64,000 nucleotides of DNA, from the NCBI GenBank assembly GCA_963761305.1, contig CAVXGK010000002.1, positions 2,144,001-2,208,000 on the forward strand, in the 5' to 3' direction. Every line of letters starts with the position of its first letter. Position 1 is the first letter of the stretch. Shown one piece after another: positions 1 through 64,000 of the stretch. Made by a program: the position numbers and the translations under genes. The DNA is from an uncultured Gemmatimonadaceae bacterium (GTDB taxonomy: Bacteria > Gemmatimonadota > Gemmatimonadetes > Gemmatimonadales > Gemmatimonadaceae). The notes beneath the pieces are model-generated. The model searched no databases and was not told the origin of the DNA. It saw nothing but the letters and a program-made list of their open reading frames with translations.

Positions 1-1442
1 TCGCGCAGCTTGAACGCGACCGGCAACACGCCCGCCGCTTCGGTGAGGCCGGTCGGGCCGATCGCGCCGCCGGGTGGATGCCCCGGATCGACGGTGATCG
101 TGAGTCCCTCGAGCGGGCGCTCGGCGGTCACGCGCGGCGGGCGCCGCAGTCGCAGCACGAATCCGCGCGCGTCGAACAGCACGAGGTAGCCGAACGGGGC
201 ACGCGCCAGCTCGATGTCGAGACGCGTGCGGTCCGAGCCCACCGGAACCCAGTTGACCACGGTGATGAACGGGTCGTTCTGGAAATACTTGATCGTCTCG
301 GGCGACGCCTGCGTTCCATAAAGCGTGAGCGACACGTGCCGAGTGTCCTGCTCGACGAGGAACGGCGGCGGCGAAGAGAGCGGCAGCACGAGATCCACCC
401 ACTCCGGCGCGGGAATGACCGACATCGCCCCGACCGTGCGGCGCGGCGTCGGATAGCCGGTGGCGAGCGACTTCACGTTCGCCGAATCGACCCACACCTC
501 GAGCTGCGAGTCGAGTCGCACGCGCACGTTGTCACCGATGCGTCCCGTCTCGACGACGATCGTGCCGGGGACGAACATCCATTTGTACGTCCCGCCGGGC
601 GTCGCACGGCCGATGACCGTCTCGTCGGTGTCACGATCGGCAATGGGATCGCCCAGCATGACAGGTTGTGGCGGCCGCGGCTCATAGATACGGGACAGCT
701 CGAGGCGGACCGTTTCGTCGCCGCGCGTGACGACGAGCTGGCCGCCGGCGCGCAGATCCGCCGCGCGCACGTCGGTGGCGAACGTGTTCCCGCCCAGGAA
801 GACGAGCGGTTGATTCATGGTCTTGGTGACGACGGCGGCGTCGGCGTTGGCCGGCGCCCGCACACTCACGCGAACGAGCTCGTCGTCGCGCAACGCACGG
901 TAGCTGCCGCGCGGCTGAACGCTCGACGAATCGACGACGAGGCGGCCGGTTGTCGAGAGGTCGGGCCGCGCAGGCGGCACGCGGACGCGGATGACCGATT
1001 CCACACTGTCGGTCCCGGTCCGCGCGACGAGCTCGTAGCGCGGTGCATTCGGCGGCGGCACCGGCAGATAGGCGAGGAACGCACCGTTCGGCGCGACTGG
1101 CACCGGCGTTCCATTGATCGTGAGGTCGGCGTGTCCATTGCCGACCGATCCGAAGATGAAGTTCGAGTCGCGAACGCTGATCGCTTCGTTCGAGGAGGGA
1201 AACTCGACTTTGATCGAGACCGGCCCGTCGACGAGCGGAATCGGCGGGAGCGGCCGCGGCGCGGCGTTGCGGTCACCGGCCGGCGCGACCGGCGCCGGTG
1301 CGGGCGGATTCGCGGCGGCGGGCTTGGGCGCCGGCGCGGGGGTGGGGGTGGCTGGGGCCGGCGGCTGTGGCCGCGGAGGCGAACTGCACGCCGCGGCGAA
1401 ACAGAGGGTCGACGCGATCGAGACGACGCGCGCGGTTCGCAT
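1..1442 (-). CDS. N-acetylmuramoyl-L-alanine amidase (Amidase_3), lipoprotein; 3' end runs off the window
   Basis: Not in the ORF track; translated by hand from ATG at 1442: MRTARVVSIASTLCFAAACSSPP (lipobox-like AAAC), Pro-rich linker, and near the window edge LEGLTITVDPGHPPGGAIGPTGLTEA (Amidase_3 DxGH...E motif). Confidence 0.8.
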   Translation of the reverse strand, partial: MRTARVVSIASTLCFAAACSSPPRPQPPAPATPTPAPAPKPAAANPPAPAPVAPAGDRNAAPRPLPPIPLVDGPVSIKVEFPSSNEAISVRDSNFIFGSVGNGHADLTINGTPVPVAPNGAFLAYLPVPPPNAPRYELVARTGTDSVESVIRVRVPPARPDLSTTGRLVVDSSSVQPRGSYRALRDDELVRVSVRAPANADAAVVTKTMNQPLVFLGGNTFATDVRAADLRAGGQLVVTRGDETVRLELSRIYEPRPPQPVMLGDPIADRDTDETVIGRATPGGTYKWMFVPGTIVVETGRIGDNVRVRLDSQLEVWVDSANVKSLATGYPTPRRTVGAMSVIPAPEWVDLVLPLSSPPPFLVEQDTRHVSLTLYGTQASPETIKYFQNDPFITVVNWVPVGSDRTRLDIELARAPFGYLVLFDARGFVLRLRRPPRVTAERPLEGLTITVDPGHPPGGAIGPTGLTEAAGVLPVAFKLR

Positions 1443-1534
1443 GCGAGGGGAAAGGTATTCCGATCTGATAGGGCGACGGTAGGACGCTTCGCATCGTCCC
1501 CGGGACGTTGCGCAACGCTCGACGGTGCAATTGA

Positions 1535-1564
1535 TTGACCACGCCATGCCGGTCGGTCTATATT
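1535..1564 (+). promoter_or_regulatory. Putative sigma70-type promoter for the PP2C gene
   Basis: TTGACC (1535-1540), 18-nt spacer, TATATT (1559-1564) in the divergent intergenic region. Confidence 0.4.
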
Positions 1565-1637
1565 CGCGGGCCTTGCTCGTTTCGAGCCCCGGCATTTCCT
1601 CGGCCTTCCCCGTATCTCCTCCCTGACCAGCAGGCCC

Positions 1638-2873
1638 GTGACGCCGAACCCCGACGCGACTGGCGACGGCATCGTCGTGCATGTGTTCGGCAGGACAGAC
1701 GTAGGGCGGACGCGAGAGCACAACGAGGACGCGTTCGTCATCGCCGACCTGACGGCCAACGACGCGACGCTGCCGGCGACGATACGCAAGCAGTCGGCGA
1801 GCCCCAAGGGATCGCTGTTCATGGTAGCCGACGGCATGGGCGGCGCCGCCGCGGGCGAGATCGCCAGCGCGATGGCCGTCGACGTAATCCTCGGCGAGAT
1901 CCGTTCGAACTGGATCACGTCGCCGGCCACCGACGCGGAGTCGTTCGTCCGCGCACTCAAGAGCGCGACCAAGAACGCCAACGAACGGATTCACACCTAC
2001 GCGTCGCAACACGCCGAGTACCGCGGGATGGGCACCACGGCGACGATCGCGGGGCTGCTCGGCGACACGCTGTACCTGGCTCAGGTCGGCGACTCGCGCG
2101 CGTATCTCGTGCGGCGGGGCATCGCGCGGCAGATCACGAAGGATCAGTCGCTGATGCAGAAGCTGGTCGAGGCGGGCGAGCTTACCGAGGAAGAAGCGGA
2201 GCACAGCGAGCGGCGCAACATCATCTTGCAGGCCCTCGGGCCCGAGCAGACGATCCGGGTCGATCTCACGCACCAGACGGTTCGCCAGGGCGACGTGCTC
2301 GTGTTGTGCAGCGACGGCCTTTCGAGCCAGATCGGCAAGAACACGATTGCCGACGTGGTGACGGAACAGGACGACATCGCCGCCGCGTGCCGCGAGCTGA
2401 TTGATCTGGCGAACGCGAGGGGCGGACCGGACAACATCACGGTCATCATCGCGCGGTTCGACGGGCGAGGCCTGCTGCCGCCGAACGACACGGACGAAGT
2501 CGGGCACCAGGTGTTCCCGCTCAACAAGAACACGACACCGGTGGAGGCGATCAGCGCGCTCGACCTCGACCCGCGTGTGTTCCCGACCGAAGAGATGGAA
2601 GCCCCCGGCGTCCCGGGCGAAACCGCCGACGAGATGGGAGATCGCCGGTCGACGCCGCCCGGATCGCGCTCGATTTCAGCGGCGCCGAGCGATCTGCGGA
2701 AATACACGCCGGCGAGAGCCGCGACGCCGCCCGAAGTGCCGGTCGTGTCGGACGCGCGGCGCAGCGCGGGACGAACGATCTCGCTCGCGCTGCTCATCGC
2801 GCTGATCCTCGGCGCGCTGTGGTTTCTATATCACACGATTACGACCGTGACCGGTGCTCCGCCTGGCAAGTGA
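1638..2873 (+). CDS. PP2C/Stp1-family Ser/Thr protein phosphatase with C-terminal TM anchor
   Basis: Motifs TDVGRTREHNED, VADGMGG, GMGTT, VGDSRAY, LCSDGL, GGPDNIT; hydrophobic C-terminal helix. Confidence 0.93.
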   Translation: MTPNPDATGDGIVVHVFGRTDVGRTREHNEDAFVIADLTANDATLPATIRKQSASPKGSLFMVADGMGGAAAGEIASAMAVDVILGEIRSNWITSPATDAESFVRALKSATKNANERIHTYASQHAEYRGMGTTATIAGLLGDTLYLAQVGDSRAYLVRRGIARQITKDQSLMQKLVEAGELTEEEAEHSERRNIILQALGPEQTIRVDLTHQTVRQGDVLVLCSDGLSSQIGKNTIADVVTEQDDIAAACRELIDLANARGGPDNITVIIARFDGRGLLPPNDTDEVGHQVFPLNKNTTPVEAISALDLDPRVFPTEEMEAPGVPGETADEMGDRRSTPPGSRSISAAPSDLRKYTPARAATPPEVPVVSDARRSAGRTISLALLIALILGALWFLYHTITTVTGAPPGK

Positions 2874-2888
2874 TGGCTACTCCTGGCC

Positions 2889-3110
2889 GTCTTAGGCTAG
2901 TCGCGGGGCTGAGATCAACGGTGACACAAGACACAAACGGATTGAACTGAAACAAACGGAAAGGTCTTTGGGAACTGCGACGGGGGTGTCGACTCGCGGT
3001 TCCAAAAGACAAAAGAATTTGCTGTCTCCGTTGGTTTCCGTTTGATCCGTTTGTGTCGGTTTATCCCGCGACTGCTCGCCCGCGTGAACCAGGGTTCCCG
3101 TCCCCAAGAC
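2889..3110. repeat. Long imperfect palindrome (family A, REP-like) between convergent genes
   Basis: Arm GACACAAACGGATTGAACTGAAACAAACGGAAA (2930-2962) pairs with its inverted copy ending at 3057; nested inner hairpin GTCTTTGGGAACTGCGA...TCGCGGTTCCAAAAGAC. Confidence 0.8.
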
Positions 3111-3120
3111 CTCGCCGGAC

Positions 3121-4251
3121 TCACGCCGGCGTGAGCTTGCCAAGCATGCGGAGACCGCGCGCGCCGGTGGCTCGCGGAACGTTGGCCGGGCGCGATTCGA
3201 GATGGAGATGCGCGAGGAGTGCGAAGGCGACGGCTTCCTTGGCTTCGCCGTCGAAATAGCGCTCGGCGAATTGGCGCACCGTGATCGGCGCGACGGCCTG
3301 CGCGATCATGCGGACGAGGGTCGCGTTCTTGGCGCCGCCGCCGGAGAGGAGCACCTCGGTGACGGGCTCCGGCAGGAATCGGCGATACGACTCGGCGATG
3401 CTGCGCGCGGTGAGCGACGTCGCGGTGGCGACGATGTCCGGCGTCGTGGCATTCGATTTCGCCTTGCGACAATCGGCGATGAGCGCCTCGGCGTACGCGC
3501 GGTCGTACAGCTCGCGGCCGGTCGACTTCGGCGGCTCGGCGGCGAAGTAGGGGTGCGCGAGGCGTGCGTCGATCACGGCGTCGATCGGCGAACCGGCGCC
3601 GGCGAGGGCGCCGTCTTGGTCGAACGTTTGCGATGGGTTGAGCATTCTCGTGACGGCGTCGATCACGGTGACACCGGGGCCGGTGTCGAACGCGCGCACG
3701 CCGGCGACGTCGCCGCCCGGCGGCACGACAGTGACGTTGCCGATGCCGCCGATGTTCTGGAGCGCGCGCCAGTCGTCGCCCGAGAAGAGGATCGCGTCGG
3801 CGATGGGGACGAGCGGTGCGCCCTGCCCTCCGGCGGCGACGTCTCTCACGCGGAAATCGCTCACGACGGAAATGCCCGTTCGCTCGGCGATCACGGCCGA
3901 TTCGCCGATTTGCCACGTTGAGTGCGGCGGGTCGTGCCAGAGCGTTTGGCCGTGTGAGCCGATGGCGCGCACCTCGCCGCGAGAAATACCGGCGTCGGCG
4001 AGCGCACCGATCGCCGCATCGGCGAGCCAGCCACCGAGGTCGAACGCGAGGTTGCAGTAGTCGCGGGCGGTTCCGCGGTCGAGCGCCGCTTCGAGCCGCG
4101 CGCGTTGCTCCGCTGTGTACGGCACGCCGCGAAAGGCGAGCAACTGCGGCTCGAGACGATGGTCGTTCGCCGCATCGGGATTGAAGCGCACGACAGCGGC
4201 GGAGATTCCGTCGAGCGACGTGCCCGACATCAATCCGATATAAACGCTCAC
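3121..4251 (-). CDS. anmK: Anhydro-N-acetylmuramic acid kinase
   Basis: IGLMSGTSLDG, GSHGQT, DFRVRDVAAGGQGAPLVP, NIGGIGN, FDTGPG, PPKSTGRE, SGGGAKN, KEAVAFA. Confidence 0.96.
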   Translation of the reverse strand: MSVYIGLMSGTSLDGISAAVVRFNPDAANDHRLEPQLLAFRGVPYTAEQRARLEAALDRGTARDYCNLAFDLGGWLADAAIGALADAGISRGEVRAIGSHGQTLWHDPPHSTWQIGESAVIAERTGISVVSDFRVRDVAAGGQGAPLVPIADAILFSGDDWRALQNIGGIGNVTVVPPGGDVAGVRAFDTGPGVTVIDAVTRMLNPSQTFDQDGALAGAGSPIDAVIDARLAHPYFAAEPPKSTGRELYDRAYAEALIADCRKAKSNATTPDIVATATSLTARSIAESYRRFLPEPVTEVLLSGGGAKNATLVRMIAQAVAPITVRQFAERYFDGEAKEAVAFALLAHLHLESRPANVPRATGARGLRMLGKLTPA

Positions 4252-5183
4252 GCGGACGCGTCTGGCGTCGGGACAGGCGGCGGCGGGCGATTCACGGCGC
4301 GCCGGGTCACGCCGCCGGCGGCGACGAGCGCGCGCTCGGCGTCGGCGCGTGAGGCCTTCAGGAAGTGCATGACGATGGCCGTCTTCACGACGCCGCCCGC
4401 GTCGTTCAGCAGCCGGCGCGCGCCGGCGCGGTCGACCTCGCAGACTTCCATGAGAATTCTCTCACTGCGGTCCTCGAGCTTCTTGTTAGTGGCGCGCAGG
4501 TCGACCATCAGGTTGCCGTACGTCTTGCCCAGCCGGATCATGGCGCCGGTCGTGATCATGTTGAGCACGAGCTTGGTGGCGGTGCCGGCCTTCATGCGCG
4601 TCGAGCCGGTGACGACCTCCGGGCCGGTGAGCGGCAGGATCAGGATGTCGACGAGGTCGAGTGTCTCTTGAGGAGGAGGGGAGCACGCGACGAGGGCTGT
4701 CGCCGCGCTGACGACACGGGCATGTTCGAGCGCGCGTCGCACGTAGGGGGTCGTTCCGGACGCGGCGATGCCGATGACGAAATCGCCTTCCCGCACGCCG
4801 TGGCGGGCGAGATCCTCGTCGGCGCTCTCGATCCGATCTTCGGCGCCTTCCTGCGAGCGGGTGAGCGCGGGCGGTCCGCCGGCGATGATGCCCTGCACCA
4901 TCTCCGGGTCGGTGCCATAGGTCGGTGGACACTCGGAGGCGTCGAGCACGCCGAGCCGTCCGGACGTTCCCGCGCCGACGTAGAAGAGGCGTCCGCCGCG
5001 GCGGAAGGTCGCTTCGGCCGTCTCGATGGCGCGGGCAATTTGTTCTCTTTGTGCGCCGACGATGGCGGGAACGGTCTCGTCTTCGGCGTTTATAAGGTCG
5101 ACGATTTCGAGCGGCGTTGCGAGATCGATCGCGGCCGTGCGCACGTTGCGGCGCTCGGTGAGCCGCGAGTCGAGGAACGTCAT
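4248..5183 (-). CDS. murQ: N-acetylmuramic acid 6-phosphate etherase
   Basis: TERRN, GAGTSGRLGVLDASECPPTYG, GIAASGTTPY, GPEVVTGSTRMKAGTATK, GNLMVD; start taken at MTFLDSRL; overlaps anmK by 4 nt. Confidence 0.96.
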   Translation of the reverse strand: MTFLDSRLTERRNVRTAAIDLATPLEIVDLINAEDETVPAIVGAQREQIARAIETAEATFRRGGRLFYVGAGTSGRLGVLDASECPPTYGTDPEMVQGIIAGGPPALTRSQEGAEDRIESADEDLARHGVREGDFVIGIAASGTTPYVRRALEHARVVSAATALVACSPPPQETLDLVDILILPLTGPEVVTGSTRMKAGTATKLVLNMITTGAMIRLGKTYGNLMVDLRATNKKLEDRSERILMEVCEVDRAGARRLLNDAGGVVKTAIVMHFLKASRADAERALVAAGGVTRRAVNRPPPPVPTPDASA

Positions 5184-5250
5184 GTCGCCGCCTAACTTAC
5201 GCGGAGTCGTGCGCGGCCCGCAACACAATAGAGCGGAGGGGTCAGGGGTC

Positions 5251-5916
5251 ATGCGTTATGGTATCGCGATCACGACTTTCTGTGGGTGCGCCGCCCTCTG
5301 CGCGGCGACGGGTGCGGCGCAGTTCCCCCACCGAGGGAGCGGCGGCATCGCCTCCGACCCCGACTACTGGGTCGGCCTCGAGTACGGCTATCAGGGCGGC
5401 ATGACGGTGAACGACGCGAGCGGCGCCCAGTGGCAGATCGGCTACACGTCGCAACTGCGGGCGACCGTTGCGAAGACGATCGCACACCAAGTCTCGATCG
5501 GTGTGGCCGCGGCCTTCTCGACACCGACCCTGAACTACCTCCCCGGCATTGACGGCACCGGCAACAGCTTCACGTGCAACGTCGGCTGCACGGCGAAGGT
5601 CGACGTGACGCAGTGGCTGGCCTTCCTCCACTACGGAAGCGGCCTGGGATTCCACGGCGTGTACAACCTCGAGGCCGGGATCACGCAGTTCGGGAATTTC
5701 CGCGAGGAATCCACCGGCGACGCGCTGCCCCCGAGCAGCTCGGCGAACGACTTCTCGTTCGGGCTCGGCGGCGGTGCGGGCTACGGGTTCACGCCGACGA
5801 TCGACGGGTACATCGCCGAGAACTTCGACCTCGTGCTGCATTCGCAGGGGGCGAACGTGACGGACGACGCACCGCGGTTCTTCACGTTCCGAGTCGGGTT
5901 CCGAGCCGGGTTCTAG
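5251..5916 (+). CDS. Exported protein, probable small outer-membrane beta-barrel
   Basis: Signal peptide MRYGIAITT...AGAAQ, alternating aromatic beta-strands, C-terminal FRVGFRAGF. Confidence 0.6.
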   Translation: MRYGIAITTFCGCAALCAATGAAQFPHRGSGGIASDPDYWVGLEYGYQGGMTVNDASGAQWQIGYTSQLRATVAKTIAHQVSIGVAAAFSTPTLNYLPGIDGTGNSFTCNVGCTAKVDVTQWLAFLHYGSGLGFHGVYNLEAGITQFGNFREESTGDALPPSSSANDFSFGLGGGAGYGFTPTIDGYIAENFDLVLHSQGANVTDDAPRFFTFRVGFRAGF

Positions 5917-5979
5917 CGCGGTGGCGGGGAGACGCCGTACGGGGACTTGTCGTGGCGCTCGAGAGCCGCGGGGAACACT

Positions 5980-6228
5980 GACACCAACGGATTGAACTGG
6001 AAGGAACGGAAACGGCAAAGACCCTTGGGGAACGGCACACCCATCGGGACGGCGCCCAGCCCCCCGAGGCTGTTCCCCAAGGGTTCAATCCGTTTGTTTC
6101 CGTTTCACCCGTTTGTGTCCGTGTCACAGTCGTCGATGCTCGGCCGCCGCGCGGTTCGAGACTCGCGCGCCAATACTGGCATCTACGAGGGAAACAGACA
6201 CAAACGGATTGGACGGACACAACGGAAA
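5980..6228. repeat. Family A palindrome plus a third arm copy
   Basis: GACACCAACGGATTGAACTGGAAGGAACGGAAA (5980-6012) inverted at 6089-6119; inner ACCCTTGGGGAACGGC...GCTGTTCCCCAAGGGT; extra arm GACACAAACGGATTGGACGGACACAACGGAAA (6197-6228). Confidence 0.8.
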
Positions 6229-6269
6229 CGACGACAGCCGTTGGCACAAAACTCCTCGTTGGGGCCAAT

Positions 6270-8069
6270 ATGAGAAGACTATTGTTGCCCGTGGGCGCCT
6301 GTTTCCTGCTCGGTGCGTGCCGGCATGCGGGGGGACCGGCGTCGGGAGCGACGGACGTCGGCCTGCCGACGACCGATGCGCGTGGGGCGGCGAACTATAC
6401 CGGCGAGTTCCGGAAGCCGTCGTTCCCCGAGGCGTGGCCGTACAAGGCGGGGCGTGCGGCGGTGTTCGGCCAACACGCGATGGTGTCGAGCGACGCGCCG
6501 TTGGCGAGCGAAGCCGGCGCCAAAATCCTCGAAGCGGGCGGGAACGCGGTGGACGCGGCTGTGGCGACGGCGTTCGCGATGGCGGTCGTCTTTCCCGAGG
6601 CGGGCAACATCGGCGGCGGCGGATACATGTTGATCCGCATGGCCGACGGTCGCTCGGCGGCGCTCGACTTTCGCGAGGTCGCGCCGGCCGCCGCGTCGCG
6701 CGACATGTATCTCGACGAGCACGGGAATCTCACGCGGAACAGCGTCGTCGGTCCGTTGGCGAGCGGCGTGCCGGGATCGGTGGCCGGCTTGACCGAGGCG
6801 CTGGCGAAATACGGGACGATGTCGCTCGCCGACGTGATGGCGCCGGCGATCAGGTATGCCGAAGACGGGTTCATCGTCGACGCCGCGATGCAGCATTCGA
6901 TCGACAGCAACTGGCGGTTGATCTCGCAGTTCAGCGGCGGTGATTTGTTCGGGCCATTTCACTCGACACCCGGAAACCCGAACAAGGGAATCGGGTTGCG
7001 GATCAGGCAGCCGCAACTCGGGCGCACGCTGCGCCTCATCGCGCGCGAGGGCGCGGAAGGTTTCTACGCGGGGCAGACCGCCGAGTATATCGCGACACAG
7101 GAGAAACGCGACGGCGGGATCATCACGCTCGCGGATTTGGCGCGGTACAAGCCGGTGTGGCGCACGCCGATCGCGTCGACGTATCGGGGCTACACGCTGA
7201 TCACGATGCCGCCGTCGTCGTCGGGCGGCGTGACGGTGACGGAGACGCTGAATATTCTCGAGGGATTCCCGAAGCCGGCGCCATTCGGCAGCGCGGAGTA
7301 CGCCCACATCCTCGGCTCGGCCTATCAGCGCGCGTTTGTGGACCGGAACGAGAAGCTCGCCGACCCGGCGTTCGCGCAGGTGCCGCTCAATCAGCTCACC
7401 GACAAGAAGTACGCGTCGAAGCTGCGGGCGACGATCGGCAACGATCGCGCGACGCCGACGCCGGCCGTGGCGAAGGAGATGCGCGAAGGAGCGCAGACGA
7501 CGCACTTCTCGGTGGCCGACTCGCACGGCAATGCCGTCGCGACCACGACGACGCTCAACGCGCTGTACGGATCCGGCGTCTACATCCGCGACGGCGGATT
7601 CTTCATGAACGACGAGATGGACGACTTCGCCGCGGCGCCGGGGAAACCGAACATGTTCGGCCTGGTGCAAGGCGAGGCGAACGCGATCCAGCCCGGCAAG
7701 CGGATGCTGAGCGCGATGTCGCCGACGATCGTGCTGGACAAGGACGGCTCGCTGCTGCTCGTCGTCGGGAGCCGCGGCGGTCCGCGGATCATCACGAGCA
7801 CGTCGCAGGTGATTCTCAACGTGCTCGACCAGCACATGACGTTGTCCGACGCCGTGAGCGCGCCGCGGATTCATCATCAGGCGCTGCCGGACACGCTGTC
7901 GTTCGAGCGAAACGGCTTGTCGGACGCGGTGGTCGATTCGCTGCGCCGAATGGGTTACGGCGTCGCCCCGACGACCGGCGTCGGGTTGATCAACGCGATC
8001 ATGCGAGTGAAGGGCGGATACGAAGGGATGTCGGATCCGCGGTCGAGCGGACGGCCGGTCGGGTACTGA
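6270..8069 (+). CDS. ggt: Gamma-glutamyltransferase (lipoprotein)
   Basis: GGNAVDAAVA, NIGGGG, DFREVAP, PPSSSGG, catalytic TTHFS, NDEMDDF, PGKRMLSAMSPT, GSRGG, SDPR; lipobox LGAC. Confidence 0.96.
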   Translation: MRRLLLPVGACFLLGACRHAGGPASGATDVGLPTTDARGAANYTGEFRKPSFPEAWPYKAGRAAVFGQHAMVSSDAPLASEAGAKILEAGGNAVDAAVATAFAMAVVFPEAGNIGGGGYMLIRMADGRSAALDFREVAPAAASRDMYLDEHGNLTRNSVVGPLASGVPGSVAGLTEALAKYGTMSLADVMAPAIRYAEDGFIVDAAMQHSIDSNWRLISQFSGGDLFGPFHSTPGNPNKGIGLRIRQPQLGRTLRLIAREGAEGFYAGQTAEYIATQEKRDGGIITLADLARYKPVWRTPIASTYRGYTLITMPPSSSGGVTVTETLNILEGFPKPAPFGSAEYAHILGSAYQRAFVDRNEKLADPAFAQVPLNQLTDKKYASKLRATIGNDRATPTPAVAKEMREGAQTTHFSVADSHGNAVATTTTLNALYGSGVYIRDGGFFMNDEMDDFAAAPGKPNMFGLVQGEANAIQPGKRMLSAMSPTIVLDKDGSLLLVVGSRGGPRIITSTSQVILNVLDQHMTLSDAVSAPRIHHQALPDTLSFERNGLSDAVVDSLRRMGYGVAPTTGVGLINAIMRVKGGYEGMSDPRSSGRPVGY

Positions 8070-8150
8070 TCGCGTTTGGCTGCCGGCATTGCGGGCGGGC
8101 GAGCGAGCCGGGCTGCGAGCCATAAGCCTGAAGCAGTAGCTGTGAGCTTG

Positions 8151-8188
8151 AATAGGAAACGGGGCGCCGCAGAAACCGGCGCCCCGTT
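8151..8188 (-). terminator. Intrinsic terminator hairpin between convergent ggt and lipoprotein genes
   Basis: AACGGGGCGCCG-cagaaac-CGGCGCCCCGTT (8158-8188); on the minus strand the stem runs into TTTCCTATT. Confidence 0.65.
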
Positions 8189-8210
8189 CGACATCTCTAA
8201 CACGCGAACC

Positions 8211-9059
8211 TTACGCCTTGACCGTCGCCGCTGAGTTGAGCTTGACGACGATCGAACCGCCGGACGGTATGCAACCTTGATAGTTCGCCGTCTCGGCCGC
8301 GGCGGCGGCGCCGGCTCCGGCACCCACGACTCCGCCGATGACCGCGCCTTTGGTGCTCTTGCCGATCAGCTTCCCGGCGATCGCGCCGGCGACGGCCCCG
8401 ACGCCGACTTTCTGCGCGTCCTTGCTCCTCGGCTCGTCGCGGATTCGGTCGATCGACGCTGAGGTCACGGTGCCGTCGAGCGGAAACGTGCGTCCGCCGT
8501 ACGTCACTGAGTTCACCGCGAAGCCGATGACGACGGAATCGCCCGTGTTCTCCGCGCGCTTGAGCCGCGTGACGGTCATGTTCACCGCCGCGCCCGAGGG
8601 GATCGTCGCGCCGTTGGTGCCGGCGACAGCGCCCTCGAGCGTCGCGGTCACGTGGTCGCCGACGGCGTTTGTGTTCGTGCACACTCTGTCACTCGCGTGC
8701 AGGTTGAGCGTCGTGCCGGCGGCGATCGTTCCGACCCTTTCACGCTCCGCGGGAGTCGTCGCCGCCGCGCCGGGCGCGGGCGTCGACGGTCTCGCGTCGT
8801 GCGCTCGCGGCGGCGCCTCTCGACGCCTGTGCTCCGGTTCCGGGGCCTTCTCGGCAGTGACCGGAGCGTCCTTGAGCTGCGGCTTCGCCGCGGTGTCTTG
8901 ATTGGCCATTGCCAGATCGCGATTCAACGAGCTGTCAGCACCGAGCGCGGTGCTGTCCGGTCCCTTCTTCGCCTCAGGTTTGCACGCCGCGACAATCACT
9001 GCGGCGACGAGCAAGATCGAGGCTCCAAAACGGCGGGTATCTTTCATGGGTGGGATCAT
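8211..9059 (-). CDS. Lipoprotein with C-terminal glycine-zipper
   Basis: Lipobox VAAC, Pro/Ala-rich linker, beta-rich region, GVGAVAGAIAG...GAVIGGVVGAGAG glycine zipper. Confidence 0.75.
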   Translation of the reverse strand: MIPPMKDTRRFGASILLVAAVIVAACKPEAKKGPDSTALGADSSLNRDLAMANQDTAAKPQLKDAPVTAEKAPEPEHRRREAPPRAHDARPSTPAPGAAATTPAERERVGTIAAGTTLNLHASDRVCTNTNAVGDHVTATLEGAVAGTNGATIPSGAAVNMTVTRLKRAENTGDSVVIGFAVNSVTYGGRTFPLDGTVTSASIDRIRDEPRSKDAQKVGVGAVAGAIAGKLIGKSTKGAVIGGVVGAGAGAAAAAETANYQGCIPSGGSIVVKLNSAATVKA

Positions 9060-9087
9060 GAGAAAACCTCCTGGAGTAAGCTGAACA

Positions 9088-10953
9088 GTGGCAAAGTCAG
9101 TGCCGTCGCTAACATCGCTTCGGCGACTTGTTCCGTACTACCGACCGTACCGCGCGTCGGTGGTGATCGGGGTCGTGCTCATCGTCATATCAGCGGCGCT
9201 CGCGAGCGCGGTACCGTGGCTCCTGCGCCGAGCGCTCGACGGTATCCACGCCGGCGCTCCCCTGCGATCCATCTGGCTCCTCGGCGCCGCCATGATCGGC
9301 GTGTCGCTCGTGGGAGGTGTCGGACGCTTCTGGATGCGGGAGCTGCTCAACGGCATGAGCCGTTGGATCGAATACGACCTTCGTAACGATCTGTTCAGAA
9401 ATTTAGAACGATTGGACGCGAGTTACTACTCCCGTGTGCGCACTGGCGACCTGATGGCGCGCTTGACGAACGATTTGAGCGCCGTTCGGATGGCTGCCGG
9501 TCCGGCGGTGATGTACCTCACCAACACGATCGCTGGCGGCGCATTTGCTCTGGCGTTCATGGTGTACATATCGCCAGGATTGACAGTAGCCGCGGCGCTT
9601 CCGATGGCGCTGCTCCCGCTGTTGGGCATTCTCATCGGACGACGCATTCATGCACGATTCGAAGCGGTGCAGGCACACTTCTCTGATTTGACGACGCTGG
9701 CGCAGGAGAATCTTGCCGGAGTGCGCATCGTGCGCGCGTTCCGGCAGGAGCGCGCCGAGGTCGCGCGATTCGCCGCGCTCAACGAGGGCTACCTCGTGAA
9801 GAACATGGCGCTCGCGCAACTCTACGGTGCGATGCAGCCCGGCTTCGCGATTTTCGCGGGACTCGGCATGGTCGCCGTGGTCGGCGTCGGCGGCTCGCTG
9901 GTGCTAGGCGGTTCGATCACCGTCGGCAGCTTCGTGGCGTTCGGGCTGTACCTCGGCATGCTGACGTGGCCACTGATCGCGCTGGGCTGGGTGATCAACC
10001 TCTTTCAGCGCGGCGCGGCGTCGATGACGCGGCTGCTCGAGGTGCTGGATGCCAAGCCGTCGCTCGCTGAACCGGCGCAACCACGCGCGCTGCCGGCAAC
10101 GCGAAGCGGACGAAGCATCGAATTCCTTAACGTCGGATTCCACTATCCGTCACAAACGGGTGGGGAGCCTCGATGGGTACTTCGTAACGTGAACTTCATC
10201 GTTCCCGCTGGTGCGACGGTGGGCGTTGTCGGGGCGACCGCGAGCGGCAAGAGCGCGCTGATGGATCTCGTACCCCGCCTGTTCGATCCACAGGAAGGAG
10301 AGATCCGGATCGACGGCGTTCCGATTCGCGAACTCGAGCTCGCCACGCTGCGCCGCGAGATCGGCTACGTCCCGCAGGAGAGCTTTCTCTTTTCCGACAC
10401 GATCGGCAGCAACTTGTCGTACGCCGACACGACCGACGCGGACGGCCGCTGGGCGGCTGGAATCGCCCAGCTCGCCGAGACGATCGATCACTTCCCTGGC
10501 GGGTACGACACGGTGCTCGGCGAACGCGGGATCAACCTGTCGGGCGGGCAGAAGCAGCGGGCCGCGCTGGCGCGCGCGCTGGCGCGAAAGCCGGCGATCG
10601 TGCTGCTCGACGACGCACTGTCGGCGGTGGACACGCACACCGAAGCCGAGATTCTGCGCGCGCTCCGCGAGGCGCTGGCTGGGCGGACGGCGGTCATTGC
10701 GTCGCACCGGGTGAGCGCGATCCGCGACGCGACCTGGATCATCGTGCTCGACGAGGGGCGGGTCGTGGAACAAGGCAAGCACGCCGACCTCATCGCGGCC
10801 GGCGGCCGCTACTGGTCCTTGCTCAGCCGGCAGCAGTTGGAGGAGTCGATCGAGGAGGAGTCAGGGCAGGCGGCAGCCGGGACAGCTGGGGCGGACGGAG
10901 AGGGGTCATCCGAGTTGGCAGACGCGTTTCCGGGAGGTACACTCAACACATGA
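9088..10953 (+). CDS. ABC exporter, fused permease/ATPase
   Basis: TM domain with [12 protein letters not shown]; Walker [30 protein letters not shown]. Confidence 0.93.
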
Positions 10954-11795
10954 GTCGGGTTGAATCCGCGGCAGACATCCGAGTGCCAATGAACGCATCG
11001 ACGAGCCCCGAACCGCGCCTCGCCGCCCTTCAAGCACGTTTCGAAGAGGCGATGCTGCAGATCGGCGAGCTCCGCGCGCGCGATAAGCTCAAGACGCAAT
11101 TCCTCGCCAACATCTCGCACGACCTGCGGACGCCGCTCACGGCGGTGATCACGCACGCCGAGATTCTGCGCGACGGGATCCTGGGCGACCTGTCGCCGCG
11201 GCAGCTCGAGAGCGTGAACGGGATCATTCACGGCGGGCGGCAGCTTCTCGAGCAGGTCGGCGAGATCCTCACCTACGCGCGCGGCGCGGCCGACCAACTC
11301 ACGCTCACGCCGACGCGGTTCGCGCTGCACGATGTGCTCGAGCAGGCGAGCGCGCTGAACGAGTCGCTGCTCAAGAAGAAGCGACTCACGCTGTTCGTCG
11401 AAGCCGACGCCGGCGTGCCGACGGTGACCGCCGACCGTGAGAAGATCGCGCACGTGGTCGGCAATCTGCTCGGCAACGCGATCGAGTTCACGCCGGCGGG
11501 CGGACGCGTGTGGCTCAAGGCATGCGTCGCGAGCGCGGAGACGACTCAGTCGGTGATGGTGGAGGTGGGCGACACGGGGGTCGGCATCGCGCCGGAGCAC
11601 CACGACCTCATCTTCCGCGAGTTCGCGCAGGTCGACGCGACGCCGTCGCGGCCGCACCACGGCACCGGGCTCGGACTCACGATCGCGCGCAAGCTGGTCG
11701 AGATGCACGGCGGTCGGATCTGGGTCGAGAGCCGGCTCGGCGCGGGTAGCCGTTTCTTCTTCACGGTTCCCATCGCGCCAGTGCGAGCCGATTGA
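10950..11795 (+). CDS. Cytoplasmic histidine kinase with no obvious sensor domain
   Basis: [14 protein letters not shown]-box, NLLGNA, DTGVGI, GTGLGL; only about 45 aa precede the H-box; ATGA overlap with the ABC gene. Confidence 0.9.
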
Positions 11796-11799
11796 GGCA

Positions 11800-12115
11800 C
11801 CCAAAAGCAACCGCAACGGCACAGCAACTGCTTCCACAGCAACTGCTTCGACGCAGAGACGCAGAGGATGCGGAGACGCAGAGAGGGTGGGCGCGCCGAA
11901 ACGAACTCTCGGTGGCGGCGGAGTTGAATTCCTTTTTGTGACTGCCGCTCGGGAAGCCACTAGAAGCATCCCGAGCGGCCGTTCCCAAGAAAGTCCCGGC
12001 TCGTGGCGGTAGGGATCTCGTGCGTCCGAGTACCCGCGTCCCTGCGTCTCTCCGTCCTCTGCGCCTCTGCGTCGATCGGTTGCAGTTGAAGTTGTCGTTG
12101 CAGTTGTCGTTTGGG
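11800..12115. repeat. Long nested palindrome (family B)
   Basis: TCGACGCAGAGACGCAGAGGATGCGGAGACGCAG (11848-11881) inverted at 12042-12075; GCAAC-rich and GTTGC-rich outer arms; inner hairpin GCCGCTCGGGA...TCCCGAGCGGC within 11932-11993. Confidence 0.8.
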
Positions 12116-12156
12116 AGTTGTGGGTGGGTATCACGCGATCGCCAGGTGATTTGACC

Positions 12157-12522
12157 GTGTCGCCGCACATTCTCATTGTCGAGGACAACGAGCACGTCAC
12201 GAGCGCGCTCCAGATCATGCTGGAGACGGTGCCGTGGCGGGTTTCGGTGGCCGGATCGATCGGCGCGGCGCTGGCAATTTCGCGGAATGACCCGCCGGTC
12301 GTCGCGCTGCTCGACCTCACGCTGCCGGATGGCGACGGGCTTCTTCTCGTCGCGCCGTTGCACGCGTCCGGCGCGCGCAGGATCGTGGTGCTGACCGGCC
12401 ACGACGATTTCGCCACGCGTCAGCGGTGTCTCGACGCCGGGTGCGCGGACGTGCTGATCAAACCGGTGTCGGTGCGCGATCTCATGGACCTGAGCCGCAC
12501 CTGGCTGGTCGAGCTACAGTAG
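12157..12522 (+). CDS. Single-domain response regulator (receiver)
   Basis: ILIVEDN, LLDLTLPDGDG, VLTG, IKP; start taken at GTG 12157. Confidence 0.9.
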   Translation: MSPHILIVEDNEHVTSALQIMLETVPWRVSVAGSIGAALAISRNDPPVVALLDLTLPDGDGLLLVAPLHASGARRIVVLTGHDDFATRQRCLDAGCADVLIKPVSVRDLMDLSRTWLVELQ

Positions 12523-13236
12523 CTGTTTGAGCGCGTTGGGCGTCCAGCCTTGCAGGACGCCGGTGAGCACGGACATGTAGTCCGTGATCATGAGTATCGC
12601 CACGACGACGAGCACCGCGCCGGCGACCTTGGTGACCCAACCGAGATGACGCCGGATCACGGCGAACGCGGCGAGGAAGCGCTCGACGGCGACGGCCGAG
12701 AGCACGAACGGTACCGCGAGGCCTAGCGAATAGGCGCCGAGTAAGGCGACGCCTCGCGACACCTGCGCCTGGGTCGCCGCGTACGTCAGAATGCTGCCCA
12801 GGATCGGGCCGATGCAGGGCGTCCATCCCGCTCCGAACGCGATGCCGACGAGCACCGTGCCAAGAAAGCCGAGCGGCTTGTCGGTGAGATGGATCCGGCG
12901 CTCGCGGGTGAAGATGCCTAGGTTGAAGACGCCGAGCAGGTAGAGCCCGAAGATGAGAACGAGCACACCGCCAACGCGGCTGATCCAGACGCGGTACGTG
13001 ACGAGCAGGCGACCGATGAGCGTAGCCGATGCGCCGAGGGCGAGAAAGATGAGCGAAAAGCCGGCTACGAACAGCAACGCGTGGACGAGCGTCGTGCGGC
13101 GCGCGCGGCTGGCGTCGTCGAGCGAGAGCCCCGTGATGAAGGTGATGTAGCTCGGGATGAGCGGCAGTACACACGGCGAGAGAAAGCTCGCGAGCCCCGC
13201 GCCGAACGCGATCGCCACACCGACGGTGCCCGCCAA
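12514..13236 (-). CDS. ccdA: Cytochrome c biogenesis protein CcdA/DsbD TM domain
   Basis: AGLASFLSPCVLPLIPSY and GWTPCIGPILG; start TTG 13236 with GGGGAG upstream (approximate). Confidence 0.9.
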   Translation of the reverse strand: MAGTVGVAIAFGAGLASFLSPCVLPLIPSYITFITGLSLDDASRARRTTLVHALLFVAGFSLIFLALGASATLIGRLLVTYRVWISRVGGVLVLIFGLYLLGVFNLGIFTRERRIHLTDKPLGFLGTVLVGIAFGAGWTPCIGPILGSILTYAATQAQVSRGVALLGAYSLGLAVPFVLSAVAVERFLAAFAVIRRHLGWVTKVAGAVLVVVAILMITDYMSVLTGVLQGWTPNALKQLL

Positions 13237-16200
13237 CGATCTCCCCCCTGCGCATATCGACGAGCCACCCGTCGTCCGAGGGCGCGCGTCTCGACTTTTG
13301 AAGTGGTACTTCGCGCTCAAATATCGCGTCTTCCGCCGGGAGCGGCGACCGCGCGACGGACGGCGCGGTCTCGTGATGCTGCAGATCGACGCGCTGGCAT
13401 ACGCCGAGTTGCGTCGCGCGATCGAGTTGGGCTACTGCCCGACGATCGAGCAAATGGTGCGCGAGCAGGGCTACACGCTGCGCCGCTGGTTCTGCGGGCT
13501 TCCGTCGGCCACACCGTACTGCCAGGCGGGATTCTTTCACGGCGAGAACGACGGCATTCCGGCGTTCCGGTTCTACGACAAGTCGGAGCAGCGCGTCATC
13601 ACGTGCAACACGCCGGCGGGCGTGCAATACATTCGCGACCGCATCACTGCGCCGGGCGCGCTGGCGGGCGGATCGAGCTACGTGAATCTGCTCGACGGTG
13701 ACGCGCAGAACGTCGCGTTCACCGTCGCGACGCGCGACCAGGCCTCAGTGTTCAAACGACTCGGCGGGTGGCGCATGGCGATGCTCATGCTCATCCACCC
13801 GATTCGCGTGCTGCGCATGGGCGCGCAGGCGGCGCTCGAGTGGCTCCGCGAAGACTACGAGCGCAGCATCTCGGAGTTGACGGGACGGCGGACGCACAGC
13901 GAAGGGTTGTTCCCGTTCATTCGCGTGTTGACGAGCGTCGTCGTGCGCGAGCTGCAGACGATGGCGATCCTGCTCGACGTGTACTCGGGCGTGCCCGTCA
14001 TCTACAGCACTTTCATGCAATACGACGAGCTCGGACATCACTTCGGGCCGGCCAGCTTCCAGGCGCTGCGCGATCTGCGCCGCACCGACGCACGCATTCG
14101 CGAAATCCGCCGCATGATCGCCAACGCGGGCGGGCGCGAGTACGACCTGGTGATTCTCTCGGACCACGGCATGACGCCGTCGGTGAGCTATCGCGTGCGG
14201 TTCGGCGAAACGCTGGGCACGACGATCGAGCACGTGTTGCAACGCGACGCCGCGCGCACGGGCGAGCGGCCCCTGAGCGCGAGCACGAGCTTCGCGCAAG
14301 ACGGCGAGTACGCCGACATGAGCGCGCGCGTCGTCGACGCGGTGGCCGAGGCGACGCCTGAGCGGCATCGCACCGTGCGCGGAATCCTGTTGAGGGCCCG
14401 CGATTGGGTGCGGAGCAGATACGGGCTTCGCGAACTGATCCTGCCCGAGAAATACCGCGTCGAGGCGGGGCAAGACGTGGTCGTGACCTACAGCTCCGAT
14501 CTGGCGCTCCTGTATTTCGCCGACGACCGGAATCCGCTCGACCTCGACCAGATCGCGGGAGACAACCGGCGTGCGGCGCTCTACGACGCGTTGCTCGACC
14601 ACCCCGGTGTAGGTCTCCTGGCAGCTCGGAGCGGAACCTCGGTTCACGTCGAGAGTAGCACCGGACGCGCGATTCTGGCCGACGGGGCCGTGCGTGTGCT
14701 CGAAGGCGCGAACCCTCTCGAGCCCTACGGGACTTCTTCTCTCGTGATCCGCGCCCTCGAACGGCTCGTCTGGCAACCGAACACCGGCGATCTCACGATC
14801 TTCGGGGCGTACGACGGCTATGAGATCGTCTCGTTCGACGATCAAATCGGCGCGCATGGGGCGGCCGGGGGAAACCAGTTGCATCCGTTCCTGATCGGTC
14901 CGCCGGAGCTCCAGTTGGAGCACGAGACGATCGACGACCCGCGCGACATCCACCGGGTGATTCTCGCGAAGTACATGGCGGGCGCGGCGCTCGCGTTCGC
15001 GTGCGTCGGACTGGGTGGAGCGCGTGCGTCGCTTCACGCACAACAGGCGACCCGACGGGACACGACCGGCGTCATCGCCGGCCGGGTGATCGACGCGGAG
15101 AAAGCGGAGCCGCGCGCGGGTACGACGATCTCGATCGTCGGGACGACGCGGGGCACCTTGGCCGACGCCGACGGCCGCTTCGTGATCAGCGCCGTGGCGC
15201 CGGGTGACCGGACGATTCGCGCGCACATACTCGGCTACGCGACGCTCGACCGCGCGGTGGTCGTGCGCGCCGGAGACACGACGCGCGTCGAGCTGCGGCT
15301 CGAGCCGGAAGCGCAGGTGCTGAGCGCGGTAAAGACGGAAGCAAAACCCATAGACCGCGAGCTGTTCGATTCCAGGCCGGCCGTCGGTACGGTGCAGCTC
15401 ACGGCGCGCGCGGCCGAGGGCGTGCCAAGGCTCGGTGATCCCGACGTAATGCGGATCGTGCAACTGCTGCCGGGCGTCGAAGCGCGCAACGATTTCTCGA
15501 CCGGGTTCAACGTGCGCGGCGGCGAGGCGGATCAAAATCTCATTCTCCTCGACGGCTATCCGATCTACAACCCGTTTCACCTCGGCGGATTGTTCAGCAC
15601 GTTCATCGATCCGACGGTGGGCGACATCACGCTCATGACGGGCGGCTTTCCCGCGCGCTACGGCAGCCGGCTGTCGAGCGTGCTCGACGTAAGCTCCGCC
15701 GAGGAGACGCGGGCCGGTCTGCACGGGACGGCCGAGCTGTCGTTGCTGTCGTCGACGGGCGAGTTGGGCGGTTCGTTCGACAGTGGGAAGGCGACGTGGA
15801 TGATCGCCGGACGTCGCACGTACGCCGACGAATTCGTGAAGCTGATCAGCAGCGACCAACTGCCGTATCACTTTCGCGACGAGCAGGCGCACTTCTCGTA
15901 CGCGTTCTCGCCGTCGACAAGACTGACCGTCACCGCGTACGACGGACGCGACATACTGAATGCCGACATCGCCTCGTTCAGCGACTCGACCGGCACGAAC
16001 GCGAGCGGCGGGTCGTTTCTATTCGACTGGGGAAACACGGTCGTCGGCGCGACGCTCGCGACGTCGTTCCGGCGCCCGAACGCTCAGTGGCTGTTCGGCG
16101 ACAGCGCGACAGCCGAGCAGCACGCGTCGCGCTCGCGGTTCTCGACGGCGCTGAATCTTGGCGCCGGTTCGCTCATCCTCACGAATGCGGTCAACGACAC

Positions 16201-17311
16201 GCGTCTCGGGGGATCGATCACGGCGCACAGCGCGTCCAACGACCGCACGCTCGGCTACGACGCGGCGACGTACACGATCGACTATGGAGCGTCGTCGCCG
16301 CAGACGGAGACGCAACTCTACGGCTTACACCAGCGCCCGACATCGGGCGCGTTGTTTCTCGACGATCTCTGGCGGCCGTCGTCCTCGTGGCTGGTCGAGA
16401 CCGGGCTGCGGGGTGAAGCGTACGCCGGCGCCGGCCTCACCTGGCTCGGGCTCTCGCCGCGCGTGTCGGCCAAGTATTTCGTGACGCCGGAGCTCGCGTT
16501 CACGGCGGCGGTCGGAAAGTTCACGCAGGGCATGCACTCGCTGGCGCGCGAGGACATTCCGGTGCGCCTGTTCGACTTCTGGGTGGCAAGCGACTCGGTG
16601 ACGCCGGTGTCGAGCGCGTGGCATTTCGTGACGGGCGGCGAGAAGTGGTTCGGCACGTCGCGCTACGTGCGGGTCGAGGGATTTTACAAGAAGTACGGAA
16701 GCCTCCTCGACGCAAACCCGTCGCCGGATCCCGACAATCCGTCGACGAATTTTTTCTCGGAGACCGGCGAGTCGTACGGCGCGGACGTGCTGTTGCGCGA
16801 GTTCGAGCGCGGGCCGTTCAGCGGCTGGATCTCGTACACGTACACCGTTTCGACGCGGCAGGTCGATTCGATCAGCTACTTCCCGGGGCAGGACCGACGG
16901 CACGATTTCAACTTCGTCGCCAACTGGCGGGCGAAGAGGTATCTGATCGGGCTGCGCTTCGGATACGCGACGGGAACGCCGTACACCGACATCGTCGGCG
17001 AGATCGTGCGGCGGATCTACGATCCGGGTCTCAACGCGTTCGGCACGCGCGGCGGTGGTCCGCAGAACGAATTCATCGGCGGTCCGCGCGACGGGGCGCG
17101 TCTGCCGCCGACGCAACGACTCGATCTGAGCGTGACGCGGACGTATTCGGTGCGCGGCACGTCGATCGCGCCGTATTTGAGCGTGGTGAACGCGTACGAC
17201 GCGAAGAACGTGTTCCTGTATGTGTTCGACTACGCCGCGAGCCCGCCGACCAAGCAGGCGATCTCGCAATTCCCGCTGCTGCCGTCCGCCGGTGTTTCGA
17301 TTCACTTCTAG
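13226..17311 (+). CDS. Fusion ORF: alkaline-phosphatase-superfamily (type I phosphodiesterase-like) domain + CarboxypepD_reg/plug/barrel TonB-dependent receptor
   Basis: N half: LQIDAL, PSAT, YDELGHH, LSDHGM, GAHG. After MAGAALAFACVGLGG..SLHA (ATG 14975): GRVIDAE...DADGRF...LGY, LPGV...NVRGGEADQN..LLDG..IYNPFH.GGLFS, GGFPARYG.RLSSVLDV, terminal SIHF. No stop between halves; start uncertain (13226-13376). Confidence 0.8.
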   Translation: MPANDLPPAHIDEPPVVRGRASRLLKWYFALKYRVFRRERRPRDGRRGLVMLQIDALAYAELRRAIELGYCPTIEQMVREQGYTLRRWFCGLPSATPYCQAGFFHGENDGIPAFRFYDKSEQRVITCNTPAGVQYIRDRITAPGALAGGSSYVNLLDGDAQNVAFTVATRDQASVFKRLGGWRMAMLMLIHPIRVLRMGAQAALEWLREDYERSISELTGRRTHSEGLFPFIRVLTSVVVRELQTMAILLDVYSGVPVIYSTFMQYDELGHHFGPASFQALRDLRRTDARIREIRRMIANAGGREYDLVILSDHGMTPSVSYRVRFGETLGTTIEHVLQRDAARTGERPLSASTSFAQDGEYADMSARVVDAVAEATPERHRTVRGILLRARDWVRSRYGLRELILPEKYRVEAGQDVVVTYSSDLALLYFADDRNPLDLDQIAGDNRRAALYDALLDHPGVGLLAARSGTSVHVESSTGRAILADGAVRVLEGANPLEPYGTSSLVIRALERLVWQPNTGDLTIFGAYDGYEIVSFDDQIGAHGAAGGNQLHPFLIGPPELQLEHETIDDPRDIHRVILAKYMAGAALAFACVGLGGARASLHAQQATRRDTTGVIAGRVIDAEKAEPRAGTTISIVGTTRGTLADADGRFVISAVAPGDRTIRAHILGYATLDRAVVVRAGDTTRVELRLEPEAQVLSAVKTEAKPIDRELFDSRPAVGTVQLTARAAEGVPRLGDPDVMRIVQLLPGVEARNDFSTGFNVRGGEADQNLILLDGYPIYNPFHLGGLFSTFIDPTVGDITLMTGGFPARYGSRLSSVLDVSSAEETRAGLHGTAELSLLSSTGELGGSFDSGKATWMIAGRRTYADEFVKLISSDQLPYHFRDEQAHFSYAFSPSTRLTVTAYDGRDILNADIASFSDSTGTNASGGSFLFDWGNTVVGATLATSFRRPNAQWLFGDSATAEQHASRSRFSTALNLGAGSLILTNAVNDTRLGGSITAHSASNDRTLGYDAATYTIDYGASSPQTETQLYGLHQRPTSGALFLDDLWRPSSSWLVETGLRGEAYAGAGLTWLGLSPRVSAKYFVTPELAFTAAVGKFTQGMHSLAREDIPVRLFDFWVASDSVTPVSSAWHFVTGGEKWFGTSRYVRVEGFYKKYGSLLDANPSPDPDNPSTNFFSETGESYGADVLLREFERGPFSGWISYTYTVSTRQVDSISYFPGQDRRHDFNFVANWRAKRYLIGLRFGYATGTPYTDIVGEIVRRIYDPGLNAFGTRGGGPQNEFIGGPRDGARLPPTQRLDLSVTRTYSVRGTSIAPYLSVVNAYDAKNVFLYVFDYAASPPTKQAISQFPLLPSAGVSIHF

Positions 17312-18461
17312 AGTCGCCGCGGTCGCGCTGGGTGCGCTGGTCGTCGTCGCGGGCTGCGAGTTGGAGAAGGTCTCCATTCCCTCCTCGACGCCTGGCGTGG
17401 TGGTGCACGCGGTGATGAACCCGAGCGCGGGCGCGCAAGTCGTGTACCTCGAGCGCACGCTCACGGGCGCGGCGCCTCTCCCCGAGCCTGCGTTTGATCC
17501 CAACGACCCGATCGCGAGCGCCGGCGGAATTCCGATCTCCGGCGCCCTCGTGGAAATCATCGACTCGAGTGGCACCCGGACCCCGGGGGTCGAGACGTTG
17601 ATTCAGGGAAACGGCCAGGGGCGCGGCGTCTATTTCGTACCAGTGCCGGCCAGCCTGATACGGCTCGGACAGCGCTACGAGCTTCACGTGCACACGCAGG
17701 AGGGCGAGGATCTCACGGCGTTCACACGGATTCCGCTGCCCGAAGTATCGTCGACGCAGGGGCTCACACAGACGCTCAACCGCGACCACGACACGCTGTC
17801 GATCAGTTGGGCCGCGGCGCTCAGGACTCGTGCGTACGCGATGCGCGTGGAGAGTCCGTTCGGGCCGTTCTTCCTGTTCACCGACAGCCTGCACGTGCGA
17901 CTCACCGGCGACCTGCGCAACATCTTCGCCGGCGAGCTTCAGCACGTGCTCATCCCCGGCTTCCATCAGGACATTCTCGTCGCCGCAGTGGACTCGAACT
18001 TCTTCGACTACTATCGCACGAACGACGATCCGTTCACCGGCGCGGGGATCATCAGCCGGATCAACGGTGGGCTCGGGTTGTTCGGATCGCTCGTCACATT
18101 GACGAACGGCACGCTGACGGTAATCGCCGATCAGACGCAGCCGGTCGAAGGACGATATCGTGCGCAGCCGCCGGTGGACTCGACGTCGCTCGCGTCTTCG
18201 ATCAACCTCTACATCGAATCACCCGCCATACGATCGGACGCGCCGTCGGCGCTGAGCGGCCGATACAATTCGCCGGGCCCGAATCTTCGCGCCGACGGCC
18301 TGATCGGGACGATCAACGGGAGCGAGGTAGTTCTCGCGTTCCTGGCGAATCAGTTGGCGAGCGACACCGTCGACGTGTTCGTCGGCCAGTTGAACAGCGG
18401 CGTGCTGAGAGGAGAGTACCGCGGTCACCCCGGCACGACGGTGACGTTCGTCAAACAGTGA
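17292..18461 (+). CDS. DUF4249-like lipoprotein, partner of the TonB-dependent receptor
   Basis: Lipobox VAGC, GVVVHAVMNP, ISGALVEI, GQRYELHV, SRINGGLGLFGS; directly follows and overlaps the TBDR end. Confidence 0.7.
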   Translation: MFRFTSRVAAVALGALVVVAGCELEKVSIPSSTPGVVVHAVMNPSAGAQVVYLERTLTGAAPLPEPAFDPNDPIASAGGIPISGALVEIIDSSGTRTPGVETLIQGNGQGRGVYFVPVPASLIRLGQRYELHVHTQEGEDLTAFTRIPLPEVSSTQGLTQTLNRDHDTLSISWAAALRTRAYAMRVESPFGPFFLFTDSLHVRLTGDLRNIFAGELQHVLIPGFHQDILVAAVDSNFFDYYRTNDDPFTGAGIISRINGGLGLFGSLVTLTNGTLTVIADQTQPVEGRYRAQPPVDSTSLASSINLYIESPAIRSDAPSALSGRYNSPGPNLRADGLIGTINGSEVVLAFLANQLASDTVDVFVGQLNSGVLRGEYRGHPGTTVTFVKQ

Positions 18462-18836
18462 CGAGCGCGCGAACCTCGTCGCCGTCCAGGCGCGTGGGAT
18501 CTTCGAGATCACCCGACCGCCGCTGCACGCCGCGCACGACCGCGTCCACCGTGACGAGTGGCGCATCCGCCTCGGCGACGACGCTCGTCTCCCATTTGCC
18601 GCGATCGGGACCCTTGAGCACGAGCCGATAGAGCGCCGTGTAGACGACGAATCGCGGCTCGGGATCGGTCGCGTCCTGGCCTTCGAACGGGATCGCCGCC
18701 ACGACGGCGACGCCGCTCTCGATTCCGGCCTGACGCATCGGCGCGAACAGGTGCACCTCGGCGATGCGGTGGGCGGCGATCTGCGCGACGATGGCGCCGA
18801 GGAAACGCTCGCGCGTGTCGAGAGGCTGCACGACGG

Positions 18837-18840
<4 letters not shown>
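18451..18840 (-). CDS. Hypothetical protein
   Basis: MTVVQPLDTRERFL...; ATGA-type overlap with the upstream gene; globular-looking composition. Confidence 0.7.
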
Positions 18841-19967
<1,127 letters not shown>

Positions 19968-20001
19968 GCACTGGAATGTCGCGGGTCGGGGGCTGGGATT
20001 G

Positions 20002-20105
20002 CAGGTGGACGGGTGGACGGGTGAACAGCGACCGCCCCGCCGTTTCGCCGTTCAGGCTGTCACCTGTCCACCTGTCCACCTGTCCACCCGTCCACCCGTC
20101 CACCC
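20002..20105. repeat. 8-bp repeat family (GTCCACCY) in both orientations, forming an inverted repeat
   Basis: CAGGTGGACGGGTGGACGGGTGAACAG ... CTGTCACCTGTCCACCTGTCCACCTGTCCACCCGTCCACCCGTCCACCC. Confidence 0.8.
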
Positions 20106-20107
20106 TA

Positions 20108-20740
20108 TCAACGCCCGCCCCAGACGAAGCCCATGCCGATCCCGAAGCCGAAGCCGGTCGCGTGCTCGGTGAGCGCGTCGGGGTGGTCGAACGAGCTGAC
20201 GGCGTGGTAGTCGCCCTCGGCGCGCAGCATGAAATGGCGCGCGACGTACCAGTCGGCGCCGGCGCCGAAGCGCGCGCCGGCGGCCGTCTCGGTCGTCGTC
20301 GACACCGAGCCGAACGCCGAGGCATCGGCCACCGAGTGGATGTAGGGACCGGCGGAGAGCGACAGGAACGGCCGCAGCGTGCGCGTGAGCGCAATCGGTT
20401 CCGGTGAATAGCGAACGCCAAACAGAACTGGCGTGATCATGTTCGCATAGCTCCGTCCGGCTTCCGCGAACGTGTCGGTATTCAACACGCCGATGTTGAT
20501 CTCGACCGCGGCCTGCGGGTGGACGTATCGGGCGTAGCCCATGTATCCGAGCTCGCCAGTCGAATGCGTGCTCGCTGCCACGCCGGGGGCCGACGCCGTC
20601 GCGTCGCGCGCGCCGGTGAGACCGATGCCAAGTGAAATGATGTTCTTGCCGGCGAGGCTCAACGTGTCGTCGGATCGCTGCGCGAGAAGAACTGACGGCG
20701 CGATCAGAGCAATCGCCAACGAAGCCGCGGTGCGTCGCAT
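20108..20740 (-). CDS. Outer-membrane beta-barrel protein (OmpW/OmpA-like)
   Basis: Signal peptide MRRTAASLAIALIAPSVLLA; LRPFLSLSAG, FGAGADW, C-terminal GFGIGMGFVW. Confidence 0.7.
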   Translation of the reverse strand: MRRTAASLAIALIAPSVLLAQRSDDTLSLAGKNIISLGIGLTGARDATASAPGVAASTHSTGELGYMGYARYVHPQAAVEINIGVLNTDTFAEAGRSYANMITPVLFGVRYSPEPIALTRTLRPFLSLSAGPYIHSVADASAFGSVSTTTETAAGARFGAGADWYVARHFMLRAEGDYHAVSSFDHPDALTEHATGFGFGIGMGFVWGGR

Positions 20741-20839
20741 AGCAGATTCCTGAAAAGGGTGGGTTTCCGAGAATGCTACCGACTTCGACAATCCGTACCA
20801 TGGCTCAGTGCGGAAAGTTTCGCGTCCAGCGGCCCGATC

Positions 20840-23107
20840 TCACAGCAGCGCGACGGGGTCCCGGTCGAGCGTGACGCGCAAGTCCGCGCGCTTCGGCACC
20901 TTGAAGCGTTCCATGAAGTACCGCCCCACCTGTGTGAGATCAGCCGGGCGTTCGGACTTGAGCAGCGCGTGCCATCGCCAGCGATTCTTGATTCGCTCGA
21001 TCGGACACGGCGCCGGTCCGATGATGGTGAGTCCTTCGATCGAACGCTTGCTGGTGAGCGCGTTGAGCCACGAGACCGCGGATGCGGCGACGAGCGCGGT
21101 GTCGCTCTCGGTCGTGCCGCTGAACACGATGTTCGCCAACCGAATCGTCGGCGGATATGGCGGCGAAACGCGCGCCTCGAGCTCCTGCCGTACGAACGTC
21201 GCGTAGTCGTGCTTCACCGCGCACACAACGGCATGATGCGTCGGCACGCGCGTCTGGATCAACACGTCGCCGCCGCGCGGCCCTCGCCCCGCTCGCCCAG
21301 CGACCTGACTCAATAGTTGAAAACATCGCTCCGAGGCGCGGAAGTCGGGCAGGTTGATGCCGACATCGGCGTCCACCACGCCGACGAGGGTGACGTTGGG
21401 AAAGTCCAAACCTTTCGCGATCATCTGCGTGCCGAGCAACACATCGACTTCGCCGCGGCCGACGCGATCGAGGATCTCGGCGTGGGCCCATTTGCCGCTC
21501 GTCGTGTCGACGTCCATGCGCGCGATCCGCGCCGACGGAAACCGGTCGGCGAGCAATCGCTCGACTTGCTGTGTGCCAAGCCCGCGCTGTCGAAGCACGC
21601 TGCCCGAGCAGCGCGGGCACGTCGCGGGCCGCGGCTCGGTGTGGCGGCAGTAGTGACAGACGAGCCCTTCGGGCGTGCGATGATACGTGAGGCTGATCGA
21701 GCAATTCGGACACGTCGACACGAAGCCGCAAGTCTCGCATTGAACGAACGCGGCGTAGCCTCGGCGATTCAACAACAGAATGCTCTGTTCTTGTTTCGTG
21801 AGACGGTCCGACAGTGCTTGCTCGAGCTCTTCGCTCAGCACCAGCCGCAGCCAGTCGGCCGCGTCGCGCTCGGCGGGGCGACGCACCGCGGCGGCGCGCG
21901 CCGCCTCGCGGCGATCCACCACCTTCACGACGGGCAGCCGTCCGCCGCCGACGCGTTCCGGCAGCGAGATCAACGTGTACGCGCCGCGCTGCGCGTTCGA
22001 CCAGCTCTCGAGACTCGGCGTCGCGCTGCCGAGGACGACCATCGCTCCCTCGCGGCGCGCGCGAACCATGGCGACCTCGCGCGCGTGATACCGCGGCATC
22101 TCGCCCTGCTTGTAGCTCGACTCGTGCTCTTCGTCGACGACGACGGCGCCGAGGTTGGCGAGCGGCGCGAAGATCGCCGACCGCGCGCCGACGGCGATGC
22201 GCTTGCGGCCTTCGCGGAGCGCGAGCCACTCGTCGTAGCGTTCGCCGTCGCCCAAAGCGCTGTGCAACACCGCGATCGCGTCGCCGAATTCGGCGCGAAA
22301 ACGGTCCACGGTCTGCGGGGTGAGCGCGATCTCGGGCACGAGCACGATCGCCGTCTTTCCCTCTTGCAACACCAGACGCTTGAGCAGCTCGAGGTAGACG
22401 AGCGTCTTGCCGCTGCCGGTGATGCCGTGGAGGAGAAAGACGTCGCCCGGCTTGCCGGCGCCGAGCGTGGCGAGCGCGTCGCGTTGCGCGAGCGACGGTT
22501 CGTGGCCCCTCGCGGACGGCGCGGGCCGATTGATGAACGGATCGCGCGAGACCGTTTCGGTGGCGAGCGACACGAGTTCGCGCTTGACCAGCGTTCGCAG
22601 CACGGCGGGAGAGAACTTGTGCCGCTCCGTGAGATGCTCCACCGGCACCGGTCCGCCCATGGATTCGATCAGCTCGAACAGCGCGCGCTGCTGCGGCGCG
22701 CGTCTGAACTTCTCGTCCCGTTCGATGAGCGACGGCATCTCGTCACGCACGGCGACGACGCGACGCGTGCGTCTCACCGGCTCCGGCACGGCGAGCGACG
22801 ACAACACTGCCGGCAGCGCGCTTCGGATCACGACGCCGACCGGCGCGACGTAGTACTCGGCGATCCAGGCGCAGAGAGCGAGCATCTCCACGCTCATCAC
22901 GGGCGCGGCGTCGGGGATCGACTCGACGCGCTTGGGCGCGACGGTGCCTGGCGCGACGTTCGCCTCGACGATCACTCCCATCGCGCGTCGATTGCGAAAC
23001 GGGACGACGACGCGCATGCCCGGCCGCGCGCGGTCGGCTAGCTCCGGCGGGACCTCGTACGTGAACGTGTTGAAGAGGGGAACTGGGAGCGCGACGGAGA
23101 CGAGCAC
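20840..23107 (-). CDS. priA: Primosomal protein N' (replication restart helicase)
   Basis: LHGITGSGKT, LVPEIALTPQ, VVDEEHE, LGSATPSLES, LNRRGY, CxxC zinc repeats, GTQMIAKGLDFPNVTLV, QVAGRAGR; start near GTG 23107. Confidence 0.97.
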   Translation of the reverse strand: MLVSVALPVPLFNTFTYEVPPELADRARPGMRVVVPFRNRRAMGVIVEANVAPGTVAPKRVESIPDAAPVMSVEMLALCAWIAEYYVAPVGVVIRSALPAVLSSLAVPEPVRRTRRVVAVRDEMPSLIERDEKFRRAPQQRALFELIESMGGPVPVEHLTERHKFSPAVLRTLVKRELVSLATETVSRDPFINRPAPSARGHEPSLAQRDALATLGAGKPGDVFLLHGITGSGKTLVYLELLKRLVLQEGKTAIVLVPEIALTPQTVDRFRAEFGDAIAVLHSALGDGERYDEWLALREGRKRIAVGARSAIFAPLANLGAVVVDEEHESSYKQGEMPRYHAREVAMVRARREGAMVVLGSATPSLESWSNAQRGAYTLISLPERVGGGRLPVVKVVDRREAARAAAVRRPAERDAADWLRLVLSEELEQALSDRLTKQEQSILLLNRRGYAAFVQCETCGFVSTCPNCSISLTYHRTPEGLVCHYCRHTEPRPATCPRCSGSVLRQRGLGTQQVERLLADRFPSARIARMDVDTTSGKWAHAEILDRVGRGEVDVLLGTQMIAKGLDFPNVTLVGVVDADVGINLPDFRASERCFQLLSQVAGRAGRGPRGGDVLIQTRVPTHHAVVCAVKHDYATFVRQELEARVSPPYPPTIRLANIVFSGTTESDTALVAASAVSWLNALTSKRSIEGLTIIGPAPCPIERIKNRWRWHALLKSERPADLTQVGRYFMERFKVPKRADLRVTLDRDPVALL

Positions 23108-23132
23108 GAGACGAAAGGTACCGAGCGCCGTA

Positions 23133-23168
23133 CCTGTCCACCCGTCCACCTGTCCACCTGTCCACCCG
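23133..23168. repeat. 8-bp repeat family, about 4 copies
   Basis: CCTGTCCACCCGTCCACCTGTCCACCTGTCCACCCG between the kinase stop and priA. Confidence 0.8.
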
Positions 23169-25319
23169 CTAATTGGCCCATAGCCCCTCGATCGTCGAGA
23201 TGCTGAGCGGCAGCCGGACGATGAACGTCGTTCCGACGCCGAGCGTGCTCTCGACGCGGACCTTGCCGCCGAGTTGCTCGGTGAGCCGGCGCGCGATGCT
23301 GAGTCCAAGGCCGGTGCCGCCGTAGGAGCGAGTGCGCGACTGGTCGAGTTGGCGGAAGTCTTCCCAGATCGCCTCGATCTCGTCGGGGCGAATGCCGACG
23401 CCCGTGTCGGACACGCGCACGATGACGGCGTCGCTCTCGCGCTCGACTTGCAGCCGGATGGCGCCGCGATTCGTGAACTTCACGGCGTTCGACAGCAGGT
23501 TGAGGAGGATCTGCTTGAGCTTCGTCTTGTCCGTCTGGAGCGGCGGGCAGTGCGCGGCGATCACCTTGCGGAACGCGAGCCGCTTGGACGTCATCATCGG
23601 CTCGACCTGCTCCGCCACCTCGTTGATGAGATCCTCGAGGATGACGCGCTCGACGTGGACGGGCATCTTCCCCGCCTCGATGCGCGACAGGTCGAGGATG
23701 TCGTTGATGAGCGAGAGGAGATGATGCGCCGCGGCGCGGCTGCGCGTGACGTAGTCGCGCTGCGCTTCACTGAGCTCGCCGGCGATTCCATCGAGAAGCA
23801 GCGCCGAGTAGCCGATGACGGCGTTGAGTGGCGTGCGCAGCTCGTGCGACACGCTGGCGAGGAAGTCGGTCTTGAGCTTGTTGGCCTTCGCCAGCTCCTC
23901 GGATTGCCAGAGCAGTCGTTCGTTCTGTTGGGCGAGGTCCGAGGTCGCGGCGACGATGCGTCCTTCCAGCTCGCCGTTGAGCTGTTTGAGCGCGTCGTAG
24001 AGGCGCTCGTTCTCGACCTGTTGCGTGAGGTCGTGCAACACGGAGACGATGGCGATCGCTTCGCCGCGATCGTTGCGGATCTTGCCCGATACGACTTCCA
24101 CGGGGAGCGACGCGCCGTTCATCGGATGCACCAGCGACATGCGCTCTCGCTTGAGCCGCTGGTCGGTGAGCGCGAAGTCCGAAATGAACGACGTGAACAT
24201 CGTGTCGTTCTGCCGCACCGCTTGCGACACGCGATAGCTGCGCGACCCGCCGCGCGGGCCGTGAAAGAGCTGCTCCGCCTCGTCGTTCATGAGGATGATG
24301 TTGGCGGCGCGGTCGGTGACGAGGATCGGGTCGGCGACGTTCTCGAGAATGAGATTGAGCCGGTCGCGCTCATCGGTCGCTTCGATCTCCGCTTGGCGCA
24401 CGCGCTGTACCTGCCGCTCCAACTCGTTCGACGCGCGGCGCAGGTCGGTCACGTCGCGCAGCACCGAGAGCATCGCGTCGTCGGGACCCATGCGCTCGGC
24501 GAGCGGATGGGTCAGTACTTCGAACAGCAGGTCGTGGCCTTCGTCGGGGTCGACGAGATTGAGCTCGCGCGATCCGCCGGCGTTCGAACCGCTGCTCGTC
24601 GTGCGCGAAAGAAAGGAGTTGAAGAGCAGGTTGTTGACCTCGACGGCGCGCCGGCGTCCCTGCGAATCGACGTCGTTCGCGAAGAGCAGATTTTCGGCGC
24701 GCTTGTTCTGGACGACGATGTTGTTCCACGCGTCGGTGATCACGACCGGGTCGGGCAGCGAATCGACCATTTGCTGGAAGCGGCCGCGCTCCTGAATCGT
24801 GCGCTCGTGGCCGCGTTCGACGTGCAGGTGCGCGGCGACGCGCGCGATGACCGGCCCGGCGTAGATCACGATCGCTGCCGCGTCGTCGACGACGGGAGGC
24901 GACAGCGCGACGTCCACGATCACGACGCCGCCCGGCGCGCCGGCGAAGCGCGGCATCGGCAACGCCGTCCATTCGTCGAAGCGGATGGGGCTCGGCGAGG
25001 GCGGCGCCGCGTCGGCGACGACCGGCCGCTGCGCAATCGTCGCCGCCATCCAGGGATGCGCGCGCTCGGCGATCACGAGTTCGATCGGCGCGTCGTCGAG
25101 CCCCGAGTGCGACACGAGCACAAGTTGGTGGTCCGCCGCGTCGAATCCGAACAGACACGCGCGACGCGCGCCCGTCGCCGACAGCACGTGACCCAGCAGG
25201 AATCCGGCGGCCGCGTCGAGGTCGGGCGCCTCGGCCAGCGCGGCCAGCAACGCGAGCTGAGTCCGATCGCTCGCCGGACGGGCGCGGCCAACGGACATCG
25301 ATTCCACCGTCATGACCAC
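23169..25319 (-). CDS. Cytoplasmic GAF-like/PAS/PAS histidine kinase
   Basis: Two PAS repeats (SLPDPVVITD...RDVT; NVADPILVTD...HDLT), FLASVSHELRTPL, NLLSNAVKFT, DTGVGI, GGTGLGL. Confidence 0.92.
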   Translation of the reverse strand: MVMTVESMSVGRARPASDRTQLALLAALAEAPDLDAAAGFLLGHVLSATGARRACLFGFDAADHQLVLVSHSGLDDAPIELVIAERAHPWMAATIAQRPVVADAAPPSPSPIRFDEWTALPMPRFAGAPGGVVIVDVALSPPVVDDAAAIVIYAGPVIARVAAHLHVERGHERTIQERGRFQQMVDSLPDPVVITDAWNNIVVQNKRAENLLFANDVDSQGRRRAVEVNNLLFNSFLSRTTSSGSNAGGSRELNLVDPDEGHDLLFEVLTHPLAERMGPDDAMLSVLRDVTDLRRASNELERQVQRVRQAEIEATDERDRLNLILENVADPILVTDRAANIILMNDEAEQLFHGPRGGSRSYRVSQAVRQNDTMFTSFISDFALTDQRLKRERMSLVHPMNGASLPVEVVSGKIRNDRGEAIAIVSVLHDLTQQVENERLYDALKQLNGELEGRIVAATSDLAQQNERLLWQSEELAKANKLKTDFLASVSHELRTPLNAVIGYSALLLDGIAGELSEAQRDYVTRSRAAAHHLLSLINDILDLSRIEAGKMPVHVERVILEDLINEVAEQVEPMMTSKRLAFRKVIAAHCPPLQTDKTKLKQILLNLLSNAVKFTNRGAIRLQVERESDAVIVRVSDTGVGIRPDEIEAIWEDFRQLDQSRTRSYGGTGLGLSIARRLTEQLGGKVRVESTLGVGTTFIVRLPLSISTIEGLWAN

Positions 25320-25349
25320 GACAATCTTTCCTGCGCCAACCAGCGTCCG

Positions 25350-26156
25350 CTAGTCCGCCTTCTCCAGCTTCAGCTTGATGTTGACGAAGTTGTAGGGCGG
25401 CCATGGGCCGGAGTACTTGAACGAAAGCACGTCTTCGTACCTTCGGCTCGTCTCCTTCACCCGGTCGTCGAACGCTTGTTCCTGCGCGCGTTCGACGAGG
25501 AACGCGGCGTTGAGAATCATGCGATCGCCGATCGGCTTGTTCGACCGGCTCGCCACCGCGACCTGCTTGAGCGCGTCGTGCACGTCGGCGACGTATTGCG
25601 AGCTCATCTCCTCGAGCGCCGAGTCGACGAGACGGCCCAACTGCATGCGGGCAAAGTACGTGGACGTCGTCGTGTGTCGGCTGATTTCGTCCTTGAGTCT
25701 GCTGATCTCGTCGTTCTGTCGCTCGAGATTGGCGATGACCTTCTCGCGGTCCCAGAGGACTTTCAGTCCGAACTCGATCTTGTCCTGCATCTTGTCGAGC
25801 ACGTCACTGAACGCCTGATACGTCGAACGAAGGAGCTCCGTCACGTCTTCCTCGGAGCGGAAGACGGTGCCGAACGACATCGGGATGACCGTGAATTCCT
25901 TCATCACCGTTTCGTTCACGAACTCGTGCGCCAGAACGTTCTCGCGCGTGGGGTCGTAGATGACGATCGGCGTGTCACTCACCACCGCGGCGAGATCCTG
26001 GAACGCCACGGTAAACACGCGCTGTCCGCCGCCGATGCCGATAGCGCCAAAGTCACGCTGGCGCTCGCTGCGGACGATGCAATACACGTATTTTCCACCC
26101 TCTACCCCGCCCGCCGCCAACACCGGCGCCGCTTCTACGATCTGGGGCTCAGGCAT
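25350..26156 (-). CDS. GvpL/GvpF-family protein
   Basis: KYVYCIV, LAAVVSD, AHEFVNE, VIPMSFGTVF, EFGLKV, LNAAFLV, SGPWPPYNFV. Confidence 0.9.
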   Translation of the reverse strand: MPEPQIVEAAPVLAAGGVEGGKYVYCIVRSERQRDFGAIGIGGGQRVFTVAFQDLAAVVSDTPIVIYDPTRENVLAHEFVNETVMKEFTVIPMSFGTVFRSEEDVTELLRSTYQAFSDVLDKMQDKIEFGLKVLWDREKVIANLERQNDEISRLKDEISRHTTTSTYFARMQLGRLVDSALEEMSSQYVADVHDALKQVAVASRSNKPIGDRMILNAAFLVERAQEQAFDDRVKETSRRYEDVLSFKYSGPWPPYNFVNIKLKLEKAD

Positions 26157-26340
26157 GCCTGTCCTCTGTTTGGAAAAGCCGACTCTGCCGCACGGAACTG
26201 TGGAAGCTTTGCACGCGGATAGGCCGAGCGCTAGTCACGGCCGCCAAGTTTATAGCCCTCCATCGCTTCCGGACCTGCCCGGCGAGCATCGACGCCGAAC
26301 AGGGCTCGTTGACTGGCGATCGCGCGCCCGTTGTGTCCGC

Positions 26341-27897
26341 TTGGCGTTTGTGACCTCGCTCACGCTAGCAATCGTTGGGCCCGCGCGCGCGCAGTCGAAT
26401 TCGCCGGACGCTCTCCGTACCCGCGTGCGCGCCTATCGGACCGCGCACGACACGTCAATCGTGCGCGAGTTGCGGGACTTCGTCGCCATCCCGAACGTCG
26501 CATCTGACACCGCCAACATTCGACGCAACGCTTTGCGCCTTCGAGAGATGATGGCGACGCGGGGCATCGCGGCGAGGATTCTCGAGTCGCCGGAAGGCGG
26601 GTCACCGGTGGTCTACGGCGAGCTGCCGTCTCCCGGCGCGACGAAGACCGTCGTCTTCTACGCGCACTACGACGGCCAGCCGGTCGACCCGTCGCAATGG
26701 ACGTCGCCGCCGTGGAGCCCCGTCCTCCTCGACAAGACCCTCGAGTCCGGCGGCCGGCCGGTTCCCGCGCCGACCACGCTCGGCGCGATGCAGGGCGAGT
26801 GGCGGCTCTACGGCCGGTCGTCGAGCGACGACAAGGCGCCGATCGTCGCGATGCTCACGGCCATCGACGCACTCAAGGCGGCGGGGGTGCAACCGTCGGT
26901 GAATCTCAAGCTGTTCTTCGAGGGGGAGGAGGAGGCCGGGTCCGGCCACCTCGAGCCGATGCTCGTCCGAAACGCGAACCTTCTGCGGGCCGACGCATGG
27001 CTCTTCGGCGACGGCCCGGTTCACCAGTCCCGGCGGCAGCAGGTGGTGTTCGGCGTCCGCGGCGTGACCGGCGCCGAGATCACGCTGTATGGCCCGTCGC
27101 ACGCGCTCCACAGCGGACACTACGGCAACTGGGCGCCCAATCCGGTCACGATGCTGGCGAATCTCATCGCCAGCATGCGGAACGACGACGGCCGGATTCT
27201 GATCTCACACTTCTACGACGACGTCGTGCCGGTCTCGCCGGCCGAGCGGCGCGCGCTGGCGAGCATTCCGCCGGTGGATTCGGCGCTGCGCGCCGAGACT
27301 CAGCTCGGCGCGACCGAGGCGAGCGACGCGGCGCTCGTCGAACGCATCATGCTCCCGGCGCTCAATCTGCGCGGAATTCGCGGCGGAGCGGTCGGAGCCA
27401 CGGCGTCGAACGCGATTCCGACCGAGGCCACGGCATCGATCGACTTCCGCCTCGTGCCGCGGCAGACGCCTGAGCACGTACGGCGCCTGGTCGAAACGCA
27501 CATTCGCGAGCGCGGCTACACGATCGTCCAGCACACGCCGACGGCCGACGAACGGATGCACCACCCGCGCATCGCCAAGGTGACGTGGGAAGCCGGCTAT
27601 CCGCCGACGCGTGTGCCGATGGACGCGCCGTTGTCGCAAGCCGTGCTGCGCGCGACGCAGGAAGCCGTCGGCGGCCCGGTGGTCGCGCTCCCGACGCTGG
27701 GAGGGAGCTTGCCGATGTACACGTTCGAGAAGGTCCTGCACGTGCCGCTCATCGTGCTGCCGATCGTGAACCACGACAACAACCAGCACGCGGCGAACGA
27801 GAACGTGCGGCTCCAGAATCTGTTCGACGGGATCGATGTGTACGCCTGCGTGCTGGCGCGGCTCGGGACATACTGGGATAGTCGGATTCGTCCGTGA
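26341..27897 (+). CDS. M20/M25/M40 metallopeptidase (exported)
   Basis: YAHYDGQP, GRSSSDDK, EGEEE, HSGHYG, NQHAANEN; signal-like LAFVTSLTLAIVGPARA; start approximate. Confidence 0.88.
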   Translation: MAFVTSLTLAIVGPARAQSNSPDALRTRVRAYRTAHDTSIVRELRDFVAIPNVASDTANIRRNALRLREMMATRGIAARILESPEGGSPVVYGELPSPGATKTVVFYAHYDGQPVDPSQWTSPPWSPVLLDKTLESGGRPVPAPTTLGAMQGEWRLYGRSSSDDKAPIVAMLTAIDALKAAGVQPSVNLKLFFEGEEEAGSGHLEPMLVRNANLLRADAWLFGDGPVHQSRRQQVVFGVRGVTGAEITLYGPSHALHSGHYGNWAPNPVTMLANLIASMRNDDGRILISHFYDDVVPVSPAERRALASIPPVDSALRAETQLGATEASDAALVERIMLPALNLRGIRGGAVGATASNAIPTEATASIDFRLVPRQTPEHVRRLVETHIRERGYTIVQHTPTADERMHHPRIAKVTWEAGYPPTRVPMDAPLSQAVLRATQEAVGGPVVALPTLGGSLPMYTFEKVLHVPLIVLPIVNHDNNQHAANENVRLQNLFDGIDVYACVLARLGTYWDSRIRP

Positions 27898-27965
27898 GAC
27901 TGCCGCCTAGCCCGGCGAGCGCGCGAAAGAATTTGAACGAGATGGTTACCAAAATCGCGCAACGT

Positions 27966-29261
27966 TCAGACCGGCACGCCGCGGCGCCGCAGGAGCGCGA
28001 GAACCTCCTCGCTTGCCTGTATGCCATCGAGCTTTGCCGGGATCAACGCGCCGCCGTCGAGCAGCGTGTCGACGACGCCCGCGTAGTCGGCGGTTGGTCG
28101 TCCCCACCCGTGGAGCGATCCGTAGAACGCCCAATCGAGGGGGGTCCCGTCGTGATCCGCGTCCCGGGTCCCGGTCGGCGCGCCGCGACTGATGAGCAGG
28201 GTCGCGATCTCGACGTCGCCGTGGAAGCCGGCCCAATGGAGCGCCGTTACCCGCCTCGGCATCGCAGCGCCGGAAGGCCAGCCCGCATCGAGGAATAACC
28301 GCACCGCGTTCGCGTTGGACGCCTCCGCCGCGATCGGCAAGCGCGCGAGCTCATCTTCTCCCAACGTCTCGACGATTCCCGCGTGCTTCGCGAGCAACGC
28401 CTTCGCGTCACGCTCCTGGCCCAGCTCGAGCAGCACCGCGAGCGCGAATGCGGCCCGCGTGCGCGACATCAGGAGCGCAAACACGTCCTCGTGCTTGAAG
28501 TCGCGCGCGATCTCGTGCGCGGTCTTTTGGCCGCCGAGCGTCCAGGTGTAGATCGTGCCGCCGGCGCGTGGATCTCGTTTGGGGAAATACCGCTCGTTGA
28601 CGACAGTTCGCACGCTCGCCGGCGCGTCGTCGAGGAATTTCCGCACCAGATCCACGTCGCCGAGGGCGGCGGCCATCAGGATGTCGGTCTTGCCGCCGCG
28701 CGAGACGAGAAAGCGCGAGACGTCCTGTCGCTCTCGAATTGCCCATTGGGCAGCGGTCGATTCGTGATCCACATCGATGGCGTCGATGTCGGCGCCGGCG
28801 TCGAGGAGGAGGCTCGCCACTTCGACGTTCGCCGCGTAATGAAGCGGGAACTGCCCGTCGCCGCCGCGCGCATGAACGGCGGCGGGATCGGCGCGCAGAA
28901 TGCTCTCGACTTCGTCGAGCCATCCGAGGCGCGCCGCCGCGTGCAGCGTCAGCACCGCACCTCGCTCGCGAAGAAACGGCACCAGCGACGCGTCGGCCGA
29001 GTCGATTGGACCGAAGCTCCCGGCCCACCAATGACTGCGCGCGTTGACGTCGGCGCCGGCGCGAACGAGGACGTCGATCATCTCGCGCCGGTTGTGCTCG
29101 ACGGGACGCCGCAGAATCGTCCCGCCGAACGATTCGCCGGGCGCGTTGTCGTTCAGCCGCGATGAAAGCGACGGATCGGACGCGAGGATCGCCTTGGCGC
29201 GCTCGACATCATCGCCACGGACAGCGGCCGCCAGGTCGGCGAACGCGTCGTCGCTCGTCAC
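27966..29261 (-). CDS. Ankyrin-repeat protein
   Basis: Repeats GADVNA, LHAAARLG, GQFPLHYA, TALHWAGFHG, GTPLDWA. Confidence 0.88.
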   Translation of the reverse strand: MTSDDAFADLAAAVRGDDVERAKAILASDPSLSSRLNDNAPGESFGGTILRRPVEHNRREMIDVLVRAGADVNARSHWWAGSFGPIDSADASLVPFLRERGAVLTLHAAARLGWLDEVESILRADPAAVHARGGDGQFPLHYAANVEVASLLLDAGADIDAIDVDHESTAAQWAIRERQDVSRFLVSRGGKTDILMAAALGDVDLVRKFLDDAPASVRTVVNERYFPKRDPRAGGTIYTWTLGGQKTAHEIARDFKHEDVFALLMSRTRAAFALAVLLELGQERDAKALLAKHAGIVETLGEDELARLPIAAEASNANAVRLFLDAGWPSGAAMPRRVTALHWAGFHGDVEIATLLISRGAPTGTRDADHDGTPLDWAFYGSLHGWGRPTADYAGVVDTLLDGGALIPAKLDGIQASEEVLALLRRRGVPV

Positions 29262-30280
29262 CGGCGAGCGACTCCGAGCCCGGGAGCGTCGGGAATGGCG
29301 ATGCGCCCCCGCTCGATCGTCGCGCCGCGGTACGGATCGTCAGAAAGCAACGCAGCCCCATCAAAGTCGGCGTAGTCCAAGAGCGGCGCGAAGTGCGCCG
29401 CGGCGGTGATTCCGAGGCTCGTCTCGATCATGCAGCCGGCCATGACGAGCATGCCGTGTGCCCGGGCGGTCGCGATCATCTTGAGCGCTTCACGCAATCC
29501 GCCGCACTTCGAGAGCTTGATGTTGATCCCGTCGACGATGCCGGCCAGTCGCGCCACATCGGTGGGCCCGATGCAGGACTCGTCGGCGATCACCGGCAGA
29601 CGCGACCGCTCGCGTACGAACCTGAGCCCCTCGAGATCGTGCGCCGCGACGGGCTGCTCGACGTACTCGACGCCGCACTCCACCAACACGTCGATCATAC
29701 GCAGCGCGTGCTTGGGCGTCCACGCCGCGTTGGCGTCCACTCGAAGCACCTTGTCCGGCGCCGCCTGTCGCACCGACTGAATGATCCGCTCGTCGCGATC
29801 CGTGCCCAGCTTCACCTTGAGAACCGGATACGGCGCCGCGTCGGCGATGCGCTTGCGCAGCTCGTCATCGTTGGCCGCAATCGCGATCGTGAAGCTCGAG
29901 AGCGGCGCGCGCGCGGGATCGAGGCCCCACATTTTGTAGACGGGGACTCCGAGCCTCTTGCCGGCGAGATCATGCAACGCCGCGCTGATCGCCGACTTGG
30001 CCGAGCCGTTGAACCGGAGCGCGCGCCCCAAGTCGGCTTCGATGTCCTCGAGGTGCCACGGATCGGCCGCGGTGACGACCGGCGCCAGACGCTCCAGCGC
30101 GGCGACGGCCGTGTCGACGGTCTCGCCGTAGAAGCGATTCGGCGCGGCCTCGCCCCAACCTTCACAGCCGTCGTCGTCGATCAGCCGAACGCGAACGAGG
30201 CGATGTTCGCTCGCGCCACCGCGCGCGATGACGAACGGGTGCGTCGTGTGAACCGTCGAGGTGTCGTGCTCGAGCCTCAT
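29258..30280 (-). CDS. L-Ala-D/L-Glu dipeptide epimerase (enolase superfamily)
   Basis: PFVIARG, GWGEA, KVKLG, RVDAN, EQP, ADES, NIKLSK, GCMIET, DFDG; start MRLEHDT. Confidence 0.92.
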   Translation of the reverse strand: MRLEHDTSTVHTTHPFVIARGGASEHRLVRVRLIDDDGCEGWGEAAPNRFYGETVDTAVAALERLAPVVTAADPWHLEDIEADLGRALRFNGSAKSAISAALHDLAGKRLGVPVYKMWGLDPARAPLSSFTIAIAANDDELRKRIADAAPYPVLKVKLGTDRDERIIQSVRQAAPDKVLRVDANAAWTPKHALRMIDVLVECGVEYVEQPVAAHDLEGLRFVRERSRLPVIADESCIGPTDVARLAGIVDGINIKLSKCGGLREALKMIATARAHGMLVMAGCMIETSLGITAAAHFAPLLDYADFDGAALLSDDPYRGATIERGRIAIPDAPGLGVARR

Positions 30281-31284
30281 CGCCCCGAGAGCAATCCCGC
30301 GCGACGCACGACCGCCGCCATGCGATACTGCTGCGAGCCGTCGGCCGTCGATCGCAGGAAACCGATCAGCGCGTCGGCAAGGTCGTTGCCTCGCGCATAG
30401 CGCGCCGACGGCGCCTTGGCGAGGCACTTCATGACGATTTCCGAAAGTGACGGCGGCACGAGCGGGTTCGCCGTCGACGGTGCGACGGCGTTGTCGTGCA
30501 CCTGCTTGTAGCTCACCGAAAACGCGTCGGCAGCGTCGAACGGCGGGATGCCGATGAGCGACTCGTACAACAGAATGCCGATGGCGTAGATGTCGCTGCG
30601 ACCGTCCACGAGCTTGCCCATCGCCTGTTCGGGCGACATGTAGTGCGGCGTGCCCATCGCGCGGCCGGTCGCCGTGAGCCGGCCGTGAAAACGCGCCGTG
30701 GCGATCCCGAAGTCGGTGATGATGGCGTTCCCGTCTTCGTCGAACAGGACGTTGTCGGGCTTGACGTCGCGATGCACGACGCCGCGTCGATGCGCGTAGT
30801 CGAGCGCGCACGCCACCTGCGCGGCGACCGCCGCCGCCGTGAGGGGCTCGACCCGCCGGTTGTTCTGAATGAGGTCCGCCAGCGCGCCGCCTTCGAGGAA
30901 CGGCATGACCGTGTACACGACGTCGTCCGTCGCGCCGTAGTCCAGGATCGGGCAGATGTGCGGATGCACCAGCTTGGCCGCCGCCTCCGCTTCGCGCCGG
31001 AATCGCTCGGCGACTTCGGCGTCGCGCGCCAGATGCGGATGCAGCACCTTGATCACGACCTGCCGCTCGAGCTGCGCCTGCTCGGCGATGTAGACCTCGG
31101 CCATGCCACCGCCGCCGTGGCGGCGGAGCACGCGATACCGGCTGCCCGTCGCGCGGCGAAGTCGCGTCAGCTCGTCGTCCGGGCGCTCGAACGCGCCGCG
31201 CTTGAGCTCCGGCAGCTGCTCGCCGCAGCGGTCACATACCGCCGACGACGCGCGATTCCAGGTGCCGCACTGAGGACAGAACAC
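30277..31284 (-). CDS. Ser/Thr protein kinase with N-terminal zinc ribbon
   Basis: FCPQCG...CDRCG, GGGGMAEVY, VIK, HRDVKPDN, DFG, GTPHYMSPE; no TM; start GTG 31284. Confidence 0.93.
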   Translation of the reverse strand: MFCPQCGTWNRASSAVCDRCGEQLPELKRGAFERPDDELTRLRRATGSRYRVLRRHGGGGMAEVYIAEQAQLERQVVIKVLHPHLARDAEVAERFRREAEAAAKLVHPHICPILDYGATDDVVYTVMPFLEGGALADLIQNNRRVEPLTAAAVAAQVACALDYAHRRGVVHRDVKPDNVLFDEDGNAIITDFGIATARFHGRLTATGRAMGTPHYMSPEQAMGKLVDGRSDIYAIGILLYESLIGIPPFDAADAFSVSYKQVHDNAVAPSTANPLVPPSLSEIVMKCLAKAPSARYARGNDLADALIGFLRSTADGSQQYRMAAVVRRAGLLSGR

Positions 31285-31288
31285 TCGG

Positions 31289-31927
31289 TCAGCCCCCGAA
31301 CTGCATTTGCACGAAGTCGTACGGCGCCCACGGCCCTGTGACGTCGAACTTGAGCGCGTGGTGAGCCTCGTGCTGTTCGGCCACGGCGCGCATGAAGTCC
31401 TTCCAGTGGTCGCGCTCGACGAGAAACGCGGCGCTCGACACGCGCCCGGTGGACGCGTCGAACATGAGTGGAATCGCCATGACGGCGTTGCGCCGAAGCG
31501 CGCGCACCGCTTCGTTCGCGGCGTTGGCGACGTCGGCGTCCGCCGCACGGCTGGCGCCGGCGCCATCGTGCGTAATGTGCACGCGAGCGGCGGCGCGATC
31601 CTCGACAAACTCCAGCGCTCCCGTCAGGGACACGTAGTGCAACTCCATCCAGCGGGTGATTGCGTCGGCCGACCGAAAGACGACGCCGACCGGTGCGGGT
31701 AGAATCGGCGCGGTGTGAAAAACGGCGTCGACGATGGCGCGGTGGTCTTCGATCCGGTCCTTGTCGACGTCGTCCAGCGCAAAACTCTTCTGGTCAGAGA
31801 CGACCGCCCCGACGTCGCGATACGAGACGAGTCGGCTTCCGACCGTCGCGCCGGGCACTTCGGGCAGGGCGTGTCCGTCGGACAGGACAATTCCGTGGAG
31901 CAGAAGCGGCGTCTGGGATGGCGGCAT
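31289..31927 (-). CDS. Divergent GvpL/GvpF-family protein ending in FGG
   Basis: VGAVVSD, HRAIVDAVF, ILPAPVGVVF, AAFLV, TGPWAPYDFVQMQFGG; start MPPSQTP. Confidence 0.8.
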   Translation of the reverse strand: MPPSQTPLLLHGIVLSDGHALPEVPGATVGSRLVSYRDVGAVVSDQKSFALDDVDKDRIEDHRAIVDAVFHTAPILPAPVGVVFRSADAITRWMELHYVSLTGALEFVEDRAAARVHITHDGAGASRAADADVANAANEAVRALRRNAVMAIPLMFDASTGRVSSAAFLVERDHWKDFMRAVAEQHEAHHALKFDVTGPWAPYDFVQMQFGG

Positions 31928-31932
31928 GGAGT

Positions 31933-32859
31933 TTATTCTAGAGCCCGCATGTGCACGACGCACGCCGCCGCCAAACGTTCCGGCGCGTAGCCCCCCTCGA
32001 GCGCGCTCACCACGCGTCCAGCACACCACCGGTCTGCTCGCTCGACCACGAACCGCGTCAGCTCGGCGACGTGCTCGAGCTCGAGCGTGAATCCGCCGAG
32101 TGGGTCTCCGGCGAGCGAGTCGAAACCGGCGGAGACGAACACGACGTCGGGGACGAAATCGGCTGTCGCCGCGTCGATCGCTCGCTGAAAGGCGTCGACG
32201 TAGACGCGCGGGGCAAGTCCCGCGCTCATCGGGACGTTCCAGATCGTGCGGTGAGGCCCGCGATCCTCGGCGGCGCCGGTGCCCGGGTACCACGGCCATT
32301 GGTGCATCGAGACGAAGCGAATGTCGCGCTCCTCCTCGACGAGCGCTTGCGTGCCGTTGCCGTGGTGCACGTCCCAGTCGACGATCAACACGCGCTCGGC
32401 TCCGTGTCTTTGTCGTGCGTAGTGCGCGCCGACCGCCACGTTGCCGAAGAGACAGAAACCCATCGCGCGCGAGCGCACCGCGTGATGCCCCGGTGGACGC
32501 ACGGCGCAGAAGCTTCGTCGCGGACCGTCGCCAAACGCGAAGTCGACACCGTCGAGCACCGCACCGGCCGCCGCGGTGGCCGCGTCCCACGAGCCGTCGC
32601 TCACGACGGTGTCAGGATCGAGACGGCCGCCGCCTGCCGCGGCGTACGATTTCACCTTCTCGATGTAGGCGCGATCGTGTGCGAGCACGAGCTCATCGAC
32701 CGATGCGTGGCGCGACTCGACGTGCTGAATGCGGTGGAACAGCTCGGGATCGTCGCGCAGCGCTTTGGGAATCGCCCGAAGCCGGCCCGCGTGTTCGGGA
32801 TGACCCCAACCGGTGTCGTGCCGCCCGCAATCGGAATTCGAGATGAGCGCGATGGCCAC
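31933..32859 (-). CDS. Histone deacetylase family (Zn-dependent deacylase)
   Basis: HPE, RPPGHHA, GFCLFGN, DWDVHHGNGTQ, SAGFD, LEGGY; start near GTG 32859. Confidence 0.94.
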   Translation of the reverse strand: MAIALISNSDCGRHDTGWGHPEHAGRLRAIPKALRDDPELFHRIQHVESRHASVDELVLAHDRAYIEKVKSYAAAGGGRLDPDTVVSDGSWDAATAAAGAVLDGVDFAFGDGPRRSFCAVRPPGHHAVRSRAMGFCLFGNVAVGAHYARQRHGAERVLIVDWDVHHGNGTQALVEEERDIRFVSMHQWPWYPGTGAAEDRGPHRTIWNVPMSAGLAPRVYVDAFQRAIDAATADFVPDVVFVSAGFDSLAGDPLGGFTLELEHVAELTRFVVERADRWCAGRVVSALEGGYAPERLAAACVVHMRALE

Positions 32860-32867
32860 GGGTGGGC

Positions 32868-33203
32868 CTACCGAACCGGCCGCCTCCGCCGAAACATCAT
32901 CAGCAAAATCGATCCGTCGACGACGCCGCAATCGCCCAGCGACGCCATTTCGTCGAGGATTTCCCAACCGTGGAGCTTGACCACCATCTCGTCCGGCGCC
33001 GACTCGGGATGGAGCGCGTGCAGCGCGGCGTTCTTGACCTCGATCACCGGCTGCGACGACGACGCGACGACGCGGACCACGTCCCACACTTCCGGCATCT
33101 CGACGCGAATCGTGATCGCGGCCGCGCCTTGCGGGGCCAGGTTGATCGTCGAGCCGCGTGTGCGCAGTGTCGTCACGAACGGAGCGGACGTTGGCTCGCT
33201 CAC
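32868..33203 (-). CDS. Small protein with putative ubiquitin-like (beta-grasp, EsaB/YukD-like) fold
   Basis: ITIRVE..VVRV....PVIEVKNAAL....VKLHGWEILDEMASLGDCGVVDGSILLM matches the ubiquitin pattern (G..L.D..TL...GI..GS.L.L); basic tail RRRRPVR, no GG. Confidence 0.65.
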   Translation of the reverse strand: MSEPTSAPFVTTLRTRGSTINLAPQGAAAITIRVEMPEVWDVVRVVASSSQPVIEVKNAALHALHPESAPDEMVVKLHGWEILDEMASLGDCGVVDGSILLMMFRRRRPVR

Positions 33204-33481
33204 GACGCGTCCTCGGCGGCGGGATTGAGCGTCGAGAAGAATCGCGACACCTGCATGTCGAACAGGTAGCTCGATCCGGTCACGCGCGTGCCGCCGTTCG
33301 TGGAGGCGGCGACGCCGATGACGATCTCCTCCCCGCCTTGGCCGCGAAAGGTGCAGAACCCCGGGCCTTCCTCGTCGATGAACGCCGGGTACAGGGACGG
33401 GCGATTGGCGAAGAACACCTTGGCGCGGGCGAGCACCTCGTCGGGGCTCGCCGTGGTCGTGGTTTCCTGAAGAGTCGGCAT
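33200..33481 (-). CDS. Small hypothetical protein
   Basis: 93-aa ORF overlapping the Ubl-like gene by 4 nt (GTGA); alpha/beta-like pattern. Confidence 0.7.
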   Translation of the reverse strand: MPTLQETTTTASPDEVLARAKVFFANRPSLYPAFIDEEGPGFCTFRGQGGEEIVIGVAASTNGGTRVTGSSYLFDMQVSRFFSTLNPAAEDAS

Positions 33482-33494
33482 TGGATGCGAAGGA

Positions 33495-34841
33495 TCAGTG
33501 GGCCGGCGTCATGCGTGGGGCGCGCAGCGGAACGTCGAGCCGGAAGGTAGAGCCCTGTCCAACCATCGACGTCACCGTGATGTCGCCGTGCAGGAGCCGA
33601 GCAAGCCGCCGGCCGAGCGCGAGACCGAGACCGGAACCGCCGTACTCACGGGTGAGCCCGCCGTCGACCTGGTGGAATTCGTCGAAGATCGTGGTGATCG
33701 CCTCGGCGGGAATGCCGATGCCGGTGTCGGTCACGAGATAGACCACGCGCCCGTTCGAGATCTCGAGCGACACGCGCACGTGACCGGCCCGGGTGAACTT
33801 GAACGCGTTGGCGACGAGAATGCGGATCACCTTCGACAACATGCGGCCGTCGCCGATCATCGGCGGCACGATGTCGGGCTCGGAGACGTCCAGCGTGACG
33901 TCATCGCGTTTCCCCTTCGCCGCCTTGATCGCGTCGCGCAACGGCGTGCGCGGATCCAATTCGGCGAGCTCCAGGTCGAGCGCGCCGCGTTTCAGCGCCG
34001 TGAGCTCGAGCAGGTCGCCGATGAGCGTGAGCAGATGCTCGCTCGCCGCGTTCACCTGCTGGAGCGTGTGGATCTGCTCGTCGTTGACGGGGCCGGCGAC
34101 GCCTTCCTCGAGCAGGGCCGTGTAGCCCATCACCGCGGTGAGCGGCGTGCGCAACTCGTGCGAGATGTTCTGGAGGAACTGGTCTCTCACGCGGCGAGCC
34201 TCGAGCGCGTCGGCGTACTGCTGCTCGAGCTGCACGTTGGTCGCGGTAAGCGCGGCGTTGGCTCGTTTGAGATCTTGAATGAGGCGCGACTTTTCGGCCG
34301 TCGCCGCCATTTGATCTGCCACCATTCGGACGAGATGCCGCGTGTCGCGACCCACGGCGTTGGGCGACGAGAAGTAGAACGTGACCGTGCCGAGCACCGC
34401 GCGCGGCGTCTGCAGCGGCAGCGCGACGAACGAGCGGAAGCCGAGCTCTTTGGCGACCTCTCGCCAGTCGGCGAGCGCCGGATCCTGGAACACGTCGAGC
34501 ACTTCGATCGTGCGCCGCTCGGTGGCCGCGAGGCCGCTCGGACCGTGACCGAGCCGCACGCGCATCTGGTTGAGAAACTTCGCGTATCGGCCGGGCCAGT
34601 TGTGGACCGCGGCGAGCCGCATCAGGTCCGTGCCTTCGTCGATGACGTAGACGCAGCCGAACGACGCGCCGATCAGCGGGCACACGCGATCGAGCGCGAA
34701 TTGAAAGACCTCTTCCGGGCGCTCGGCGGTGATGAACGCGTGGACGATCTCGCGAGCGGCCATCAGCTCGCGCAACCCGACGTCACCATCGGGTGTTTGA
34801 CCGCGGAAGCGCTCGGACGTCGTCGACACTGGCGTCGTCAC
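33495..34841 (-). CDS. GAF-domain histidine kinase
   Basis: GAF region (GHGPSG, FRSFVALPL), FLQNISHELRTPL, NAFKFT, DTGIGI, GGSGLGL. Confidence 0.92.
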   Translation of the reverse strand: MTTPVSTTSERFRGQTPDGDVGLRELMAAREIVHAFITAERPEEVFQFALDRVCPLIGASFGCVYVIDEGTDLMRLAAVHNWPGRYAKFLNQMRVRLGHGPSGLAATERRTIEVLDVFQDPALADWREVAKELGFRSFVALPLQTPRAVLGTVTFYFSSPNAVGRDTRHLVRMVADQMAATAEKSRLIQDLKRANAALTATNVQLEQQYADALEARRVRDQFLQNISHELRTPLTAVMGYTALLEEGVAGPVNDEQIHTLQQVNAASEHLLTLIGDLLELTALKRGALDLELAELDPRTPLRDAIKAAKGKRDDVTLDVSEPDIVPPMIGDGRMLSKVIRILVANAFKFTRAGHVRVSLEISNGRVVYLVTDTGIGIPAEAITTIFDEFHQVDGGLTREYGGSGLGLALGRRLARLLHGDITVTSMVGQGSTFRLDVPLRAPRMTPAH

Positions 34842-34887
34842 GTTAGAGGAAACTAGACGACAGGTGGGCGGGCGGACACCCGTCCAC

Positions 34888-35571
34888 CTACTTTTTCGGC
34901 ACCGTCAACGTTCGAATCTCAACGCGATGCACGAGCACGGACGGTGGGGTTGCGATGATCGACGCCACGGCGTCGGCGACGTCGTGCGCGGCGAGGGCCC
35001 AGCTCGAATTGTCACGTTCCGAGAACGACGTCGACACGGAGCCCGGGTTCACCACCGACACCTTCACCCCGTAGTCGCGCAGCTCCAGCATCAGCGATTC
35101 GGCGAAGCTGTTGGCGGCGGCCTTGGTCGCGGCGTAGGCCGTGCCACCGGCAAATGGACTTCGCCCGGTGATCGATCCGATCACCACGACATGGCCGGAT
35201 CGCCGCTCGACCATGGCCGGCACGACCGCGCGCGTGACGTCGAACAGCGCGTTGAAGTTGAGGTCGACCATTTGCATCCATTGCTCGCGCGTCAGCTCGA
35301 GCAGCGGCTTCAGGACGCCCATCCCGGCGTTGTTGACGAGAACCTGGGCGTCGATTCCGGTCAGGGACGACTCGACCGCGCGATTGTCCGTGATGTCGAT
35401 CGGGATGGGCCGGCACGAACCGCCGGCCGCCTCGATTTCCTTGCCGAGCGAATCCAGCTGATCCGCCGACCGCGCCACGGCGACGATGTCATACTCCGTG
35501 GCCAGCCGTTTGGCGACCGCTCGGCCGATGCCGCGAGATGCTCCCGTGACGACCGCGATCGGTTTGGGCAT
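34888..35571 (-). CDS. SDR-family oxidoreductase
   Basis: TGASRGIG, NNAG, YAATK, NPG. Confidence 0.93.
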   Translation of the reverse strand: MPKPIAVVTGASRGIGRAVAKRLATEYDIVAVARSADQLDSLGKEIEAAGGSCRPIPIDITDNRAVESSLTGIDAQVLVNNAGMGVLKPLLELTREQWMQMVDLNFNALFDVTRAVVPAMVERRSGHVVVIGSITGRSPFAGGTAYAATKAAANSFAESLMLELRDYGVKVSVVNPGSVSTSFSERDNSSWALAAHDVADAVASIIATPPSVLVHRVEIRTLTVPKK

Positions 35572-35602
35572 GTGAAGAATCTACGGCCAACGCGACCAGG
35601 TA

Positions 35603-36163
35603 CTACTTCGGCCAGAGGAGCACAAACGTCTCGGCGGTGATCGCCGCGTAGATGAAACCATCGATGGTCGCTTTCAACGTGGTCATCCACGGCCGGCGAT
35701 ACCAGATCGACATCTGCCAGAGCGCGAACGCGTAGCCCATGAACGCGGTCAGGCCGACAGTGTGGAAGATCGTGTGATGCTCAGCCGGCGGCGTGATCGC
35801 CCGAAACGCGATGTGTCCGGCGAAGTACGAGACGACGATCGAGTACACGAACCATAGCCCGAGGGTCTTCCCCATCGGCATCATGCCGTTCGGCATCATG
35901 TTGAGGATGAACACCGGCCCGCGATTGGCGCGCTCGAGAAACTCGGGTGACCGCAGCGCCGCTCGGCTCGCCGGGCGCGGAACGAAGTACTCCCCGGTCG
36001 GAATTCCCAGCGGACGCAGCGCATCCATCACGGCGTCCTCGTTCGCCAGGCGCGGGTAGTCGTTCTTGTGCCAGGGCAGCAGCATGTGAACGATCGAGCT
36101 CACCACGAAGACGGCGACGGCAGAGACAAGAATCGGCAGCCACATCGACGCGATCCCGAACAT
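35603..36163 (-). CDS. Membrane protein of unknown function
   Basis: Four hydrophobic segments; IHM..PWHK..Y and IWY.RPW patterns. Confidence 0.75.
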   Translation of the reverse strand: MFGIASMWLPILVSAVAVFVVSSIVHMLLPWHKNDYPRLANEDAVMDALRPLGIPTGEYFVPRPASRAALRSPEFLERANRGPVFILNMMPNGMMPMGKTLGLWFVYSIVVSYFAGHIAFRAITPPAEHHTIFHTVGLTAFMGYAFALWQMSIWYRRPWMTTLKATIDGFIYAAITAETFVLLWPK

Positions 36164-36208
36164 GAGCGGCTCCGGCGTTGAGGGTTTTCTCTCCCGGCCC
36201 GGTTGAAG

Positions 36209-37714
36209 CTAACTCAACATTCGCTCGATGGAGCGCAGCAGCGGACCGAATGAGAGTCCCTTGCCCGCGACGCGCTCCGCCTGCTCGTGCGCCAACTCGC
36301 GCTGGCCTTCGCCGAACATCGCTGAGCAGATCCACGGGCCGGCGCGCGGATTCCGCCACCAGTCCACGTCGTAGCGCTCGACGAGCGTCTCGTTGAGCAA
36401 CGCCTGCAGCTGCCAGGCGCGCAGGTAGCGCGCCGAGTAGAAGCGCGGGTCGACGTCGACGAACGCGTCGGCGCGCCCGTAGCGGAACGTCGTGGCCGCC
36501 GTGAGCCGGTCGACGTAGACGTCGGGCAGCGACTCCCAGCTCGTCGTGCCGCCGTACAACTCCAGCTCGTAGACGAGCTTCGCGCTGTAGCGCCGGAGGA
36601 AGTGCAGCTCCTCGAATCCGATCGACCGCATGAAGGCGGGAAGGTCCTTCGCGCTCAGCTCCGTGTATCGCGCCAGCCATCCGCTGTCCTGCATGCGGTG
36701 GTCGAACAACATGGCGTAGCCTTCGGTGATCGAGTTGTCGCCGAGCCACCGGTACTCGAACGGCAGGTCGGGCTGCATGTACGCGAAGTGCAGCGCGTGG
36801 CCGAGCTCGTGGAGAAAGGTCATCCAGTCGCTCTGGCCGCCGTGCGGCCGCATCACCAGATACACCTCGTTGGGCACGCGCACGGCCGAGCAGAACGCGC
36901 GGGACCGTTTCCCTTCCCGCTCGCCGGTGTCGAGCGTGATGCGTCCCGCGGCGAGCGGATCGACGCCCATCTCCTTCACCTGGCGCCGAATCGATTCTTC
37001 CATGCGCGCCGCCGGGAACGACGCGTCGAACGACTTCGCGCGGAGCATCGCCGCGGCGTCGGCCCGCGTCAGCTCGCTCGGCGACATGCCGAGCACGCGG
37101 CGCGAGAACTCGGGCAGCACTTCGCGCCACATGTCGTCGGTGTCGCGCAGAAAACCCTGGCACGCCGCGGCCAGGTCGACGAGCGACACGCCGCTCAACA
37201 GCTCGAACGTCTCGACGTAGTCGCCGAGACCGAGTCCTTCGACGATGTCGCGCTCGTGCTGAAAACGCTCGAGGCGCATCGGCGCCAGCTCGGCGCTCAC
37301 CAACGTGTTGCGCGCCGCTTCGATCGCGTGGCGAGTCTTCGCGTCGCGCTCGTTCCCCAGCTCGATCGCCACCGCCTGGAACTGCAACTGGCGCGTGTCG
37401 CTGACGTTCACGACCGCCGTGCCTTCCCAGTTGATCTCACGCTCGTCCTGCGCGGCGAGCTGTCGTGAGCTTTGCGATTCGGCCTGCCAGTCGAGCAGCA
37501 GGCGCGTCGCGCGTCGGTCTTCGCTGGCCTCGGGCGCTGCGAGGAACGCCTCGCGCGTGAGTTGAAACGCCTCGTCGCCGAGAATCGCCGCGTGCTTCGC
37601 GTAGACGGGCTGCAGCTCGGGCGACTGCTTCTGGCCGGAATAGGCCAGATAGTATTCGCGCGAGATTTCCTCCATGAAGACCTCGCCGTCGCGGCGAAGC
37701 CGATCGAGCGACAT
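36209..37714 (-). CDS. M3-like oligoendopeptidase (zincin)
   Basis: EGKRSRAFC, FLHELGHALH (HExxH), downstream TEGYA, YSARY; start MSLDRLRR just after the glyQS stop. Confidence 0.8.
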   Translation of the reverse strand: MSLDRLRRDGEVFMEEISREYYLAYSGQKQSPELQPVYAKHAAILGDEAFQLTREAFLAAPEASEDRRATRLLLDWQAESQSSRQLAAQDEREINWEGTAVVNVSDTRQLQFQAVAIELGNERDAKTRHAIEAARNTLVSAELAPMRLERFQHERDIVEGLGLGDYVETFELLSGVSLVDLAAACQGFLRDTDDMWREVLPEFSRRVLGMSPSELTRADAAAMLRAKSFDASFPAARMEESIRRQVKEMGVDPLAAGRITLDTGEREGKRSRAFCSAVRVPNEVYLVMRPHGGQSDWMTFLHELGHALHFAYMQPDLPFEYRWLGDNSITEGYAMLFDHRMQDSGWLARYTELSAKDLPAFMRSIGFEELHFLRRYSAKLVYELELYGGTTSWESLPDVYVDRLTAATTFRYGRADAFVDVDPRFYSARYLRAWQLQALLNETLVERYDVDWWRNPRAGPWICSAMFGEGQRELAHEQAERVAGKGLSFGPLLRSIERMLS

Positions 37715-37716
37715 CG

Positions 37717-39090
<1,374 letters not shown>

Positions 39091-39216
39091 TGTGTGGTGA
39101 GCGGGATCGGGCGCGAAGACCAGAAACCGAAATTAGCGAGGCCTGACGGGGGGCGCTGATTCGGGAGGCGAGGCCGCGCTCGCCGAGGAGAACCCCCGGC
39201 GGTCTGATCGATTGTC

Positions 39217-39255
39217 TTGACACTTGTATGGCATACATGTACATTATACGTGTAC
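39217..39255 (+). promoter_or_regulatory. Sigma70 promoter with overlapping palindromic operators for the TA operon
   Basis: TTGACA (39217-22), 17-nt spacer, TACATT (39240-45); IRs TGTATG-G-CATACA (39225-37) and GTACA-N7-TGTAC (39239-55). Confidence 0.75.
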
Positions 39256-39272
39256 GCGTCAGTGAGCAACGC

Positions 39273-39632
39273 ATGTCATCATCGTCTAAACGGGTCCGCG
39301 AACAGGCGGTCGTCTACCTCGGCCAGCGGGATCGCGCCCTGCTCGAGAATCTGGCCAAAGAGACCGGCCTCTCCCGGACCGAACTCTTCCGCCGAGGGCT
39401 CTGGGCACTCGCCGCACAGACGTTCGGCGGCAGGCAGTCGTCGGCGCTGGAGTACCTCATCACCAACGCCAGCGATGCCCAGGTGCCGCCGGACCTTTCC
39501 GAGCGCGCCGACGACTATCTCTACGGCGGCGGCTACGACGCGCGGGTCGTGCACGAAGGCGAGACGGAAGCGCAAGACGCCAGGCCCGCGCCGCGAAAAC
39601 GAAAGGCGGCCAAGCGTGCGCGTCCTCGTTGA
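39273..39632 (+). CDS. Antitoxin, CopG/RHH-type (VapB-like)
   Basis: QAVVYLGQRDRALLENLAKETGLSRTELFRRGL RHH pattern; DLSERADDYLYG tail; overlaps the PIN gene. Confidence 0.8.
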   Translation: MSSSSKRVREQAVVYLGQRDRALLENLAKETGLSRTELFRRGLWALAAQTFGGRQSSALEYLITNASDAQVPPDLSERADDYLYGGGYDARVVHEGETEAQDARPAPRKRKAAKRARPR

Positions 39633-40023
39633 CACGAGTGCGCTCCTCGCGCTCGCCTACGCGCGAGACCAGTGGCACGCGCGAGCGACCCGCGCCGCAC
39701 GCGCGAACGCGTCGTCGGGCGTGCGCTACGTCGGCACCACCTTCGTCCTCGGCGAGTTCCACGCACACCTCCTCTACCTGCGTGGTCCGGTCGAGGCGCG
39801 CGAGGCGATCACGCGGCTCACCGCCGATCCGACTCACGAGTGGGTCGGGGTGGACGCCGACCTCGTGCAACACGCGACGGCGCGCTGGCTCGCGCGCTTT
39901 CCCGATCAGCGCTTTTCGCTCGCCGACGCGGTGAGCTTCGAGATCATGCGACGCGAGCGCATCACCCACGCGTTCGCGTTCGACAAACACTTCGAGACCG
40001 CGGGCTTCGCTCTCGTGGAATGA
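39616..40023 (+). CDS. vapC: PIN-domain toxin (VapC-like RNase)
   Basis: VLVDTSAL, D.WH, VLGE, FSLADAVSF, FAFDKHF. Confidence 0.9.
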   Translation: MRVLVDTSALLALAYARDQWHARATRAARANASSGVRYVGTTFVLGEFHAHLLYLRGPVEAREAITRLTADPTHEWVGVDADLVQHATARWLARFPDQRFSLADAVSFEIMRRERITHAFAFDKHFETAGFALVE

Positions 40024-40056
40024 CGTTCTATCGCTGTGGAATGACGTTCTATCGCT
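40015..40056 (+). repeat. 21-bp perfect tandem duplication spanning the vapC stop
   Basis: GTGGAATGACGTTCTATCGCT twice. Confidence 0.9.
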
Positions 40057-40072
40057 ATTGAAGAAAATGTCA

Positions 40073-40181
40073 ACGCAGATGACGCAGATTTGAAAAGAGA
40101 TTTCCGCAGATGCAATGGGGGGAGCCACGACCTCCGAGGCCGTATCTGCGGCATTGCTGTTCAGATCTGCGTTATCTGCGT
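40073..40181. repeat. Palindrome family C (GCAGAT/ATCTGC), copy 1
   Basis: ACGCAGATGACGCAGATTTGAAAAGAGATTTCCGCAGAT ... ATCTGCGGCATTGCTGTTCAGATCTGCGTTATCTGCGT. Confidence 0.8.
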
Positions 40182-40228
40182 CCGACTTTCTACCCCCACA
40201 GCGTGGCCCGAGCCGGCGAGCGAACGAT

Positions 40229-41248
40229 CTAGGTGTCCAGCTCCGCGCTCAGCTTGGGCTCGCTCGGCGCGCGTGCGCCGGTCAGCCGCGCGACGATCTT
40301 GTCGCCGTGATAGCGGCCGTTCTCGATGAACACCTTGTTGGCGTCGAACCCGGCGACCACCACGCCGGCGACGAACAGATTCGGGATCGTCGTCTCGAGC
40401 GTTTCAGGGTCGTGCGACGGAATTCCCGTCGTCGCGTCGATCGGCACGCCGAGCTGGCGCAGCAGATCCATGTTGGGCGCGAACCCGGTCATCACGAAAA
40501 CCAAATCCGCCGGGAGACGCTCTTCGCCGCGGGCGGAGGCGATCGTCACGCCGTCCCGCTCGATGCGCACGACGCGCGAGTCCCATCGCGTCGCGATGCT
40601 CCCTTCCTTCTCGCGATTCAGAAAGTCGGGCAGCACCCACGGTTTGATCTTCTTGTCGAACGTCGGACCGAAGTGCACGAGGGTGACTCGCGCGCCGCAT
40701 CTCCACAGGTCGAGCGCTCCCTCGGCCGCCGAGTTGCCGCCGCCGACGACGACGACCGTCTGGTCGAAGGCCTCGTGGCCTTCGCGATAGACGTGCGTCA
40801 CGTTCGGCAGATCCTCGCCCGGCACGCGAAGATAGTTCGGTGACCCGAAGTAGCCGGTCGCGACGACGACCGCGCCGGCGCGCGTTGCGCGCGGCCCGTG
40901 AGCGCGCGACTCGGAGCGCACGACGAATCCGCCGGCCGCCCGTTCGATGGCGACCACGCGCTCGTATTGCCGCAGCGGCACATCGAAGTGGCGGACCACC
41001 GCGCGGTAGTACGCCAGCCCGTCGCGACGCGTCGGCTTCTCGGTCGCGATCACGAACGGCAGATCGCCGAGCGCCAACTTTTCGGCCGTCGAAAAAAACT
41101 GCACGTACGTCGGATAGTGCGCGATCGTGCTCACGACGGCGGCCGCCTCGATCACCACGGTGCTGAGCCGCGCGCGCTGCGCGGAGATCGCCGCGGCCAA
41201 CCCGCACGGGCCGCCGCCGACGATCAGGAGGTCGACCGCGTCGGCCAT
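40229..41248 (-). CDS. ypdA: YpdA-family flavoprotein (putative bacillithiol disulfide reductase)
   Basis: GGGPCGL, YP...FFST, KPTR..L.YY, VATGY, GGGNSA, IKPWVLPDF, FIENGRYHG. Confidence 0.88.
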   Translation of the reverse strand: MADAVDLLIVGGGPCGLAAAISAQRARLSTVVIEAAAVVSTIAHYPTYVQFFSTAEKLALGDLPFVIATEKPTRRDGLAYYRAVVRHFDVPLRQYERVVAIERAAGGFVVRSESRAHGPRATRAGAVVVATGYFGSPNYLRVPGEDLPNVTHVYREGHEAFDQTVVVVGGGNSAAEGALDLWRCGARVTLVHFGPTFDKKIKPWVLPDFLNREKEGSIATRWDSRVVRIERDGVTIASARGEERLPADLVFVMTGFAPNMDLLRQLGVPIDATTGIPSHDPETLETTIPNLFVAGVVVAGFDANKVFIENGRYHGDKIVARLTGARAPSEPKLSAELDT

Positions 41249-42529
41249 CTAGAAACCGATGATCTGGTCGCGACGCGTGCCCACGCTCACGTAGGTGATG
41301 CGCGTCTCGATCAACTCCTGCAGGCGGTCGAGGTACGCGCGCGCACACGCCGGCAACTCCTCGAGTCGGCGACAATCGCCCGTCGGGCTGTTCCAACCGT
41401 CGAGCCACTCGTATCGCGGCGTGATTCTGTCGAGCGCCGCCACGTCGCCGGGGAATTCGGTGTGCAGATCGCCGTCGTACTCGTAGCCGGTGCAGACCGC
41501 GATGCGGTCGAGCGTATCGAGGACGTCGAGCTTGGTCACGGCGACGTCGGTGAGGCCGTTTATGCGCGTCGCATACCGCACGACGACGGCGTCGAACCAA
41601 CCGCAGCGACGCGGCCGGCCGGTCGTCGCGCCGTACTCGCCGCCGAGCGTGCGCACGCGCTCCGACATCGCGGTGTCCATCTCGGTCGGCAGTGGGCCCG
41701 CGCCGACGCGCGTCGTGTACGCTTTCACGACACCGAGCACGGCATCTATCGAGCGCGGCGAGATGCCGGCGCCGGTCGCCGCCCCTCCCGACGTCGTGCT
41801 GCTCGACGTCACGAACGGATACGTGCCGTGGTCCACGTCGAGCAGCGAACCTTGCGCGCCCTCGAGGAGCACCGCCGCGCCGTTCTTGATCGCACGGTGC
41901 ACCACGAGCCCCACGTCTTCGGACAGTGCGAGGAGACGTTCGCTCACGCCGGCCAGGATGTCGACCGTCTCGTTCACGTCGGCGCGCTTCGAGCTTCCGA
42001 ATGATGAAAGCTGCGCGTTCGCGTGGGCGACGCCGGCCTCGACCAGCTCACGCATTCGCGCCGGATGCCGCAGATCGAGCACGCGAATGCCGCGACGCGC
42101 GACCTTGTCCTCGTAGGCCGGCCCGATGCCGCGCCCCGTCGTGCCGATCGACTTGGAGTGCATGCTCTCGGCGTCGATGAGCTTGTGATACGGCTGCACG
42201 AGATGCGCGCGGTCGCTCACGTAGAGCCGACCCTCGACGTCTATGCCGTCGCTGACGAGCTGTTCGATCTCGGTGAACAGCTTTTCCGGGTCCAGCACCA
42301 CGCCGTTCCCGATCGCGCAGCGCACGCCGCGGTGCAGGATGCCGCTCGGGATCTGATGGAGCACGAACGACAAGTCGCCCAGGTCGACCGTGTGCCCCGC
42401 GTTCGCCCCGCCCTGGTAGCGGACCACCCAATCGGCCCGCTCGGCGAGGACATCCACCAGCTTCCCCTTGCCCTCGTCGCCCCACTGTGCGCCGACGACG
42501 ACGACCGTTCGCTGGGACGAGCTGAACAT
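41249..42529 (-). CDS. purA: Adenylosuccinate synthetase
   Basis: GAQWGDEGKGK, YQGGANAGHT, GTTGRGIGPAY, EGAQG, GTYPFVTSS, GATTGRPRRCGW, TKLDVL. Confidence 0.98.
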   Translation of the reverse strand: MFSSSQRTVVVVGAQWGDEGKGKLVDVLAERADWVVRYQGGANAGHTVDLGDLSFVLHQIPSGILHRGVRCAIGNGVVLDPEKLFTEIEQLVSDGIDVEGRLYVSDRAHLVQPYHKLIDAESMHSKSIGTTGRGIGPAYEDKVARRGIRVLDLRHPARMRELVEAGVAHANAQLSSFGSSKRADVNETVDILAGVSERLLALSEDVGLVVHRAIKNGAAVLLEGAQGSLLDVDHGTYPFVTSSSTTSGGAATGAGISPRSIDAVLGVVKAYTTRVGAGPLPTEMDTAMSERVRTLGGEYGATTGRPRRCGWFDAVVVRYATRINGLTDVAVTKLDVLDTLDRIAVCTGYEYDGDLHTEFPGDVAALDRITPRYEWLDGWNSPTGDCRRLEELPACARAYLDRLQELIETRITYVSVGTRRDQIIGF

Positions 42530-42560
42530 TGCGGGGAGGCCTTGAGGGGAAGTCGCGGGC

Positions 42561-42592
42561 AAAAAAATACGCCCCGGCGAGGCCCGGGGCGT
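42561..42592 (-). terminator. Intrinsic terminator in the purA 5' leader
   Basis: Minus strand ACGCCCCGG-GCCTCG-CCGGGGCGT-ATTTTTTT, ending about 31 nt before the purA ATG. Confidence 0.7.
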
Positions 42593-42598
42593 TGTGTC

Positions 42599-42626
42599 AA
42601 TCTATTGTGGCTGGGGTCGGAGTCAA
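42599..42626 (-). promoter_or_regulatory. Putative purA promoter
   Basis: Minus strand TTGACT (42626-42621), 16-nt spacer, TAGATT (42604-42599). Confidence 0.55.
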
Positions 42627-42761
42627 TTTTCCGCCATGGGCGGTCTCCTTCCGTCGATGTCGGTCGGGACCTATGGTTGAGTCCGCCCTCACCCGGGCGA
42701 CGTATCCCGCGCAGCGGATTCAACCGTCGTACTCACGACCCCTACCTCGCCGGAGGCAGTC

Positions 42762-43190
42762 ATGGCCATCAACACTTCGAAGGTCCTCGTCGGCGGCATT
42801 GTCGGCGGCATCGTTGCGAACGTGATCGACTTCGCGGGAAACTCGCTCATTCTCGGCAACATGCACCGGGCTGACATGGCCAAGCTCAATCCCGCGCTGT
42901 CGGTGAACCCGTCGGGTGGACAGATCGCCGGGTTCGCGATCTTCGACATCGTCTGGATCATCGCGACCGTTTGGATCTACGCGGCCATCCGTCCGCGATT
43001 CGGCCCGGGCCCCAAGACGGCCGTCTATGCGGCGATCGTTTCCTGGGTCGTGGGCACCAGCGTCGCCGGGTTCTTCTGGATGCTGGGCATATTCGGCACG
43101 AACGTGTTCGTCGCGACGGGCGCCGTCGAACTGGTCAACGCGATCGTGTCGACGCTCGTCGGCGCCTGGCTGTACACGGAAAACGCCTAG
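42762..43190 (+). CDS. Small 4-TM membrane protein
   Basis: GGAGG RBS; YAAIRPRFGPGPKTA motif between hydrophobic helices. Confidence 0.8.
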   Translation: MAINTSKVLVGGIVGGIVANVIDFAGNSLILGNMHRADMAKLNPALSVNPSGGQIAGFAIFDIVWIIATVWIYAAIRPRFGPGPKTAVYAAIVSWVVGTSVAGFFWMLGIFGTNVFVATGAVELVNAIVSTLVGAWLYTENA

Positions 43191-43195
43191 CCGGC

Positions 43196-43687
43196 TCAGA
43201 CAATCGCCACCGCGACCATCCAGATCGCCATCACCAGTCCGATGGCGATCTTGGTCGCCGCGGCCGCAACGCGTCCGAGGAACGCGCCCCACGCCACGCG
43301 GGCCGCCGCGCCGTGCCCGCTTCCACCGCTCCACTCGGCGACGAACGCGCCGATGAACGCGCCGGCAAAGGCGCCGACGATCGAGCCGACGATCGGCACC
43401 GGTACGCCGATGAACGCGCCGACCATTCCGCCGAGGATCGCGCCCCACGCCGCGCGTCGCGAACCGCCGTAGCGTTTCGTGAAGCGACCGGTGAGCACCC
43501 ACTCGAGCCCCTCAGCGACCACCATCAAAACTCCGACGCCGATCACCGTGGTGAGCCCGATGCCGCCCGCCGGCACGAGCAGGTGATAGCAGAGCGCCGC
43601 GGCGAACAGCACGAGCGTGCCCGGCAGGCCGAACGGGATCATCACCAGGCCGATCACGATCGCGGCAATGAGCAGCAGAACTTCCAT
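43196..43687 (-). CDS. DUF456 (YqgC-like) membrane protein
   Basis: GLPGT, KRYGGSRRAAWGAILG, GAFIGAFVAE. Confidence 0.85.
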   Translation of the reverse strand: MEVLLLIAAIVIGLVMIPFGLPGTLVLFAAALCYHLLVPAGGIGLTTVIGVGVLMVVAEGLEWVLTGRFTKRYGGSRRAAWGAILGGMVGAFIGVPVPIVGSIVGAFAGAFIGAFVAEWSGGSGHGAAARVAWGAFLGRVAAAATKIAIGLVMAIWMVAVAIV

Positions 43688-44755
43688 TCAGAGCAACCTC
43701 GCAGCTGTTCGGGCGAGCACGCGCGCCGCACCCGCTATCCCCGTGCCGCGCATCGCGTCGAGGCTGTCGCGCGGCGTGTGGATCCTGAGAAGCGTACGCA
43801 GCGAGCCGCGGCTCAGTGTCAGCGTCTCCCAGCCGGCGTCGGCCAGCGCGACGCTGTCCGTGAGGATCCCCGGCAGCAGCCGGAGAGCCTGAACCGATTC
43901 GCCGCTCGCGCTCGATGCCTCGGCGAGTGCGTCCAGCAGCCGCGACGGGCGACGGCGCGTGAACATGGCGACGAGCGGGCCGCCGTCGTCGACGCTGTCG
44001 CAGTTGAGCGCGACACCCGGCGGGCGCGATCGGGCCCACACACGCGCGCCGGCGAGCGATAGTTCTTCAGCGTCCGAGATCAGGACGCCGACGGGCAGCG
44101 CCGGCGAGAGCGACGCTGCCGCCTCCAGCACGGCGGCCACGCCGCTCGCGTTGTCGAGCGCCCCCGCGCTGCGCGCGCCGACGATCGACAGCATGAGCGG
44201 CACGCCGCCGATCCACGCGATGACGAGCGCGGGAACGTCGAGGCTCGATTTCGCGAGCAGCGCGAGACCAACGCCAATCAAGCCGGCCGTCATCACGACG
44301 ACACCTGCGACGCGCATGAGCATCGGCACCGGTTGCGACTTCGAATCGAGGTGCGCGACGAGCCAGAGCCGCGTCGGCGCTGGGCCGCGCGTCGCCTCGA
44401 GGTTGACGCCAGCGCGCCGCATCACTGGTGCGTCCGCCACGCCGCGCGCCAAGCCGATCGCCACCGCGATGGCGACGCCAATCGCGCCGATCGCCCACCA
44501 TGTCGGCGAGCCGGCGCCTTGTGCCCTCGCCGCGACGGCCAGCGTCGCGGCCAGCGGAAGCAGCAACCCGAATGACGGAGCGCCGAATCGTCCGGCGAAT
44601 GACGAGTACTCGAATGACTCTTCGCGCACGGCAAATCGGAGCCGGCGCAACTCCGCGGCGCAGTAGTCGCGCGCGTCGGCAATGGCGGCGCCGCCGGTCG
44701 GACGCGGACTGGCGGCGAGCCGGGCGAGGTGCGGTGACCCGCCCGCGGTGGTCAC
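43688..44755 (-). CDS. Membrane-embedded M28-family peptidase
   Basis: VAHLDSK, GALDNASGV, DAEE, NCDS, IHTPRD plus TM segments. Confidence 0.8.
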   Translation of the reverse strand: MTTAGGSPHLARLAASPRPTGGAAIADARDYCAAELRRLRFAVREESFEYSSFAGRFGAPSFGLLLPLAATLAVAARAQGAGSPTWWAIGAIGVAIAVAIGLARGVADAPVMRRAGVNLEATRGPAPTRLWLVAHLDSKSQPVPMLMRVAGVVVMTAGLIGVGLALLAKSSLDVPALVIAWIGGVPLMLSIVGARSAGALDNASGVAAVLEAAASLSPALPVGVLISDAEELSLAGARVWARSRPPGVALNCDSVDDGGPLVAMFTRRRPSRLLDALAEASSASGESVQALRLLPGILTDSVALADAGWETLTLSRGSLRTLLRIHTPRDSLDAMRGTGIAGAARVLARTAARLL

Positions 44756-45661
44756 TTACGCCGTCACGAGCTCCGCGCTTCGCAGCAGCTCGCCAACGCT
44801 CGCGACTTGATTCGGTTCGAGCGGAAGGAGCGGCGCGCGCAACGGCCCGCCGACGAGTCCTCCGCCGACGGCGTCCATCGCCGCCTTCACGCCGGCGATG
44901 CCCATTTCGCCGACGATCTTGCTCCCGAGAGGCGTCATGCGCGCCTGGCCCGCCCGCGCCGACTCGCGCTCGCCGCGCCGGAACGAATCGTAGACGTCCA
45001 TCGACAACGCGGCGGCGAAGAGCGCCACGGCAAGAATGCCGCCGCGCGATCCCATCTCGAGCGCGTCGAGGAACATCGGCGCGTTGCCGGTGAGCACCGA
45101 AAACGAATCGGACTGCGCCGGCATGTACGACGCGAACAGCTCCCGGTTGCCCGAGCTGTCCTTGATGCCGATGACGTTCTGGTGCTGCGCGAGCTCGGCG
45201 ACGAGCGTCGCGGACAGCGCGAAGTGCATGTACTTCGGAATGCTGTAGAGCACCACCGGCACCGGCGACTCGTCGGCCACGCGGTGATAGTGCTGCCACA
45301 GCGCGCGCTCGCTCATCGCGTTGCCGTAGTAGTGCGGCGCGACGACGAGCACAGCGTCGGCGCCATGGGCCGCGGCGTCGTGGGTCTGTTTGAGACACGT
45401 GCGCGTGGACTCCGCGCCCGTGCCGACGATCAGCCATTTGTCGCTCGGAACGAGCGCACGCGTCGCGTCGACGAGCGCGAGTCGCTCGGCCGCGTCGAGC
45501 AGCGGCGCCTCGCCTGTCGAGCCCGTGACGACGATGCCGTGCATGCCGGCGTCGAGATGCGCGCGCACGTTCGCCGAAAAGCCCGCCGTGTCGAGTCCGC
45601 CCGTCTGCGGGGAGAACGTCGTCACGACCGGCGCGAAGACACCGTCGAGATGTTTGCTCAT
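44756..45661 (-). CDS. Dihydrodipicolinate synthase/N-acetylneuraminate lyase family aldolase
   Basis: GSTGE, GTGAEST, VLYSIP, IGIKDSSG; start MSKHLDG. Confidence 0.88.
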   Translation of the reverse strand: MSKHLDGVFAPVVTTFSPQTGGLDTAGFSANVRAHLDAGMHGIVVTGSTGEAPLLDAAERLALVDATRALVPSDKWLIVGTGAESTRTCLKQTHDAAAHGADAVLVVAPHYYGNAMSERALWQHYHRVADESPVPVVLYSIPKYMHFALSATLVAELAQHQNVIGIKDSSGNRELFASYMPAQSDSFSVLTGNAPMFLDALEMGSRGGILAVALFAAALSMDVYDSFRRGERESARAGQARMTPLGSKIVGEMGIAGVKAAMDAVGGGLVGGPLRAPLLPLEPNQVASVGELLRSAELVTA

Positions 45662-46842
45662 TAGCCCAGAAAGTCCAAACCGCCGGTTTGCAGTCCATCG
45701 AGCGCCGGTGCCTCGAGCGCCGGCGCCGGTTCCTCGACTTCCACTTCCGCCTCCTCCGCCGGCTCGTCGACGACACTCCGCGAAAACATTTTCATCTGCA
45801 ATTCGAAGTCCGACGGATTCGACGCCGCGGCCTTGGCCGTCTCGAACGTGACCACGCCCTGCGCGACGAGATCGGCCAGGCATTGGTCGAACGTCTGCAT
45901 TCCGTACTGGTCGCGGCCGCCGGCGATGAAATCGCGAATCTCGCCGATGCGCTGGCCGTCCATCATCAAATCGCGGATCGAGGGCGTGTTGATCATGATT
46001 TCCGCCGCGACCGCGCGCCCCTTGCCCGTTTTCTTGGGCAACAGCCGCTGCGAGATGACGGAATGCAGCGACTCGGCGAGCCGAATGCGGATGATCTCCT
46101 GCTCTTCGGGCGGAAACATGGCCATGATGCGCAGGATGGTGCTCTGCGCGTCGGGCGTGTGCAGCGTGGACATCAGGAGGTGGCCCGTCTCGGCGGCCTT
46201 GATCGCCGTGTCCACCGTCTCGGCGTCACGCATCTCGCCGATCATGATGACGTCGGGATCCTGACGCAGCGCGGCACGCAGACCCATCTTGAAATCCACC
46301 GTGTCCGAGCCGATTTCACGCTGCGTGACCGACGACTTGTTGTCGCGGTGCAGGAATTCGATCGGGTTCTCGAGCGTGAGGATGTGACGGCTCTCGCGCG
46401 CGTTGATGTAGTTGATGAGCGCGGCCATCGTGCTCGACTTGCCCGAGCCGGTCACGCCGGTCACGAGCACCATGCCGCGCTCGGCGCTGGCGATCTGCGC
46501 CAACACGGCGGGCAGGCGGAGCCCCTCGAACGTCGGCACCTCCCACGGAATCACGCGCATGACGATGGCGAACGATCCGCGCTGGCGCATGATGTTGACG
46601 CGGAATCGGCCGATGCCCGACGCGGCCCATGAGCAGTCGTAGTCGAGGATCTTGTCGATCCGCGCCTTGTCGTCCTCGTTGTGCATCAGGTGCAGGGCGA
46701 TCGAGCGCGTCTGCTCCGGCGTGAGCGCCTGCTTGGTCAGCGGCACCAACTCGCCGTGGATGCGCGCCCGAAAGACGTCGCCGGCCTTGATGTGCAGATC
46801 CGAGGCTCCGCGATCGACGGCCGCCTTGATGATCTTCTCCAT
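45661..46842 (-). CDS. PilT/PilU-family retraction ATPase
   Basis: ASDLH, GRFRVN, GVTGSGKS, ENPIE, QREIG, ALRQDPD..MIGEMRD, AETGHL..STLH, GMQTFDQ; start MEKIIK. Confidence 0.93.
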   Translation of the reverse strand: MEKIIKAAVDRGASDLHIKAGDVFRARIHGELVPLTKQALTPEQTRSIALHLMHNEDDKARIDKILDYDCSWAASGIGRFRVNIMRQRGSFAIVMRVIPWEVPTFEGLRLPAVLAQIASAERGMVLVTGVTGSGKSSTMAALINYINARESRHILTLENPIEFLHRDNKSSVTQREIGSDTVDFKMGLRAALRQDPDVIMIGEMRDAETVDTAIKAAETGHLLMSTLHTPDAQSTILRIMAMFPPEEQEIIRIRLAESLHSVISQRLLPKKTGKGRAVAAEIMINTPSIRDLMMDGQRIGEIRDFIAGGRDQYGMQTFDQCLADLVAQGVVTFETAKAAASNPSDFELQMKMFSRSVVDEPAEEAEVEVEEPAPALEAPALDGLQTGGLDFLG

Positions 46843-47903
46843 CAATAGCCCGCCCGCTTGTTGACCAGATTGTTGAGAGGCATGCCGCTCACGTAACGCC
46901 GCCAGTTGTCGAGGAAGAGATCGAGTTGCCGGGGCCAGAAACGCCCCGGAGAAACCGGAGACACGTGCGGTGTGAGCAGCACCTGCCGAAGCTGCCACAG
47001 CGGGCTGAACGTCGCCAGTGGCTCCTCCCGAAACACGTCGAGCACGGCGCCACGGAGCCGTCCATCCCGCAGACGAACGACGAGCGCCTCCTCATCCAGC
47101 AACGCACCTCGGGCGACGTTCACGACGATGGCAGAGCGCGGCAGGAGGTCGAGCCGCCGGCCGTCCAGAAGGCCGTTGGTCTCCGGCGTGAGCGGGGCGC
47201 CGAGCACGACCACGTCGTGCCGTGGAAGCTCTTCGTCGAACGCGGTCAGGGACACGACGCGCTCGAATCCGGGCGGCGGACCGAGCTCCGGGCGCCGTCT
47301 GACCCCCGTGCACCGCGCGCCGAGGGCCGTGAGCCGTTCGCCGACGGCCTGTCCGATGCCCCCCGTCCCGACGATCAACGCCCTGACGGTGTCCATCTCC
47401 CGCAGCTCGGAGTCGAGGCGCACGAACGGCGTCTTGTTCCATTCCGTGCGGTGCTGCTGGGTCACGGCGTAGTCCAGGCCTCGCAGGAAGTGCAGCACGC
47501 CCGCCACCACGTATTCGGCGATCGGCACGGCGTGAACGCCAGCGGAGTTCGTGAATGCCACATCGCTGGCGAGCATCTCGGGATAGAGTGCCGTCCCTAC
47601 GCCGGCCGCCGCGGAGTGGACCCACCGCAGTCCCGGCGCGTTGACGAGGAGCGCCTTGGGAATCCCGAACCCGAAGTAGATCTCGGCGCTGCGGATGGCG
47701 TCCACCACCTCGTCGCTCGGGCGCGGCGGCCCGTCGCCGTCCGAGCTCGTCGCCGCCTGGACGAGGTGGATGGTCCAGCCGCGTGGCGCCTCGTCGGCGA
47801 TTCGTCGCGCGCCTTCCGGCGTCAGCGCCCAGTTTTTCGACGTCGCCGCGAGATCGACGACCAGGAGTCGTGAACCGACGAGCGGAGCGAGCTCGAGCTT
47901 CAT
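46842..47903 (-). CDS. D-2-hydroxyacid dehydrogenase family
   Basis: LRWVHS..AG, TNSAG, IAEY, GTGGIG, NVARG, LDVF..EPL, LTPHVS. Confidence 0.92.
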   Translation of the reverse strand: MKLELAPLVGSRLLVVDLAATSKNWALTPEGARRIADEAPRGWTIHLVQAATSSDGDGPPRPSDEVVDAIRSAEIYFGFGIPKALLVNAPGLRWVHSAAAGVGTALYPEMLASDVAFTNSAGVHAVPIAEYVVAGVLHFLRGLDYAVTQQHRTEWNKTPFVRLDSELREMDTVRALIVGTGGIGQAVGERLTALGARCTGVRRRPELGPPPGFERVVSLTAFDEELPRHDVVVLGAPLTPETNGLLDGRRLDLLPRSAIVVNVARGALLDEEALVVRLRDGRLRGAVLDVFREEPLATFSPLWQLRQVLLTPHVSPVSPGRFWPRQLDLFLDNWRRYVSGMPLNNLVNKRAGY

Positions 47904-47949
47904 CGAGATTGAAACTGCCGAGGCGCCCTCGGGCGCGCCAGCGGTTCGT

Positions 47950-48456
47950 TCACGTGAACGTCGGCGCGCGCACGAACGTGAACGCCGCCTGCATGGCGAT
48001 GAGGCCCAACGGCATCGCGTACGTCGCCAGGGCGTTCCGCACGTCTTGGCGCAGCGACGAGCGGTACACGAGCCAACACGCCACGACGATCGCCGACTCC
48101 AACGCGAAGTCGCGGTACATGTGCGAGTAGAAATGCATTCCGACTTCCGGCCCGCCCGGCCAGATCGATTTGAGCCCGGTCACGTAGTCGAGCCCCCAGT
48201 GCGACAGATAGGTCCCGCCCACAATCAACGCGTCGACCGCCGAGTCGAGAAACGGTATCAGACAGAGGGACAACATCACGGAGCAGAAAACCACCGACGC
48301 GAGCGAGTGCGACACGTCGGGATTCGGCCGGTGCACGACGTGCGTCAGCATGTCCACCCAGTCCGGTCCATAGGCGACGGGCACGAGCAGCGCCATCGAC
48401 AACTGCGGGCGCTTCCCTTTCACCAACGTCGCGAAGGCGGCGTGTCCCGCGTACAT
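47950..48456 (-). CDS. Membrane metal-dependent hydrolase-like (YdjM-like) protein
   Basis: MYAGH, PD.VD, SHSL, SHWGLD motifs with TM segments. Confidence 0.7.
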   Translation of the reverse strand: MYAGHAAFATLVKGKRPQLSMALLVPVAYGPDWVDMLTHVVHRPNPDVSHSLASVVFCSVMLSLCLIPFLDSAVDALIVGGTYLSHWGLDYVTGLKSIWPGGPEVGMHFYSHMYRDFALESAIVVACWLVYRSSLRQDVRNALATYAMPLGLIAMQAAFTFVRAPTFT

Positions 48457-48465
48457 CCGGATCGC

Positions 48466-48603
48466 TCAGCGCTTACGGTTCAGTAAGCGGTCGATCGCGA
48501 CGAGCCAGACCCATGGCGCGACGAGACCGGCGAGGATGACCGCACGGAGCAGGATGCTTTGAATCGGGGGCACGAAGGCGAACGCGGCCCCGGCGTGTTC
48601 CAC
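48466..48603 (-). CDS. Putative 45-aa single-TM small protein
   Basis: GTG 2 nt after the trpS stop; VEHAGAAFAFVPPIQSILLRAVILAGLVAPWVWLVAIDRLLNRKR; fills the gap almost exactly. Confidence 0.4.
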   Translation of the reverse strand: MEHAGAAFAFVPPIQSILLRAVILAGLVAPWVWLVAIDRLLNRKR

Positions 48604-48605
48604 GC

Positions 48606-49619
48606 TCAAAATCCCATCCGGTCGCGCACCACGTCCATCGTCTCGCGCGCAAGTCGACGGCAGCGAGTCGCCCCCGCGTCGAGCGCGTCCTCCAGGAGCT
48701 TCGGCTTCGCCTCGAGCTCGGTGGCTCGGGCCCGAATCGGCGCGAGCTCCGTCTCCATCGACTCGGCCAGCACCTTCTTGCAATCGAGGCATCCCCACCC
48801 GGCCGTCGTGCACTGAGCGGCGACGTGCTCCACGGTCGCCGTCGTGCTGAACGCTTTGTGGAGATGATAGATGTTGCAGACCTCCGGCGTGCCGGGGTCC
48901 GTGCGCTTGATGCGCTTTGGATCGGTGACCGCCGGACGCAATTTCGCCCAGATACCGTCGGGCGTGTCGAGCAACGGCACCGTGTTGCCCATCGACTTGG
49001 ACATCTTCGACTGCCCGTCGAGCCCCATGATGCGCCGCGTCGGCGTGAGCAGCGGTTTCGGCTCCGGGAAGAATTGTTCGCGCTCTTCCCCACCGTCCTC
49101 CGTGCGGCGTCCGGTCAATCGCGCGAATGTCGAATTCCATTTGCGCGCCACGACGCGCGACAGCTCGAGGTGCTGGATCTGATCCTCGCCCACGGGCACC
49201 ATGTCGGCGCGATACAGGAGAATGTCCGCCGCCTGGAGCACCGGATAGTTGAGCACTCCGGCCATGATGCTCTCCTGCCGCTGCGACTTTTCCTTGAACT
49301 GCGTTTGACGCTCGAGCTCTCCGAGCGGCGTGATGGTGTTGAAGATCCACGCCAGCTCGGTGTGTTCCGGCACCTGCGACTGCACGAACAGCGTGCACGT
49401 GTTCGGATCGATGCCGGCGGCGAGCAGCGACAGCGCCATCGCCTGCCGCCGCTCACGGAGCATGTCGGGGTCGTACGGGCCCGTGATGGCGTGGTAGTCG
49501 ACGATGCAGAAGATGGACTCGTGCTCGTGCTGCAGCCGCGCCCAATTCTTGACCGCGCCGAGGTAGTTTCCGATGTGGAGTTCCCCGGACGGCTGAATCC
49601 CACTGAAAATCCGTGACAT
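48606..49619 (-). CDS. trpS: Tryptophan--tRNA ligase
   Basis: SGIQPSG.LHIGNY, YPVLQAADIL, VPVGEDQ.QH, KMSKS. Confidence 0.97.
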   Translation of the reverse strand: MSRIFSGIQPSGELHIGNYLGAVKNWARLQHEHESIFCIVDYHAITGPYDPDMLRERRQAMALSLLAAGIDPNTCTLFVQSQVPEHTELAWIFNTITPLGELERQTQFKEKSQRQESIMAGVLNYPVLQAADILLYRADMVPVGEDQIQHLELSRVVARKWNSTFARLTGRRTEDGGEEREQFFPEPKPLLTPTRRIMGLDGQSKMSKSMGNTVPLLDTPDGIWAKLRPAVTDPKRIKRTDPGTPEVCNIYHLHKAFSTTATVEHVAAQCTTAGWGCLDCKKVLAESMETELAPIRARATELEAKPKLLEDALDAGATRCRRLARETMDVVRDRMGF

Positions 49620-50422
49620 CCGCTCAAAATAACAGCGCCCACCCTCGGGAGCTGCTGGCGACGTGCGTGGCGGCCGCGGCTCGCGCCGCCGAGATCATTC
49701 GCCGCGGGGCCGAGACGCGCGACTCGCTCACCTGGGAGAACAAGTCCACGACGGACTTCGTGAGCGACGTGGACCGGAGCTCCGAGCGAGCGATCAACGA
49801 CGTCGTCGCCTCGCGCCACCCGGAAGCCCGGGTCCTCGGCGAAGAGCTCACGCCGTCCACGGACAACCGTTCGGGATTGGTGTTCGTGGCCGACCCGCTC
49901 GACGGCACGACGAATTTTCTCCACGGCTACCCGTGGTACGCGGTGTCGATCGCGGCACTGGTAGAGGGCGAGCCCGTCGCCGCCGTCATTCTCAATGCGG
50001 CGACGGGCGAGTTGTTTTCGGCGACGGCCGGCGGCGGCGCGCGGAGGAGCGGCCAGCCGATCAGCGTCTCGACGATCGACGAGCCGGCGCGCTCGATCAT
50101 CGGCACCGGCTTTCCATTCAAGACGCCGCACCTCGTCGACGCGTACATGCAGTCGCTGCCCGTTGTGATGCGCGAGGTCGCCGGCATTCGCCGGGCCGGA
50201 TCGGCCGCGCTCGATCTGTCTGACGTCGCGTGCGGACGATTCGACGCGTTCTGGGAGCTGACGCTCGCTCCGTGGGACGTCGCCGCGGGCATTCTGTTGG
50301 TGCGGGAGGCGGGCGGCGTCGTCACCGACGTTGCCGGCGCGCCGGCGACCGTGAGTCACACGTCGATCGTCGCCGGCAACCCGGCGATGCACGCGTGGGT
50401 GCTCGAGCGCGTGCGAATGTAA
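49613..50422 (+). CDS. suhB: Inositol monophosphatase family
   Basis: DFVSDVD, LGEE, DPLDGTTNF, RRAGSAALDL, WDVAAG. Confidence 0.92.
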   Translation: MTSAQNNSAHPRELLATCVAAAARAAEIIRRGAETRDSLTWENKSTTDFVSDVDRSSERAINDVVASRHPEARVLGEELTPSTDNRSGLVFVADPLDGTTNFLHGYPWYAVSIAALVEGEPVAAVILNAATGELFSATAGGGARRSGQPISVSTIDEPARSIIGTGFPFKTPHLVDAYMQSLPVVMREVAGIRRAGSAALDLSDVACGRFDAFWELTLAPWDVAAGILLVREAGGVVTDVAGAPATVSHTSIVAGNPAMHAWVLERVRM

Positions 50423-50501
50423 CGGATTGAACGGACGAGCTTGTCAACGCCGGTACCGAGAAAGAAATTGTGGCGATGGAGCGGTCGAGGCGACTTCTCT
50501 C

Positions 50502-51074
50502 ATGAGCACCCTCACACGTCTGCGCGAGCTGCTGGTCGGTGTCGCGGCGGTGTCCTGTCTCTCGCCCCCTGGTGAGACACTGACGACGCAGAACTCGCTC
50601 TTTGATCTCACCTCGGGGCCGAAACTTCTCACGATCTCGGGCGGGGACTTCTCCGGCGATTCGGCGCATCTCCATCCCTGCGCTCCACTCGGTCCGCCCG
50701 CCGGCGGGAAACTCGTGTCCACGCGCATCGATCTCGAGGCTCAGGGCTCGGACTGGATTGGCCGTTCGATCGCGGCGTCGGATGGAAACGTGGTACTGAC
50801 GCTTCATTCGGTTGGTCCGGCCTTCGGAGCGCACACCGTCGCCGGCACGATCAGCGGCAGCGCGATCAGCGTCATTCCAACGCCGGTCGCTCCGCCGAGC
50901 AAGGTTCGAATCGTCTTCGACTCGCTGTCGCCGGAGTCGATCGACGGCGCGGGCGAACAGATCGGCCAGTTCGTGAATGGGAACGTCACCGGCCTATCCG
51001 CGTTCACCGATACAGCCGGCGCTGTCTCGAGCTGCACCTGGCTGCAGTGGACGCTGCAGCCCCTGCCCGAATAG
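50502..51074 (+). CDS. Hypothetical exported/lipoprotein
   Basis: MSTLTRLRELLVGVAAVSC lipobox-like; beta-rich. Confidence 0.55.
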   Translation: MSTLTRLRELLVGVAAVSCLSPPGETLTTQNSLFDLTSGPKLLTISGGDFSGDSAHLHPCAPLGPPAGGKLVSTRIDLEAQGSDWIGRSIAASDGNVVLTLHSVGPAFGAHTVAGTISGSAISVIPTPVAPPSKVRIVFDSLSPESIDGAGEQIGQFVNGNVTGLSAFTDTAGAVSSCTWLQWTLQPLPE

Positions 51075-51161
51075 ACTCGGGCCTCCGTCGTCGGCCTCCA
51101 TATATTCAGGCAACTTTGCGCGAGCGATCGCGCCCCGGTTGCCCACGTCCTTCCCACCGCA

Positions 51162-52685
51162 ATGAAGCTCGTCGAGTGCGTTCCGAATTTTTCCGAGGGC
51201 CGCCGGCCCGAGGTCGTCGCCGCCATCCGTGACGCGATCGCGGGCGTCGAGAGCGTCGCGATCCTCGACGCCTCGTCCGACGCGTCGCACAACCGCACGG
51301 TGGTCACGTTCGTCGTCGCCGTGGAGCACGCGGTGGACGCGGCGTTCGCCGGCATTCGCGCGGCCCGCGAGCGGATCGACCTCAACTCGCACAGCGGCGA
51401 ACATCCGCGCATGGGCGCCACCGACGTCGTGCCGTTCGTGCCGCTCGAAGGCTCGACGATGGAGGACTGCATCGTTCTCGCGCGGCAGCTCGGCGAGCGC
51501 GTTGGCAAAGAACTCGAGATCCCCGTCTTCCTATATGAGCGCGCCGCCACGCGACCCGATCGCGAGAACCTTGCCGACATTCGCCGCGGCGAGTTCGAGG
51601 GCATTCGCGACGAGATGAAAGCCGGCGCGGCGAATCGCGCGCCCGACTTCGGCCCGTCGACGATTCATCCCACGGCGGGCGCCGTCGCGATCGGCGCACG
51701 GCCGTTTCTCGTCGCGTACAACGTGTACTTGGGCCCCGCGTCGAACTTGCAAGTCGCGAGGAACGTGGCGAAGGCGGTGCGCGGGTCCTCCGGCGGTCTC
51801 CGTTACGTGAAGGGCCTCGGCCTCGAGGTCGACGGTCAGGCGCAGGTGTCGATGAACCTCGTCGACACGGAAAAGACGCCGCTCTATCGCGCCTACGAAA
51901 CGGTGAAGATGGAGGCCGAGGCGCAGGGCGTGTCGCCCACGTGGAGTGAGATCGTGGGCGTCGTGCCCGAGCGCGCGCTGTTCGAGACCGCGGCACGGCA
52001 CATCCAGCTGCGCGATTTCAAGCCGGAGATCGTGCTCGAGCACAAGGTGCGCGCCGCCGTGCAAGGCGGCGAGTCCGTGTCGGGCTTCGTCGCGTCGGTC
52101 GCGTCGTCGGCGCCGACGCCTGGCGGCGGAAGCGTCGCCGCGCACGCCGGTGCGCTCGCCGCCGCGCTCGCGCAGATGGTCGCCGGACTCACGGCGGGCC
52201 GAAAGAAGTACGTCGCGGTAGACGCCGAGATGCGCGCACTGGGTCTTGAGGCGGCGGGGCTCGTCAACACGCTCTCGGCGCTTGTCGTGAAGGACGCGGC
52301 GTCGTTCAACGCCGTGTCGGCCGCGTACAAGCTCCCGTCCGAGCCCGACGACGCGCTCGTCAAACGCAAGCGCGCCATCGACGATGCCCTGATCGGCGCG
52401 GCGGAAGTTCCGCTGGAGACGGCGCGCGCCTGCGCGCGGGTCGCCGAGCTGGCGGCGACGTGCGCGACGAAGGGCAACACGAACGCCGTCTCGGATGCCG
52501 GCGTGTCGGCGCTGCTCGCCGAAGCGGCGTGCCGAGGGGCGGTTTACAACATTCGAATCAACGTGTCGTCGATGGACGACAAATCACGCGGTGCGGAGCT
52601 CCTCTCCGAGGCGAGCGACCTGCTCACCAAGACGCGGACGTACGTCGAGCAAGCCACCTCGGCGGTGGACCAAGCGATCGGCTGA
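51162..52685 (+). CDS. ftcD: Glutamate formimidoyltransferase / formiminotetrahydrofolate cyclodeaminase (fused)
   Basis: VECVPNFSEGR, HNRTV, HPRMGATDVVPF, QVSMNL; C-terminal PTPGGGS, GNTNAVSDA, NIRIN. Confidence 0.95.
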   Translation: MKLVECVPNFSEGRRPEVVAAIRDAIAGVESVAILDASSDASHNRTVVTFVVAVEHAVDAAFAGIRAARERIDLNSHSGEHPRMGATDVVPFVPLEGSTMEDCIVLARQLGERVGKELEIPVFLYERAATRPDRENLADIRRGEFEGIRDEMKAGAANRAPDFGPSTIHPTAGAVAIGARPFLVAYNVYLGPASNLQVARNVAKAVRGSSGGLRYVKGLGLEVDGQAQVSMNLVDTEKTPLYRAYETVKMEAEAQGVSPTWSEIVGVVPERALFETAARHIQLRDFKPEIVLEHKVRAAVQGGESVSGFVASVASSAPTPGGGSVAAHAGALAAALAQMVAGLTAGRKKYVAVDAEMRALGLEAAGLVNTLSALVVKDAASFNAVSAAYKLPSEPDDALVKRKRAIDDALIGAAEVPLETARACARVAELAATCATKGNTNAVSDAGVSALLAEAACRGAVYNIRINVSSMDDKSRGAELLSEASDLLTKTRTYVEQATSAVDQAIG

Positions 52686-52691
52686 AGCAGG

Positions 52692-53189
52692 CTAGCGTCT
52701 GCGGCCGCCGTCCGGGTGATACGTCTCATCGATCACGACGGCGACCGCGAGAAGGAGCACCTGGTCCTCGGCGTTTCGGACGTCGATGCCGTACGTGTCG
52801 GCCAGGGTGAACCACTTCTTCGACACCGTGGCAATGATGTCCCCTCGACGGCGAACCAGATACTCGTGGTCGCCCAGGCTCCCCTGAACGTCGAGATCGG
52901 CGTCCGTTCCGGGAAATTCGATCGTCATCTGATGCTGAATGAGGACCAGCGGATCGTTCTTAACCGTCGCCACGACGTTGCCGCCGTGTGAGATCTCGTA
53001 CGTCTTTCCCCACGAGAGGACGCGCTGTTTGATGAACGCCAACTCGTTGCCCGCAAGATCCTGAAACGACAACTGATCGCCGATCGTGAACGCCTTGCCG
53101 TCCACGAAGTAGACGTCCTTGCCGTCGTTGTCCTTGATGTAGTAGTCGTCGCCCCACGCGAGGAGCTTCTGCTTCATCATGTATTGCAT
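52692..53189 (-). CDS. LURP-one-related / scramblase-like (Tubby C-like) protein
   Basis: MKQKLLAWGDDYYIKD, VDGKAF, SKKWFTLADTYGID. Confidence 0.85.
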   Translation of the reverse strand: MQYMMKQKLLAWGDDYYIKDNDGKDVYFVDGKAFTIGDQLSFQDLAGNELAFIKQRVLSWGKTYEISHGGNVVATVKNDPLVLIQHQMTIEFPGTDADLDVQGSLGDHEYLVRRRGDIIATVSKKWFTLADTYGIDVRNAEDQVLLLAVAVVIDETYHPDGGRRR

Positions 53190-53194
53190 TTGTC

Positions 53195-53228
53195 GGGTGG
53201 AGGGGTGGACAGGTGGACGGGTGGACAG
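53195..53228. repeat. 8-bp repeat family, about 4 copies
   Basis: GGGTGGAGGGGTGGACAGGTGGACGGGTGGACAG just upstream of the minus-strand ATG at 53189. Confidence 0.75.
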
Positions 53229-53242
53229 CCAGAGAGCGATGG

Positions 53243-54646
53243 CTACTTCTTGCCGGCGACGTCGACCAGCGTGCGATAGATCATCTCCGTGCCTTGCTGG
53301 AGCGACTTGATGCTTACCTTCTCGTCGTTGCCGTGCATGCGCGTCAGCTCGTCGGCGTCGATCGGATAGGGATAGATGCCGTACACCGGCACGCCGCGCG
53401 ACCGCCACGCCGCGGCGTCGGTGCTCGCCTGAAACAGATAGGGCGTCACCTCGGCACCGGGGAACGCGATGTGCGCTTCCTTTTCGAGCGCGCGGTAGAG
53501 CGCCGTCGTGTCGGGAGATTCGGGCGCGGCCGAGTACACGCGATCGCCGATCGAAAACTCGAGCCCCGGATCGCCGGCGATCTTCTTCAACGTCTCGACG
53601 AGCGCCGCCGGATCGCTCCCCGGGACCATACGGATATTGATCATTGCTTGCGCCGATCCGGGAATGACGTTGTTTCGAAATCCGCCGTTGATGATGACCG
53701 GTGCAATCGTGTTGCGAATCAGCGAATGCAGCAGCGGGTCCCGGCTGACGATCGAATCCGCGTGGCGCGCCTTCACCGGATCGCTGCCCACGACGTCTCG
53801 ATAGTAGCCGGACATCGGCGGCGTGCTCGTCTTCGCGAGGGCCAGGAAGAATCGTCTGGTCGACGGCGAGATGGTGAGCGGCGTCTCGTACGCCGAGATC
53901 TTCGCCATCGCTCGTGACAGAGCGAAGATCGCGTTGTCGGGGCGCGGCATCGAGCTGTGCGTCGACGTGCCGCGCGCCGTGATCGTGAGCGGAACCGACA
54001 GCTTGTCCGCCGTCGAGATGCTCACGTAGCGCACGTGCCCGTCGTCCGCCTTCATGATCCAACCGCCCTCGTTCAGCGCGAACTCGGCGTCGATGTCGGA
54101 CCAGCGCTCCTTGGCCAGCCACTCCGTGCTGTACGGACCGCCGCTCTCTTCGTCGGCTTCCGACAAGAAGATCACGTCGCGGGCGAGCGGAACCTTGCGC
54201 TCGGCGAGCATCATCACGGCGCGCACGAAGACCGCCATACCGCCTTTGACGTCGATCGCGCCGCGTCCGTAGACGTAGCCGTCCTTCACGACGCCGGCGA
54301 ACGGATCGACCGACCACTTGTCGCGCTCCACACCGACGACGTCCGCGTGCGCCGCGATCAACACCGGCCGCTTCGACCCGTCGCCGCGCAGCCGCGCGAT
54401 GATGTGCGTCTTCGCCGAGTCCGGCGTCGAGACGATCTTGACGTCGAAGCCGAGTGCGCGAAACCGCGGCGCGAGCACGTCGTCGACGAGCTGCGTGTGT
54501 CCGGGCGGGTTCGATGTATTCGCGCGAATCAACTCGCGAAGCAGTGCGACGGTCGAATCTTCGCCGGTCTGCGCGCCGGCGATCGCCGCGCCGAGCAACA
54601 TCGCCGCGACAATGCACGGCGCACTTCGGGGTATCGATCGGATCAT
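53243..54646 (-). CDS. M20-family peptidase/amidohydrolase (exported)
   Basis: Signal peptide; AHADVV, GRGAIDVKG, ADEE, NEGG, HSS.P, HGNDE. Confidence 0.9.
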   Translation of the reverse strand: MIRSIPRSAPCIVAAMLLGAAIAGAQTGEDSTVALLRELIRANTSNPPGHTQLVDDVLAPRFRALGFDVKIVSTPDSAKTHIIARLRGDGSKRPVLIAAHADVVGVERDKWSVDPFAGVVKDGYVYGRGAIDVKGGMAVFVRAVMMLAERKVPLARDVIFLSEADEESGGPYSTEWLAKERWSDIDAEFALNEGGWIMKADDGHVRYVSISTADKLSVPLTITARGTSTHSSMPRPDNAIFALSRAMAKISAYETPLTISPSTRRFFLALAKTSTPPMSGYYRDVVGSDPVKARHADSIVSRDPLLHSLIRNTIAPVIINGGFRNNVIPGSAQAMINIRMVPGSDPAALVETLKKIAGDPGLEFSIGDRVYSAAPESPDTTALYRALEKEAHIAFPGAEVTPYLFQASTDAAAWRSRGVPVYGIYPYPIDADELTRMHGNDEKVSIKSLQQGTEMIYRTLVDVAGKK

Positions 54647-54704
54647 GGTGGGGCGGAAGGAGCCGGCGGAGGAGGGCGAAGCCCGCGTCCGACTATCTAC
54701 GCCT

Positions 54705-54735
54705 CACCCGTCCGCCTGTCCACCCGTCCACCTGT
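54705..54735. repeat. 8-bp repeat family, degenerate copies
   Basis: CACCCGTCCGCCTGTCCACCCGTCCACCTGT. Confidence 0.7.
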
Positions 54736-54736
54736 T

Positions 54737-55492
54737 CTACTTGCTCGACAGCTTCGCGTACATGTCCCAGTACACGGCGACCCCGCACCGCTGCCCGGCG
54801 CGCGAATCCCACATGTAGCGCTGGTACTCCTTCGGCACTTCGTCGGGCGTGACGTACACCTCGAGCGCCATCAAATCCCCCGGCAGGTCGGGAACGAAGT
54901 TCGCCGCCGTCGCCGGACGCCCGTCAACCAGCGACACCATGCACTTGAGCCCGGACGCAACTGGAATTCTCCGGTTGCCATTGCGCGTGGGCCGCACGTC
55001 GACGCGAAATCCCGGGATGTCGCGAAAGAGATCAGCCGTGGAGAGAGGGTCCTTGTCGTCGATGTCCATGTAGTCCATGAACACGCCCTTGTCACCGCGT
55101 TTTTGCCGACACACGAATCCATCGAGCGAACGCTCCGGGCAACTGCCGTCGGCGTTGACGACGACCGTGTCGAGGTTGGCCTCACGGTGCTCGAGCGTCA
55201 GCGTCACGTCCAAGGACCCGTTGTCGTGAAGATCGGCCGTCGCTTCACCGGGCGAATAACCGAGCTTGCGCGCATGCAGCACATACTGCCCACCGCCGAC
55301 GCCTGTCATCGTGAAACGGCCGAGCGAGTCGGTGCGCGCATGGTGCGGGCCGGGCGTGGCGACGACCTCGGCGTTGCCGAGCGGGCGATTCGCCGAATCG
55401 CGAACGACGCCCCGCAGAGTGCCGCCCTGGGCGGCAGCTAGCGCCGGAAGCAGGGTCAGCGAAAAGACCAGCGAAGCGACGGGGAAGCGCAT
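54737..55492 (-). CDS. Exported CarboxypepD_reg-domain protein with plug-like C-terminus (no barrel)
   Basis: Signal peptide, GVVRDS..RPL..AEV, TDSLGRF, RKLGY; IPG...VDG...ALEVY...CG...W. Confidence 0.7.
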   Translation of the reverse strand: MRFPVASLVFSLTLLPALAAAQGGTLRGVVRDSANRPLGNAEVVATPGPHHARTDSLGRFTMTGVGGGQYVLHARKLGYSPGEATADLHDNGSLDVTLTLEHREANLDTVVVNADGSCPERSLDGFVCRQKRGDKGVFMDYMDIDDKDPLSTADLFRDIPGFRVDVRPTRNGNRRIPVASGLKCMVSLVDGRPATAANFVPDLPGDLMALEVYVTPDEVPKEYQRYMWDSRAGQRCGVAVYWDMYAKLSSK

Positions 55493-55653
55493 ATTCGGAA
55501 GCTAAGGGTCTCGTAGGTGACCGCGCCAACCAACCCCCCACCTGACCGCGAAGCTCGCGCCAACTGGGACGAGACGGAGCCCTGTCGCCGCCCGGGCTCG
55601 GCGAACATACTTGTCGAACTTCCCCTCTACCCCTCCACGACCGGCGAGCGACG

Positions 55654-57564
55654 ATGAGCATTCGCGAAGATATCGAGTTCCTCGACCAGACCCAACACGA
55701 ATTGGAGTTCCTCGGCGAGGAGCTCGAAGAGACACAAGGCATCGACCGACGCGATTTCGTGTTCTGGTCGCTCGCGACGGCGGCCGCGACCACGTTCGGG
55801 TTCGGTTCGCGCGCCCTCGCGCAGGCGCCGGCGACAGCCGCGGCGGCGAACGCGCCGCAGCAAGCGCCGCTCCCGGAGCTTGGCAACGGCGAGCCCGTGG
55901 CATGGACGTTCCAGCCCTATCACGAGGGCACCGGCGCGCTCATGGAAAAGCTCATCCACGAGCGCGGCGCGGCGGCGTTCCAGCGCGCCACGTTCGTCGT
56001 CGAGCCGTGGACCGGGAAAGTGCCGACTGATCCCACCGAAATCGCGTTTCTCCCCGCGCACCGGCTCTCCGCGCTCATCAAGGCCCGTCACATCACGTCG
56101 ACGCAGCTCACGCGCATCTATCTCGACCGCATCAAGCGGCTCGACCCGACGCTGCTGTGCGCGGTCACGATCATGGAAGACCAGGCGATGGCCGAGGCGG
56201 CCAAGGCCGACACCGACCTCAAGGCCGGCAAGTATCACGGCCCGCTGCACGGCATTCCCTACGGCGTGAAGGATCTCTTCTCGGTGAAAGGCGTGCGCAC
56301 GACGTGGGGCTCGAAGGACTTCGAGAATCGCATCATCGACGAAGACGCCGAGATCGTCGTGCGGCTGCGCAACGCTGGCGCCGTGCTCATCGCCAAGCTG
56401 GCGACGGGACTCTTCGCGCAGGGCGATCAGTGGTATCGCGGACGCACGAACAACCCGTGGGACATTCGCCGCGGGTCGAGCGGGTCGTCGGCCGGCCCCG
56501 CGTCGGCGACGGCGTCGGGATGCGTCGCGTTCGGCATCGGGACGGAAACGTCGGGTTCTATCGTGTCGCCGTCACGGGAGTGCGGATTGAGCTCGCTGCG
56601 CCCGACGTTCGGGCGCGTCACCCGCCATGGCGGGATGGTGCTGGCGTGGTCGCAGGATCGCGTCGGTCCGCTCTGCCGCACGATCGAAGACGCCGCGATG
56701 GTGTTCAACACGATTCACGGCGTCGATCCGAAGGATCCGGGCACGATCACGGTGCCGTTCCACTTCGATCGAAACATCAAGCTCGCGTCGCTGCGCATCG
56801 GCGTCGACGCGAACGCGCCGAAGGAATTCGTCGACAAGCTGCGTGAGCTCGGCGCGACGCCCAAGGAAATCGCCGCGCGTCCCCAACTCGGCGGTGGCGG
56901 CGGCGGTGGAGGACTCGGCGTGGAATCGGCGGCGGCGTTCGATTCCTACGTGCAGTGGAAGGCCAAGGAGCTCGGCATCGACCTGGCGACGATTCCCGAG
57001 CCGCAGGGTCGCGGTGGCGGCCGAGGTTTTGCCGGCGGCGGCGCGGGGCGAGCTGGCGCGGACAGCGGCGCGGTTCGCGTCGCGGGTGCTCCGGCAGGTG
57101 GAGGTGGAGGAGGCGGCGGTGGCGGGGCCGGACGCGGCGACGCGGGGAATCCGACCGGGATGGCGGCGCTCACCCGCTGGACGGGCGGCCGATTCCCGCG
57201 CGCGTTCGACTTCGTGCAACAGCAGCGTCGCCGTCAGATCCTCATCACCCAGATGGCGGCACTGCTCCAGGACTTCGACATGTACGTGCCGAGCGCGAAC
57301 GGGTACGACGTCGGCCTGCACGCGCAGACGGGGCATCCGTGCGCGGTCGTGCCGTACAAGTTCGAGCCGCAGCCGGCCGGTCGCGGTGGTCGTGGTGGCG
57401 GCGGCGGCACGCCGATCGATTCGACGACGCCACCCGTGACCTACAACCCACAGCCGATCTGCACCGTGCTCGCGGGGAATCTGTACAACGACGACAAGAT
57501 TCTCTCGGTCGCGCACCAGTATCAGATTCACACGGACTGGCACACGAAGCATCCATCGCTCTGA
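55654..57564 (+). CDS. Amidase-signature-family enzyme with Tat signal and Gly-rich inserts
   Basis: DRRDF Tat motif; GPLHGIPYGVKDL, GSSGSSAG, GTETSGSI..P..CG, RPTFGRV. Confidence 0.9.
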   Translation: MSIREDIEFLDQTQHELEFLGEELEETQGIDRRDFVFWSLATAAATTFGFGSRALAQAPATAAAANAPQQAPLPELGNGEPVAWTFQPYHEGTGALMEKLIHERGAAAFQRATFVVEPWTGKVPTDPTEIAFLPAHRLSALIKARHITSTQLTRIYLDRIKRLDPTLLCAVTIMEDQAMAEAAKADTDLKAGKYHGPLHGIPYGVKDLFSVKGVRTTWGSKDFENRIIDEDAEIVVRLRNAGAVLIAKLATGLFAQGDQWYRGRTNNPWDIRRGSSGSSAGPASATASGCVAFGIGTETSGSIVSPSRECGLSSLRPTFGRVTRHGGMVLAWSQDRVGPLCRTIEDAAMVFNTIHGVDPKDPGTITVPFHFDRNIKLASLRIGVDANAPKEFVDKLRELGATPKEIAARPQLGGGGGGGGLGVESAAAFDSYVQWKAKELGIDLATIPEPQGRGGGRGFAGGGAGRAGADSGAVRVAGAPAGGGGGGGGGGAGRGDAGNPTGMAALTRWTGGRFPRAFDFVQQQRRRQILITQMAALLQDFDMYVPSANGYDVGLHAQTGHPCAVVPYKFEPQPAGRGGRGGGGGTPIDSTTPPVTYNPQPICTVLAGNLYNDDKILSVAHQYQIHTDWHTKHPSL

Positions 57565-57572
57565 CGGGTTTT

Positions 57573-57607
57573 CTGTCCAGCCGTCCACCTGTTCACCTGT
57601 CCACCCG
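57573..57607. repeat. 8-bp repeat family, about 4 copies
   Basis: CTGTCCAGCCGTCCACCTGTTCACCTGTCCACCCG immediately before ATG 57610. Confidence 0.75.
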
Positions 57608-57609
57608 CC

Positions 57610-58221
57610 ATGCAACGTCGTGATCTGCTCCGGGCGTTCGGCGCCGCGACGGCGCTCGCGATCATTCCGCGCGACGCATTCGCGGCGTGGGAGCGCGTCG
57701 CCAGCGGGATTCGTCCCGCCGCGGGCTTAAGCGACGCGCACCTCGCGCTCGTCGGCGCGGTCGCGGATACGATTCTTCCGCGCACCGACTCGCCGAGCGC
57801 GACCGACGTGAACGTGCCGGCGTTCATCGACGTCATCCTGAGCGAGAACTACACCGACACCGAGCGCACGGCGTTCGTCGCGGGGCTCGACGTGCTCGAT
57901 TCGTGGACGCCGGTTTCGGCGACGCAGCAAGGCGCCGATTCGACGATCGTGCACGTGACGCGCCCGGTGCCGTTCGCCAGCGTCTCCGCCGAGGGTCGCG
58001 CGCAGATTCTCGACGCGATCGAACGAGCGCCGAGTCGGCGCGGCGAACCGATGCGGACGTACTGGCGGCTCAAGGGGCTCGTGATCCACGGCTACTTCAC
58101 GAGCGAGCGCGTGTCGAAGGACGTCCTGCACGTCGAAGTAATGCCGGGCCGCTTCGAGGGCTCGGCGCCGCTCGCGACGAAAGGGGCGAGCTCCTCGTCG
58201 CACGAGATGCACGATGCGTGA
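57610..58221 (+). CDS. Gluconate 2-dehydrogenase subunit 3 family protein (Tat)
   Basis: QRRDLL Tat motif, DTILPRTDSPSA, VPAFID, GYFTSE. Confidence 0.85.
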   Translation: MQRRDLLRAFGAATALAIIPRDAFAAWERVASGIRPAAGLSDAHLALVGAVADTILPRTDSPSATDVNVPAFIDVILSENYTDTERTAFVAGLDVLDSWTPVSATQQGADSTIVHVTRPVPFASVSAEGRAQILDAIERAPSRRGEPMRTYWRLKGLVIHGYFTSERVSKDVLHVEVMPGRFEGSAPLATKGASSSSHEMHDA

Positions 58222-59905
58222 AACGATGCATTTCGACGCGATCGTCGTCGGCTCCGGCATCTCCGGCGGCTGGGCGGCGAAGGAGCTCACCGAGCACGGA
58301 CTCAAGACGCTCGTGCTCGAGGCGGGCGGCCCTGTCGATCCGAATCACGACTTCGTCGAGCACGTGCAGCCGTGGCAGATGCACTTCCGCGGACTTGGCG
58401 ACCGCAAGCTGCTCGAGGCCGACTATCCAATTCAGCGCGACTGCTACGCGTGCGATGAGATGGGCCACAAGTTCTTCGTGAAGGACGCGGAGAATCCGTA
58501 CACGAATCCGCAGGACGCGCCGTTCAAGTGGTTCCGCGGCCGGCACGTCGGCGGACGCTCGATCACGTGGGGCCGCCAGGTCTATCGCTGGAGCGATCTC
58601 GATTTCACGGCGAACGCCAAGGACGGCCACGGCAACGACTGGCCGATCCGCTACGCCGACATCGCGCCGTGGTATTCGCACGTCGAGCGGTTCATCGGCA
58701 TCACCGGCGCGCACGAAGGCTTGTCGCAACTGCCTGACGGCGAGTTCCTGCCGCCGATGCAGATGACGTGCGTCGAGCAGGACGCTCGGCCGAAGATTCT
58801 CAAGGCGTTCGGCGGCGAGCGCGTGATGACGATCGGCCGCGCGGCGATTCTCACGCAGGATCACAATGGCCGTCTCGCCTGTCACTACTGCGGTCCGTGC
58901 GAGCGCGGCTGCATCACGCAGTCGTACTTCAACAGCCTCGGCTCGACGCTGCCCGCGGCACAGAAGACAGGCAACCTCACGCTGCGGCCGAACAGCGTCG
59001 TCGCCGAAGTGACGTACGACGCGAAGAAAGGCCGCGCGACCGGCGTGCGCATCGTCGACGCGCAGACGCTGGAGACGCGCGAGTACACAGCACGGATCGT
59101 CTTCCTCTGCGCATCGGCGATCGAGTCGACTCGGCTGCTGCTCAATTCGAAGAGCGCGCGCTTCCCCGACGGGTTCGGGAACTCGAGCGGCGTGCTCGGC
59201 CGCTACGTGATGGACCATCACTACGGATCGGGCGCGTCGGGCACGGTGCCGGGCTTCACCGACAAGCGCACGATCGGCCATCGGCCGAATGGCATCTACA
59301 TCGTGCGGTTCCGCAACGTGAAGACGCAGCACCCGAATTTCCTGCGCGGCTACGGCATGCAAGGCGGGTCCGGGCGCGGCGGTTGGGGACGCGGGTCGAG
59401 CATCCCGGGCTACGGCGGAGCGTTCAAGCAGTCGTTGATCGACGAGCTCGGGCCGTGGTCGCTCTCGGCGTCGGGTTGGGGCGAGACGCTTCCCAACCCG
59501 GACAATCGCGTGACGATCGACTCTAACGTGAACGACAAATGGGGCATTCCCGCCGCGCACATCGAGGTGCGGTGGCGCGACAACGAGCGCGTGATGGACG
59601 AAGACATGAAGACCGCGATGGCCGAGATGCTCGACGCGGCCGGATGCACGGACATCCGCACGCACGGATCGAACAATCCGCCCGGCCACTGCATTCACGA
59701 GATGGGCGGCGCGCGCATGAGCAAGACGCCGAGCGAAGGCGTGCTCAATCGCTGGAACCAGTCGTGGGACGTGAAGAACCTCTTCATCACCGACGGCGCG
59801 TGCATGGCGAGCAACGGCTGTCAGAATCCGAGCATCACGTACATGGCGCTCACCGCTCGCGCCGTGTCGCACGCCGTCACCATGATGAAGCAGAACGCGC
59901 TGTGA
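58214..59905 (+). CDS. GMC-family flavin oxidoreductase (glucoside 3-dehydrogenase-like)
   Basis: GSGISGGWAAKELTE, GGRS.TWGR, C.YCG.C.RGC Fe-S motif, HEMGGARM, QNPS.TYMA. Confidence 0.92.
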   Translation: MRETMHFDAIVVGSGISGGWAAKELTEHGLKTLVLEAGGPVDPNHDFVEHVQPWQMHFRGLGDRKLLEADYPIQRDCYACDEMGHKFFVKDAENPYTNPQDAPFKWFRGRHVGGRSITWGRQVYRWSDLDFTANAKDGHGNDWPIRYADIAPWYSHVERFIGITGAHEGLSQLPDGEFLPPMQMTCVEQDARPKILKAFGGERVMTIGRAAILTQDHNGRLACHYCGPCERGCITQSYFNSLGSTLPAAQKTGNLTLRPNSVVAEVTYDAKKGRATGVRIVDAQTLETREYTARIVFLCASAIESTRLLLNSKSARFPDGFGNSSGVLGRYVMDHHYGSGASGTVPGFTDKRTIGHRPNGIYIVRFRNVKTQHPNFLRGYGMQGGSGRGGWGRGSSIPGYGGAFKQSLIDELGPWSLSASGWGETLPNPDNRVTIDSNVNDKWGIPAAHIEVRWRDNERVMDEDMKTAMAEMLDAAGCTDIRTHGSNNPPGHCIHEMGGARMSKTPSEGVLNRWNQSWDVKNLFITDGACMASNGCQNPSITYMALTARAVSHAVTMMKQNAL

Positions 59906-60768
59906 CGCGCGATCTCTCTCGACGCGAAGCCCTCGCCGCGCTCGGTGCGTTGAGCGCGGGCGTCGCCCTCGGACCGCGCGCCGCGTTCGGCGAATCGCGA
60001 AGCGAATCGCGTGCATCGCGGCTCAAGCAGTCCGTCTCGCGCTGGTGCTACTCGGGCATCGCGCTCGACGATCTCTGCGAGTCGGCAAAATCGATCGGCT
60101 ACAAGTCGGTCGAGCTGTTGAGCGAGCCGGATTGGCCGGTGGTGAAGCGCCACGGTCTCGACTGCGCGATGGCGAACGGGTTCGGGCAGATTCCCGTCGG
60201 CTTCAATCGCCCGGACAACCATGACAAACTCGTCGCCGACGCGACGCGCATGCTGCCGCTCGTGGCCGCGGCGGGAATTCCGAACATCGTCGTGTTCAGC
60301 GGCAACCGCGCCGGGCTCTCCGACGGCGAGGGCATCACCAACTGCGTCGCCGGCCTCAAGCGCGTGACGCCGCTCGCCGAGCAGCACGGCGTGACGCTGT
60401 GTCTCGAGATGTTGAACAGCAAGGTCGATCACAAGGACTACCAGGCCGACCACACCGCGTGGGCCGTCCAGGTCGTGCAGGGCGTCGGGTCGCCGCGCCT
60501 CAAGCTGCTGTACGACATCTACCACATGCAGATCATGGAAGGCGACGTCATCCGGACGATCCGCAACAACGCGCCGCACATCGCGCACTATCACACCGGC
60601 GGGGTTCCCGGACGTGCCGAAATCGATGACACGCAGGAACTGAATTACCGTCGGGTGATGCAAGCCATCGCCGACGTGGGCTTCACCGGCTACGTGGGAC
60701 AGGAGTTCGTCCCCAAGCGCGACCCCGTCGCGTCGCTCAAGCAAGCGTACGAGATCTGTGACGTGTGA
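59902..60768 (+). CDS. Hydroxypyruvate isomerase / xylose-isomerase-like TIM barrel (Tat)
   Basis: SRREAL Tat motif, KQSV.RWC, E.LNSKVDH.DY, LYDIYHMQIMEGD, HTGGVPGR.E, GQEF. Confidence 0.88.
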   Translation: MTRDLSRREALAALGALSAGVALGPRAAFGESRSESRASRLKQSVSRWCYSGIALDDLCESAKSIGYKSVELLSEPDWPVVKRHGLDCAMANGFGQIPVGFNRPDNHDKLVADATRMLPLVAAAGIPNIVVFSGNRAGLSDGEGITNCVAGLKRVTPLAEQHGVTLCLEMLNSKVDHKDYQADHTAWAVQVVQGVGSPRLKLLYDIYHMQIMEGDVIRTIRNNAPHIAHYHTGGVPGRAEIDDTQELNYRRVMQAIADVGFTGYVGQEFVPKRDPVASLKQAYEICDV

Positions 60769-60833
60769 ACCGCGATGCCGCCATCGAGGGCGGATCGCGC
60801 CGAGCGAGTCACTGTTGGCAGCGACCAAATTGA

Positions 60834-60946
60834 ACGCACATGCAGCAGATTTGAAAAGCGATTGCCGCAGATGAACGGCGAACGAAGGAGGAGGCAACCT
60901 TCGTTTTCATCTGCGGCATTGTCGTTGAAATCTGCGGCATCTGCGT
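60834..60946. repeat. Palindrome family C, copy 2
   Basis: GCAGATTTGAAAAGCGATTGCCGCAGAT ... ATCTGCGGCATTGTCGTTGAAATCTGCGGCATCTGCGT; clearly related to 40073-40181. Confidence 0.8.
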
Positions 60947-61054
60947 CACCTCTTCTTCCACTGCCTCGAGCCCGGTCAAGCGGCTGGAGGCCCGCGCGCG
61001 ATTCGCTTGCCGCCCGGCGCGGCGACAGGCATCTTCAAACGAGAGGTTCACGCG

Positions 61055-61174
61055 GTCCACCTGTCCACCTGTCCACCTGTCCACCTGTCCACCTGTCCAC
61101 CTGTCCACCTGTCCACCTGTCCACCTGTCCACCTGTCCACCTGTCCACCTGTCCACCTGTCCACCTGTCCACCT
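61055..61174 (+). repeat. Perfect tandem array (GTCCACCT)x15
   Basis: 120 bp = 15 exact 8-mers, ending 4 nt before the ilvE ATG. Confidence 0.95.
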
Positions 61175-61178
61175 GATC

Positions 61179-62141
61179 ATGGCTCCCTTCATCAAATCCG
61201 ATTTTATCTGGCTCAACGGCGAGCTCGTTCGCTGGGCCGACGCCACGATCAACGTCAGCGCGCACGCGCTCCAGTACGGCACCGGCGTGTTCGAGGGGAT
61301 GCGCAGCTACGAAACGCCCGACGGGCCGGCGATCTTCCGTCTCGACGCGCACATCCGGCGGCTGTTCATGTCGGCGTCGTTCTACGAGATCGGCATTCCG
61401 TTCAGCTTCGATCAACTGTGCGCCGCGTCGCTCGACGTCGTTCGTGCCAACGGCCTCACCAACGCGTATCTCCGTCCGCTGGCATTCTTCGACTCGTACA
61501 GCTTCGCCGTCTGGCCGAAGGACTGTCCCGTGAGCGTGGCGATCATCGCCGTGCCCGGGAAGCCGTATTTCCAGGGTGAATCGAACCGCGGGGTGCGGAC
61601 CACTCTGTCGTCGGTCAGCCGCATCGATGCGTCGACGCTGCCGCCGTTCGTCAAGGCGTGCGGCCACTACACGAACTCGGTCCGCGCCGTGCAGGAGGCC
61701 ATTCGCCGCGGCTATGACGACGCGATTCTGCTCAACTCCAAGGGGGACGTCGCCGAGGGGTCGGGTGCCAACCTGTTCGTCGTGCGCGACGGCACGTTGA
61801 TCACGAACGACGTCGACGCGTCGATCGTCATGGGCATCACCCGCGACAGCGTCCTCACCATCGCGCGCGGACTCGAGATTCCCGTCACCGTGCGTCCGAT
61901 CAGCACGAGCGACATCGCGCTCGCCGACGAGCTGTTCTTCTCGGGCACGGCGGTCGAGATCATGCCGATCACCGAAGTCGACGGACGCACGATAGGCGAC
62001 GGGCGCCCAGGGATGGTCACCAAGCGGGTGCAGCAGATGTTCTTCGACGCGGTGTACGGCCGGTCGGACCGGTATCGCGACTGGCTCGCCTACGCGTCGC
62101 ACGGCGCGCCGGCAACCGCCGAAGCGGTCGCCGGCGTCTGA
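61179..62141 (+). CDS. ilvE: Branched-chain amino acid aminotransferase
   Basis: HALQYGTGVFEG, FRLDAH..RL, YLRP, K..GHY.NS, EGSGANLF, GITR, ELFFSGTA.EI.P. Confidence 0.95.
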   Translation: MAPFIKSDFIWLNGELVRWADATINVSAHALQYGTGVFEGMRSYETPDGPAIFRLDAHIRRLFMSASFYEIGIPFSFDQLCAASLDVVRANGLTNAYLRPLAFFDSYSFAVWPKDCPVSVAIIAVPGKPYFQGESNRGVRTTLSSVSRIDASTLPPFVKACGHYTNSVRAVQEAIRRGYDDAILLNSKGDVAEGSGANLFVVRDGTLITNDVDASIVMGITRDSVLTIARGLEIPVTVRPISTSDIALADELFFSGTAVEIMPITEVDGRTIGDGRPGMVTKRVQQMFFDAVYGRSDRYRDWLAYASHGAPATAEAVAGV

Positions 62142-62183
62142 GACTCTGAGCCGCGCGAGCGAAGTGCAGTAGCGCGGATCGCG

Positions 62184-62684
62184 CTACTGCTGCGACGACA
62201 GGAGTTGAACGGTGAAGACGAGCGTCGCGTTGCTGGGAATCGACGGCTGGTTTCCGGTCGTGCCGTAGCCCAGCGACGAGCCGATCACCAGTCGTCGCGT
62301 GCTGCCGACGCGCATGCCGACGAGTCCCTCGTCCCAGCCCTTGATGACTTGCCCTTCGCCAAGTCTTAACGGGAACGGCGTCTTGCCGACGTTGCTGTCG
62401 AATTGCGTTCCGTTGGCGAGCCAGCCGATGTAGGTCACGTTAAGACTGTCTCCCGATGCCGCGACCCCGCCGCTGCCGACGACGAGATCCTGGATGTAGA
62501 GCGAACTCGAAAGCTTGGTCATCGCCGAGAGGTCGACGCCGAGCGACGACGCGAACGTCGTCGTCGCCGGGTCGGAGCCGGGCGGCGAGTCCGAGGTGGA
62601 AGACGTCGAGTCCGAACAACTCGCCACCAGCGCGACCAGCGCGACCAGCGCGAACGCGGCCGCAAAAATTCCTTTGTGCGACAA
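62184..62684 (-). CDS. FKBP-type peptidyl-prolyl isomerase (lipoprotein)
   Basis: Lipobox VASC; V.Y.G.L..G..FDS, VIKGWDEG, LGYG, IPSNATLVF.V.L; start approximate (TTG). Confidence 0.9.
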   Translation of the reverse strand: MSHKGIFAAAFALVALVALVASCSDSTSSTSDSPPGSDPATTTFASSLGVDLSAMTKLSSSLYIQDLVVGSGGVAASGDSLNVTYIGWLANGTQFDSNVGKTPFPLRLGEGQVIKGWDEGLVGMRVGSTRRLVIGSSLGYGTTGNQPSIPSNATLVFTVQLLSSQQ

Positions 62685-62709
62685 ATTCAATTCCTGGAAG
62701 AGTGTCCAG

Positions 62710-64000
<1,291 letters not shown>

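Follow-up and report, generated by a model that had tools for sequence, protein, structure and literature searches.

A tightly packed gene run in a Gemmatimonadaceae genome and its invariant pair of predicted KA1-like and ubiquitin-fold proteins

Gene content and packing of the run

The window, a 64,000-nucleotide stretch of one contig from an uncultured Gemmatimonadaceae bacterium, was first annotated as holding six co-oriented, tightly packed genes at positions 30277-34841. This description was borne out: all six open reading frames lie on the - strand, with intergenic gaps of 13, -4, 8, 5, and 4 nt, and the domains assigned to them (HDAC, GvpL/F, GAF kinase, and Zn-ribbon kinase) hold in Pfam searches. 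The count of six was too low, however, as 4-nt overlaps extend the packed run to a dipeptide epimerase and then to an ankyrin gene, making eight genes in all:

33495..34841, - strand: GAF-HisKA-HATPase histidine kinase (HK; Pfam; H-box and ATP-box motifs intact)
33200..33481, - strand: 93-aa protein s93b, predicted KA1/TBP-like fold (no Pfam match; model pLDDT 87.4)
32868..33203, - strand: 111-aa ubiquitin-fold protein (Ubl), C-terminus RRRRPVR (model pLDDT 87.9; YukD E 3e-4, below cut-off)
31933..32859, - strand: Zn-dependent HDAC-family deacylase/amidohydrolase (Pfam Hist_deacetyl E 1.5e-84)
31289..31927, - strand: short GvpL/F-family protein with a shortened central region (Pfam GvpL_GvpF E 1e-26)
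30277..31284, - strand: Zn-ribbon Hanks-type Ser/Thr kinase (Pkinase E 1.6e-46; DZR below cut-off)
29258..30280, - strand: dipeptide epimerase of the enolase superfamily (Pfam; in the packed run and in a class-wide block)
27966..29261, - strand: ankyrin-repeat protein (Pfam; end of the packed run)

Packing as tight as in this run is uncommon in the genome. Runs of at least six genes with gaps of -30 to 20 nt number 21 and comprise 141 of the 4258 genes called by a rough gene caller. A promoter scan revealed none at the head of the run, and no receiver gene was found within it. The ankyrin gene, seen in the 5 closest loci and in none of the others among 65, is a recent addition to the end of the run.

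All catalytic motifs in the six genes are intact. The deacylase harbors every motif of the Zn-dependent HDAC family (PPGHH, DWDVHH, GFD, and EGGY), and its relatives in the PDB include lysine deacylases and small-molecule hydrolases, amidases among them. By its sequence it belongs to the HDAC family and is a candidate protein lysine deacylase or small-molecule amidohydrolase. The four cysteines of the Zn-ribbon kinase are invariant in 25 of 25 sequences. An anti-phage system was considered and rejected, as only this kinase matches PADLOC, via generic kinase models.

Conservation of the segment

The proposal that the six genes constitute one signaling module was not supported by gene-neighborhood analysis. 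Of 39 Gemmatimonadaceae genomes, 14 contain all six and 2 have them contiguous. None of 100 genomes of the sister families contains all six: three of the genes were not found there or gave one weak match, while the other three keep their place. The exact compact six-gene form is restricted to this genome and a single close relative; therefore, the six genes together are likely not one signaling machine. Across relatives the genes are not scattered, yet they are not kept together as one set either.

Gene order instead falls into three layers: a class-wide block of deacylase, short GvpL/F, epimerase, and priA; an order-wide s93-Ubl pair ahead of that block; and the two kinases at the level of the family. 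An old segment reaching from glyS to priA underlies the run, which is a compacted part of it. The deacylase, found in 146 of 201 genomes, lies less than 500 nt from s93-Ubl in 90 of the 95 sister-family loci fetched, and the housekeeping genes glyS and priA, each present in 19 of 20 sister-family loci, are as tightly linked as the deacylase. Conserved synteny of unrelated genes, which the first-pass annotation had kept as its fallback, fits best. The short GvpL/F is found in 19 of 39 family genomes and in none of 100 sister-family Gemmatimonadales genomes. Seven loci from other orders carry it beside priA (7/7), an M24 peptidase (6/7), the deacylase (5/7), and the epimerase (4/7), with no s93, Ubl, or Zn-ribbon kinase.

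A gap of ∼7 kb separates Ubl from the deacylase in 14 of 39 family genomes. A MoxR operon adjoins the s93-Ubl pair in 24 of 65 loci and is absent from 20 of 20 sister-family loci, which rules it out as an obligate partner; in this genome, no match was detected for the BatA, DUF4175-like, or last gene of the operon. We infer the direction of change to be one of loss, in which removal of the intervening genes (the 7-kb MoxR block, a methyltransferase, and CorA) would have produced the compact form in this genus.

At this site the two kinases are confined to the family. The GAF kinase was detected in 30 of 38 family genomes and in 0 of 100 sister-family genomes, with orthologs located elsewhere in the genome in 7 genomes of other orders. 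The Zn-ribbon kinase was detected in 37 of 38 family genomes (38 in the 39-genome count), and the other 162 genomes, the 100 of the sister families included, yielded one weak match. As both are nearly fixed in the family, a functional link to the run at that level may exist. A stronger version, in which the two kinases were added to an older core to form one post-translational signaling module centered on GvpL/F, is very unlikely. The gaps of -4 to 13 nt, the order of HK, s93, Ubl, deacylase, GvpL/F, and kinase kept in nearly all family loci, the distance of at most 80 nt between GvpL/F and the kinase in 18 of the 19 genomes with both, and the intact catalytic motifs are consistent with such a module. 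However, GvpL/F was found in just half as many family genomes as the kinase (19 versus 38 of 39) and occurs without it in 7 genomes of other orders, the ∼7-kb gap splits the gene set, the run lacks a receiver gene, orthologs of the GAF kinase reside elsewhere, and the HDAC family extends to small-molecule amidases. GvpL/F is not the center that it was taken to be, and the first-pass annotation missed that s93 and Ubl form the invariant unit.

The s93-Ubl pair

The invariant unit of the run is the pair of s93b and Ubl, in which s93b is the upstream gene. The two are adjacent in 38 of 38 Gemmatimonadaceae loci, in 95 of 95 fetched sister-family loci, and throughout the 65-locus set (65/65); all other junctions of the segment are broken in some genomes, and this one is never interrupted. 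Among 138 Gemmatimonadales genomes, s93b was found in 137 and Ubl in 135, nearly always as single copies.

The guess that the 111-aa protein adopts a beta-grasp fold was confirmed by its model and by two fold searches, both of which place it with the ubiquitin type. Foldseek returned 295 matches at E <= 1e-3, the best being BilA (8tyx, E 1.4e-5), and the best 50 matches via the second search (Z 11.9-10.2) are nearly all ubiquitin, SUMO, or UBL proteins. Sequence-level matches are weak: Ubl scores 21.9 bits against the YukD profile PF08817 (cut-off 27), with 32 of 41 members at E <= 0.05 and the best member at E 3.7e-6, while matches in the ESM Atlas are confined to hypothetical clusters from Gemmatimonadota plus a single DUF2604 cluster at 14%. 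No relative was found in the viral contigs searched. The Ubl tail has no glycine after the last strand, carries a conserved RRxPVR motif, and has a charge of +4.9; among 265 matches, 125 end in RRRRPVR and 26 in RRRRAVR. Glycine endings are limited to 6 of the 265, all from two families of another order. No E1, E2, or JAB gene is present among the called genes of the window or of the 65 loci; the MoeB of this genome is encoded on another contig, and one sub-cutoff JAB match lies elsewhere in the genome. Based on ubiquitin chemistry, a protein that lacks the terminal glycine would not be adenylated or conjugated, and would therefore work in the manner of YukD/EsaB or TmoB. Ubl apparently represents an undescribed, non-conjugatable bacterial family that has a fixed partner and is embedded in ordinary synteny.

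The partner, s93b, is modeled with the beta-alpha-beta4-alpha fold seen in KA1 domains. The s93 proteins are acidic (mean charge -2) and have no profile match to KA1. In Gemmatimonadales, the other s93 paralog is a core gene without a neighboring Ubl, and it is also a core gene in a family for which no Ubl was detected; hence, s93 proteins can function in the absence of this Ubl.

The strong conservation of gene order across the order makes adjacency alone weak evidence of shared function, for s93-Ubl as for the other genes. Neighborhood inertia in a slowly rearranging segment, with the two small proteins performing unrelated housekeeping jobs, would account for the retention of glyS and priA in 19 of 20 loci and for the s93 paralogs that adjoin pyruvate dehydrogenase genes or a helicase with no Ubl at all. 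This explanation is nevertheless unlikely, given that s93-Ubl is the sole junction without interruption and that, in another order, Ubl follows an s93-family gene in all 6 of the loci, which lie at an unrelated site; one fusion is also known. The s93 gene at those sites is the other paralog (tree split 98/98); a swap of paralogs is not established because a topology that unites the s93 proteins next to Ubl in one clade passed an AU test (p 0.09). The clean s93/Ubl fusion is a single record, P0281, that a lost stop codon may explain. It emerged from a search with Ubl (∼8000 candidates scored) that also gave one frameshift-like s93/Ubl/MoxR read-through, and the search with s93 (∼8000 candidates scored) gave 2 long matches that are apparently mis-extended calls. 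Mean-field coevolution of s93 and Ubl over 253 paired loci (effective 210) reached a top inter-protein z of 5.6; three shuffles gave 5.2-8.5, and s93-deacylase gave 6.9. The test is underpowered, since the intra-chain signal is weak too. Literature searches, with most subscription papers and supplements outside their coverage, returned no description of the pair.

On balance, the six genes are probably a packed, likely co-transcribed part of an old Gemmatimonadales chromosome segment rather than a dedicated system, and its fixed unit, s93-Ubl, a likely non-covalent housekeeping adaptor. The two proteins would act as an adaptor pair through putative s93-Ubl binding, the RRxPVR tail may dock on a putative acidic partner, and the deacylase next door would be the first candidate client of Ubl.

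Described bacterial ubiquitin-type proteins are mostly sparse defense or stress modifiers or secretion adaptors. Ubl, by contrast, is encoded once in nearly every genome of an abundant soil order, carries a conserved basic tail where the glycine for conjugation would be, and has a sister clade that ends in glycine; it hence provides a natural test case for the transition between conjugated and non-covalent use of this fold. The six-gene module is not worth pursuing as a unit.

Comparison with known systems

The short GvpL/F is homologous to the full GvpF of gas vesicles (hhalign 99.6% over 201 columns; PDB matches 6l5d and 4qsg), but is ∼40-55 aa shorter in the middle than GvpF and GvpL and scores 30.6 against an NCBIfam GvpL cut-off of 200. 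It is an orphan paralog away from the gvp cluster, with gvpA-family genes of this genome found only on another contig (G000:C1:1.626-1.628 Mb). As 17 genomes carry the short form and no full-length GvpF/L match, it offers a lead on the role of the fold outside gas vesicles.

YukD/EsaB of type VII secretion is, in one account, a free-standing protein of ubiquitin-like fold that does not undergo conjugation (PMC1779556), and Ubl resembles it in being standalone and, as predicted, unconjugated, with a Ser/Thr kinase in the neighborhood. In contrast to YukD, Ubl matches the family only below the Pfam cut-off and has a conserved poly-Arg tail and a KA1-like partner. WXG100 was not found in this genome (93% complete; the control was positive in 3 of 14), nor was an FtsK-type ATPase in the locus. 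The likeness to BilA/BubA consists of the best Foldseek match and of weak DUF2604 matches in 25 of 41 Ubl members. The Bil/Bub operons of one report carry E1, E2, and, in most cases, JAB genes (PMC11601603), whereas the Ubl locus lacks all three as well as a terminal glycine and a PADLOC match, and its near-universal single-copy distribution differs from that of the sparse Bil/Bub system.

The Thermus MoaD-related structure 1V8C matches the s93 model over residues 87-165 (Z 7.4, rmsd 2.2, 69 aligned). 1V8C comprises MoaD and a C-terminal domain (PF09189) and joins a beta-grasp to the fold predicted for s93. It is listed as a MoaD protein in PMC1796856. This match is consistent with descent of the pair from a sulfur-carrier or conjugation system. 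In that scenario, s93-type proteins bind beta-grasp carriers, a MoeB-type E1 acted on an ancestral Ubl ending in glycine, and the form retained in Gemmatimonadales is disarmed. The six Ubl orthologs of the other order end in RG, KG, or GG; 5 of their 6 loci have a MoeB/E1 gene no more than about four genes away, and a JAB-like gene was called in 2. In other orders, s93b orthologs sit ahead of moaD-moaE-moaA in 8 of the 9 loci fetched. Even so, this origin is highly improbable: GG occurs in only 1 of the 6, MoeB is on the other strand with other genes between, the Ubl fold is ubiquitin/SUMO-like rather than of the sulfur-carrier type with MoaD outside its best 50 matches, neither s93 nor its locus has a sequence link to PF09189, a Z of 7.4 falls within the common range, and moaD in this genome follows an IHF gene with no s93 between them.

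For s93, the closest known counterparts are the KA1 domains of CIPK, Chk1, SAD, MARK, and AMPK kinases, similar in predicted fold and size (CIPK14 regulatory domain, Z 9.3; Chk1 KA1, 9.1; further matches, 8.5 and 7.6). KA1 domains bind acidic lipids via basic patches; s93 is net acidic, bacterial, and standalone without kinase fusion, and shares 7-12% identity with them. As SRPBCC-half and BamC domains score about equally, only the fold is common to s93 and KA1. A bolder extension of the adaptor reading, decidedly doubtful, is that Gemmatimonadetes possess an undescribed core family of standalone KA1-like proteins that would serve as beta-grasp receptors, with one paralog by MoaD and either by Ubl, once fused. 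In Gemmatimonadales, replacement of the terminal glycine by a poly-Arg tail would then have made Ubl a non-covalent, ubiquitin-like recognition tag that connects s93 with the deacylase and, within Gemmatimonadaceae, also with the Hanks kinase. Such an arrangement would be a bacterial analog, in split form, of the kinase/KA1/UBL regulation of eukaryotes.

Packing and content of the run

The six open reading frames proposed in the first-pass annotation are all present on the minus strand, and measured gaps of 13, -4, 8, 5 and 4 nt confirm their tight packing.

Genes of the run
33495-34841, minus strand: GAF kinase (Pfam GAF-HisKA-HATPase)
33200-33481, minus strand: s93, 93-aa protein with no Pfam domains
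32868-33203, minus strand: ubiquitin-like protein (Ubl), 111 aa (YukD and DUF2604 in the Pfam scan, both below cut-off)
31933-32859, minus strand: deacylase (Pfam Hist_deacetyl)
31289-31927, minus strand: short GvpL/F protein (Pfam GvpL_GvpF)
30277-31284, minus strand: Zn-ribbon kinase (Pfam Pkinase; zinc ribbon below cut-off)

A dipeptide epimerase gene and an ankyrin gene join through 4-nt overlaps, giving a run of eight genes in total. Comparably tight runs at least six genes long hold 141 of the 4258 genes in the host genome, as called by a rough gene caller, and this rarity makes co-transcription of the six genes likely. The interval between the GAF kinase and an SDR gene contains an 11-bp hairpin (34862-34889) that has a T run only on its plus-strand side. 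Catalytic motifs are intact in the deacylase and both kinases, and the enzymes of the run belong, unremarkably, to known families.

The short GvpL/F is homologous to full GvpF with a shorter middle region, and occurs in 17 genomes without a full-length GvpF/L match. It is an orphan paralogue, encoded on a different contig from the actual gvp cluster. Because it is missing from about half of the family, it is not the hub around which the module had been drawn. Separated from this cluster, which is at G000:C1:1.62-1.63 Mb of the host genome, genes for a full-length GvpF and a PAS histidine kinase occupy 23169-26156 (minus strand). In several relatives (loci L060, L120 and L123), gvp genes and a PAS kinase lie directly upstream of purA-glyS in the same segment. 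The gvp cluster also encodes a 631-aa P-loop ATPase (G000:C1:1623244-1625139), ArsA-like by eye.

Distribution and layered gene order

Presence of the six genes. Each gene was searched in one shared set of 201 genomes from the phylum; counts omit the host genome, kin are not independent, and zero means not found in these searches.
Gene; own family (of 38); two sister families of the same order (of 100)
s93; 38; 99
Ubl; 37; 98
Deacylase (strict E of 1e-75); 37; 78
Zn-ribbon kinase; 37; 1 weak match
GAF kinase; 30; 0
Short GvpL/F; 18; 0

A single six-gene module, which the close packing would fit, did not hold up as a travelling unit and is highly improbable: all six genes co-occur in 14 of 39 family genomes (host included; the unpublished genome G155 is one row) and are contiguous in only two, the host and a congener. 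Within these 39 genomes, Ubl and deacylase adjoin directly in 20, are separated by ~7 kb in 14 and lie on separate contigs in three. Where fetched, this 7-kb stretch consists of a block of MoxR, DUF58, BatA, DUF4175-like and DUF4159 genes (L009:10336-17420, with an unknown gene). Many family members have the block directly 3' of Ubl; three loci (L038, L047, L125) have it upstream of s93, and the host apparently lacks it. GvpL/F directly adjoins the deacylase in 5 of 19 family genomes and lies at most 80 nt from the Zn-ribbon kinase in 18 of 19. In genomes G086 and G089, the GAF kinase frame is only ~220-230 aa and ends right before s93, comprising the GAF domain alone (L128:9263-9751). Four loci (including L032:2341-2769 and L044:7899-8192) have, directly upstream of where the GAF kinase sits, a small gene resembling a receiver (Response_reg E 3e-5, below cut-off); it is missing from the window locus and is a possible cognate partner of this kinase.

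Twenty long sister-family loci mostly run glyS ... s93, Ubl, deacylase, (epimerase), priA, with the deacylase in 20, glyS and priA in 19 each, the epimerase in 14, and neither kinase nor GvpL/F present. Across 95 sister-family loci, the deacylase follows s93-Ubl directly in 34 and 150-500 nt downstream in 56, and is placed otherwise in five. In seven loci from other orders, short GvpL/F is accompanied by priA in all seven, by an M24 peptidase in six, by the deacylase in five and by the epimerase in four; s93, Ubl and the Zn-ribbon kinase are lacking there. The run in the window therefore joins three layers: a block that is class-wide, a pair that is order-wide and two kinases at the family level.

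The class-wide block (L111:7267-12728, L114:6528-11575) contains deacylase, methyltransferase, (CorA), M24 peptidase, short GvpL/F, epimerase and priA. Its enzymes point to recycling of peptides or amino acids, which may offer a lead on the role of the orphan GvpL/F. In several sister-family loci, Ubl and deacylase flank a gene for a hydrophobic protein of 80-90 aa whose C-terminal helix is basic (L068:9590-9832, L077:9582-9848). Two short overlapping genes at 39273-40023 (plus strand), between glyS and a YpdA-like reductase and found in only 6-7 loci, look by eye like an antitoxin and PIN-domain pair.

The s93-Ubl pair and its folds

Adjacent s93 and Ubl genes occur in 38 of 38 family genomes by coordinates and in 95 of 95 fetched sister-family loci, the latter drawn from 100 genomes and chosen as both proteins already matched. 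Housekeeping genes of the segment are retained as tightly as the proposed module members, as would be expected of pure neighborhood inertia. Such inertia is an unlikely explanation for the pair; in f5 and f6, two other families of the phylum, Ubl lies at an unrelated site, still downstream of an s93-family gene in 6 of 6 loci. A lone Gemmatimonadota record, P0281, fuses s93 paralogue a, of the other s93-family clade (residues 1-90), to Ubl (118-206). The acidic character of s93 and the basic Ubl tail suggest that this tail may dock on s93.

The predicted s93 model (pLDDT 87.4) has a beta-alpha-beta4-alpha topology. Structurally it is most like the CIPK14 regulatory domain (Z 9.3), Flpp3 (9.1) and Chk1 KA1 (9.1), followed by SRPBCC halves, BamC and the Thermus MoaD-related 1V8C residues 87-165 (7.4); Foldseek returned no matches at E up to 1e-3. 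As modeled, the likeness to KA1 and the others is one of a common fold, not of family membership. A second s93-family paralogue in the host genome (G000:C2:434726-434995, plus strand), without known family, is found in 134 of 138 genomes of the order and is single-copy in 160 of 201 genomes. In the loci read, it neighbors pyruvate dehydrogenase and inositol-phosphate-synthase-like genes, with no Ubl beside it. Of nine loci from f5, f6 and f8, eight have a second s93-family gene upstream of moaD-moaE-moaA. The tree of 41 s93-family proteins resolves two clades (support 98/98), in which s93 beside Ubl in Gemmatimonadales clusters with the MoaD neighbors and the f5/f6 Ubl neighbor with the dehydrogenase-linked paralogue; the bootstrap is not fully settled and an alternative topology is not rejected (AU test, p 0.09).

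The earlier guess of a beta-grasp protein agrees with the predicted Ubl model (pLDDT 87.9), a ubiquitin-type fold matching ubiquitin, SUMO, ISG15 and bacterial BilA with Z up to 11.9. Ubl ends in RRRRPVR, as do 125 of 265 Ubl matches in fetched loci, with RRRRAVR in 26. Six of the 265 are Gly-terminal, one with GG, all in f5 and f6. Ubl orthologues of another order (L087:7876-8151, L093:7919-8218, L095:7905-8204) have a conserved aromatic tail and terminal RG, KG or GG, and the opposite strand carries MoeB and JAB-like genes at a distance of a few genes. Searched with a profile, 1.84 billion representatives yielded 261 Ubl matches at E up to 1e-3, and the 150 matches listed are mostly short family members, with nine long proteins of many ubiquitin-like repeats. 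Ubl was not found in 15 genomes of families f4, f7, f8 and f9, also with a broad profile.

Candidate mechanism and known systems

The favored reading, held with somewhat better than even confidence, is that s93 and Ubl, set in conserved synteny, would act together as a non-covalent adaptor in a housekeeping function, for which the deacylase is the first candidate client. Descent of the pair from sulfur carriers or conjugation systems, with which the moaD neighborhoods would be compatible, is very unlikely. Neither the s93 nor the Ubl family is covered by a Pfam or NCBIfam model above cut-off, and their named records, among those examined, are labeled hypothetical. The s93-Ubl pair is apparently undescribed in the literature, where subscription papers and supplements could contain a description. 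The Ubl of the run has no terminal Gly, and no E1, E2 or JAB genes lie nearby, so it lacks the features that define the Bil and Bub systems (PMC11601603). YukD is the known model of a non-conjugated ubiquitin-like protein and occurs with an ESAT-6 export system (PMC1779556); such a system was not found in the host genome.
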